Positions 1 to 64,000 of a stretch of DNA of 64,000 nucleotides are shown piece after piece. Position 1 is the first letter of the stretch; each line of letters starts with the position of its first letter. This DNA comes from Eledone cirrhosa (Eukaryota), in assembly GCA_964016885.1 (NCBI GenBank), contig OZ024752.1:6138001-6202000 (forward strand), read 5' to 3'. A program made the position numbers and the translations under genes. The notes under the pieces were generated by a model, which made no database searches, had not been told where the DNA came from, and saw only the letters and a program-made list of their open reading frames with translations.

Positions 1-651
1 TACACACACACATGTACACACACACGTGTGCACACACACATGTACACACACATGTACACACACATGTACACACACACATGTACACACACATGTACAGACA
101 CACATGTACACACACATGTACACACACACATGTACACACACATGTACACACACACATGTACACACACATGTACAGACACACGTACACACACACATGTACA
201 CACACACGTACACACACACATGTACACACACATGTACACACACACATGTACACACACATGTACACACACACATGTACACACACACATGTACACACACACG
301 TGTACACACACACGTGTACACACACATGTACACACACATGTACACACACATGTACACACACACATGTACACACACATGTACACACACACATGTACACACA
401 CACATGTACACACACATACATAGGGAGAATATGGAAGGGGAAATTGACGTTCGTATGCACACACCCATTAACACACACACACATTAACACACACCCATTA
501 ACACACACACATTAACACACACCCATTAACACACACACATTAACACACACATTAATACACACACATACATTAACACATTAACACACACACATACATTAAC
601 ACACACACACACATTAACACATTAACACACACACATTAACACACACACACA
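1..651. repeat. Compound (CA)n microsatellite with CATGTA/CGTA and CATTAA interruptions
   Basis: Directly visible; explains the His/Thr-rich ORFs at 12-515. Confidence 0.95.
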
Positions 652-959
652 CCAATATTATAGTTGGACTTCTGACGATCAACAGAATGTCTTACTCATG
701 AAATTAACGTGCAAGTGACTGAGCATTCTACAGACACGAGTACTCTTTAACGTAGTTCTCAGGGAGATTCAGCATTCTACAGACAAGAGTACTCTTTAAC
801 ATAGTTCTCAGGGAGATTCGGCATGACACAGACACGTGTACTCTTTAACGTAGTTTTAGGGAACAACGAGAAAAGAAAACTCAAACTTGGCCCCTAATAA
901 TATATATATATGTGTGTGTGTGTGTGTGTATATGTATATATGTGTGTGTGTGTGTGTGA

Positions 960-1300
960 GAGAAGATCCCGTTAAGGGTTGGACGGGTCCTATTCAGCAC
1001 AGCATCTCTCCACTTGTCACCGGCCTTCGTCATCTCCTCGGTGAGTTTCAACAATCTGAGGTCTGCTCTCACCACCCCCGCCCATATTTTACGTGGTCTA
1101 CCTCTACTGCGTCTTCCTTCTACTGGGATTCCTTGGCACTTCTTTACCCATCTGTCATCCTCCATGCGTATCACTTGTCCATACCACCTCAGCCTTCTCC
1201 CATGCACACCACAACTTATCCCGCTTGTACCCAGTTTCTTTCTCAACTCGTCTATGCTTGGTCGTGTGGACAACGTGTGAAGAATTCATTTCTTGTGTTT
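960..1300 (-). mobile_element. RTE-clade LINE, 3'-terminal fragment
   Basis: Minus-strand translation ...ELRKKLG...RRLRWYGQVIRMEDDRWVKK...VEGRRSRGRPRKIW...DL...KWR matches the hallmark RTE ORF C-terminus (RLRWxGHxxRM...GxRxRGRPxxxW). Confidence 0.85.
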
Positions 1301-1575
1301 AGGCAATCGCTATTGCATATATATATATATATATTGTATGCATCATACCTCGGTATTTTCACACAAAAGCTAGGGTGGAGAGAGATGTTTCTTGGCATAA
1401 CAAACAGAATTATAATAAAATATAGAATAAATAAATAAAATATTGTAGAAAATTAGAAGAAAGGTTTAAACGAGAGGCAAGCCGTATGTAAATGGTATTG
1501 AAAAGGTGAGATAGAAGATTGCGAGAACAAAAAACTTGTTAAACGATGTTTGTCTAGTTTCCATCATCAGCTGTT

Positions 1576-1589
1576 GTTCCCATAGCAAC
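1576..1589. promoter_or_regulatory. RFX X-box-like motif GTTCCCATAGCAAC
   Basis: Matches the 14-bp X-box consensus GTYNCY-AT-RGNAAC; motif match only. Confidence 0.3.
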
Positions 1590-2198
1590 AGAACAGCAAC
1601 GCCAGTAAAGGTTTAGTCAAAGTTTCACCCCCACCCCCACCCCAGTAGTTTAATAAGACAATATTTTACAGGTGTGTGTGTGTGTACATACATATATGTA
1701 CAGTGTGTGTGTGTGTATGTGTGTGTGTGTGTGTGTGTGTGTACATATATGTACAGTGTGTGTGTGTGTGTGTATATACATACATATATGTACAGTGTGT
1801 GTGTGTGTGTATATGTATGTATGTACAGTGTGTGTGTGTGTGTGTGTGTGTGTGTACATACATATATATATACAGTGTGTGTGTGTGTGTGTATTCCTCC
1901 GATACGTCAGTCACAATAACGTAAAGTTTTCCCGCCAAATAATAAACGAAACGCCGCCAACGTTTGACTGTCGGCGTGAACGGAAAACTTAATTGTAACG
2001 TGATTCAGTTTACGTCGGTTAGTAGGATGAGGGTGGGGTGTAGTAAGGTGTGGTGGGGTGAGGGTGGGGTGTGGTGGGTGAGGGTGGGTGAAGGTGAGGG
2101 TGTGGTGTGGTGAGGTGTGGTGTGGTGGGGGTGTAGTGTGGTGTGGTCGGCGGTTACGTTATTTCCACCTTGTAACAGTTCTCTTACACCTGAACGTA

Positions 2199-2210
2199 GC
2201 TGACGTCAGC
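2199..2210. promoter_or_regulatory. Full CRE site TGACGTCA within a 12-bp palindrome GCTGACGTCAGC
   Basis: Perfect CRE octamer in a locally CpG-rich unique stretch (1900-2290); motif match only. Confidence 0.3.
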
Positions 2211-2307
2211 CTAGACGGTTGCTAAGGCATTCATTCACCTTACCGTTAACGTGTACCCAACGACGTTGTTGTTGCTACTGCAGTTGTTATTACGGGACAT
2301 AAACACA

Positions 2308-2405
<98 letters not shown>

Positions 2406-2416
2406 TGTGTGTGTAA

Positions 2417-2447
<31 letters not shown>

Positions 2448-3462
2448 CGTGTGTGTCTGAGTATGTGTGTGTGTGAGTGTATGTGTGTGTGTGTCTGAGT
2501 ATGTGTGTGAGTGTGTGAGTGTAATACCAGTAAAGAGTCAGTGAAAATCAAGTAGTCCCCTTCTCGTCAGTGGGGAAGCTACCACAGTTAACCGAGGTTT
2601 CCCTTGTTTGGGGCCCAAAACAAAACAGAAATTTAAAACTCCCAGAATTCTATAAACGTTTGTCTAAGGACAGGAAGTGGTATTGATGGTGTCAGTGGAT
2701 CTAACAGAGCCGAATGGTTAGCAAGGCCGCTTTGGAACCAATAAATCCTAAGTTCGCTCTCCCAGTGATTGGGGAGAGTTGGGCAAATGCAATATACTAT
2801 AACGTCGTGTTGACCCCTTGTGTTGCAAACTACCCGAAAACCTCTTTGGATGGAATGTACCTGTAAATTAAAAGGCCAGTCTTGTCAGACAATGTGCCAA
2901 GCTGAATCTCCCGAAGAATTACAAGTAAGAGTACACATGCTTGTGGAATACCGAGTCATTTACTCATTCATTTTATGAGAAGGCTGTTTCGTTGACCGGA
3001 TAACTGGGACACTCATCCTCGAAAGCGGTGGAGATCCAAACCATTGGTTAGGCCATGATTTCGTATTTGGCTCAGTGTAGGGGGGGGGGGATCAATACAA
3101 GGTATTGTGATTACATATTGATAGGTGGGATGGAGTGTGGAGTAGACCCTCTATTGCTCCATGTGTGTGTATATATGTGTGTTTATATGTGTGTGTATGT
3201 GTGTATATGTGTGTGTATATATGTGTGTGTATATATGTGTGTGTGTATGTTTGTGCGTATATGTGTGTATGTGTGTGTATGTATGCGTGTGTGTGTATAT
3301 ATATGTGTATGTGTGTGTGTATGTGTGTGTATATGTGTGTGTATGTGTGTGTACATGTGTGTGTGTGTGCATATATGTGTGTGTGTGTATATGTGTGTAT
3401 ACGTGTGTGTACACACAAACCATACAGTCACCATAACCTTACATGCAAAGACTGGAATGTAG

Positions 3463-3498
<36 letters not shown>

Positions 3499-4215
3499 CC
3501 CCCCACACACACACACACATATATGTATGTGTGTGTGTGTGTCTGTCTATATGTGTGTGTCTACGTGTGTAAGTGTCTGTCTCTATATGTGTGTGTATGT
3601 GTGTGATATATTTACTTCCTCTAGTTTACCATCTGAAAGACAGAAAGGTGTTGAGTGACGAGATTGAAATAAAATAAGTTTCTATCCTTAATTTGTCCTG
3701 ACGACTATTTCGAATAGTTGCTACCTGATATAACGCTCAACACACACACACGTATGTATGTATGTATGTATGTATGTATGTATGTATGTATGTGTGTGTG
3801 TGTGTGGGTGTGTGTGTATGTGTATGTGTATGTGTGTGTGTGTGTGGGTGTGGGTGTGTCTGGGTGTGTGTGTATGTGTGTCTGGGTGTGTGTGTATATG
3901 TGTGTGTATGTGTATGTGTGTGTGTGTGTGTGCTTGTGTCATTCCAGTTAACATTGCTTTCTTTTTCTATAGCGTGAAATCCGACACGTGTTGTCGGAAA
4001 CGACTCTCTCTATGTCTGTCTGTGTGTCTGTGTTTGTGTGTGTGTGTGTGTGTGTGTCTCTAATGGTCTGTGTGTGTGCTTGTGTGTCTCTCTAATGGTC
4101 TGTGTGTGTATATATATATATGTATGTGTGTCTGTGTGTATATATATGTGTGTGTCTGTGTCTGTGTGTGCGTATACATGTGTGTGTATGTGTGTATGTG
4201 TGTGTATATATGTGG

Positions 4216-4292
<77 letters not shown>

Positions 4293-4644
4293 GGTGGTGA
4301 ATCTCGCTGGTTCGGTGGTGTGCTGGTGGTAGTTCTAATATTTCAAAGAACTGTCTTTATTTGGTGTGTTTACCGTTTATTAGCGGCACTAGGAAGGAGG
4401 AACAGTTACTGCGGCAACAGAAGTAGTAGCAACACTAACAGACCGAGTTCTTCAGAAGCAGCGAAACTTGTTGAAATTCTTTCGCTCTTACTGGAATCTT
4501 GAGCTGTTTGCTGTTGACTTTCGCTTTGCGATGTTTTGAAAATATAAATTGTTGCTGTTGTTGTTCGTAGTACACACCAATTTAGAATAGGTGCACCGGA
4601 GCCAGGAACAATGCTAACATTAACGCCAACTAGACAGCTCAAAG

Positions 4645-5772
4645 CAGGGCCGTGCAACAGGCGGCCCGCGGGCCACAATCTGGCCCACCAGACCAGTCAG
4701 AGTGGCCCGCGATGACCATCTTTAATGTTAACCTTGTAGACTTATTTAGAATTTTTTTCGCAACCATAATACTTCTGTTAGTTGACCTATACTAAAGGGC
4801 TTCACTGATAGGGTTATGTGTGTTATAGTTTCCCAGTTGACCTATACTAAAGGGCTTCACTGATAGGGTTATGTGTGTTATAGTTTCCCAGTTGACCTAT
4901 ACTAAAGGGCTTCACTGATAGGGTTATGTGTGTTATAGTTTCCCAGTTGACCTATACTAAAGGGCTTCACTGATAGGGTTATGTGTGTTATAGTTTCCCA
5001 GTTGACCTATACTAAAGGGCTTCACTGATAGGGTTATGTGTGTTATAACCTATACTAAAGGGCTTCACTGATAGGGTTATGTGTGTTATAGTTTCCCAGT
5101 TGACCTATACTAAAGGGCTTCACTGATAGGGTTATGTGTGTTATAGTTTCCCAGTTGACCTATACTAAAGGGCTTCACTGATAGGGTTATGTGTGTTATA
5201 ATTTCCCAGTTGACCTATACTAAAGGGCTTCACTGATAGAGTTATGTGTGTTATAGTTTCCCAGTTGACCTATACTAAAGGGCTTCACTGATAGAGTTAT
5301 GTGTGTTATAATTTCCCAGTTGACCTATACTAAAGGGCTTCACTGATAGGGTTATGTGTGTTATAGTTTCCCAGTTGACCTATACTAAAGGGCTTCACTG
5401 ATAGAGTTATGTGTGTTATAGTTTCCCAGTTGACCTATACTAAAGGGCTTCACTGATAGAGTTATGTGTGTTATAATTTCCCAGTTGACCTATACTAAAG
5501 GGCTTCACTGATAGGGTTATGTGTGTTATAATTTCCCAGTTGACCTATACTAAAGGGCTTCACTGATAGAGTTATGTGTGTTATAGTTTCCCAGTTGACC
5601 TATACTAAAGGGCTTCACTGATAGGGTTATGTGTGTTATAGTTTCCCAGTTCCATGTTATGGAAAGAAGTTGTGGTGAATCTTTAGAATAGTGCTTAATA
5701 AATATTAATGGCCCTAATAGTTGTTCCAATGTTCAAAAGTGGCCCGTCAATGGAATATGTTGCACAGCCCTG
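4645..5772. mobile_element. Non-autonomous hAT (Charlie/Buster-like) element containing an internal minisatellite
   Basis: 15-bp TIRs CAGGGCCGTGCAACA / TGTTGCACAGCCCTG (14/15 match); 8-bp flanks GCTCAAAG / GCCTAAAG (6/8, degenerate TSD); subterminal GGCCCG motifs at both ends. Confidence 0.8.
4780..5652. repeat. Minisatellite, 55-bp unit, ~16 copies
   Basis: Unit AGTTGACCTATACTAAAGGGCTTCACTGATAGGGTTATGTGTGTTATAGTTTCCC; one internally deleted copy near 5047. Confidence 0.95.
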
Positions 5773-5857
5773 GCCTAAAGAAATGGAAATACCCTAATGG
5801 AAATACCCAAAGCGGTGGAGAGGGTCGTATGGTGTTATAACCTGTCAAGCTGAAGAC

Positions 5858-6062
5858 GGTGGATTGACAGTTGAATCGGTAAAGTGTCGGACAACATACT
5901 TTGTGGCTTATAGTCTCATCCTTTTATCCCGCTACGGTTAGCTTTGCCTTTCATCCTCACCGGGGTCGATAAAATAAAGTACCAGTAATGCTCTGGGTCG
6001 ACTTAATTGAATTTCCCCTTCCCTCAAATTACTGACCTTGTGCTAAAAGTAAAGTCAATTAT
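5858..6062 (+). mobile_element. SINE family B, diverged copy
   Basis: Contains CTTTGCCTTTCATCCT...GGGGTCGATAAAATAAAGTACCAGT core shared with the copy at 59252. Confidence 0.75.
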
Positions 6063-6629
6063 TTGGACATCATGTATGTGGACTGTGTAGTGAAAGATGC
6101 AGGCTTAATCATTTTCTTGGTGTGGTCAGAGCAAGAACTGTCAAAAAGTAAGTTCGTCAACTTACTAAACTGTGAGTTGAAGTCATTTTATTTGAGAGAA
6201 TGGAGCAGATGGCAGGAAGAAGAGGGCAGACTTTATAGAGCTAGCCCTAGGGTGCAAAATACCCAGGTATACTTTATAGAGCTAGCTCTAGGGTGCAAAA
6301 TACCCAGGTACCGGCCCTAGTTATACTGTGACCTTAAGTGTGGTAAAGAATTGGGGACCAGAAAGGGCATCCATCCGCGAAAGGTTCCCTGAAAAAGGAC
6401 CCTGTGGATGAGCATGAATCCTGTTACTGTGGTCGCAAGGCTTACCCTTGCTTTAGCAGGGAACATGGCTTTAATACGCTTGTTGCTGTTGTTGCGGCCT
6501 TCTCGGCAAGTCCGTCGCCAGACTTTATAGCTCAGTAAGTGCCGTACTAAGAGTGAGAAATGAAATTTCGTTTCATTCTATTCCATTTATCGTTTTCGGT
6601 GCGCCCGGCCGACTGAACTCACTCGATAT

Positions 6630-6920
6630 GCAAATTAGGCTGCTCAGCCTGTGGTCTTGTGGTTCGATCCCGGCGGCGCGTTGTGTCCTTGAACAAGACA
6701 CTTTATTTCACTTTGCTCCAGTCCACTCAGCTGGCAAACATGAGTTGTGTCTGTAATTCGAAGGGCCAGCCTTGTTACATTCTGTATCATGCTGAATCTC
6801 CCTGAGAACTACGTTAATGATACGCATGTCTGTGGATTGCTCAGCCACTTGCACGTTAATTTCACGAGCAGGCTGTTCCGTTGATGGCACCAACTGGAAC
6901 CCTCGTCAGTGTAACCGGCA
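6630..6920 (+). mobile_element. SINE family A (tRNA head + CORE-like domain)
   Basis: B-box-like GGTTCGATCCC, CORE-like GTGTCCTTGAACAAGACACTTTATTTCAC and tail GAATCTCCCTGAGAACTACGTTAA...GCACGTTAATTTCACGAGCAGGCTG. Other copies/fragments at ~670-860(-), 2700-3040(+), 12020-12165(+), 12640-12890(+), 13070-13290(+), 26460-26600(-), 56035-56150(+), 57963-58085(+), 62340-62490(-). Confidence 0.85.
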
Positions 6921-6980
6921 AAGATCTGGTATGTATATGAAGGCGTACAGAGCGGCTTTGACTGGCACAGTGGCACTAAC

Positions 6981-8042
6981 CTCTAAAGTATACCAACCCC
7001 TCAACCTGGCCCTTCATCCCTCCATAGATCCCTCTAAAGTATACCAACCCCTCAACCCCGCCCTTCATACCTCCATAGATCCCTCTAAAGTATACCAACC
7101 CCTCAACCTGGCCCTTCATCCCTCCCTAGATCCCTCTAAAGTATACCAACCCCTCAACCTGGCCCTTCATACCTCCCTAGATCCCTCTAAAGTATACCAA
7201 CCCCTCAACCTGGCCCTTCATCCCTCCCTAGATCCCTCTAAAGTATACCAACCCCTCAACCTGGCCCTTCATCCCTCCATAGATCCCTCTAAAGTATACC
7301 AACCCCTCAACCCCGCCCTTCATCCCTCCCTAGATCCCTCTAAAGTATACCAACCCCTCAACCCCGCCCTTCATCCCTCCATAGATCCCTCTAAAGTATA
7401 CCAACCCCCCAACCTGGCCCTTCATACCTCCATAGATCCCTCTAAAGTATACCAACCCCTCAACCCCGCCCTTCATCCCTCCATAGATCCCTCTAAAGTA
7501 TACCAACCCCTCAACCCCGCCCTTCATCCCTCCCTAGATCCCTCTAAAGTATACCAACCCCTCAACCTGGCCCTTCATCCCTCCCTAGATCCCTCTAAAG
7601 TATACCAACCCCTCAACCTGGCCCTTCATCCCTCCATAGATCCCTCTAAAGTATACCAACCCCTCAACCCCGCCCTTCATCCCTCCATAGATCCCTCTAA
7701 AGTATACCAACCCCCCAACCTGGCCCTTCATACCTCCATAGATCCCTCTAAAGTATACCAACCCCTCAACCTGGCCCTTCATCCCTCCATAGATCCCTCT
7801 AAAGTATACCAACCCCTCAACCCCGCCCTTCATACCTCCATAGATCCCTCTAAAGTATACCAACCCCTCAACCTGGCCCTTCATCCCTCCATAGATCCCT
7901 CTAAAGTATACCAACCCCTCAACCCCGCCCTTCATACCTCCATAGATCCCTCTAAAGTATACCAACCCCTCAACCCCGCCCTTCATACCTCCCTAGATCC
8001 CTCTAAAGTATACCAACCCCTCAACCTCGCCCTTCATCCCTC
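6981..8042. repeat. Minisatellite, 51-bp unit, ~21 copies
   Basis: Unit GATCCCTCTAAAGTATACCAACCCCTCAACCTGGCCCTTCATCCCTCCATA with a few variant positions; 51 = 17 codons, which explains the 459-aa repeat ORF. Confidence 0.95.
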
Positions 8043-8084
8043 TATGTCTCTAATATTGCTATTCCTTTCATCTTTCTTCTACAG

Positions 8085-8758
8085 GTGTCCTCTACCACCT
8101 CCCGTACATCGGCACAGTTCTTTCCTTCCACTTCTGGCTGTTTGTATCGTCTCTGCTGTGTGGTTACACCAAATACAAGATTCGTCCTCCCACTGAGGAC
8201 GACGAGGATCAGCCCTTCTATGACGTCATTTGGAACGGTGAAACGATGTATGACAAAGAAGATGGCTACACGGGGGATACTGACGACGATAACGCTGATG
8301 GTAGCAATTATACCAATACTATTAGTACTATGACAAGTAACACTACTCCTAGTAGCACTACCACTGGCGTGACAGTTGTTGCTGCAGACGGCCCTAAACA
8401 TATACCTGAGATTCATATCGAAGGTACTTCGAAGACCAATATTAGAAAACCTACTACAACAATGATTCGACCAGGAAATGCTGCAACTTCTTCTAAGTCT
8501 GACATTTCTCGACGTAGTCTGGCCACCACCCTCATGTCTATACCCGCCTACTATCGCATCAAGACGCACTCTTGCCCTGAAATTGATTGTGAAATCGATG
8601 AGAGTGACACCAAGCAGGGTAAAAGACAACAGCTACTTCGATTACTGGGAGCCAATAAAACTTTCAGCACAGATTCAGATTCTGACACCATCTTTCCAGA
8701 AATTAATGACGATGACAAAAAGAAGAAACCTTTCATTAAAAGACATCATCTCTATTGA
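8085..8758 (+). CDS. Terminal coding exon of an unidentified membrane protein (last TM helix + ~190-aa tail)
   Basis: Strong acceptor TCCTTTCATCTTTCTTCTACAG|G at 8084/8085; the frame of ORF 8246-8758 is open back to the acceptor (phase 1): VLYHLPYIGTVLSFHFWLFVSSLLCGYTKYKIRPPTEDDEDQPFYDVIWNGETMYDKED...RHHLY*; non-repetitive, coding-like composition. Confidence 0.75.
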
Positions 8759-8764
8759 ATGGAC

Positions 8765-9900
8765 CTGGTTGTTGTTGTTGTTATTGTTGTTGTTGTAGTG
8801 GTGGTGGTGCTGGTGATGGTGGTGGTGGTGGTGGTGGTGTTGGTGGTGGTGTGGTTGTAGTGGTGTGGTGGTAGTGGTGGTGGTGGTGGTGGTGGTGGTG
8901 TTGGTGTTGGTGTTGGTGGTGTGGTGGTGGTAGTGGTGTTGGTGTTGGTGTTGGTGGTGTGGTTGTAGTGGTGTGGTGGTGGTGGTAGTGGTAGTGGTGG
9001 TGATGGTGGTGGTTGTAGTGGTGGTGGTGTTGGTGGTGTTGGTGTGGTTGTAGTGGTGGTGGTGTTGGTGTTGGTGGTGTGGTTGTAGTGGTGTGGTGGT
9101 GGTAGTGGTGGTGATGGTGGTGGTTGTAGTGGTGGTGGTGTTGGTGGTATTGGTGTGGTTGTAGTGGTGTGGTGGTGGTAGTGGTGGTGGTGGTAGTGGT
9201 GGTGGTAGTGGTGGTGGTAGTGGTGGTGATGGTGGTGTTGATGGTGTGGTTGTAGTGGTGTGGTGGTGGTAGTGGTGGTGTGGTGGTGGTGCTGGTGGTG
9301 GTGGTGTTGGTGGTGTTGATGGTGTGGTTGTAGTGGTGTGGTGGTGGTAGTGGTGGTGTGGTAGTGGTGCTGGTGGTGGTGGTGTTGGTGGTGTTGATGG
9401 TGTGGTTGTAGTGGTGTGGTGGTGGTAGTGGTGGTGTGGTGGTGGTTCTGGTGCTGGTGGTGGTAGGGGTGATGGTGGCGGTGCGGGTGGTGATGATGGT
9501 GGTGGTGGTGGTGGTGATAGGTGGTGATGGTGGTGGTGTGGTGGTGTGGTTGTGGTGGTGTGGTGGTGCTGGTGGTGATGGTGGTGGTGGTGATAGGTGG
9601 TGGTGTGGTTGTGGTGGTGGTGGTGGTGTGGTTGTGGTGGTGGTGGTGGTAGTGGTGGTGGTGTGGTTGTGGTGGTGTTGGTGGTGGTGGTAGTGGTGTG
9701 TAGTGGTGGTGGTGTGGTGGTGATGAGGTGTAGTGGTGGTAGTGTAGTGCTGGTAGTGTGGTGGTAGTGTAGTAGTGGTGGTGTGGTGCTGGTAGTGTAG
9801 TGGTGGTAGTGTAGTGGTGGTGTAGTGGTGGTGGTGGTGTAGTGGTGGTGTGGTGGTGTAGTGGTGTAGTGGTGAGGTAGTGGTGAGGTGGTGGTGTAGG
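8765..9900. repeat. (TGG)n/(GT)-rich low-complexity tract
   Basis: Directly visible; similar tracts at 10380-11030, 25703-25885, 34668-35047. Confidence 0.95.
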
Positions 9901-10012
9901 GTTTGATATTAAGGTGATGGGAGTTTGAAGTGATGGAGGTGGGGGAGCTATATAGCGTTCGGTTGTGGTTTGAAGTTTCAGACGTCGCTCCATGTATGGT
10001 CATGAGATACGC

Positions 10013-10063
<51 letters not shown>

Positions 10064-13000
10064 TATATCTGTGTGCGCATGTGTATGTGTGTATGTGTGT
10101 GTGTGTGTGCGTGTATCAGACGAAGTAAGTATGTGTGTGTATGCCTGTGTGTGTGTATGTGTATGTGTGTGTATGTGTATATGTGTGAATGCGTGTGTGT
10201 GTGTATGTGTGTGTATCAGACGAAGTATGTGTGTGTATGCATGTGTGTGAGTGTGTATATATGTGTATGTATATGGGTGTGTGTATATTATGTGTGCGTG
10301 TGTTTGTATTTATGGGTGTGTGTGTATCAGACGATGTACGCATAGTTCTCAGAATTGGCAGCAACTTACCAGAAATCATGGTAGTAGTGGTGGTGGTGGT
10401 AGTAGTGGTGGTCGTGGTGGTGTTGGTGGTAGTAGTGGTGGTGTTGGTGGTGGTGGTGTTGGTGGTGGTGGTGTTGGTGTTGGTGGTAGTATTGGTGTTG
10501 GTGGTAGTATTGGTGTTGGTGGTGGTGGTGGTGTTGGTGGTAGTATTGGTGTTGGTGGGGGAGGTGGTGGTGGAGGTTGTTGGTGGTGGTGGTGGTGTTG
10601 GTGGTAGTAGTGGTGGTGTTGGTGGTGGTGGTGGTGTTGGTGGTGGTGGTGGTGGTGTTGGTGGTAGTATTGGTGGTGGTGGTGGTGGTAGTAGTGGTGG
10701 TGGTGGTGGAGGTGGTGGTGTTGGTGGTAGTAGTGGTGGTGGTGGTGGAGGTGGTGGTGTTGGTGGTAGTAGTGGTGGTGGTGGTGGTGGTGTTGGGGGA
10801 GGTGGTGTTGGTGGAGGTGGCGGTGTTGGTGGTAGTAGTGGTGGTGGTGGTGGTAGTAGTGTTGGCGTTGGTGGTAGTGGTGGAGGTGGTGTTGGTGTTG
10901 GTGGTGTTGGTGGTGGTGGTGGTGTTGGGGTAGTAGTGGTGGTGTAGCGGTGGTGTTGGTGGTGGTGTTGGTGGTGTTGGTGGTGTTAGAGGTAGTGGTG
11001 GTGGTGGTGGTAGAAGTAGTGGTGGTTACACCACTACCACCACCACCTCTTCAACAACAACAACAACAACAAGGTATCTTTGGAGCTAGACCAGGAAATC
11101 AGGTGAAATAGCAACTATTTAGAGCAGCATCACCAGCAGAAGAAGCAGCAGCAGCAGTGGTGGTGGTGGTGCCATCAACACCACATCACAACAGGCACAT
11201 CACAACACAACACATCCCAACACATCACATCACCACTTCCCAATACATCCAACACAACACATCACAACACACACATCACAACACACATATCACCACAACA
11301 CATCACAACACACACATCACAACACACACATCACAACACAACACATCACCACAACACATCACAACACACATCACACAACACACATCACCACAACACATCA
11401 CCACAACACATCACAACACAACACATCACAACACACACATCACAACACACACATCACAACACAACACATCACCACAACACATCACAGCACATCACAACGC
11501 ACACATCACAACACCACACATCACCACAACACATCACATCACAACACAACACATCACAACACAACACATCACAACAGATCCCAACACAGACGCCCTCTTT
11601 TGGAAGTATTTTACATCAGCTACGGCTGTTAACTCACTCCTCGTTGTCCAACTGTTGTTTGGATCAGAAATGACATCCCATCCGTGCCAGTCACTTATGA
11701 CTCCTCTTATTCACTCTGGTTTCTTTCACTTCTTTGTCAATGCTCGTCCCTGAGAATCATGTGAGAGGGGGGGGGGGGGGGGTAAGGCATTAAAAAACCA
11801 GGCACCTCACCCAAATACCTGCAATAACGTGTAGACTCCCGCATGACATCTACAACATTCAATACGACATAAGAGTACCAGTCACATATCTGGGTCTCTT
11901 ATGTTTTATTTAGTTTAGGCCGCAGCAAGATTTGAATTTAGAACGGAAAATGCTGGAACAATTTCCGCAAAGCCCCATGTCCGATTGTTTAATAGTTCTG
12001 TCAATCCATCTCATTGAGTGAAGGCGGATGGCTTAGTGGTTAGTGCATTGGGTTTGCAATGGAAAGGTTGTGAGTTCAATTCTCAGACCTGGTGATGTGT
12101 TGTTTCCTTGAGCAAGACACTTTATTTCACATTGCTCCAGTTTACTCAGCTGTAGAAATGAGATGATAGGGACTGGGGTCCCTATCATTAAATTACCCAA
12201 GACACCTCTAACGAGATATACCTTGGAGGAGGCCTGCTGAACCTGCAGAGGTGTGAGCTGTCACACACACACACATACATAGGTGTGAGCTGTCACACAC
12301 ACACAGGTGTGAGCTGTCACACACACACACACTCCATCGCCGTAGGCTGTAGAATGAGGGACAAAGCTGCCATCGACAGAATTGGATCTCAGTGAGCAGA
12401 GAGTTTCGAAAAATTACGCAAAGCTTTTTGTCCTCAGCAACAACTAGATGGATATTTATTTGTGCTTCAAAGATCCCACTGTCAGGAATTTCGACTGGTA
12501 GACAGTATCAGCAATGAAAATACCAATGGAAACATTGTTTTCTTGGTCCGGTTTGATGAGTTCCACCTGGTAGGTGAATGAGGTCTGGGATATTGTTTAC
12601 CGATTCGATCGATCAAAGATCGAACCCCTTATCGCACGTTATGTAATGCTGATTCTCCCTGAGAATTTTCACTAAAGTTACACGTGTCTGTGTGGAATAC
12701 TCAGCCAATTATATTGTAATACAATACGTACCTGGGATCCACACAGTGGCACGTTAATTTTACCCGAGATTTATATTAAGGGTACATATAGCTGTGGAAT
12801 ACTCATCCACTTATATTTTATTTTAGCGACTCGGATGTCAGTTGTTGACATTATTGAATGTTCATCGTCGTAACCGACTGGAAACCATTCCACTCTGCCT
12901 GTGTTCATCGCTCATTGACTATAGAAAATATAGGAGCTCCCGAACATTCCATACCAACCATTAGGTCAAGGTTCGGGGTGTTGGTCACCATCGTCTCGGA

Positions 13001-14939
13001 TGGACCTTATGAAGGAAATTTGGTGTGGACGGAAACTGTTTGGAAGCCAGTCGAATAAACCAACAGACTGAATCTCCCTGAGAATTACGTTTCTGTGAAA
13101 TACACAGGCACTAAAGCTATAAGAGATTGAACCTCTAATTGAAAGGTTCAGTCTTCTCGTACATTTTGTCACATTGGATCTCTCTGAGAATTACGTTTAA
13201 GGACACACATGTTTGTGGAATGCTCAGCCACGGGCAAGCAGTTCCTTTGATCGAAACACTGGAGCACTCATCGCTAAAATTGATGAGGTCCATTCCTTCA
13301 TATCCACCCCACCCCACCCGGGGTAAGACCTTTTGTTTCGTGTGAAATAATTTTAATTCTAGGTGAAGAGATCGAAGTAGAACAAGAGATAAATCGCCAG
13401 AGTGATAAGTTGCTTCACAGGTTCGATTTCATTTTATTTCCCATGTTTACTGTTTAATTAAGAACAATATCTATGACTGTAATTTTTCAGGGCCTCCGAG
13501 GCAGAAGGGAGAGAAGAAGGTATCCTCAGATCTGGAACTGATCAAAATGCTTAAAACTTCACTAAAGGCCCCTAAAACGCCGCTAAATGTTCAAAAGAAG
13601 TCAGGGATTGTGTTAGAATATCACAATTATTTGCTAGTAAATTATAAAAATATGCCCCACCCCCGTGTAATAACTTATTTTTCATTTCTTTTTAAATATA
13701 TGATTACCTGTGGGTCGGTCTAATTTTCTTAGTTGATAATTTAATTTAAATAGGATTCTAACCATTAAAAATCAAACATTTTATACATCAAGAATTCAAT
13801 CCTCCTCTTCATAATTTTTGTAGCTGGTTAACAATATGGCTTCCCTTGAGTTATACTTCAACATTGCTTCAATTCAGTCATAATTTGACATTGCTTCCCT
13901 TGGTGTAAAATGATTTCTAATTTAGACACAAGGGCAGCAAGGTTTTTGTGGGAAAAGTGAATTAAATAAACCCCAATTAACTGGTAGAAGGAGCAGCGTA
14001 AAATAGAATATTTTGCTCAAGAACACAAAGCGACGCTCATTCCAGGACGCGAACCTACAACATTACCTATGATCAGAAGCTCAACACCCTGAACACTGCA
14101 TTCACAAACGTGGAGAGTTGATAGAGACGGTAAAGACGTTGGATTCGACTCTACGTTCTGAGTTGTAGCAGCCAGCAGATAGAGTCAGCAATGGAAAAAC
14201 CAACAAAACGTTGTTACCTTGGTCCAATTTCACGGTCGGTATCTTTTCTATAATTTTAAACTGATTTACTGGAGTATAACCTGCACAACACTGATTAATA
14301 TTTTTATTGAGATGATCTTACATGTAAATTACTTTACAGAGTTAACTGACTGAGTTAAATCATTGAGTTATCTTACTGCACAAGAAACTAATAGATAGAT
14401 AGGAAGGAGTTGATAAGCAGCAATCTTTGAATTAGACCAGTTAAAGATAATTCTAGCAAGTAATATTCTGACGTCTCTTCAGCGTTCAACGTTATTGAGC
14501 TGAGATCAGGGGTTATCTGGTTCAACTGGTAATGGCATCCGTACTGTCCTCGTTACGTTCTGGTTCAGTGTCAATGAAGCTATTACCACGATGGTGAGAG
14601 GAACTTAGATTCCTCTCTCTACATATGTACTCTTCCCACTTCTATGTTTCCAAATATTTTAATGATAAATCTTCAAATGAAAATGTTCTGATAAATTCAG
14701 CAGAAATCTATCTGGTGAAATATAACTTCTTTCTCTGACTCTAATGTCTGCCTAGCTCTTCCAACTACACAAATTGTGTTTAACTAGGTCACACTACTAC
14801 ATAGATTCATACAAACTTTTTTTCTTAAAGATTACGCCTCTTTGTGATCATGAAATTTGGTAAGATGTCGGAGTACCTAAATTGAACACATACCACTGTT
14901 ATCATTACAAAGTTACACAGCTGTGTGTATTGGGCCTCG

Positions 14940-15145
14940 GTATGACCAACGAATCAGCCTGTTCGTAAAATTAACGTGCAAGTGGCCGAACGTTCCACAA
15001 ACATGCATGCCCTTAACGTAGTTCTCGGAGATACAATATAGCAGGGGTGGCCTATTGAACTTTAGGTGCAACTCACTGGACTGAGAATCGAACTTACGAC
15101 CTTGCGATCGCAAACCAAACGCCCTAATAATTAAGGCACGAGTGT
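14940..15145 (-). mobile_element. SINE family A, internally deleted copy
   Basis: Reverse complement of the family A tail (AAATTAACGTGCAAGTGGC...TTAACGTAGTTCTC) and a tRNA-like head (GAATCGAAC). Confidence 0.7.
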
Positions 15146-17366
15146 TCAGCTTTGAGGATATATAATTAGACGCAGAACCACGTGGTTTCCAAACAAATTC
15201 CTTAACCACACAGCAGTACCTTTTGGTTAATAATTGAATTTTATAAAATATATATTATTTTGCTAATAATTAAAAAGAAAGAAAAACTAGAACAAAAAAA
15301 TCTGCTTTTGAAATTTATAATTCAGTTTTATTTTTCAATTTGGTTAGCAATTGAATTCCAGAGTGAAAACGCCGACCAAATACATTTTAAAGTTATTTTA
15401 GATCAGAGATTTAAAAAAAAAATGATGCTAGGAGAAAAATTCCCCGAAAGTAAGCAGTAACGCAGCCATCTTGGTATTATGGTGAGCGGATGTGCAGATT
15501 AAGCATGTAGTTCCAGTAGATTCCATCTGCGGTTTGTACGCTTTTCTTCATTCTTTTTGTTCATATTTCAGCAAACGTTCACCAAACTAGCCAATAATTT
15601 CACTGAAAATACAGACATACCTTCAGTTGTTATCAATGAATGCACAACGAACTCCAAATCTATTTGATTTTCAGTGTCATTGGTTCGTTTTAAAGATTTG
15701 TAATTGAAAATTCATAGAATCTCAAATAATTCATTATATCTATTATTTATTTATTAGTTAAAAGTTTTTGAAAATGTTTCAAGAATAAAAACAGTTAAAA
15801 TGTTGGTAAAGAAACATTTCCTGTGGCTGCTAAATAAATAACATGCAGCCATTATTATCCACACGTCTTTAGCTTTTGTTCTTAATCCTTATTAAAGCAA
15901 CTTAAGGAATAGTTTCACTGTTTCTGTTTAGCATCAAAATAATTGCTGTTATTTTGAGAGATGTACGATCTTGGGAAAAGGCTCCATTTTCTGTTGTTTA
16001 AAACACGCTATTCCCCAAAACTTCGATATTCTTCTGCTCATATATAGTCTTTGCAGTTTTTGAAATATTTGTTGTTTGCAAATCAAAACTAGAAGCTTGC
16101 TGGACTTCATTGAAGGTTGACATCGATTAACCAAAGATTGGATATAAAAACTCTCTGAATATAACAAGTTAAGGGATAATATTGTCAAAATAAAGAAGAG
16201 AACAGAAATAAGACATAGTTACAGGTTACAACAGGGAATGTTTGTGTTTCTTACTAAAACATATTGAAGGGTGCCAAAACAGCGTGGCTAAGACTCTGGA
16301 ATAGCCAAGTACATGCTATATTCTATATTTCTATATTCGAAACAATAATAGTTGTTCCTCATATAAAACATGCAAAATTCTTTTGAGCTAAACAAGCAGG
16401 GGGAATCCAATAATATCTTTGTAACATACCAATACCTGGAAGACAATGTCAAAGTAGAAGGGAGGAGTGCCCTCGGGTACGTGTTTAGAGTTTGATCGAT
16501 GTAAATATAGTGAAAAGACTACAGGAAGGAATCGATTTGAACTCGGAACGTAAAGGGACGTAACTATATACCGCAAGGAATGTTTTCTGACGCTCTACCG
16601 AATACTACCAATCCATGGAACAATAATAAAAAGAACATTAACAATAATAACGTAAATAAAACCCTAGAATTTACACAAATACTCAATATAGGTACTGCAG
16701 ACATATAATATTTAGTATTTTTAAACTAAAACAAAATGTTGCAGGTACCCAAGGCACGCAAAACTGTGCTCAGTAATGCAATGAAAGCACGCCAGACTTT
16801 TTATCGAAGTCGGTTTGACTACAGTACTTGACTGGTTCTTTATTTTTCGATCCAGATAGGTTGAAAAACAAAGTAGACCGGGCTATAGAATTTTTCTTCA
16901 ACGTGGCTAAAATAATATATTTTGTCGGTATAATAGACCTGATACTTTCAGATCTAAAGATGGTAAAACATACAAGTTTAATCTTGACTGTGAAGCCAAG
17001 GATTTCTGGAAGCTAAAGTTGCAGTTAAGACGGCAAATTAATCTCGTTAGGACATTGTTTTAAAATTGATTCAGTATTTCTCCCGTCTCACAGCAATCTG
17101 AGTTCAAATCCCGCCAAGTTCAACTTCATCTTTTATCATTTCGAAGTCAATAAAATTAACAGTAACCTAGGTTAATTCTCTCTCTCTCACTTCCGCCCTA
17201 GAACAAGGGTAGATGGGCCCCACCCGGCTTAAAGCGCTCAAGGCATGCCGAATGGGAGAGAGATGAGGTAAAGAGAGAGTGAGAGATGAGCTGTGGTGAG
17301 AAAGGGGGGGGGGGTGAGCTATGGTGGAGTTTGAGAGTTCAATACAACTGGAGGGACAGATACCAT

Positions 17367-17775
17367 TAATAATGGTTTCTACTTTTGGCACAAGGCCAGC
17401 AATTATTCCAGTGCATTACTGGTACTTTATTTTATCGACCCCGTAAGGATGAAAGGCAAAGTTAACCTCGGCGGGATTTGAACTCAGATCATAAAGGGAG
17501 GTAACTCTATGCTTCAAAGCATGGCGTCCGACCCTCTACCGATACTGCCAATCCACCACCATTAATAATGGTTTCTGATTTAGTCACAAGGCCAACGATT
17601 TGGGGGAGGGTTAAGATAATTAAATCGACCCCAGTACATTACTGCTACTTTATTTCATCGGCGTCGTAAGGATGAAAGGCAAAGCTAAACTTGGCGGGAC
17701 TTGAACTCAGAATGTAAAGGGCCGTAACTCTATGCCACAAAGCATACCCGACGCTCTAGCGATTCTTCTACCAAT
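17367..17775 (-). mobile_element. Two head-to-tail SINE family B copies
   Basis: Two successive matches to ACTGGTACTTTATTTTATCGACCCCGTAAGGATGAAAGGCAAAG...GGGATTTGAACTCAGA (17367-17561, 17561-17775). Confidence 0.85.
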
Positions 17776-17811
17776 TCAACAGCTCAATGATAAACATAGA
17801 GCTTTGTGATG

Positions 17812-18404
17812 GACACACTACACCTCCTCCTCCCATCACACTACACCTCCTCCCATCACACTGCACCTCCTCCCGTCACACTACACCTCCTCCCGTCACA
17901 CTACACCTCCTCCCATCACACTACACCTCCTCCCATCACACTACACCTCCTCCCATCACACTACACCTCCTCCCATCACACTACACCTCCTCCCATCACA
18001 CTACACCTCCTCCCATCACACTACACCTCCTCCCATCACACTGCACCTCCTCCCGTCACACTACACCTCCTCCCGTCACACTACACCTCCTCCCATCACA
18101 CTACACCTCCTCCCATCACACTACACCTCCTCCCATCACACTACACCTCCTCCCATCACACTACACCTCCTCCCATCACACTACACCTCCTCCCATCACA
18201 CTGCACCTCCTCCCGTCACACTACACCTCCTCCCGTCACACTACACCTCCTCCCATCACACTACACCTCCTCCCGTCACACTACACCTCCTCCCATCACA
18301 CTACACCTCCTCCCATCACACTACACCTCCTCCCATCACACTACACCTCCTCCCATCACACTACACCTCCTCCCATCACACTACACCTCCTCCCATCACA
18401 CTAC
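17812..18404. repeat. Minisatellite, 20-bp unit CACACTACACCTCCTCCCAT, ~29 copies
   Basis: Directly visible. Confidence 0.95.
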
Positions 18405-18598
18405 TACCTAACTTCTGTATCACATATGTCGTTGTCAATGACAACCGAGATATTGCTGACTCCCTCTCACTATCGTCATCATCATTTAACGTCTATTTTG
18501 CACGCTAGCATGGGTTAGACGAGTTGTCCCATTTGGGGCAAGTACAGAACTGTTTCTGGCTCGGTTTCTTCGGCTGGATCCCCTCCCTAACACCAAGC

Positions 18599-18957
18599 TG
18601 ACCCCTCCACCACCTCCAGTGTGGACTGTGTCCGTGACCCCTCCACCACCTCCAGTGTGGACTGTGTCCGTGACCCCTCCACCACCTCCAGTGTGGACTG
18701 TGTCCGTGACCCCTCCACCACCTCCAGTGTGGACTGTGTCCGTGACCCCTCCACCACCTCCAGTGTGGACTGTGTCCGTGACCCCTCCACCACCTCCAGT
18801 GTGGACTGTGTCCGTGACCCCTCCACCACCTCCAGTGTGGACTGTGTCCGTGACCCCTCCACCACCTCCAGTGTGGACTGTGTCCGTGACCCCTCCACCA
18901 CCTCCAGTGTGGACTGTGTCCGTGACCCCTCCACCACCTCCAGTGTGGACTGTGTCT
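18599..18957. repeat. Minisatellite, 36-bp unit TGACCCCTCCACCACCTCCAGTGTGGACTGTGTCCG, 10 copies
   Basis: Directly visible, copies appear identical. Confidence 0.95.
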
Positions 18958-19303
18958 ATATTGTCAGGTCAGGTTCCAGCCTGCTACTGGTACCACTTAA
19001 CCCAGTATAACCTGCTTCATGGTCAAGTGGTCACTAAACCAGCTGGCCCTGCACTGGTAATGAGGGTAAGTGGATCCCCAGCAACAAGAGCTATTAAAAG
19101 GACGGTTTAAATCCTCAGAACCAAAGACCAACCACTCCAACCGTGGCCTCACCAACCCGCAAATGGCCAAGTGTGGTGAGTAAGGCTATACCCCTGAAGA
19201 CATGACAAATCTAACAGCTGTTGAAGTCAACCAGGGAGGGGCTCCTCCAACAGGGGTCAGATGGCCCTCAGCTGGGCTGGATATATATGTGCGTGTGCAC
19301 ACA

Positions 19304-19346
<43 letters not shown>

Positions 19347-19438
19347 GCGCGCGCTAACACAGAAAACAATAACGAAGAGTGCAGTACAAAGTGTTAGTAT
19401 TAGGTTCACGCTTGAGAGTGGAGGAGGGGAGGGGGTTA

Positions 19439-19469
19439 CGACGTTTCGGGCATAAGCCCTTCATCAGGA
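19439..19469 (-). ncRNA. Minimal type I hammerhead ribozyme motif (PLE-type)
   Basis: Minus strand TC-CTGATGA-A-GGGC-TTAT-GCCC-GAAA-CG-TC-G: intact core, 4-bp stem II, palindromic ACGT stem III, GUC cleavage triplet; stem I is weak. Confidence 0.75.
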
Positions 19470-19473
19470 GAAA

Positions 19474-19507
<34 letters not shown>

Positions 19508-19529
19508 ATATATAAATTAAAAGTCGAAT

Positions 19530-19568
<39 letters not shown>

Positions 19569-19728
19569 AACGCATCAAACAATTACACGAGATAATTTGT
19601 AAAGAGAGTAAACACACAATTACAGGGGTAACATGTTAAAAATTAAACAAGACCCTTCAGCAATAATGGTTAATCTTCTGACGCATGATTCTGATATTCT
19701 CAGACATGATATCTTTAATCTAATTTTG

Positions 19729-19778
<50 letters not shown>

Positions 19779-19780
19779 CT

Positions 19781-19872
19781 ACCTGGAGTTGCGACCGATA
19801 GAGAGTATTAGCAATTGGAAAGACCAACGGAAACATTGTTTCCTCGGTCCGATTTGACGAAAGTCGATCGAC
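19781..19872 (+). repeat. Short interspersed repeat (family C, ~92 bp)
   Basis: Close copy at 56157-56248; diverged or partial copies at ~12480-12556, ~14160-14230, 58086-58120. Confidence 0.75.
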
Positions 19873-19945
19873 TTATATATATGTACTATACATGCACCTT
19901 TGATGAGTTGTAGTGCACCTGAGCACTGTACACAATAATTTCATT

Positions 19946-19999
<54 letters not shown>

Positions 20000-20001
<2 letters not shown>

Positions 20002-20300
20002 GACCTCTCTCGATTCGGAACAACCGAACAGCCTGCTCGTGAAATTAACATGCAAGTGGCTGAGCTTTCCATAGACATGAGGCCCTTAGCATAGTTCTCA
20101 GGGAGATTCAGTGTGACACAAATGTGACAAGGTTGAATCTTTGAATCACAGGTACAACTCATTTTCGCCAACTGAGTGGACTGGACCAACGTGAAATAAA
20201 GTGACTTGCTCAAGGGTATAATGTACCACCAGAAATCGAACTCTCGATCTTACGATCCTAAATTGAACACCCTAACCACTAAATCACGTAACTTCACACA
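20000..20300 (-). mobile_element. SINE family A, near full length
   Basis: Reverse complement of the 6630-6920 element throughout. Confidence 0.85.
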
Positions 20301-21060
20301 TACATACACACGTATACTCGCATACATACTCACATACATACATACATACTCACTCACATACATACATACGTACATACATACATACGACTATGTATGTATG
20401 TATGTATGTATGTATGTATGTGTTTCTGTATGTATATACGTATGTATGTGTCTGTGTGTGAGTGATGCATGTGGTGGCTTTGTGAGGGAGGGGTGTGTCA
20501 GAGAGAGAGATGGGGAGGGTGTGTCAGAGAGAGAGAGGGGAGGGGTGAGACAGAGAGATAGAAAAACGTTTTTGCTTCATTCACAAATTATTTCTTACTC
20601 ATTCATAAATATTTCTTTTTGCTTCATTCATAAATAGCCGAACTCTAATTTCACACACACACATGAAGACAAACACACACACATTCACACATACACACAC
20701 AAACATTGACGCAAACACACAGAGAGATACAAATACACACAAAAACAAACATTTACACACACAAATACAAACAGAAGCACACAAAAGCATAGACAGACAA
20801 ACACACTCAAACAGACACACAGACACACTCAAACAGACACACACACACAGGCACAAAACGAAAGGAAAAGAAGAGGAAGTTGCAAATATTGTCATAAGAA
20901 ATATAGAAGGTGGTTGAATGGTAAAGGCGTTGGTGATTGTAAGGTTCGATTGTAAGGTTCGATTCCAGTGACATCTTGGACATCATTTACCATAGCTTCC
21001 TGCCATACTTTGTGAAGGCGATTGGGTAGGCAGAGACTATTTAGAAGCCCGTCGTAGGAT

Positions 21061-21628
21061 GGACTGTAGCTGTAATATTGTGGGGTACTCAGCCATGTCT
21101 ACTATAAGATAGACTGTAGCTGTAATACTGTGGGGTACTCAGCCACTATCACTATAAGATAGACTGTAGCTGTAATACTGTGGGGGTACTCAGCCATGTC
21201 TACTATAAGATAGACTGTAGCTGTAATACTGTGGGGTACTCAGCCACTATTACTATAAGATAGACTGTAGCTGTAATACTGTGGGGTACTCAGCCATGTC
21301 TACTATAAGATAGACTGTAGCTGTAATACTGTGGGGTACTCAGCCACTATCACTATAAGATAGACTGTAGCTGTAATACTGTGGGGGTACTCAGCCACTA
21401 TTACTATAAGATAGACTGTAGCTGTAATACTGTGGGGTACTCAGCCATGTCTACTATAAGATAGACTGTAGCTGTAATACTGTGGGGTACTCAGCCACTA
21501 TCACTATAAGATAGACTGTAGCTGTAATACTGTGGGGGTACTCAGCCACTATTACTATAAGATAGACTGTAGCTGTAATACTGTGGGGTACTCAGCCATG
21601 TCTACTATAAGATAGACTGTAACTGTAA
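21061..21628. repeat. Minisatellite, ~50-bp unit, ~11 copies with alternating variants
   Basis: Unit TAGACTGTAGCTGTAATACTGTGGGGTACTCAGCCA[TGTCT/CTATC/CTATT]ACTATAAGA. Confidence 0.95.
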
Positions 21629-21912
21629 TTGAAAGGTCCCCAGCATTGTCACACTGAGTCCCATTTTAGGGTACAAATGTTTGTGAAACACTCAGACACA
21701 ACTGGAATACTCATCGTCGAAATTGACGGAGGTCCAACAACAATCATAACAACAACGACGACACATTTCCTCATGTTTATCAACAATAAAAACTACAAGA
21801 AAGTGAATAAATAAATGAAAGTTCACAAAACATTTAGTAATGAAAGGATACATATAGAAATAGCGAAGTCAGTCGGCAACGAACAGTCCCAGGATGACAT
21901 TAGGGTACCTTA

Positions 21913-21974
<62 letters not shown>

Positions 21975-22181
21975 CTGTGACTTCAGTCTTTCTTCCAGAT
22001 ACAGTCTGTGGTTTTTGTTGTTTCGTTGTATTCCTTGGACAAGATTCTTGTCACAAATTTTCAAATGTATTTTCTTCAAAACAGTAAAACCAGTGTTGAT
22101 AATATATCCAAAATAAAACTTGCAGAGTTTGGTTTATTTGCTTGTTTTATTTGTGTGTGCCGACTCTCTAGATGTTTCCAG

Positions 22182-22235
<54 letters not shown>

Positions 22236-22940
22236 TTTTATTATAGTGTTTCTTGGTGTTGGATGTTTTCAACGGGTTTAATAAAATATGCTCTAAGATG
22301 ATTTGATTGTATATCAACTGTCAACTGTAATATCGATCTTTGGTCAATAAAGTCTCAACGGATATATGCCCAGCAAAAGTCTTGGTTTGATAAGATTTTC
22401 ATAATTTCTTCCATGTTAAATAAATAATTTGCTTTTATTATCAAAAACAAAAATGAAATTATAAAGTTTAGAGAATTATTTTTTGTTGGTGTTGCATGTT
22501 GTTTGATAAATATCGATTTCTCTGATCATCGATAGATGAATAAATAAATAATAAACAATATGATTGGTGTCTGGTTGACTGGCCTTGTTGGTTGGTGAAC
22601 TAACTGGATTGTAAAGGACATAGAGAGGGTGCGAGTTAGGATGTATGTTTATCATCCAAATACTTTTGACAATTTATATTAAAGATTAGAGAAGTTTCAG
22701 AAATCTTAATTACAGTTCAATTAGTTAACTTTTATAATTGTATTGTTAACAATTGTGATATCATAATGTTTATTGATGTTGTTATTGTAGCTATCATTAA
22801 CATTGTCGGTGTTGTTATTCAGTTCTAAATAATATTTGGCTGAAAACAGTAAGATTCTTACCTTTTCTGGTGAGGGAAGGAGGAAATAAAATTTGCAAAA
22901 GTGTCGGAAAGGAGAAAATAAGATGTGACAAGAGAGGTAT

Positions 22941-23465
22941 TTAGTACAATGCTACATCATTGTAAGCATCATCTAAATCTTTGATAAGAGTGTTGTATTT
23001 GTCCTTCTCTTCGTTCAATAAGGCTTCCATTTTCTCCAAATCTTCTTCCAGTTTGGTCACCATTCGTTCGGCGTTTGTTGCTCTCAACTCGGCTTCTTTC
23101 AGTTTCTCCTGGTTTGACACTTCTTCGGTCTTTTTCACGGACAAAGCTTCCTCGCTCCTTTCAAGTTGTAAGTCCAACATTTGTATTCTTCTTTGCAAGT
23201 TCTGGATCTCAGTGTCACACTCGCTGACTCTTTCTTCAGCGTAGTGCATCATGTCCTGAGCTTTGCTCAGGTCATTGTTCACGCCGTCCAGTTCCTTCTC
23301 CATGTTGGAATATTTCTTCTGTAACCAGTTCAATTCCTCGTCCAAACGGCCCCTTTCAGTTTCGGTGCACTTCAGTTTGTCTTCGATCACCTCTACCTTG
23401 TCTATAGCCGATTCTTTGGCCACCCTGATGGCCTGCATTTTTTTAAGATACGCGTCACGATCCAT
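22941..23465 (-). CDS. Short tropomyosin-like coiled-coil protein, 174 aa, single coding exon
   Basis: N-terminus (MDRDAYLKKMQAI...LQKK...LQRRIQML...LERSEE) follows tropomyosin residues ~1-106 and C-terminus (LKEAELRATNAERMVTKL...EKDKY...LDDAYNDVALY) follows ~232-284; GCCATGG start context; intact ORF; minus-strand AATAAA at 22769-22774 and 22434-22439. Confidence 0.92.
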   Translation of the reverse strand: MDRDAYLKKMQAIRVAKESAIDKVEVIEDKLKCTETERGRLDEELNWLQKKYSNMEKELDGVNNDLSKAQDMMHYAEERVSECDTEIQNLQRRIQMLDLQLERSEEALSVKKTEEVSNQEKLKEAELRATNAERMVTKLEEDLEKMEALLNEEKDKYNTLIKDLDDAYNDVALY

Positions 23466-23533
23466 GGCTGAAGTTGTTTGTTTTTACTATCAAACGAAGA
23501 AGTAAGAAAGTTTATTAAAGAATTCCACTCGAG

Positions 23534-23556
23534 CTGAGAAGAATAGAAGAAAATGC
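23534..23556 (-). promoter_or_regulatory. Candidate splice acceptor of a 5'-UTR intron of the tropomyosin-like gene
   Basis: Minus strand GCATTTTCTTCTATTCTTCTCAG|CTCGAG, 68 nt upstream of the ATG. Confidence 0.5.
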
Positions 23557-23906
23557 ACTCCGCTCTCTGGCTGCAGAAATATGGAACTGAGATAAACTAT
23601 CTTCCTACTAACAATTACACCTGCTACTACACTGTTGGCTTTACCTCTTCCTTCTCCCCCTTCCTTACTGTCTATAATTACCTCCTCCTCCTCGTCCCTT
23701 CCTCCATCCTCGCCCCATCGTCAGTAGATGAATGAGGGGGGGGGGGGGGTAGTTATGAAGATCTTACTTAAGGCGGCGACGGGGAAAGCAGCAGTAGTTG
23801 TCATTCTTTCTTTCTTCTACTTCTTCTTCTTCTTATGATCTGTATTTACATATTTCTTATCTTTTTATTTGTAAAATAAACCTCGCTTTCTTTCACTTCG
23901 TCCCAC

Positions 23907-24010
23907 AACACACACACACACACGTACACACACACACACGTACACACACACACACCCGTACACACACACGTACACACACACACACGTACACACACGTACA
24001 CACACACACA

Positions 24011-24041
<31 letters not shown>

Positions 24042-25180
24042 CCGTACACACACACACACACGTACACACACACACACACGTACACACACGTACACACACA
24101 CACACGTACACACACGTACACACACACACACGTACACACACACACACGTACACACACACACACCCGTACACACACGTACACACACACACACGTACACACA
24201 CGTACACACACACACACGTACACACACACACACACACGTACACACACGTACACACACACACACGTACACACACACACGTACACACACACACGTACACACG
24301 TACACACACGTACACACACACACACACGTACACCCGTACACACACACACACGTACACACACGTACACACACACACACACACGTACACCCGTACACACACA
24401 TACGTACACCCGTACACACACACGTACACACACACGTACACACGTACACACACACACACGTACATACACGTACACACACGTACACACACACACGTACACA
24501 CACACACGTACACACATACACTCCTGTACACAGAGAGGCTCATTCACACTCATATACACATACATATACACACTCATATACACATACACATACATATACA
24601 CACTCGTATACATTCACATACGCTGACATGTAGTTGTGCACTCCCACGCCACACACACATACATATATATACACATACACACAGGTACACGTACACACAT
24701 ACACATAGGTACACACATAGACACATACACACAGGTACACATAGACACATATGTAGACATACATACATGCATGTAAGCAGATCGCTCTTTAAAAGGTGTG
24801 ATGGTTAAACACACACACACATATACGCACACACACACACACGCACACACACACACACGCACGCACACGCACACACACAGACACGCACACACACACACGC
24901 ACGCACACGCACACACACAGACACGCACACACACGCACATGCACACGCACACACACACACATGTACACACACATACACGAACACACGCACACATACGCAT
25001 ATACATACATACATACATACACACGCACACTCACGCACACACACGCACACACGCACACATACGCATATACATACATACATACATACACACGCACACTCAC
25101 ACACACACGCACACACACGCACACACCCACACTCGCACACACACGCACACATGTACACACACATACACACACACACACAC
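23907..25180. repeat. Compound (CA)n/(CACGTA)n microsatellite field
   Basis: Directly visible. Confidence 0.95.
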
Positions 25181-26050
25181 CTATGGATGAGCGGAGTAAG
25201 GATGTATGTTAGATTGAGGCGAGAGATGAAGGGAAACTAAGAGTTATGAGGGAGGGAGGGATGGAACAGTAATTTGGTTAACAGTCAGTTACAGTTATCT
25301 CCCCTTAATCAACTTTCAAAACTTTCAGATAAAAACAAATTAATACATAAATATTTTATTTATAAACATTAAACATTTTAAAACTAATTTTTCACTACTT
25401 TTGTTGTTTGTCCGTGAATTAACGAGAGTCTCGGACTAAATGTCTCGCTACATTTGTCTCGGATCTTTAACTTAGAAATTTCCACAGAAATTTGGGTAAA
25501 ACTGTGACCCTTTTAAGGCTGATTGCTGAATATCTCTCATGTCTACATAACACACACATACACACAACTACAACACACATACATACTCACACACAAACTG
25601 CAACACACACACACACACACACATAGACACACAACACACACACATCTTATAATTCACTCAAACAGCTAACCCCATTAAAAGGTCTACAACATTCTATAAT
25701 ACAGGTGGTGGTGGTGGTGTAGAGGTGGTGGTGGTGTTAAAGGAGGTGGTCGTGGTGGTGGTGGAGATGGTGGTGTAGTAGAGGTGGTGGTGGTAGGTGG
25801 TGGTAGTTGTGGTGGTGTAGTATAGGTGGTGGTGATGATGGAGGTGGGGTGGTGGTGGTGTAGTAGAGGTGGTGGGTGGTGGTGGGAGACGTCTGTTTAT
25901 TTATCTACCTATCTATCGATACACGCACATACACACATACACACATATATATATGTGAACATGAACATATATATGTGAGTGTGTGTGTATATATATATAG
26001 TAATAAATGTGAAGACTAAAATCCGTTAAGAGTGAAAGCTTTAATCTGTT

Positions 26051-26098
<48 letters not shown>

Positions 26099-27274
26099 AG
26101 CCCAGATATACACACACACACACACATATATGTAAATATATGTGTGTGTGTGTGTGTGTGTATCTGAAATTATATATATATTATATTTATATATATATAA
26201 ATACTTGATAGCTCTCACAACATGGAGCCAAGCACGTAACAACAACGTTGGCGTATTAGTCGCTAGTCTTCCTCCCCACACAGATATGTAACATACCTTA
26301 CGACATATGGAATATTTCGTTGGATGTAAGACAGTACCACAAGATTCCTTCTAAAACAACTGCTACTATTAGAACCAGCCCACATTACAGACACCACACA
26401 GGTCTAACACTGTTGTCCAAGGGAAAGGCAATGGTCGATACAGTTTGGTACCAGTGGGGTCACAAATCATTTCTACAGCTGAGTAAACTGGGGCAACGTG
26501 AAATAAAAGGTTTTGTTCGGGGATTCAATGCATCACCCAATCCAGGGTTTCAACCCAAAACCTTACGATTGTGACCTCAACGTTCTAACCACAAAACCTT
26601 CACTTTTCCAAATTTAAAGTTTTCTTAGCAACTTTCAATGTTTATTTTAGGTTTTGCCGTCTGAAGAGCTCAGGCTATCTTACCTGATAACCATCAGGGA
26701 AATATGTATAACGGGGTTTTAAATAAACCTGAATCAACTGAATATGGCCTCCAATCTTATATATATATATATATATTTAATACATTAACAGAGAAAGCTT
26801 TAAGCAATACTCCGACCGGCTTCCGTCTCACTCAACAAACATTAGGATATACCTTAGCATAATCCCAATTATACGTTTGGGGTGCTAACTATACGTATTT
26901 TGTGGATAGCCAGTTGTATTATTTTATATGAGACATAATTAAAATACATCTCTCTTTCCAAACGATCGTTTCATTATAAGCTTTCTACAAATTGGGAAAA
27001 TAATGTCCTGGTTATGTAGAAGCCTACACATAGTCCGTAGGAATATATGTAGGTGGGCACTTATAAATCATCAGTGGATGCCGGACAAATATCGATATAA
27101 AAAAAACCTTACCGATATTAATGTTCAGCGATGGTACCCCTCCGATGGTACCCCTCCGTGCTAGAATGACCGCCAAATATGTGTGTGTTTATCCCGGGTG
27201 TAATCGGGGGTAACCATAGTAAGTAAGGTACTCAATACATAGCAGAGTATAAATATTTAATATATAATATAGAA

Positions 27275-27375
27275 ATGGCTTCTACAGGACTAGAACTGTT
27301 TCATTCGGGAGAAATCATCAGCAAAACCCTGATGATTTCCTCCGAATGAAACAGTTCTAGTCCTGTAGAGGCCAT
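27275..27375. mobile_element. Fold-back element with hammerhead-like core in each arm
   Basis: ~47-bp inverted arms, 7-nt loop; CTGATGA-TTTCCTCCGAAT-GAAACAGTTC; another single copy at ~42283-42312(-). Confidence 0.6.
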
Positions 27376-27579
27376 AATACCGATTGTGTTGTTATTTCTG
27401 TTTACCTTTTATACACACACGCACACACACACACACACGCGCGCGCACACACGCACACGTGTGTGTGTGTGTAAAAAGTAAACAGAAATAACAATACAAT
27501 CGGTACAGTATATGGAAAGGATATATTAGGTAAATGCTTGAAATAGCAGGAAGACGGTCTTAACATATATATATATATA

Positions 27580-27843
27580 TACGATATTAAACAAATGGAA
27601 ACTATATTTATATTTATAAAACCATATTTATTTCGTTATATATATTTCTGGGATATCATATTAAAAAATCATATTAATATGATATCCCAGAAATATATAT
27701 AACGAAATAAATATGGTTTTATAAATATAAATATAGTTTCCATTTGTTTAATATCGTAAACCTACTCCAGAAACTGTTGAGTGCTTTTATATCAGTTATA
27801 AAATATTTACTCGTTGTAACCCAACAATCTTAAATAAAACTTT

Positions 27844-27847
<4 letters not shown>
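27580..27847 (+). mobile_element. (TA)n-flanked fold-back element with 89-nt unpaired tail (putative PLE 3'-end relic, family P2)
   Basis: Arms 27580-27664 and 27674-27758 are reverse complements; tail 27759-27847; homologous to 42898-43194 and 44468-44710. Confidence 0.7.
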
Positions 27848-27942
<95 letters not shown>

Positions 27943-28159
27943 TGCCGAGCTGAGACAGCAGATGGAGTAGTGGAAACATTAGCCCAGGACCAGAGGATCT
28001 AACTCTCTACACATATGAAATAGTTTCTCTATTTAACTTATTAGTGTCGTCTCTGTTTTCCACTGGGTCACTATTTTAATAATACTCGCTTAATTAAAGC
28101 ATTGAGTGACTGGGAAAATGGTCGAAGATTTTCCGGTCCTATCTAATGACTTTGTTTCA

Positions 28160-28526
28160 GTTTGGCAGTATCGGTAGAGCGTCAGACACCATGCTTTGTG
28201 GCATAGAGTTATAGCCCTTTATGTTCTGAGTTCAAATCTGGTCGAGGTTAGCTTTGCCTTTCATTCTTAAGGCGTCGATAAAATAAAGTACCAGTAATAC
28301 ACAGGGGTCGAATTAATGGACTCCTCCCTCCTCCAAAATTGTTGGCTTTGTGCCTTAATCAGAAAATATCATTTAAGCTAATTACACAAATTTGTAGCCC
28401 TTTAAGGATCAGTAATGCATCCTTACGGGGTCGATAAAATAAAGTAGCAGTAATGCACTGGCGTCGATTTATTCGACTTTCCTCTCCCCTTCAAATCGCT
28501 GGCCTTGTGCCAAAAGTAGAAAGAAT

Positions 28527-28558
<32 letters not shown>

Positions 28559-28752
28559 TAATAATTGTTTCTAGTTTTGGCACAAGGCCAGCGATTAACC
28601 AGTAGATTACTGGTACTTTATTTTATCGACCCCATAAGGATGAAAGGCAAAGTTAACCTCGGCGGGATTTGAACTCAGAATGGCAAGGGCCGTAACTCTA
28701 TGCGTCAAAGCATGGCGTCCGACCCTCTACCGATACTGCCAATTCACCGCCC
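28160..28752. mobile_element. Cluster of three SINE family B copies (28160-28372 +, 28420-28530 + partial, 28558-28752 -)
   Basis: A-box/B-box-like head TGGCAGTATCGGTAGAGCG...GAGTTCAAATC and the shared GTCGATAAAATAAAGTACCAGT core. Confidence 0.85.
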
Positions 28753-28869
28753 TTATATATAGTAATAATAATAAATGTGAAGACTAAAATCCAAAGAGGG
28801 TTCCATAAGGATAAATATATATCAAATATATAACCGTAGACCAAATATATATTAAAATCTGTTATTTTA

Positions 28870-29770
<901 letters not shown>

Positions 29771-29883
29771 TATATTTGCTCTACGGTTCTTATATATTTG
29801 ATATATATTTATCCTTATCGAGCCCTCTTTGGATTTTAGTCTTCACATTTATTATTATTACTATATATATATATTTATATATA

Positions 29884-29946
<63 letters not shown>

Positions 29947-30140
29947 AGAAAAAATGAAACGAAATTTCATTTCTCACTGTTAGTACAGTTGTTACTTAAA
30001 TATAAGTATGTATACGTACATACTTATATGTATACCGACGTACAGTAGTATGTCTCTATATATATATATATGTATCTGTATATATATATATACAGATATA
30101 TCTATATATATATATCTGTATATATATATATATATATGTA

Positions 30141-30177
<37 letters not shown>

Positions 30178-30379
30178 GTGTATTTATAAAACATTCCCCA
30201 TTCAGCCCCATGCCTACCATCCCCTACAAACCCAAACACCGATATATTCGGCCCCAATTTAACTTTGCTGCTGCTCCCACTCACGTCGCTTACCTTCTCC
30301 CCTTCAATTCTATTAAATCCCACCCAGTCCCCTACTAAAGTTCTCATAAATATTTCCTTTACCTACAAATATCTTCCGT

Positions 30380-30645
30380 TTTCCACCCCGATCAACACAA
30401 ACTACCCCACCCCCCCTGCTCCAACCATTAGAGCCCCCCCCCCTCCTTTCCACCCCGATCAACACAAACTACCCCACCCCTGCTCCAACCATTAGAGCCC
30501 CCCCTCCCTCCTTTCCACCCCGATCAACACAAACTAACCCCCCCCCTCCTGCTCCAACCATTAGAGCCCCCCCCCCTCCTTTCCACCCCGATCAACACAA
30601 ACTACCCCCCCCCCCCCTGCTCCAACCATTAGAGCCCCCCCCTCC
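30380..30645. repeat. C-rich minisatellite, ~65-70-bp unit, 4 copies
   Basis: TTCCACCCCGATCAACACAAACTA(C)n-TGCTCCAACCATTAGAG(C)n repeated with variable C-runs. Confidence 0.9.
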
Positions 30646-30777
30646 TTACAGCATTATCATCGTTTCAAAGAATAAGTATTTTTGGTTCTGTGTATTAAAG
30701 CAATGGAGGGTTAATTTGTATGAAGAGAGAAACAGTTAAAGTACATATCTCTCTCTCTCTCTCTCTCTCTTTCTCTA

Positions 30778-30853
<76 letters not shown>

Positions 30854-30890
30854 ACTCTCTCTCTTTCTCTCTCTCTCTCTCTATCTCTCT

Positions 30891-30954
<64 letters not shown>

Positions 30955-31112
30955 ATACTTTGGGAGGGTCATGTTGCCAATAAGAAACACACGCACCAGT
31001 TGCTTTCACTTCAATTTATTATATATTTATAAATTTATAAATTTACAAATCTACAAACTTATAAATTTCTGGTTGATTGGTTGGTTTCACAACCAGATAG
31101 TTGTTTATATAT

Positions 31113-31157
31113 AGTCATAGTCCTTTCGTCACACACTCTGTGACCTCTTCAGTGACT
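31113..31157 (-). ncRNA. Type I hammerhead ribozyme (inverted copy)
   Basis: Exact reverse complement of 31346-31390. Confidence 0.8.
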
Positions 31158-31345
31158 GGGGATTTCTTTCTTTGTTTCTGTGCCTTTCCTTTCTTCTGTC
31201 CTACGCCATTTTGATAAATGAACACAAACACACACAGACACCCGGATGTGGCGCATGCGCAAACTGAGCACACAACACACACACAGAAACAAAATGGCGT
31301 AGGACAGAAGAAAGGAAAGGCACAGAAACAAAGAAAGGAATCCCC

Positions 31346-31390
31346 AGTCACTGAAGAGGTCACAGAGTGTGTGACGAAAGGACTATGACT
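31346..31390 (+). ncRNA. Type I hammerhead ribozyme
   Basis: AGTCA-CTGAAGA-G-GTCAC-agagtgt-GTGAC-GAAA-GGAC-TA^TGACT: 5-bp stem I, 5-bp stem II, intact core, minimal stem III. Confidence 0.8.
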
Positions 31391-31842
31391 ATATATAAAC
31401 AACTATCTGGTTGTGGAACCAACCAACCAACCAGAAATTTATAAGTTTGTAGATTTGTAAATTTATAAATTTATAAATATATAATAAATTGAAGTGAAAG
31501 CAACTGGTGCGTGTGTTTCTTATTGGCAACATGACCCTCCCAAAGTATAACAATATCGGTTTCAACACACGATTTCAGATAAAGAATCTTGCTAAACAAA
31601 TTCAGAAACGAAATATATATATATATATATATATATATAATGACCCGAATTACTTGGTCGTTTTTATGGCAGTGCGGATGATTGTTTAACCATCGTCTCG
31701 GTGTGTTTGGCCCTTAACGTATGTTGTAGCTCTGGTTCATCTGAATCATTGAGCGCTTGCCACACATCTCGGAAGTTGTTTTTCGTTAATTCCTAAGCCG
31801 AAATACGATTCTCGCTAATTTATATATGTATATATATATATA

Positions 31843-32176
31843 GTTAGAGAAGCAAAAAATTGCTTATTGTGATCCAGTTCTTGGTTAAGAAAGCCAGTTT
31901 CATGGATGGTTTCAACGTACGGTTAGGGGTAACTCCACTAGTTTGTAAGAATTCCGTTCAATCTTGGAGTATAAAGTATAAAAGAGAAAACACAGGTAAG
32001 CATTAAGAGAAGGATTTCATCCAGGTATTTACGACCGTTTCATTGGTAAGTGCAACCTTATATTGCTATACTGCTATATTGCAGTATAGCAATATAAGGT
32101 TGCACTTACCAATGAAACGGTCGTAAATACCTGGATGAAATCCTTCTCTTAATGGTTACCTGTGTTTTCTCTTTTA

Positions 32177-32180
<4 letters not shown>
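31843..32180 (-). mobile_element. (TA)n-flanked fold-back element
   Basis: Near-perfect palindrome 31975-32180 (~100-bp arms, 6-nt loop) abutting (TA)n on the right, with an unpaired ~130-nt segment on the left; arm contains GAAACGGTC (hammerhead 3'-half-like). Confidence 0.65.
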
Positions 32181-32223
<43 letters not shown>

Positions 32224-32226
<3 letters not shown>

Positions 32227-32628
32227 GTGTATAGTGGTAGCTATGGTGCTTCCATAGGCGGTATACCAAATTTAGCACTCGATATTCATCAGAGTAGAGT
32301 GGAGATATTATAAAGAAAACGAAAAATCAGTGATGCATCTGGACTTAGTTTATTTCGTGTTACAAATGTTTCGCCGGCATGTAGCTCGAGTCATGGTCCT
32401 TGTATGGATCTGGCTGATTCTACTTCTGTGGGTTCTTTCAGACACGGGTGTTACGTCCGGAGCAAAGTGATAAAATTTGCTCCGGACGTAACACCCGTGT
32501 CTGAAAGAACCTGCAGAAGTTGAATCAGCCAGATCCATACAAGGGCCATGACTCGAGCTACATGCCGGCGAAACATTTGTAACACGAAATAAACTAAGTC
32601 CAGATGCATCACTGATTTTTCGTTTTCT

Positions 32629-32637
<9 letters not shown>
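32224..32637 (-). mobile_element. (TA)n-flanked fold-back element
   Basis: Palindrome 32305-32637 (~160-bp arms, few mismatches) abutting (TA)n; unpaired ~80-nt tail 32224-32304. Confidence 0.65.
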
Positions 32638-32678
<41 letters not shown>

Positions 32679-32786
32679 TAACAGATTAAAGTTTAAGCAA
32701 AGAATCGCTTAGGTATGTGTGTGCGCTTGTTATATACGTATTTATTTATTTATTTATATACGTTTATTTAATTATATGTATACACG

Positions 32787-32819
<33 letters not shown>

Positions 32820-33431
32820 TTTTTTATATATATGTTTATGTGTATTTGGTGTATACATTCGTATGCGTGCGGGTACAGGCGTTGCGTGGGTTCTGTATGT
32901 GCGTGCGGTTTTTTTTTTTGGGGGGGGGGGGTGTACGTGCGTGTATTTGTATACCTATGGCGAGTGTTTTCGCGTATGCTTGTGTATGTACGTATATGGA
33001 TGCGTGTATGTATTTATTTAATTTCAATTACCTCTGTATTTTATTTACTTATTCTTAACTCGGAAGCCGAGAATCATTCGGTCTCCTAGTTAGAATTTTA
33101 GTCTACGACTTCAGCTATACCATTTACGTGGTTTTGTCTTTGCGTGCTATTGTTCTCCATGCTCCACATATGACGCATTATCTTCGTTTTTTCCGTTCAA
33201 TGCCGGGGAACGTCTCTATGAACCACCTAAGAGAACATTAGTCTACGACCTCTTTTATACCATAAACGTGGTTCTGTCTTTGCGTGTAATTGTTTTTCAC
33301 CGCTCCTATTAATGACGTATTATATTCGTTTTTTCCCGTTCTTTGCCAGGGAACATTTCAAACGAACCAAAGTATCGTCTTCCTGTCTTCCTCCGGTTGC
33401 AACGTTTTTTGAAATATTTACTTCTACGTTT

Positions 33432-33994
33432 TAATTAAAATAATACGGTTTGCCTCTCGATTTAAAATAATAAATCAATAAAAACAAACCTATATTGGCA
33501 ACAGCCGTGATACCTGGACAAATTTTAAATTTTAAATTTTTAAATTTGTTTCGCAACAATTAAGTGAAATTTCCTATTCCTGTGCTCTTCTGCAGGTATC
33601 CAGAAATTTTGAGCTATTTAATTGTAAAAGACTATTTGAGTTTATAACTCCATATATAATATTCTCGGCTCCATGCGTTGAGCTAATTTTTAGTCCCATA
33701 AAACCGGCTGCTATTTTTAGCGACATGAGTATAGGACGGGCTAGACGCTGGGACACATGTGCGTTCAACAACACATTTATCTCAGTCTTCCTAAGTATTT
33801 TGAAGTGAAACTTACCAATTTCTGGATACCTGCAGAAGAGCACAGGAATAGGAAATTTCACTTAATTGTTGCGAAACAAATTTTAAAATTTAAAATTTAA
33901 ATTTGTCCCGGTATCACGGCTGTTGCCAATATAGGTTTGTTTTTATTGATTTATTATTTTAAATCGAGACAGGCAAACCGTATTATTTTAATTA
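33432..33994. mobile_element. Inverted repeat with ~177-bp arms and ~210-bp spacer
   Basis: Arms 33432-33608 / 33818-33994 nearly identical; decayed hammerhead-like CAGAAGA-GCA...TGC-GAAAC in the arm. Confidence 0.6.
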
Positions 33995-34708
33995 GTATTT
34001 TTCAATCTAGCTAACTTGGTCATTTGCAATGCAAACACTTGTATACTTGTATCAGTGTTTAGCTCTATCATATATTCATTTGTATATATATGTATAAGTA
34101 TACATACGTATGCGTGTATACTTTTTGTATGTATAAGTATAGAAAAAGTATACACGCATACGCACACACATATATATGTATGTCAATATCTAACTATCTA
34201 TATATATGTCTATATATATATATATATATATATTACTTAAGGAAGCTGCTACTAAAACAGGCACACACACACACACACACACATATATACAAACATATTT
34301 GTGTGTGTGTATATATATATATAAATATATGTGTGTGTGTGTGTGTATATGTATATGTGTGTGTTTTAGTAGCAACTTCCTTAACTAATATATTTTTCTA
34401 ACAAACTCTGATTCGCTCTTTACAATCCGCAAATAGCTGAGATAAATATATATATATATACATATTCACATACATATATACATACACGCATACATACATA
34501 TACACATACTTACGTAACATACATACAACCAACTCCCACCTCTCTATCTCTCTCTATCTCTGCCTCTCTATCACCCCCCCCCCCCCCCCCCCCCCCACAA
34601 CACACCCTACTAATAGATCTGTTTTATATCACAAGTTGGCTGTTCAGCAATATTTAGATCTTGCTATTATTGTGGTTGTTGTTGTTGTTGTGGTGGTGGT
34701 GGAGGTAG

Positions 34709-34740
<32 letters not shown>

Positions 34741-35377
34741 ATGGTGGTGGAGGTTGTTGTTGTTATTGTGGTGGTTGTAGTGGTGGAGGTGGTTGTGGTG
34801 GTGGTGGTGGTGGTGGAGGTGGTTGTTGTTGTGGAGGTGGTTGTGGTGGTGGTGGGTGGTTGTTGTTGTTATGTGGCTGTAGTGGTGGTTGTTGTTGTGG
34901 TGGTAGTGGTGGTGGTGGTGGTGGAGGTTGTTGTTGTTATGTGGCGTAGTGGTGGTGGTGGTTGTTGTTGTTGTGGTGGTAGTGGTGGAGGTTGTTGTTG
35001 TTATGTGGCGGTGGTTGTTGTTGTTGTCGTGGTGGTGGGTGGTGGTTGACAAGTGAGTGGCCTTGTTGGGTATAGGAAGTGAGGTAATATCAGGCTTACA
35101 TCACACACACACACAGACGCACATATATATATATATATACACACACATACACACACATACACACACATACACACACATACACACATGCTCGAGGCAAAGA
35201 GAAGTAGAAGAGTATAGCATAGACACACACACATTCTCTCTCATACATACACACACACACACACGTACACGTACACACACACATATATACACACATACAC
35301 ACACGTACACACACGTACACATGGCAGATACAATTATATCATTTCTCTTTCACTTTCAATTTATATATTTTACTTTC

Positions 35378-36045
35378 ATCACCATCACCATCACCACCAT
35401 CACATCACCACCATCACCACCATCACTACTACCACCATCACCACCATCACCATCACCACCACCATCACCATCACCATCACTACTACCACCACCACACCAC
35501 CATCACTACTACCACCACCACCATCACCATCACCATCACCATCACCACCACCACCACCACCACCATCATCACCATCATCACCATCACCATCACCACCACC
35601 ACCATCATCACCACCACCACCACCATCACCACCACCACCATCATCACCACCATCACCAACATCACCATCACCACCACCACCATCACCATCACCATCACCA
35701 CGATCACCATCACACCAACATCATCATCACCATCACCACCATCATCATCACCATCACCACCATCATGACCATCATCACCATCACACAACATCATCATCAC
35801 CATCACCATCATCACCATCACCATCACCATCATCACCACCATCACCATCATCACCATCACCATCACCACCACCACCATCATCACCACCATCACCATCATC
35901 ACCATCACCATCACCACCACCACCATCATCACCACCATCACCATCATCACCACCATCATCACCATCACCATCATCATCATCATCATTACCACCACCATCA
36001 CCATCATCATCACCATCATTATCATTACCACCATCACCATCATCC
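35378..36045. repeat. (CAC/CAT)n trinucleotide tract
   Basis: Directly visible; source of the poly-His pseudo-ORF. Confidence 0.95.
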
Positions 36046-36114
36046 CCACATAACCAGCTTTATATGCATTTTTTCACACACACTTGCATACACACACACG
36101 CACACACACATACG

Positions 36115-37131
<1,017 letters not shown>

Positions 37132-37654
37132 TGTTATATTTGGGGAGGGTCATATTTGCGTAATATTGCCAGAATTAATAACAGAACACACTCACTGTTT
37201 GGTTGGTTTTCGCTTCTCGCTGTCTTTTATATATATATATCTGCGATCTAACTTACTCGGTCCTCAATGTTGCCATTGACTGACCGGCGGTCAAAAATAA
37301 TACAGATACAATATAGACAAACACATATATATATAGTTTACATAAATCTTTCGTTGCACATCTGCAACATCGTCAGTGGTGTTATATTCATTGTTCCTCC
37401 TGTTGTGTTGTATGTCTACGCCATTTTTTTTTTTGTTCAGTCTGTCTATATATTTATTTATTTATTTGCTTGTTTGTTTATCTTATTTTATTTTTTTGTC
37501 TTCTTTGCGCATGCGTTTGCGTGTGTGTATAGTGTTATGTGTGATGTGTGACTAGTGTGTATAGTGTTGTGTCTGCTGGGTGACTAGTGTGTGTTTATGT
37601 GCTTGTGTATGTATTTATTTATCTTATTTTATTTAATTTAATTTACTTATTTAT

Positions 37655-38563
37655 TTATACTTCTCTTAGGTCAGTGTTGTTTGTTTGGGTGTTGTTGTTG
37701 TTCCACTCATTCTTTCTGTTTAGCTTTGGTCTTCTAATTTCTATTTCACTGGCCTCTCTGATTTGCCTATCTGCTGGGTCATTCCTATGTTTAGATATTA
37801 TTCTAATTTCTATGTTGTCTATGTTACCGTCATGATGTTGTCTAGCATGTTCGTATAGTACTGACCCGTTTTTTCGTCCTTTTAGTTCCCCCCAGTGTTG
37901 GTCTATCCTTTCACCTATGCTACGAGCTGTCTCACCTATGTATGTTGTTGTCGTGTTTCTGCAAGTACCCTCTGTACATCTTATGCTATAGACTACGTTT
38001 CTAGTTTTACAGTTTATCCGGGGGTTCACCTTACATATGATACATTTCCTATTGGTACAGTGGGTTTTCTTAAAAGGGTAGGTTTTGCTGATCAGGGATT
38101 TTATGGTGGTTCCTGGCTTTTCTACCACCTTTATTTTTAAGTGGGTCTTTCTCAGGGCCTTTCTACACTGGTTAGCTAATTTCCCTCCAGGGGTGGCGTC
38201 CACAAACATGACACTCTGATATCTCTGGTTGTCGTACCATGATGTGGCCTTCCCTATCTTATGTCTAGCCCTATCTAAGCTATTCCATGATTTGCTCCTG
38301 TATAGTGGGCAAATTCCTTTCATGTCCAGTTCTATGAGGGTCTTATACTTTTCCATGGCTCCTTCGTATACTCTGACTCTGTCTCTTTGGTTGTAGCCAG
38401 AGAACTGCATGCGGTTGATGAAGTGTTGGATGTGTCCTTCCATTTCTGTTGGGTCGCACATGCTGGACACATTCTTCATCACTCGTACCAAATCTGCGAT
38501 CAGAATATTAAACTTAGCACTACTGGACATTGCTGAGTTTTTGAGTATCAGGTATTTGGAGGC
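37655..38563 (-). pseudogene. Inverted duplicate of the PLE thumb + GIY-YIG region
   Basis: Translation ASKYLIL...DLREV is identical to the C-terminal ~300 aa of the plus-strand ORF; the Cys/Tyr-rich start of the listed 334-aa ORF is antisense of the Asn-rich tract. Confidence 0.9.
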
Positions 38564-41280
38564 ACAGACACAGCAACAGTGACCACAGTAGTAATAACGG
38601 TAACAATACGAACAACAACAACAACAATAACCACAGTGGTAATAATGGAAATAGTACATGTAGCAACATCAACAAAAACAAGAAACATAATAATAGTAAC
38701 AACCACAATGGTAGAAATAGCAGTAACAACAACAACAATAACGGTGAAGTAAACAACAATACATCTAGCAATCATAACAATAATAATATTAATGCTAAGG
38801 ATAGAAACAACAACAACCACCATGATAACAATAATAGCAACACACACAACTATGACGATAGAAATAACGACAACCCCTTAGAGAAACTATTTTTCAACCC
38901 AGCTGACAAAACATATAAGATGGGTAATATCTATCCTACGAGGTTACCCTTTAATAAAAGAGTTTGCATACCACAACAAATAGATGACGAGACGGAGGCA
39001 CAGTTCACCATAGCTAGAAATAAGATTAGACAAGTAGTAGACAGGTACACTATGAGACAGAGCAGACCAGAGGCCCAACAACTTGGGATAAAACCTGTAG
39101 AAGGCTTGGTTAGCCTCAAGCAGCGCACAAGGGATGGTGAGGTAGTGTGTCTACCCACAGATAAGTCTGGTAGGATGTCAATAGATAGCATGCCGAACTA
39201 CATCGAGGCAATGCAACCCCACATCACCAACACGAGCGAAGTTGCACAACTAACACACGATGGGAGAGAAAAAATCCTCAACGCTCACATGATGATGTGG
39301 ACTGACATCCTAAAGCCAAGCAGACGCACTGCCAACAACTTCCAGGCGTCTAACAATGGCATACCACCCTTGTATGGGCTCCGCAAAGACCACAAGACAG
39401 TCGACGACCCGACAATAGGACCACCAACAAGACCTGTATGCGGAGCTAATATAGCTAGCAACTACAGGATCTCCTACTTCCTCTCAATGGTTATACGCCC
39501 CATAATCAAGATGTCCCCAGATGTATGTGAAAGTACAGAGGACCTCCTCAGCAGAATCAGTGAGTGCAACAAAAACAGGAGCCTATCCAACTGCATAATA
39601 GGCAGCATGGATGTGGTGTCACTGTACCCATCCATTAACATTGATTTTGCTGTGAAAAGATGTGTGGAGATGATCATTGAGAGTGAGGTGGAGTTCTGCG
39701 ACGTCGACACAGACGAACTGGGCCTCCTACTTAGACTTACTTACGACACTGACTACCTAGACAGCCATGACCTTAGATGTTTCTGCCCTAGTAGACCTAT
39801 AAGAGGTAGACCCCCCACCATAACCTCAATGGCTAAAAAGACTCCCATAGGAAGGTGGATTGGGTGGACCAAAGCTATACGGACCCCCCAAAACACTGAT
39901 CAGGTAAGAAAAATGGTCGCACATGCAATAGGGGCTAGTATCAAAACTACCCTAAAGGGCCACATATTTAAGTTCAATGAGAAAATCTACACCCAAAATG
40001 AGGGAGCAGCCATCGGCGTCAGCATAGCTGGCGATGTTGCCAACCTTTTCATGGTATGGTGGGAAAGGAGACTTAAAGATCTCCTTAATGAAAGCTCCAT
40101 AGACCTCATCATGTACTCTCGTTATGTAGACGATATCAATATAGTTATAAGAACACCCCCACTAGAGAGCACTAACAAGTTTGATTTAGAATGTAGCACG
40201 ATGGAAAGCATCCAGCAGATAGCTAATTCCATACACCAGAATATAACTGTAACTATAGACTTCCCTTCCAAACACCCTAACAATAGACTACCTGTATTAG
40301 ACACAGAACTCTGGATTAACACTATAGACGAGAGAGCCCAAATTCTCCACTCACACTATGCTAAACCCATGGCCTCCAAATACCTGATACTCAAAAACTC
40401 AGCAATGTCCAGTAGTGCTAAGTTTAATATTCTGATCGCAGATTTGGTACGAGTGATGAAGAATGTGTCCAGCATGTGCGACCCAACAGAAATGGAAGGA
40501 CACATCCAACACTTCATCAACCGCATGCAGTTCTCTGGCTACAACCAAAGAGACAGAGTCAGAGTATACGAAGGAGCCATGGAAAAGTATAAGACCCTCA
40601 TAGAACTGGACATGAAAGGAATTTGCCCACTATACAGGAGCAAATCATGGAATAGCTTAGATAGGGCTAGACATAAGATAGGGAAGGCCACATCATGGTA
40701 CGACAACCAGAGATATCAGAGTGTCATGTTTGTGGACGCCACCCCTGGAGGGAAATTAGCTAACCAGTGTAGAAAGGCCCTGAGAAAGACCCACTTAAAA
40801 ATAAAGGTGGTAGAAAAGCCAGGAACCACCATAAAATCCCTGATCAGCAAAACCTACCCTTTTAAGAAAACCCACTGTACCAATAGGAAATGTATCATAT
40901 GTAAGGTGAACCCCCGGATAAACTGTAAAACTAGAAACGTAGTCTATAGCATAAGATGTACAGAGGGTACTTGCAGAAACACGACAACAACATACATAGG
41001 TGAGACAGCTCGTAGCATAGGTGAAAGGATAGACCAACACTGGGGGGAACTAAAAGGACGAAAAAACGGGTCAGTACTATACGAACATGCTAGACAACAT
41101 CATGACGGTAACATAGACAACATAGAAATTAGAATAATATCTAAACATAGGAATGACCCAGCAGATAGGCAAATCAGAGAGGCCAGTGAAATAGAAATTA
41201 GAAGACCAAAGCTAAACAGAAAGAATGAGTGGAACAACAACAACACCCAAACAAACAACACTGACCTAAGAGAAGTATAA
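38563..41280 (+). CDS. PLE polyprotein: reverse transcriptase + C-terminal GIY-YIG endonuclease (5'-partial; first ATG at 38920)
   Basis: TDKSG motif, LYGLRKDHK, RPVC, motif A GSMDVVSLYPSI, motif B EGAAIGVSIAGDVANLFM, motif C RYVDDI, LPVLD; linker CTNRKCIIC; GIY-YIG NVVYSIRC...C...YIGET.R...R..QH...H...H...RQIREA..I...PKLN. Frame is open from the inversion junction at 38563. Confidence 0.95.
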   Translation, partial: HRHSNSDHSSNNGNNTNNNNNNNHSGNNGNSTCSNINKNKKHNNSNNHNGRNSSNNNNNNGEVNNNTSSNHNNNNINAKDRNNNNHHDNNNSNTHNYDDRNNDNPLEKLFFNPADKTYKMGNIYPTRLPFNKRVCIPQQIDDETEAQFTIARNKIRQVVDRYTMRQSRPEAQQLGIKPVEGLVSLKQRTRDGEVVCLPTDKSGRMSIDSMPNYIEAMQPHITNTSEVAQLTHDGREKILNAHMMMWTDILKPSRRTANNFQASNNGIPPLYGLRKDHKTVDDPTIGPPTRPVCGANIASNYRISYFLSMVIRPIIKMSPDVCESTEDLLSRISECNKNRSLSNCIIGSMDVVSLYPSINIDFAVKRCVEMIIESEVEFCDVDTDELGLLLRLTYDTDYLDSHDLRCFCPSRPIRGRPPTITSMAKKTPIGRWIGWTKAIRTPQNTDQVRKMVAHAIGASIKTTLKGHIFKFNEKIYTQNEGAAIGVSIAGDVANLFMVWWERRLKDLLNESSIDLIMYSRYVDDINIVIRTPPLESTNKFDLECSTMESIQQIANSIHQNITVTIDFPSKHPNNRLPVLDTELWINTIDERAQILHSHYAKPMASKYLILKNSAMSSSAKFNILIADLVRVMKNVSSMCDPTEMEGHIQHFINRMQFSGYNQRDRVRVYEGAMEKYKTLIELDMKGICPLYRSKSWNSLDRARHKIGKATSWYDNQRYQSVMFVDATPGGKLANQCRKALRKTHLKIKVVEKPGTTIKSLISKTYPFKKTHCTNRKCIICKVNPRINCKTRNVVYSIRCTEGTCRNTTTTYIGETARSIGERIDQHWGELKGRKNGSVLYEHARQHHDGNIDNIEIRIISKHRNDPADRQIREASEIEIRRPKLNRKNEWNNNNTQTNNTDLREV

Positions 41281-41554
41281 ATAAATAAGTAAATTAAATT
41301 AAATAAAATAAGATAAATAAATACATACACAAGCACATAAACACACACTAGTCACCCAGCAGACACAACACTATACACACTAGTCACACATCACACATAA
41401 CACTATACACACACGCAAACGCATGCGCAAAGAAGACAAAAAAATAAAATAAGATAAACAAACAAGCAAATAAATAAATAAATATATAGACAGACTGAAC
41501 AAAAAAAAAAATGGCGTAGACATACAACACAACAGGAGGAACAATGAATATAAC

Positions 41555-41596
41555 ACCACTGACGATGTTGCAGATGTGCAACGAAAGATTTATGTA
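41555..41596 (+). ncRNA. Hammerhead ribozyme motif in the PLE 3' region (inverted copy 37339-37380, -)
   Basis: CA-CTGACGA-T-GTTGCA-gatg-TGCAAC-GAAA-GATT-TA^TG: intact core and 6-bp stem II; stem I only ~2 bp. Confidence 0.6.
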
Positions 41597-41868
41597 AACT
41601 ATATATATATGTGTTTGTCTATATTGTATCTGTATTATTTTTGACCGCCGGTCAGTCAATGGCAACATTGAGGACCGAGTAAGTTAGATCGCAGATATAT
41701 ATATATAAAAGACAGCGAGAAGCGAAAACCAACCAAACAGTGAGTGTGTTCTGTTATTAATTCTGGCAATATTACGCAAATATGACCCTCCCCAAATATA
41801 ACAATATCTGTTTCGACACACGATTTCATATAAAAAACCTCGCAAAACTATGTATATATATATATATG

Positions 41869-42153
<285 letters not shown>

Positions 42154-42233
42154 CGAGTGTAACGTAATGAAGACTACAAATCGTCCTTTTATTATTATTA
42201 TTTTTATTATATATATATATGTGTGTGCGTTAC

Positions 42234-42264
<31 letters not shown>

Positions 42265-42650
42265 GAAATGACTACTACAGGACTAGAACTGTTTCATCCG
42301 TAAGAAATCATCAATGCATGCCCTACCCTTCCTCTCGGTCTTAAGGCCATTCTTCCGTTTGTGAAGAGCGACTAACATCCGAAATGTCAGTGTCACTCAG
42401 CGTTAAACTAAAAACATACATCGTCATTTATTTTCTCTGTTTTTATAAATTGTTTATATTTTTTACTGTTTTATTATTTCACTGAGATTGCGACCATACT
42501 GGGGCAACGCTTTTTGTCTATTTAAACTAAACATATGAGTGGGGAGGGGGTTATACTAATGCGATATATAGTTGAGTGTGTGTCTGTGTGTGGGGATGCC
42601 TTCGAATAAGGAAGTGCTAGGTGGTAGCAGAATGGCTACCTGCTTTTTCT

Positions 42651-42728
<78 letters not shown>

Positions 42729-42841
42729 AGAAATACCAATGAAGGCTGGAAGATCACTGATAAAGGACTAATTTTATTTATATGTAACCCATGTTCAACC
42801 ACGCACCATTTTTCATACCACGCATTTTTCAACCACGAGCC

Positions 42842-42897
<56 letters not shown>

Positions 42898-42900
<3 letters not shown>

Positions 42901-43193
42901 ATATACTAACAAATGGAAACTATATGTATAAAACCATATTTATTTCATTATACATATTTCAAGGACACCAAGTCAAATTATGGTGCGCTTTCATCAGATA
43001 AAATATAATATAGATCAGTTTTATAAATAAATATTGACATACCCTTAAAGAATGCGACCATTTCTGTTGGGAGTATGGTTTTATAAATATAGTTTCCATT
43101 TCGTATTTTTACTCCAATAATTTGTTGAGGGCTTTATATCAGTTATAAAAATATTTGCTTGTTGTATCCCAACAATTTAAATATAACTTCTAC

Positions 43194-43194
<1 letters not shown>
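42898..43194 (+). mobile_element. Family P2 fold-back element with hammerhead on the inverted arm (42942-43004, -)
   Basis: Homologous ends to 27580-27847; minus strand ATTTTAT-CTGATGA-AAGCGCACCA...TGGTGTCCTT-GAAA-TATGTA-TA^ATGAAAT. Confidence 0.7.
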
Positions 43195-43255
<61 letters not shown>

Positions 43256-43477
43256 GATGTAGTTTATGGAACACCCAAAAATATAATGAAAATTGATAAT
43301 TATAAACCTACTTTCAAAATCAAAGTTAAAAAGCTGTGGTGTCGTTCATGGCTTTCCTAGAGCTATTAGTGATATTTAGGGTCGACTTGTCAATCTTCTG
43401 GCCCTTTGGTAACAACCTTATTATTCCTATGTGTGTTTAACTGTTGAATTAATTTAATTTGATTATTTTAACAAGCA

Positions 43478-43511
<34 letters not shown>

Positions 43512-43517
<6 letters not shown>

Positions 43518-43929
43518 TAAAACATGTCTATAGAATCACCAGATAAAATATATACCGTTTCCTCTCTCATTTATCATAATTAACCATATAAAAAATCAAT
43601 TAGATCAAGCTATAAGAATAAAGGCTCCTATGAAGAAATCTGTATATCTAGTCGATTTATACATGCTGTCGAAATATTCGATAAATACTCAGTGGAAACC
43701 GCCGCGAAGGGGCTGCTTTCGGTTATTTATCGGAGATTTCTTCATAGGAGCCTTTATTCTTATAGCTTGATCTAATTGACTTTTTTATATGGTTAATTAT
43801 GCTAATTGGGAGAGGAAACGGTATATATTTTATCTGGTGATTCTATAGACATGTTTTATGATATATAGCTTTGATTATTTAATTTATTAATTCTTCATTG
43901 AGCCACAAAGTGACCCGTTGCAAAACACA
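43512..43929 (+). mobile_element. (TA)n-flanked fold-back element with ~60-nt tail
   Basis: Arms 43512-43641 / 43734-43864, ~90-nt spacer, tail ends ...GTTGCAAAACACA then (TA)n. Confidence 0.65.
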
Positions 43930-43965
43930 TATATATCTATGACTTTATATATATATATAAACCTT

Positions 43966-44008
<43 letters not shown>

Positions 44009-44186
44009 ATAATAAGGGTTGACGGACCCACCATATTTATCAATGCCAGTACTGGTTGTATCTCAGGACACTCCATGGGCAATGTAAGATACATTACTAG
44101 AGTATACACAAAGTTATTTGCTTCAACACAACACACGTAAAACGGGTGCCTATAAGGTTCCCGGACTCGAGTTTATATATATATAT

Positions 44187-44430
44187 AAAAATTAGAATTG
44201 GAGCTCTGAAATAGCAATATATATATGGTTGTATATATAATGTATTTTGCAATACACTTTATGCTTAATTAAAAGCATTTTGAAGACCGTAAGCTATTGT
44301 TTTAAAGTAGTGACAAATTCACTTACTTTGATCTCAGTGAATGTGTCACTACTTTAAAACAATAGCTTACGGTCTTCAAAATGCTTTTAATTAAGCATAA
44401 AGTGTATTGCAAAATACATTATATATACAT

Positions 44431-44440
<10 letters not shown>
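44187..44440 (-). mobile_element. (TA)n-flanked fold-back element with ~30-nt tail
   Basis: Near-perfect palindrome 44218-44440 (~100-bp arms); unpaired 44187-44217. Confidence 0.65.
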
Positions 44441-44467
<27 letters not shown>

Positions 44468-44471
<4 letters not shown>

Positions 44472-44710
44472 GAGGTTATATTTAATTTGTTGAGATTCAA
44501 CAAGCTTAAAATGTTATAACTGATATAAAGCACCATCCATCGAACCTCAACCGTTAAGGTTGTCTTTATGTGGGTATGTCAATATTTATTTATAAAACAA
44601 ATTTGTATTTTATCTGATGAAAGCGCACCATAATTTGCCTTGGTTGCCCTTGAAATATATATAATAAAATAATTATGGTTTTATAAATATAGTTTCTATT
44701 TATATTGTGT
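44468..44710 (-). mobile_element. Family P2 element, opposite orientation
   Basis: Left part is the reverse complement of the P2 tail (TATATCAGTTATAA...CAACAA...AAATATAAC); right part matches the P2 arm. Confidence 0.65.
44607..44670 (+). ncRNA. Type I hammerhead ribozyme
   Basis: ATTTTAT-CTGATGA-AAGCGCACCA-taatttgcct-TGGTTGCCCTT-GAAA-TATATA-TA^ATAAAAT: 7-bp stem I, long imperfect stem II, palindromic (AT)n stem III. Confidence 0.7.
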
Positions 44711-44732
44711 ATATATATATATATTGTGTGTG

Positions 44733-44765
<33 letters not shown>

Positions 44766-44951
44766 ATAGCTCAAGGAAACCACAAAACAGAAATACAAAG
44801 TCTTATTAGTTTCACGATTTATATGGAAAAGGGGAAGGAAAGTTGGACGTGTTGGGCTTTAGCCCTTCTTCTAAAGTACAAAAAATGGTCAGGATTACAA
44901 AGGATAGATACAGAAAATAAAATATAGTCCGTAGTAAAAGAACGAAAAAAG

Positions 44952-44991
<40 letters not shown>

Positions 44992-45040
44992 CTTTTGGAA
45001 GACCTCTGCCAATAAATACACGCGCACACACACACACACT

Positions 45041-45072
<32 letters not shown>

Positions 45073-45983
45073 TACATACACACTCACACCATCACACACA
45101 CATTCACAGAGACACACACACACACTAAAGAAGTGAACCACAACAAGTTCGCGTGTTTTCATTGGCAGAATGACTTAATCAAAGTACACACATACACACA
45201 CATTTATAGGTGTGTGTGTATGCTTGTGTGTGTGTGTGTATGTGTGTGTGTGTGTGTGTGTGTGTAGAGGGTGTGAGGGAGAGAGAGAGGGGGTAGTAAG
45301 ACCCACCCAACAATGTACAACTTTGTAGCATATCAAGAATTTTGCGAAAGAAATACAAGAACAGCACTCACATACACACACACACACAGACACATACACA
45401 CACACACACACACATACACACAGACACATACACACACAGACACATACACATACAGACACAGACACACACACACACAGACACATACACACAGACACATACA
45501 CACACAGACACATATACACATACAGACACACACATACACACACAGACACATACACACACACACACACAGACACACACAGACACATACACACAGACACATA
45601 CACACACAGACACATACACATACAGACACACACACACACATACATACACAGACATACACAGACACATACACACAGACACATACACACACAGACACATACA
45701 CTCACATACACATACACTCACATACACACACAGACACATACACTCACATACACACACACACAGACACATACATACACAGACACATATACACACAGACACA
45801 TATACACACACAGACACATACCCACACAGACACATATATACACATACACTCTCTCTCACACACATACACTCACACTCACAAACAAGCACACGCACTCACA
45901 AACACACACACTCACGCACACATACACACACACACACACACTCTCTCTCACACACTTACAACACACACACACACACTCACACA

Positions 45984-46046
<63 letters not shown>

Positions 46047-47235
46047 ACACACACACTTACTTACACACACACTCACTTACACACACACACCTAAAATTGC
46101 AGTCACCTGCCAATCTGTGATATTTTCTACTTAACACATGTTTTTAGTTAAACAGACTTTTGGAGCCAACCACCCGACCATCCAACCACCCAGCTAACTA
46201 CCCGACCATCCAACCACCCGACCATCCAACCACCCAGCTAACTACCCATCCATCCAACCACCCGACCATCCAACCACCCAGCTAACCACCCGACCAGCCA
46301 ACCAACCAATCAACCAGCCACTTAACCAACCAGCCACCCACCCACCCCCGCAACCACCCACCCACCCAAACACTTGTTCATTTGCACATATTCGGTAGTA
46401 ATGACACTGATACCAAATACTCACACTGTGTGTGTGCGTGTGTTTCTGTGTGTGTGTGTGTGTGATGTGGTGTGTGTGTGGTGTGTGTTTCTGCGGATGT
46501 ATGTATGTATGATGTTATGTATGTATGATGTATGTATGTATGTATGTATGTATGTATGTATGTATGTATGTATGTATGTATGTATGTATGCATGCATACA
46601 TGCGTATGTGTGTGTATGTACGTACATATATATATACATACATCCATGTGTGGATGTACGGACACACACACATATACATTCATACATACATACATACACA
46701 CACATATGTGTGTGTATGTACATATGTGTATATATGTGAGTGTGTTTACTTTTCCTGGTTGGAGTTTTTTGTTGTTAATGTATTTATAGAATATTTTGCT
46801 CTGTAGTAAGAAAAGATGTTAAAAAGATATAAAAAAGAAAGGATGTGTTGTCTTCGTCAACTTTTGCAAAACCTTTTACATTTTACCGTCTTACAGACAT
46901 TAATTCTTCCAGATATCTTCCAGATATCTTGATCGTCTGCAATGGATGATTTCTTCTATATCTAGGTCAATTGATAAATATCCTGTCTCTCTAATAATTG
47001 TGTGTGTGTAGCAATATCCGTAGAAGGAAAAAGGAAAACTCCTCAATCGGGAAGAGAGCAGACATATTATATCATGTTATTTATGATCATAACACAGAAC
47101 AAAGGCGATACCCAAGATTTTAAGGCCCACATTTGACCGCAACTCCTGAAAACACGAGGCACCAAAATAGTGACCTTTCTTCAGGCACTAATACGAGTTT
47201 ATAAGATACCGTTAAAAAGAATATTTACTTTACTG

Positions 47236-47292
<57 letters not shown>

Positions 47293-47520
47293 AATTTTAG
47301 TACAGTATTAACGAAGCTTTAGTTTGCGGCCAAGCTAACGAATGCAAATTCAGTATGTAGCTTTAGCACTCGATAGGGAATAGTACCCCAGAGTAATAAC
47401 AATACGTTTAGACAGCTTTGCAAATCAAATATAGCGATCGGCAGTCCAGTCGCATTGCCACAGCAACGAAAATGGTTGGACTCAGGAAAAGATTTTATAT
47501 ATATATATATATATATATAT

Positions 47521-47795
47521 AATAGTAGAACACTGGATAGTTATATCCGTAATAGTAGAGCACTCAAGTCCATAGGACGAGTTTGGTAGAAGTAGTTCCA
47601 CAACAGTTAGTTCACCATACCGAGAACAAATGTTTTACCTTATGCAGATCATCAGCTCAGTCTGAATGAAGTTGTACGGAAAAGGAAAAACAACCGTTCC
47701 TTTTCCGTACAACTTCATTTAGACCGAGCTGATGATCCGAATAAGGTAAAACAATTGTTCTTTGTATGGTGAACTAACTGTTGTGGAACTACTTC

Positions 47796-47797
<2 letters not shown>
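47521..47797 (-). mobile_element. (TA)n-flanked fold-back element, older
   Basis: Arms 47587-47687 / 47697-47797 with several mismatches, 9-nt loop, unpaired 47521-47586; GCTGATGATCC...GGT-AAAACAATTG is a decayed hammerhead-like motif. Confidence 0.6.
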
Positions 47798-47826
<29 letters not shown>

Positions 47827-48257
47827 ATCATGTATATATTCAAAATGGCTGACTAAACTGTTCAGTACCTCCTGTAAAATTGTTTCTATGTTCCTTTATT
47901 TTCTTACTTCCGTCTATCTTCTTATTTCTTTTCTTGTCTCTTATTTTCTTTTCCGATGAAGGACTTACATCCGAAATGTTAAGAGCCTTTTCCTAATATA
48001 TCAAGCGTTAACTAATATATAATATAATTGAACCGTTTTGTTCCCCCCTGTTGTTTTTGTACCGTTTTGTTCTCCTGTGTTGTTCTTCCATCTGAGGTTG
48101 ACGATCACCCGCTGAAGAAGTACTGCAGCATCCAATTGTGTAGTGTCTGCAGATATATAACTACTGTGAATAACGGGCAGTTGTAACTGTTATGATCAGA
48201 TTGTAGTACAGAAACTATCGATAGGTTTATATCATATACAGCTATCATTATCCACGT

Positions 48258-48502
48258 CGCCGAGGTTGACTTTGCCTTTCATCCTTACGGGGTCGATAAA
48301 ATAAAGTACCAGTAATGCACTGGGTAATTGCTGGCCTTGTGCCTAAAGTAGAAACAATTATCCACGTATTGCCGTCAATTTTCGTAATAATTGTTTCTAT
48401 TTTTGGTACAAGGTCAGCAATTTACCCCAGTGCATTACTGCTACTTTATTTTATCGACCCTGTAAGGATGAAAGGCAAAGTTAACCTCGGTGGGATTTGA
48501 AC
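48258..48502. mobile_element. Tail-to-tail pair of 5'-truncated SINE family B copies
   Basis: 48258-48361(+) and 48387-48502(-) are mutually complementary. Confidence 0.8.
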
Positions 48503-48751
48503 TTACGTAATAATAACGTATAGTGTGCACTCTGAGTTATGTTTGTATTCTCTTGTATACAAATCTTATGGGGTTTTTCAGACTAAGTTTTCTGTTAAAA
48601 GTATTCAAAAGCTGTCCAGTGCTTTCTGAAAATTAAATGGTATTTGTACTGAGAAACTTAAGATCCAGTAGTCAACGTTGAAATGGATTCAATAAACCCT
48701 TGTTTTAATCGGCCCAATTTAACAGGTTACGGTTTTAACATACCAAATATT

Positions 48752-48968
48752 AATAACGGTTTCTGATTTAGGCACAAGGCCAACAATTTTGGGGAGAGGG
48801 AAGTCTGTTAATTCGACCCCAGTGCGTTACTGGTACTTTATTTTACCGACCCCGTAAGGACGAAAGGCAAAGCTAACCTCAGCAGAATTTGAACTCAGTA
48901 AGTAAAAGGCCGTAACTCTATGCCATGAAGCATGTTGTCCGACGCTCTACCGATACTGCCAATCCACA
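48752..48968 (-). mobile_element. SINE family B, full length
   Basis: Reverse complement of the 59252 copy. Confidence 0.85.
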
Positions 48969-49124
48969 ACCCTTACCAAATAATAATGATACTGTTATCT
49001 GTGGTCTGTATTCAGTTTAAAACAGGTACACTGCCTCTCAACGTATCGTATGTGGACTTTCAAAGGGTTGTTGTCAGGAAGGACATTCGGTTTTAAAACA
49101 TACTTCTAAAATGACACCATTGAG

Positions 49125-49324
49125 CAGCGTTTCTCAACCTTTTTACCCCTGTGGAACCTTTGAAATACTTTTCATATCTCAGGGAATTCCTGCATAAACA
49201 TTATTGTATACCATTATTACTAAAAGTAAAATGCATTAGCTTAATTATCGCTATTCCTCACAGAACCCCTAGGGACTTCTTGCGGAACCCTTGGGTTTTG
49301 GGGAACGTCGGTTAAGAAACACTG
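49125..49324. mobile_element. hAT/Charlie-like MITE, 200 bp
   Basis: TIRs CAGCGTTTCTCAACC / GGTTAAGAAACACTG (13/15), subterminal GGAACCC repeats, 8-bp flanks CCATTGAG / CAACAGAG (5/8). Confidence 0.7.
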
Positions 49325-49830
49325 CAACAGAGTGTATAAAGCCTGCCGTGGAGTCTGCAAGGCTAGATGCTGCTTTAGTAGGGACAGTGGCCTTAAAATA
49401 CTTATTGTTACTGTACAATACTGTGCTAGCACTACGGCCACAACAAAATAAGCCTCAGCTACACTGCCACTAGTTCAAATGACATATTCCTTGTTATAAT
49501 AGAATGTAGAATTCGAAGTTTGAGAGCCACGACAATACAGGTTTGGACGGAGAATAATTAAATGGTAAGAAACAGGGCTTGTTGTTTTACCTTAATTTAT
49601 TCACATGTCCTGATATTTCGAAATTAATATCTCTTCTTCCGGGGAAAATAAAGAAACTATTCCAGAGTCCGATGTGGCTTATTTTACATTGTATATTCGT
49701 ATATATTAAAATAGTGCCTAGCTTATCTTCGATTTAACGGACAGTTGACTCTAACAGATATACTCCTCCTCTATTAGTTCGTTAAATCGAGGGTTTACTG
49801 TAATTACGTTAGTGTTTGTAGTGATTCTAT

Positions 49831-50132
49831 GGCGAAGGCTCGTGGTTTAGAGGTTAATATGTTCGGCTGTCGATCGTAAGGTCGTATGTTCGATTCCCAG
49901 CGGCTGTTTGTGTCTTTGAACAAGACACTTTATTTCATCTTGCTTAGATCAACTCAGCTGGAAAAATGAATTGTACCTATCTATATTTCAAAGAGTCAGC
50001 TTTGTTACACATTGTGTTACTCCAGTTCCTCTTGAGAACTGTCTGTGGAATGCTCAGCCACTTACACGTTAATTTCACAAGCAGGCTGTTCGATTATTCC
50101 ACAACTAGAATGCTCATCATTGGAACCGACTG
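49831..50132 (+). mobile_element. SINE family A, near full length
   Basis: tRNA-like head (GTGGTTTAGAGG...GTTCGATTCC), CORE-like block and family A tail. Confidence 0.85.
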
Positions 50133-50435
50133 AAGCCCAGCCCACACTCTTTAGTTATCTCGTTGTTCTATACATTCTGTGAGAGAAATATAGATATAAA
50201 CCAGATAATGGACTTCGGTGGGTTTTCTTTCTCTTTTTACTTCCATAATTATTTTCACCGATTCTTTTCCTCTTTTTTTTTCTCTCTCTTCCTTAATTAT
50301 TCGTCTGAAAACTTTAATGTACTTATAATTCGTCTTTTATTAGATAAATACACATTCATTAAACAGCATATGTCAACAGCCTATTAACTACTACTACTGC
50401 TACTACTACTACTGCTACTACTACTACTACTACTG

Positions 50436-50479
<44 letters not shown>

Positions 50480-50978
50480 ACTACTACTACACACGCACAC
50501 ACACGCACACGCACGCACGCACGCACGCACGCGCGCGCGCGCATATAGTCTGTATATCTATCTAGAGAATAGCTAGAAAACTTTGGCAGACAATATCAGA
50601 AAGAGAAAAAATATATATATATCAGAAAGAGAGAGAAAACCAGTAAAAATCTCGTGTGACGAGAATTGCCGTATATGTCGACTAGTTGTGATGAAAGGAA
50701 TGCAACAGTCAGCACATTAGCTGCTGGCAAAGAGAGAAAGAAATGCAGGAATAACAGACGACTAACTATAATAGTGAGGTAGATATTACAGTCAGCCATC
50801 TCGTATATTATATTGTATATTATATTTTATACTAAAACTATATTAGTGAGGTAGATATTACAGTCAGCCGTATAGTACATTATATTGTATACTAAAACTA
50901 TATTAGTAAGGTAGCCATATTATATATTGTATTGTATACTAAAACGCTGAAGTGTTCTCTGAATTCGCAATTGTACAC

Positions 50979-51847
50979 ATTTAACACCCTTGGCCAGCTC
51001 TGCAATGTGTACCTGGGTATTTAACACCCTTGGCCAGCTCTGCAATGTGCACCTGGGTATTTAACACCCGAGGGTAGCTCTACAATGTGTACCTGGGTAT
51101 TTAACACTTTAGGCTAGCTCTACAATGTGTACCTGAGTATTTAACATTCTAGGCTAGCTCTACAATGTGTACCTGAGTATTTAACACCCTAGGGTAGCTC
51201 TACAATGTGTACCTGAGTATTTAACATTCTAGGCTAGCTCTACAATGTGTACCTGGGTATTTAACACTTTAGGCTAGCTCTACAATGTGTACCTGAGTAT
51301 TTAACATTCTAGGCTAGCTCTACAATGTGTGCCTGAGTATTTAACACCCTAGGGTAGCTCTACAATGTGTACCTGAGTATTTAACATTCTAGGCTAGCTC
51401 TACAATGTGTACCTGAGTATTTAACACCCTAGGGTAGCTCTACAATGTGTACCTGAGTATTTAACATTCTAGGCTAGCTCTACAATGTGTACCTGGGTAT
51501 TTAACACTTTAGGCTAGCTCTACAATGTGTACCTGGGTATTTAACACCCTTGGCCAGCTCTGCAATGTGCACCTGGGTATTTAACACCCGAGGGTAGCTC
51601 TACAATGTGTACCTGGGTATTTAACACTTTAGGCTAGCTCTACAATGTGTACCTGAGTATTTAACATTCTAGGCTAGCTCTACAATGTGTACCTGAGTAT
51701 TTAACATTCTAGGCTAGCTCTACAATGTGTACCTGAGTATTTAACACCCTAGGGTAGCTCTACAATGTGTACCTGAGTATTTAACATTCTAGGCTAGCTC
51801 TACAATGTGTACCTGGGTATTTAACACCCTAGGTTAGCTCTACAATG
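50979..51847. repeat. Minisatellite, 40-bp unit, ~22 copies
   Basis: Unit ATTTAACACCCTAGGGTAGCTCTACAATGTGTACCTGAGT with several variant types; diverged relatives at 52715-52925(+) and 6232-6310(-). Confidence 0.95.
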
Positions 51848-51974
51848 AGCACATCCTTCTCTCAACTATGCGCCCTATCCTCCTGAATAACATAATTTCC
51901 ATCTATAGCTTGATAAACTGACGAACTTAGTTTTTTTACATTTCTTACTCCAACCTCACTGAAACTCTCCCTCG

Positions 51975-52643
51975 ATCTTGGGGAGGGAAAGTCGATTAAA
52001 TCGACCCCAGTGCATTACTGGTACTTTATTTATCGATCCCCGTAAGGATGAAAGACAAAGCCAACATCGGTGTGATTTGAACTCAGAACATAAAGGGCCG
52101 TGACTATATGCCGCATGTTGTATATATAATATGGTATGATATGGTTCCATAACTCCTGATAGAGTGGTAGGGAAGCCATATTGACATACGGCGCTTCTTG
52201 GGCGGAGCCCATCCCTCTCCAGGCCTCAGTACAGCAGATTTCTTCCAGAGAAAGATAGAAAGTGAGAGAGAGGAAATGAGAAAGAGATATAGAGGAAGAA
52301 TCGACCCCAGTACTAGACTGGTACTTTTTTTTATCGACCTCGAAAGGATGAAAGGTAAAGTTGACCTCGGCGGGATTTGGACTCAGAGAGTCGGAACGAA
52401 TACTATAAAGCATTCTATCTGACGCTCTAACGACTCTGCCAATTCGCCGCCTGTATATATAATTGTTTCTACTTTTGGCACAAGGCCAGCAATTATCTCA
52501 GTGCATTACTGGTACTTTATTTTATCGACCCCGTAAGGATGAAAAGCAAAGTTAACCTCGGCGGGATTTGAACTCAGAATGGCAAGGACCGTAACTCTAT
52601 GCGTCAAAGCATGGCGTCCGACCCTCTACCGATACTGCCAATC
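51975..52643 (-). mobile_element. Three SINE family B copies (51975-52120, 52140-52452 with extended tail, 52460-52643)
   Basis: Repeated ACTGGTACTTT...TATCGA...GGATGAAA...GATTTGAACTCAGA blocks. Confidence 0.8.
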
Positions 52644-53119
52644 CCATGCAAATAAATCTATTCCACATGTCATCACCGTAAATAAAACTTAAGGGTCAGT
52701 CCACTTCGTAGTCCCGGCTAGCTCTACTATGTGTACCTAGGTATTTAACACCTAGACTAGTTCTACAATGTGTACCTGGGTATTTAACACCCAAGGCTGA
52801 TTCTACAAAGTGTATCTGGATAGTTAACACCCTAGACTAGTTCTACAAAGTGTATCTGGGTATTCAACACCTTTGGCTCACTATAATATGTATTTCTGGG
52901 TATTTAACACCCTAGGCTAATTCTATATAAATGAAACTAAAGGGTCAGTCCACTTCGTAGTCCAGGTCGACACGATGGAGAAAACATTGCCACAGAAATA
53001 GAACTAAATCCTTTCAAATTGTTGATTATTTTCAAAATGATTTAAAAATCATAGGCTGAGTCTTTCATTAGAAATATGAGAAGGAAAGGGTTAAGAAATA
53101 TAAACAAAACAAAACATGG

Positions 53120-53305
53120 GTTGGCGGTGTCGGTAGAGGGTCGGACGCCATGCTTTGCAGCAAAGAGTTACGGCCCTTTATGGTCTGAGTTCAAATCCCG
53201 CCGAGGTTAACTTTGCCTGTCATCCTTACGGGGTCGATAAAATAAAGTACCAGTAATACGCTGGTATAATTGCTGGCCTTGTGCCAAAAGTAGAAACAAT
53301 TATTA
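53120..53305 (+). mobile_element. SINE family B
   Basis: Head TGGCGGTGTCGGTAGAGGG...GAGTTCAAATCCC and family core. Confidence 0.85.
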
Positions 53306-54094
53306 TCGAAATAAATGGCCAGGTAGGCAGACAGACAGATATTTGGCAATGAAACAAAATATCGAGAATTACTGAGTGAGAAAATTGAAAGGATTTAATC
53401 AGCAGGCAGTGCATGGAAGGCAAAGAGTATGAAGGCTGTAAAGAGTGGTTCATTGGTAAGATCTAATTTTGGCTTAGCTTGTGAAGTCAGCGAGAAATAT
53501 GATAGCTTCTTCCGAGCAGGTTTACAATCTGTTAGCAATGTGACATATCTAGGGGAATTCGGCATATTCCTTCCTCGTTCTTATAACAAACCAGTCTTTT
53601 ATTTATTTATTTTAGTAGTAATTGGGACCTTATTATATATATATATATTTATATATGTGAATTTCTGTTTATATATATATATATATAAATGAAAATATCG
53701 AAATTATTGTGAGCAAGAAGCCAACAGTATTTCATAATATAAAAGTGACTATAACGTCAAAATGGAAAATAATTAACGTAAGATATATATATTTATTTAT
53801 TTATTTATTTTATAACAGCTCACACCTATGTAAGTTCAGCTGGCCTCCTACCGGGTTATATCTCATGGTTTCTGGTGTGTTAAAAGATAGGGACTGAAGC
53901 CATATCATGTTGTTTAGGCTCACGCCTATCTAAGTTCAGCTGGCCTCCTACTAAGTTATATCTTGCGAGATGGTATGGCTCTTCCAGCGCATCTCCCTTA
54001 CCATCCTCCGGGGAAACGCCTTCTCCATTCTGTTAGCCGAGGCCGTGGGGCGGCCAGCACGTGGGACCCCATGTGTTCATAATAGAGACACATA

Positions 54095-54643
54095 GGGAGG
54101 GCAAGAGAGATGGAGGCGATGACAGTGGGAGTTTGGCTCCTCTGTGCTCGGACCTGGTGTGCATGAGAGAGATGGGGAGGGCAAGAGAGATGGAGGCGAC
54201 GACAGTGGGAGTTTGGCTCCTCTGTGTTCCGACCTGGTGTGCATGAGAGAGATGGGGAGGGCAAGAGAGATGGAGGCGATGACAGTGGGAGTTTGGCTCC
54301 TCTGTGTTCCGACCTGGTGTGCATGAGAGAGATGGGGAGGGCAAGAGAGATGGAGGCGATGACAGTGGGAGTTTGGCTCCTCTGTGCTCGGACCTGGTGT
54401 ACATGAGAGAGATGGGGAGGGCAAGAGAGATGGAGGCGATGACAGTGGGAGTTTGGCTCCTCTGTGCTCGGACCTGGTGTACATGAGAGAGATGGGGAGG
54501 GCGAGAGAGATGGAGGCGATGACAGTGGGAGTTTGGCTCCTCTGTGCTCGGACCTGGTGTACATGAGAGAGATGGGGAGGGCGAGAGAGATGGAGGCGAT
54601 GACAGTGGGAGTTTGGCTCCTCTGTGTTCCGACCTGGTGTGCA
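54095..54643. repeat. Minisatellite, 80-bp unit, ~7 copies
   Basis: Unit GGGAGGGCAAGAGAGATGGAGGCGATGACAGTGGGAGTTTGGCTCCTCTGTGCTCGGACCTGGTGTGCATGAGAGAGATG. Confidence 0.95.
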
Positions 54644-55658
54644 ACGACAGTTAGCCGTTAGGGGGTCCTAGATACTAATGTATTATGAGAGTGGTTACTA
54701 GTATTATTAGGTACAATACTGTTAAAAATATCAACTGGTTGTCAAGTTGAGTATCAAATATATTTGAATGTTTAGCTTATTGTTCTTTGTCCACCAGTTT
54801 ATGGTTAATATCTCGTTGTTTCTCGTGTGTTTAAATGGTAGGGACTCAAGCCATACCTTGTTGTTGTTGGTGTTGTTCACACCTATGTAGGTTTATCTGG
54901 CCTACTACCAGGTTAAGAAGATTTATTGGGTGTTGTTTAATGATAGGGACCCAGTAATATCGTGTTATTAAGGGTCACAACTATACAGTCATTTAAGGGT
55001 CACAACTATAGTCATATGTTATTAGGGGTCACAACTATACAGTCATGTTATTAGGGGTCACAACTATACAGGTTTAGCTGACCTCCGGGTTACATCTCAT
55101 GGTTTCTCGTGTGTAACGACAGAGGCGTCCCCAGGCGGATCATTTACCACCTCTACTGTTGATTATTTCTTTAGTAACGGAATACCCTCTCACTCATCCT
55201 CACACTCATCCCTACACTCATCCTCACACACACACTCATCCCTACACTCATCCTCACACACACACTCATCCTCACACACACACTCATCCTCACACTAATC
55301 TTCATCCTCACACTCACCCTCACCCTCACACTCACCCTCACACTCACACTCACACTCACACTCACCCTCCACCTCCTCATCTCTATGCTGTTTACCTTCA
55401 ATAGTAGTTGTTAGTGGTGGTCTACTGTTTGTAGCAGCAGTAGTAGTAGTAGTTGTGGTAGTAGTACTAGTAGCAGTAGTGGTAGTTGTATTAGTAGTGG
55501 TTGTAGTAGTAGCAGCAGTAGTAGTAGTACTAGTTGCTACCACCAGATGATACGTTGTGTTACATTCCGTTCTGCTATGCCGAGATCTTCACAACATCAA
55601 ATCAACACCTCCAACCTTTTCAGCATTCTTTATTATATTGCCTCTAAAATATAAACTG

Positions 55659-55967
55659 TTTTAACCCCCTTTTTATAGCAAGCCCCTTGTAACCCATCCT
55701 ATCTTTAAAACACGTTAGTTTTAACCCCTTTTTATAGCAAGCCCCTTGTAACCCATCCTATCTTTAAAACACGTTAGTTTTAACCCCTTTTTATAGCAAG
55801 CCACTTGTAACCCACCCTATCTTTAAAACACGTTAGTTTTAACCCCTTTTTATAGCAAGCCCCTTGTAACCCATCCTATCTTTAAAAGACGGTCTAACCC
55901 CCTTTTTATAACAAGCCCCTTGTAATTGATCCTTTCATTAAAAGACGTTTTAACCCTTTTCATAGCA
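55659..55967. repeat. Minisatellite, 59-bp unit, ~5 copies
   Basis: TTTTAACCCCTTTTTATAGCAAGCCCCTTGTAACCCATCCTATCTTTAAAACACGTTAG, decaying rightward. Confidence 0.9.
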
Positions 55968-57322
55968 AAGTGTCTGAAACCATCCTTGGCTCTATCATAC
56001 AAAGCTCTTTATTTTGAAGTGTTTATATTTAGCTGTGAATGTGCAGCTGATTGGTGAGAGAACTGAATTCGCGATCATGAGGTTGTGAGTTCGATTCCTG
56101 AACCGGGCGATGCGTTATGTCCTTGAGCAAGACACTTTATTCACGTTGCTCCTTCTACCTGGAGTTGCGACCAGTAGATAGTACTAGCAATTGGAAAGAC
56201 TAACGGAAACATTGTTTCCTCGGTCCGATTTGACGAAAGTCGATCGATTTACTATATTTAGCTAAGAGCCTTTCATCATAATTTTATGTAAGATCCTTTG
56301 TTAAGTTATATTCCAATCACCAGATTAACAATGAGAACGTTAGTTATATTACTAAATCCTTTCAAATTCTTGATTATTTTCAAACTGGCCTGAAAATCAT
56401 AGTTAGTGTCTTTCTTTAGAAATATGGTAACGAAACAATTTTTACAATTTAAATAATCAATTTGTCTGAGCTTCTCATATCTTCCCCCAAAACAGACGAT
56501 TCGCAACGGTTTTATCAGAATACTAAAGACTTTATCATTTCCATTACCATATTTCTGATGAAAGATACTGTCTAATCATTTTGACAATAATCAAGAATTT
56601 GGAGAAATGTAGTGTTCTAGCTAACTTTCTCATTATTAAATTTGTATTTGTGACACAACAATGGTTCTTTACATAAAATTATGATAGAAGATAAATATAT
56701 ATACTTTCAAATAAAACTCTTAAAGCGTTTTTAAAATGTATACATTTTTTTTAGCATATTTTTAATGAAAAACACTGCCTATTATTTTTAAAGAATTTAG
56801 AGGTGTTTGATAGCCTAACGAATTTTATCAACTTTATCATTATTTGGTTGGTGTTTGGAGCATAACAAAGGTTCTTACATAAGATTATGGTGAAATATTT
56901 GTTGCTAAATATAAACACTTTAAAATAAACCACTTTGTATTGTAGAACCAGGGATGGTTTCTTATCAAAAGTGTTAATTATTGTGGCACTCTTTCTGGGG
57001 TGACATTTATGAGAGTTTTCGAGGTGTTGATAGTTCGCACTCCGGGAGGCACAGGCCCTATCTACGGCACTGGGTGGTCCGTAACCCAGTAATATTCCTA
57101 ATGAGTCTCGTATCAAAATAGTTGTAAATTAGTGAAGATCTACGAAAATTTGAAATTCTTTCTGGCGTTCCAAGAGATTTCTTTCAAAGAATTCTTTCTC
57201 CAGTTTCCTTAATTATCAAGTTTGTTGTGAAGTTGATGTCTGCTGATTACTGTTATTCATCATTGAACCATGATTGTTGGTTAGTTACGTCTGGCTAGAC
57301 GACCTTATAACGTTTCAGAAAA

Positions 57323-57377
<55 letters not shown>

Positions 57378-57410
57378 ACTTGCTATACACGCACTCACAT
57401 ACGCGCGCGA

Positions 57411-57462
<52 letters not shown>

Positions 57463-57475
57463 ACGCACACACACA

Positions 57476-57808
57476 AACGAATTAGCAGAGTCGTTAGAAC
57501 GCCGGGTAGAATGATTATGGTATTCATTCCAGTTCTCTGTTCTATTTGAGTTCAAAGGTCAACTTTGCCTTTCATCCTTTCGAAATCGATATAAAAAAAA
57601 AGGTACCAGTCTAGTACTGGGGTGGATTCTTCCTCTCCCTCTCTTCCTCATTCCCTCTCCCTCTCACTTTCTATCTTTCTCTGAAAGAAATCTGCTGTAC
57701 TCAGAACTGGCGAGGGATGGGCTCCAGCAGGTTTAAAATTGCCAAGAAACGCCGTATGTCAATATGGCGCCCACACGACTCTATCAGGAGTTACAGGACC
57801 ATACCATG
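57476..57808 (+). mobile_element. SINE family B variant with ~180-bp extended tail
   Basis: Collinear with the reverse complement of 52140-52452, including the non-standard tail. Confidence 0.7.
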
Positions 57809-58121
57809 TGTGGGGGGGGGGGGACCCGACGGCTGAGCTCCTACCGTTTCAACAGCTATTTCCGTTGAATCCTTCATATTACCCACTCTACTACCCAAAA
57901 TATTGAGTACTCTGGTGGAGTAATGGTCTAACAGGTTCTTACTGCATCCATTCTGACACATATGAAGGAGCATTGCTGAGTGGTTAGAGAATTGGATTCG
58001 GAATCGTGAGGTTGTGAGTTCGATTCCCGGACCGGGCGATGCATTATGTCCTTGAGCAAGACATTTTATTTCACATTGCTCAGTCTTTCCTTGGTCCGAT
58101 TTGACGAAAGTCGATCGACTG

Positions 58122-58174
<53 letters not shown>

Positions 58175-58899
58175 GAAAGGTATAGAAAGTATTGTAGCAA
58201 GAAGCCAACAGTATTCCACATATATATCGACAGTCGATCTTTGGAGAGTCGATTTTTGGAAACTCTGCTTCGTAGAATCGAGACATAGCTGAGGCCCTTG
58301 CGATTTCAGAGTCAGGTTCGATCGTTACATCGATCGTGCCTCGAGCTGGTCGCCAGAGAAACGATTGTAATATGTCTAGTAAATTTTATTCGTCGCACCA
58401 CTGATTCTCCGTTTCTTATGTGATATATACATACATACATATATATATATATATAGGAACGAGTAAGACCCCGACGGCTGAGCTCAAGCCGTTTCTACTA
58501 CCCTAAGTATTGAGTACTTTGGTGCGTTATGGTCCATCTGGTTCCTTACCACATTTCCTTCGTTATATATATATATATATATATATATATTCATTCACGG
58601 GTGTCTTCTGTGATTTTAAAACGAAAGATTATCAAACTCAATTAATCTGTAGAAGATATATTATCGATGTAAACATTGTTACGATAAATATAGAAAATGG
58701 GAGACATAGAGAGGAAGAAAGAGAAGGGAGAGTGAGAGGGGGAGTTGAAAAGAGAGAGAGATTTCAAAGTGAGGGGGTGAGCCATAGAGAAGAGGAGGGG
58801 ATTTTGATTGTTCAGCAGATGTCGTTAGTCATGAAGAAGAAGAAGAAGAAGAAGAAAGATTATTTTTCGTGATTAAACTGATTACGTTATAAGGTGAAG

Positions 58900-59092
58900 T
58901 AATAATTGTTTCTATTTTTTGGCACAAGGCCAGCAATTAACCCAGTGTATTACTGGTACTTTATTTTATCGACGTCGTAAGGATGAAAGGCAAAGTTAAC
59001 CTCAACGGGATTTGAACTCAGACCGTAAAGGGCCATAACTCTATGCTGCAAAGTATGTTGTCCGACGCGCTACCGATTCTGCCAATCCACCG
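58900..59092 (-). mobile_element. SINE family B
   Basis: Family core in reverse orientation. Confidence 0.85.
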
Positions 59093-59251
59093 ACCTTGAA
59101 GTAATAATGGTGTATTTTACTGTTTAAAATTATTTTTACTGTGGTTTTGTGTGATCCCCGCCACCATCCCGACATTGCGTTGCTTCATTCTTTTTCTTTT
59201 TCTTCTTTTTCATTTCCTTTTTCCTTTATTCCCTTAATAGTGTGTTTAATA

Positions 59252-59475
59252 GGGCGGTGGATTGGCATAATCGGTAGAGCGTCGGACACCATGCTTAGCG
59301 GCATAGAGATACGGTCCTTTACGTTCTCAGTTCAAATCCCGCAGAGGTTAGCTTTGCCTTTCAACTTTACGGAGGTCGATAAAATAAAGTACCAGTAACA
59401 CACTGGGGTCGATTTAATCGACTTCCCGCCCCTCTCCCTAAATTGTTGGTTTTCCGCCTAAATTAGAAACCATTA
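59252..59475 (+). mobile_element. SINE family B (tRNA-derived), full-length reference copy
   Basis: GGCGGTGGATTGGCATAATCGGTAGAGCG (A-box-like)...GTTCAAATCCC (B-box-like)...CTTTGCCTTTCA...GTCGATAAAATAAAGTACCAGT...TAGAAACCATTA. More decayed copies at ~16400-16615(-), 17095-17165(+), 62040-62190(-), 63441-63582(+). Confidence 0.9.
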
Positions 59476-59875
59476 TAGGATATTAAAATAAAAACATAAA
59501 CTTCGATTTTAGAATAAAATCGATTAATCTAACCGAAAAAAATTCATAAATAATTGAAGCAAAAGAAGGTCCAATTGGTTGAAAGAGAATCCCTGATCTG
59601 TGTTAAGATCTTATGTAGGATGGAGACGTCTCAAGTCTTGTAACTCCAAATCTGGTGCCTGTTTGGCATCAGTGTTTGGTGCCAACAACTACATTCTGTA
59701 GAAATGCCATCTGCATTCAACCAGCAATGTCTGGAACAATATTCCGGAAACCAGAGTCGACAATGGAATCCAAGCGTTTACATAAATAACTAATGTCATT
59801 AGCTCTCTCTCTCTCTCTGTATATATATATATATATCTATATACGTATATATATATATATATATATATATATAGG

Positions 59876-59913
<38 letters not shown>

Positions 59914-59921
59914 TATATAGG

Positions 59922-59965
<44 letters not shown>

Positions 59966-59989
59966 TATGTATGTATATATATATATATA

Positions 59990-60290
59990 CTTTTTGGTAA
60001 ATATCATCTTGGTTAAGAGAGTGGGACTGGCTTTGTGCAGTGCCTTTGCTCACTATAAAAGCTTCACGGCACAGGCATTGCTTTATATCTGGAGATCTCT
60101 CTGCACTTGTCGTCACATGGTACGATGGGCCCAGCACTAAGTGTCAATAATTGTCACAGGTGTAGTGTTTGTACCAGAGTTTTCAAGTCGCTGGCTGGAC
60201 TAAAAAGTCACACTTGTTCAGCGCATCGGTAGGGGTTCTCCTACATGGATATAAAGTAGTGGTCGTACTCGAAAACGAGTTGGCAGCCAC

Positions 60291-60293
<3 letters not shown>
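59990..60293 (+). mobile_element. Probable LINE (RTE-like) 3' end with C2H2 finger
   Basis: 60155-60232 reads [25 protein letters not shown], followed by a short 3' UTR with a small hairpin (ACTCG-aaaa-CGAGT) running into a microsatellite. Confidence 0.55.
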
Positions 60294-60330
<37 letters not shown>

Positions 60331-60360
60331 TATGTATATATATATATATATATATATAGG

Positions 60361-60396
<36 letters not shown>

Positions 60397-60446
60397 TATG
60401 TATATACATATATAGGTATGTATATATATATATATATATATATAGG

Positions 60447-60484
<38 letters not shown>

Positions 60485-61010
60485 TATGTATATACATATA
60501 TAGGTATGTATATATATATATATAGATATGTGTATATATATATATATATAGATATGTATATATATATATATATAGGTATGTATATATATATATAGGTATG
60601 TATATATATATATATATATGTGTATATATATATATATATAGATATGTATATATATATATATATAGGTATGTATATATATATATATATATATATATACTTA
60701 TATATATACTTTTTGGTAAATATCATCTTGGTTAAGAGAGTGGGACTGGCTTTGTGCAGTGCCTTTGCACTATATATATATATATAGGTATGTATATATA
60801 TATATATATATAGGTATGTATATATATATAGGTATGTATATATATATATATATAGGTATGTATATATATATATATATAGGTATGTATATATATATATATA
60901 TAGGTATGTTTATATATATATATATAGTTATGTATATATATATATATATAGTTATGTATATATATATATATATATATAGGTATGTATATATATATATATA
61001 TATATATAGT

Positions 61011-61048
<38 letters not shown>

Positions 61049-61232
61049 TGTATATATATATATATAGTTATGTATATATATATATATAGGTATGTATATA
61101 TATATATATAGGTATGTATGTATATGTATATATATATAGGTATGTATGTATATGTATATATATATAGGTATGTATGTATATATATATAGGTATGTATGTA
61201 TGTATATATATATATATATATATAGGTATGTA

Positions 61233-61267
<35 letters not shown>

Positions 61268-61309
61268 GTATGTATATATATATATATATTTATGTATGTA
61301 TATGTATAC

Positions 61310-61353
<44 letters not shown>

Positions 61354-61450
61354 ATGTCTATATATATGTATGTATATGTCTATATATATATATATATATG
61401 TATGTATATGTATACGTGTACACACACATACATATATACATATATATATA
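60294..61450. repeat. (TA)n microsatellite with recurring GGTATG interruptions
   Basis: Directly visible; also 59820-59989. Confidence 0.95.
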
Positions 61451-61719
61451 ACGAAGGGGTTAAACATTTTCCTATAAATAAATATTTATAAACCTTTAAC
61501 TCTCTCTATTACTCACTCGCCCTTTCTCTCTCTTTTTCTCTATATCTGTCTCTCTGTCTGTCTGTCTGTCTGTCTTTGTAGTTCTAAATTTATCTTTGAT
61601 CAATAAGTTTACATTTAAAGATCTTACACAGTAAATGATGACTAAAACACTTAAAACACTCATAAAATGTTTAAAATAGCTCCATTTAAAATGTTTGTCG
61701 GACTCAGAGAATCTCAAAA

Positions 61720-61960
61720 CCTATCTTATGGCACCTGCCTCAACGATTTGCGCAGTTTCTCAAAATGTCAAATGTCCTCAAAAATGAACCCTGAAAGAGG
61801 ACTTCACCAAGTTGAGTTTGAAGGAGTTCCTACTTCAATCCAAATAGCAACAGAATTTGGTATTTTAAGGAGGAATTCTTCATGAATATATTTCAAAGAG
61901 GATTTACAAGAATTTCAGCAACGTCGGCTCAGAAGCCTCGTCACAGAGTGATGTATTAAA
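61720..61960 (+). mobile_element. Possible decayed mariner transposase C-terminal fragment
   Basis: EFEGVPTSIQIATEFGILRRNSS*IYFKEDLQEFQQRRLRSLVTE*C loosely resembles the mariner C-terminus (F...I......L..I....F...F..W..R...C....G.Y); by-eye only. Confidence 0.25.
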
Positions 61961-62829
61961 CTGTCAGCTTACACCAATATAGATAACAGTATAAGGATGG
62001 TGGGGATGATGATTTCGATGGCGGTGATTATGATGATGATTCCTACATTGGCACCGTGCCACATATATTTGTAGGGGAGGGGTATAATTGTTTTAGTACC
62101 TGTCTAGTATTTATTTAATCGAATGTAAAGGGACGAAAGGTGAACTTGATCCCAGCCAGATTCGAACCCAGATCCTATCGGGTCGTAACTAAATCCTAAA
62201 ACAACTCTAAAATCTGTCTCGAGCCCCGGATGCTCATCAGATCGGTGTTTATCCTGGTTTCTGTGGCATGAAATGACTGAGAGTACAAGACTTCCCCCTG
62301 GACAGGACGCCAGTCCATCACAGGGTTAAACTCCCAGCTATTGCTAGTACCTATTTCCTTTTCAGCTGAGTATACTGGAGCAATGTCAAATGAAATGTCT
62401 TTCTCAAGAACACAACATATGACTCAGTCCAGGAATCGAACCCACGACATTATGATCGTAAGTGCAACATCCTTACCACTAAATCCCCAAAGCCATATAT
62501 TCCGACTCAAGGACAGTTTCCTATGCTTGGAAAGGTCCTTTCAAACAGATGGTACTTCGGTTATACCATGAATTGGGTGTAAGATAACTTTACCCCTGGA
62601 GAGATTGCTAGTCTACTACAGGTTACTTGTGTGTGTGTGTGTGACAGCTCACACCTATGCAGGTTTAGCTGGCCTCCTCCAAGGTATATCTCGTTGGAGA
62701 TATACAAGTTACTTACCAAAGAATAAATAAATAAAATGAAACGCTATCAACGGATTGGATTGGTCATGCGTTTCCTTTTTATTTATTTATTTTTTTAAAG
62801 TCCTTATGAATTCATACATGTCTGTCAAA

Positions 62830-63069
62830 TGACTTGATCTAAGACTGTGTTGAAGCTGAAGTAATTACATCGTAGAAGAGTCATTTAAGTCACAGTTGAA
62901 CATGTCTGGTGACTTGATCTAAGACTGTGTTGAAGCTGAAGTAATTACATCGTAGAAGAGTCATTTAAGTCACAGTTGTACATGTCTGGTGACTTGATCT
63001 AAGACTGTGTTGAAGCTGAAGTAATTACATCGTAGAAGAGTCATTTAAGTCACAGTTGAACATGTCTGG
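62830..63069. repeat. Tandem repeat, 80-bp unit, 3 copies
   Basis: GACTTGATCTAAGACTGTG... starts at 62831, 62911, 62991. Confidence 0.95.
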
Positions 63070-63609
63070 CAGATGATTTGAACTATAGTAATTACAACAT
63101 GGTTGAGTCAGTTTAGCTTTTCAAAAACACAAAAACTGTTAACTTTATATTTATATATCATTTATTTCTTGACGTCAAATCTTTCGTCGCACTCTTTGCT
63201 ACCTGGTTCTTGACATACTTGTACTGTAACAATGGAAAGGTGTCACACGGTCCAGGCGTCGTATCCAATGCAGAGGCGACAATGTATTACAGACATTGTA
63301 CCAAAAAGGTACGAAGATTACAGACATTCCGACAGCGAACGATTGGAGCCAATGTCATCGGAAACTTGCACATAGCAAGGACACGACAGCTTTTTTATTT
63401 CAAACAAACCTGATAACGCTGTGGTAAGTTGACAAAATAAGGCGGCGAATTGGCAGAGGTGTTGAATGCTTTGCAGTATTTGTTCTGGCTCTCTACTCTC
63501 TCAGTTCAAATTCCGCCGAGGTCAGCTTTTTTTATCGACCTTAAATGGTCGATAAAAAAGTACCAGTCTAGTACAGGAGTCGGTTCTTCCTCTCTCTCTA
63601 TCTATCTAC

Positions 63610-63663
<54 letters not shown>

Positions 63664-64000
63664 CTCCGGCCAACAACTGATTCTTTTTTTCAAATACCAC
63701 TTTGGAAGAAGAATCGGGATGGAGAGAGAGGTGCTGTACCCCAGCAAGTTTTATGAAAGGTGGGTGAAAGTGGTGAGAATGGCCCGAGTGAATGGGCCTT
63801 CTCTCTATATCAGCCTGTAGGTTGAGGAAAAAGAGGACGAGAGGAGAGGGGTACTCACTCTTCGTACTCCTGGAGATGAGGGTTGCACATTTTTTCGGGG
63901 GTATTTGTTACCCATATGTAATGTCTCCCCATATTGGGGAAAATCGATTAATTTTAAAATTGCATTTGTGATAGTATTTTACACGTTTTTATTGTATGTA

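What the first reader, a model, noticed from the sequence alone, without database searches (positions are those of the whole stretch)
30947..31613. 667-bp non-coding mini-PLE shares terminal motif and exact inversion endpoint with the coding element
Seen: its end ATGACCCTCCCAAAGTATAACAATAT|CGGTTTCAACACACGATTTCAGATAAAGAATCTTGCTAAAC aligns with ATGACCCTCCCCAAATATAACAATAT|CTGTTTCGACACACGATTTCATATAAAAAACCTCGCAAAAC (41782-41848), while the interiors are largely dissimilar. In both elements the inverted arm stops at the same nucleotide (...TATAACAATAT), whose AT end merges with the (TA)n flank. Each arm has a well-formed hammerhead (5-bp stems I and II). Inference: the ~65-nt conserved block is a cis-element for RT/endonuclease recognition, and the inverted strand is primed at a fixed site by microhomology with the (TA)n target.
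Basis: partly seen in the sequence, partly recalled or inferred. Interest (0 to 1): 0.75.

Follow-up and report, generated by a model that had tools for sequence, protein, structure and literature searches.

The report
Truncated two-armed Penelope-like retrotransposon insertion
This is a broken-off, back-to-back copy of the end of an abundant, protein-coding jumping gene: the shared motif is the start of its gene, and its fixed ends are a known signature that likely marks the two places where the enzyme starts copying its RNA, one used for each arm.

Summary
30947-31616 is not a non-coding mini family. Its right arm matches 379 of 388 bases at the end of an intact 1,267-aa RT plus GIY-YIG Penelope-like element (family B), and its central junction occurs once in the genome. 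The shared block is codons 1-23 of the ORF, and 6 of the 10 differences from the neighbouring family A are synonymous. The fixed ends are the known PLE 'tail' borders, +26 and +84/86 from the ATG: 87 of 102 anchored B copies end exactly there, and 8,079 short versus 7,886 tailed ends were counted genome-wide. Modest additions: 59 of 64 inverted pairs have one end of each kind, either arm can be the longer, and both B ends sit on template ATAT. The most likely mechanism is priming from both ends of a cut (TA)n at two internal RNA sites. The scan noted this two-armed footprint before in other windows of this genome.

The parts
30914..30946 (.). left (TA)n target flank, preceded by (TC)n
30947..31213 (-). 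short-ended arm of family B: ORF nt +1..+26 plus 241 nt of upstream UTR, 5'-truncated
31113..31157 (-). type I minimal hammerhead, left arm
   Evidence: (core at 31152 on the minus strand), mirror of 31346-31390
31214..31289 (+). unpaired centre: extra 5' part of the longer arm; junction at 31213/31214 with 1-nt overlap, unique in the genome
31214..31616 (+). tailed arm of family B: about 317 nt of UTR plus ORF nt +1..+86
   Evidence: 379 of 388 aligned bases identical to intact element L223
31346..31390 (+). type I minimal hammerhead: stem I 5 bp, stem II 6 bp, 2-bp stem III, predicted cut after 31385
   Evidence: sequence; activity untested
31531..31599 (+). the shared block: codons 1-23 of the family-B ORF
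31557..31616 (+). 60-nt PLE tail between the two fixed ends (+27..+86)
31617..31639 (.). right (TA)n target flank
37128..38563 (-). short-ended arm of the neighbouring family-A insertion
38564..41850 (+). tailed arm of family A: 5'-truncated RT plus GIY-YIG ORF (stop at 41280), UTR with hammerhead, ORF start +1..+69 at 41782-41850

Best explanation
The 670-bp element is a single 5'-truncated, head-to-head insertion of an autonomous Penelope-like family into (TA)n, with one arm ending at ORF base +26 and the other at +86, and it was likely made when both ends of the cut repeat primed reverse transcription at two fixed internal sites of the element's RNA. Shown: family origin, the coding nature of the shared block, the two end classes, their one-of-each pairing, and scattered inner ends. 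Inferred steps: (1) tandem units give RNA that runs from the UTR into the next ORF start; (2) the GIY-YIG nicks both strands of the self-complementary (TA)n; (3) the enzyme, bound at the ORF start, starts one cDNA at +82..86 and the other at +22..26, helped by 2-5 nt of pairing between the TA primer end and template AUAU; (4) both cDNAs stop early and are joined by repair with 0-5 nt of overlap. Families A and B share the block and the short end because they are sister families with a conserved N-terminus.
For: Origin: 379 of 388 identity to a 1,267-aa intact element; about 57 of the 150 best B hits and 103 of the 150 best A hits lie in stop-free frames of at least 1,200 aa (hand counts); junction unique; inner ends scatter from -26 to about -3,900. 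Coding: position identities 0.91/0.96/0.70. Ends: 40 at +26 and 47 at +86 of 102 B copies; A at +26 (11), +84 (7) and +68..71 (5) of 30; 8,079 against 7,886 genome-wide. Pairing: 59 of 64, p=4.5e-13 against independent choice (3 further pairs with a read-through or odd end left out of the 67). Arms of one insertion are closer than arms of different insertions (B 0.020 against 0.068, 29 of 35 pairs usable; A 0.026 against 0.086, 14 of 17). Junction overlap 0-5 nt in 27 of 55. Precedent: purified PAc cuts and extends both strands and starts at two internal ORF sites that bound the tail (PMC11167929).
Against: No biochemistry was done here. 54 of 73 unpaired copies show no partner arm within the 0.7-6 kb available, and only 5 of 73 have TA at their inner end, so many insertions are one-armed or have lost an arm. 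PAc starts at sites not homologous to the cut DNA (PMC11167929). Microhomology is not sufficient: ATATA at A +47..51 is never an end (one search end table) and TATA at B +16 seldom. Nine of 45 junctions are near-symmetric hairpins, several centred on a natural palindrome, which suits fold-back. Arm similarity could reflect later gene conversion. The pair sample comes from the first 37 Mb of one contig, and the family-A regions were chosen partly because they looked paired.
Confidence: 0.7

Rival explanations
1. Self-priming and endonuclease resolution: a (possibly antisense) template folds back to make a hairpin intermediate, and the GIY-YIG cuts it at the two ATAT sites, which resemble its (TA)n target, before joining to the genome.
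For: Proposed in print: self-priming on an antisense template (PMC3846280, discussion) and EN-mediated resolution for the tail (PMC8557442). Both ends are target-like; 9 of 45 junctions are near-perfect hairpins; arms are alike.
Against: A DNA fold-back copy cannot be longer than its template or gain the tail, yet the short-ended arm is the longer in 13 of 45 junctions; this excludes plain cDNA fold-back for those cases but not the antisense version. The longer TA run at A +47..51 is not an end. In vitro data on PAc tie the tail borders to RT starts on sense RNA.
Confidence: 0.2
2. One reading: a non-autonomous, non-coding mini-PLE that keeps a 65-nt cis-element in order to be moved by the neighbouring coding family.
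For: The block is among the best conserved stretches between A and B: 15 of 971 other 23-codon windows reach its nucleotide identity. The ORF start is the protein-binding region in PAc.
Against: The arm is about 98% identical to an autonomous family with intact ORFs; the unit was never amplified; the block begins at the start codon and evolves like coding sequence; no real mixed A/B pair was seen (one adjacency, L089, with unrelated inserts between).
Confidence: 0.05
3. Assembly artefact or later gene conversion creates the inverted arms and their sameness.
For: The coding element's arms are 100% identical; low-complexity flanks are hard to assemble.
Against: The mini's arms differ at 3 of 267 sites; dozens of independent loci show the same two ends with different inner junctions. 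Conversion could even out arms but cannot make a one-sided tail.
Confidence: 0.03

Closest known systems
EN+ Penelope-like insertions with inverted pLTR and one-sided tail (PMC8557442 sections 6, 15; PMC3846280 passages)
   Same: 5'-truncation, partial tandems, inverted 5'-truncated copy, tail at one end only, (TA)n target, hammerhead in the pLTR, pLTR that includes the first codons of the ORF (12 aa, 22 with tail, in Pen2a_Av), Asn-rich insert in the ORF.
   Different: The tail is 60 nt (43-58 in family A) against 30-40; the pLTR holds about 9 codons, 28-29 with tail; the one-of-each pairing is counted here.
Poseidon_Ac (PAc) internal initiation (PMC11167929)
   Same: Two fixed sites inside the ORF start bound the tail; AT-rich target; both strands cut and extended.
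   Different: PAc starts are reported as non-homologous to the target, here they sit on AT/ATAT; the hammerhead here lies about 140-185 nt upstream of the ATG instead of overlapping it; other clade.
Nematis and Neptune clades (by eye against Fig. S7 rows of PMC8557442)
   Same: C-terminal GIY-YIG with CCHH, CX4CxxC linker, YVDD; short linker-to-GIY distance and the KVVEKPG stretch resemble the Nematis rows.
   Different: 129-135 aa from RT motif A to motif B in 108 of 117 homologues against about 61-63 in the canonical rows (hand count); DKS for DKG; ORF 1,210-1,270 aa.
Animal non-LTR retrozymes (bioRxiv 10.64898/2026.07.22.740005, part 1 of 5 read)
   Same: Type I hammerhead in a pLTR-like sequence.
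   Different: No tandem monomer and no amplified unit; this is a fragment of an autonomous element.

Membership tests
EN+ Penelope-like elements | single ORF with telomerase-like RT and GIY-YIG endonuclease | tested here: met
   1,267-aa B ORF and 1,208-1,211-aa A ORFs; RT model pLDDT 94.7, best structural matches are TERTs, Z 16.8, rmsd 3.8, 277 aligned; GIY-YIG read from the sequence (VVYSIRC..YIGET), not hit by Pfam
EN+ Penelope-like elements | pLTR, partial tandems, inverted 5'-truncated copy, one-sided tail | tested here: met
   tandem units of about 4.15 kb (A) and 4.29 kb (B); 67 head-to-head pairs
EN+ Penelope-like elements | minimal type I hammerhead in the pLTR | tested here: met
   132 motifs in the fetched loci, intact core, 6-bp stem II with two compensatory changes between A and B; no Rfam hit at gathering score
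EN+ Penelope-like elements | hammerhead self-cleavage; RT and endonuclease activity | not testable with these tools
   needs assays; minimal hammerheads cleave poorly alone (PMC4209133, passages)
Non-autonomous mini-PLE or retrozyme | own amplified unit with no coding parent of near identity | tested here: not met
Hydra clade | no CCHH, CxCX5C linker, LYRDDG-type RT5, DKT | tested here: not met
   CCHH and CX4CxxC present, RYVDD, DKS
Naiad/Chlamys | N-terminal endonuclease, no canonical hammerhead | tested here: not met
   C-terminal endonuclease and hammerhead present
Nematis/Neptune | C-terminal CCHH endonuclease with CX2-5CxxC linker | tested here: met
   compared by eye
Nematis/Neptune | no insertion between RT motifs A and B (canonical PLEs lack the IFD) | tested here: not met
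   about 70 aa longer (against rows; statement)
Nematis/Neptune | placement in the RT phylogeny | not tested
   no named reference proteins were available to the tree tools

The most novel reading that the evidence does not exclude
These young, intact families insert by obligatory coupled priming: the two ends of one cut (TA)n are assigned one each to two RNA sites 60 nt apart, with a telomerase-like short primer-template pairing at AUAU choosing the exact base, and they belong to a C-terminal-endonuclease PLE lineage with a telomerase-sized (about 70 aa) insertion in the RT fingers that the clade papers read here do not describe.
Probability: 0.4. Interest if true: 0.55.

Novelty: new member of a known kind. 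Interest (0 to 1): 0.3.

Why it matters
As a 'mini-PLE with a cis motif' the finding is ordinary: the tail, the inverted arm and the pLTR overlapping the ORF start are all in print. Its use is as test material. How PLEs form tandem/inverted structures is stated as open (PMC8557442 section 15), and two very young families with intact ORFs and over 16,000 anchored ends each give exact predictions for start sites, arm pairing and primer pairing in an existing in vitro assay. Repeat annotators should not file such hairpins as MITEs or as separate non-autonomous families.

Tried and rejected
DNA search of the own genome found nothing because common words are skipped; patterns were used instead. Rfam: no hit. 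Pfam: only a weak RVT_1 match, E 3e-4. PDB sequence search was uninformative. Structure in the shared block: none above shuffles (z +1.2 and +0.5). Hairpins just 3' of each end, a lead from e1-8673755: weak after the short end (z -1.1, +0.5) and modest after the tail end (z -1.9, -1.5), with one U-A to C-G swap at silent sites between A and B seen by eye; 31 read-through B copies were too alike for covariation; inconclusive. A third family was sought with the homologue P0002 and only family A came back. No RNA holder listed, which says nothing on expression. L1-type twin priming with end-to-end halves was rejected: the arms overlap in sequence. Target-site duplications cannot be read in (TA)n. 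Ends at TA runs upstream of the anchors could not be seen by design. Literature searches found no count of arm pairing and no C-terminal-endonuclease clade with an IFD; subscription papers and Repbase were not searched, only parts 57-58 of 59 of the PMC8557442 supplement were read, and the PMC11167929 supplements (Figs S1, S2) were not opened and may bear on microhomology.

Full report
Observation. The flagged stretch is an inverted repeat: 30947-31213 on the minus strand and 31290-31556 on the plus strand, 267 nt with 3 mismatches, a 76-nt centre, and a further 60 nt on the right only. Both ends run into (TA)n. The coding neighbour has the same layout with 1,436-nt arms, and both left arms stop at the same motif. 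The motif is far beyond chance: 4 hits in the window against 0 in 100 shuffles, and 43,806 in the 3.0-Gb genome.

The mini is a truncated copy of an autonomous family. Longer copies found through the motif carry, upstream of the same UTR, ORF sequence 70-72% identical to the window's coding element. A search with the N-terminus of this family (B) gave about 57 of 150 best hits in stop-free frames of at least 1,200 aa (hand count). Locus L223 holds two tandem 1,267-aa ORFs with RT and GIY-YIG, and the mini's right arm matches their end at 379 of 388 aligned bases. The mini's central junction occurs once in the genome, and inner ends of other copies scatter from -26 to about -3,900. There is no discrete mini family. 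The neighbour (family A) is a sister: 103 of 150 best hits in long open frames (hand count), 1,208-1,211 aa from the same ATG in seven loci, 65% amino-acid identity to B over RT-EN. The window's A copy lacks its first 918 nt.

The shared block is the start of the gene. It begins at the ATG and, in tandem copies, reads on through the tail into the ORF. Over codons 1-23, A and B share 19 of 23 residues, with position identities 0.91/0.96/0.70; 6 of 10 differences are silent against 0.21 expected (p=0.008). Silent sites are not significantly better kept than elsewhere (12 of 18 against 314 of 577, p=0.34). The block is nonetheless unusually conserved: 15 of 971 other windows reach its identity. 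A second role as binding site is therefore not excluded. A pLTR that includes the first codons, extended by the tail, is described for rotifer Penelope (PMC3846280, passages).

Ends. With an anchor 35 nt upstream of the ATG, 40 of 102 B copies end at +26 and 47 at +86; 4 end at +20..24, 9 at other positions in +77..87, one reads through and one breaks earlier. Of 30 anchored A copies, 11 end at +26, 2 at +23/24, 7 at +84, 2 at +80/81, 5 at +68..71 and 3 elsewhere. Genome-wide, B has 8,079 short and 7,886 tailed ends. But this is the known PLE tail: 30-40 bp often at one end only (PMC8557442, sections 6, 11 and 15 read), whose borders are two internal RT start sites in PAc (PMC11167929, parts 1-3 of 4 read).

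Pairing. Among 216 motif copies in the fetched loci there were 67 head-to-head pairs. Of the 64 with both ends classed, 59 are short plus tail, 4 tail plus tail and 1 short plus short (p=4.5e-13 against independent choice). In 45 of 55 mapped pairs with clean junctions the tailed arm is longer in 23, the short-ended arm in 13, and 9 are near-symmetric; overlap at the junction is 0-5 nt in 27 of 55 (2 of 57 failed to map). The 13 cases cannot come from a cDNA copying itself, so both arms most likely come from RNA. Arms of one insertion are more alike than arms of different insertions, which fits one source but also gene conversion. Against a universal two-armed rule: 54 of 73 unpaired copies show no partner nearby, and only 5 of 73 have TA at the inner end. 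This is unexplained. The sample is from the first 37 Mb of contig C1, and the A regions were picked partly as likely pairs.

Microhomology. In B, +1..+200 holds three ATAT/TATA 4-mers, at +16, +23 and +83; the two ends sit on two of them (about 0.6% by a rough hand estimate, 15 of 200 junction positions per site). In A the tail site offers only TAT, and ends are split between +84 and +68..71, which also has TA/AT. But ATATA at A +47..51 is never used (end table). So position is set otherwise and pairing may fix the base. The same data fit endonuclease cutting at target-like sites (first rival). PAc was reported to start without homology.

Hammerheads. The mini's motif has a full core, stem I of 5 bp, stem II of 6 bp and a 2-bp stem III (sequence). 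In 81 B motifs stem I has 4-5 bp in 73 and stem II 6 bp in 71; in 46 A motifs stem I has 2 bp in 44; stem II differs between families by two compensatory pairs. These are the minimal PLE hammerheads of PMC4209133 (passages). Activity is untested, and in PAc cleavage was not needed for insertion.

Clade. The protein has 268 homologues at E up to 0.001, mostly unnamed. The RT model (pLDDT 94.7) matches telomerase best, as expected of a PLE. It is not Hydra or Naiad. Its endonuclease and linker look Nematis-like by eye, but the stretch between RT motifs A and B is 129-135 aa in 108 of 117 homologues, about 70 more than in the canonical rows, at the place of the telomerase IFD, which canonical PLEs are said to lack. 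No tree with named references was built, so the clade stays open.

Other reading. bioRxiv 10.64898/2026.07.22.740005 (part 1 of 5) covers tandem retrozymes, which this is not. PMC13282606 (passages) gave nothing on structure. Earlier scan notes report the same two-armed, two-fixed-end footprint in other windows; they are unchecked and are not counted as support.

Verdict. A real feature, correctly seen but misnamed: an ordinary truncated insertion of a new, very young PLE family showing a known signature, with useful numbers on arm pairing and primer pairing. Interest 0.3.

Noticed in passing
window 39600-40000 (RT motif A to B); homologues P0002-P0121: About 70-aa conserved insertion at the IFD position in a PLE lineage with a C-terminal endonuclease; folds with high confidence; not superposed on TERT residue by residue.
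   Followed up: partly
L141/L142, L223, and G000:C28:42016373-42049916: Tandem arrays of near-identical full-length units (4.15 kb in A, 4.29 kb in B), at least eight A units in one array; many intact ORFs, so both families look recently active.
   Followed up: partly
L223 minus strand, ORF nt +91..+105 (beyond the tail, not in the window): Hairpin 5-7 nt after the tail end in both families, with one compensatory swap at silent codon positions; candidate RT-positioning signal, statistically weak.
   Followed up: partly
L111, L119, L120, L089: An older A-like subfamily with a different UTR whose tailed ends lie at +71.
   Followed up: no
window 31640-31830: A dispersed repeat directly beyond the right TA flank; similar copies at 74-89% in 5 fetched loci.
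   Followed up: partly
window 42898-43200 and 44470-44710: Copies of another abundant TA-associated repeat with a CTGATGA motif, 49 matches in fetched loci and window; hammerhead status not checked.
   Followed up: partly
window 27271-27380: Short near-perfect palindrome with CTGATGA..GAAA on both strands; similar palindromes in 4 fetched loci.
   Followed up: partly
window 19420-19473, minus strand: Hammerhead-like core with a GGGC/GCCC stem II next to a TA run; another family.
   Followed up: no
L101: Family-B copy in which the ORF start is fused in frame to RT motif B by an internal deletion.
   Followed up: no
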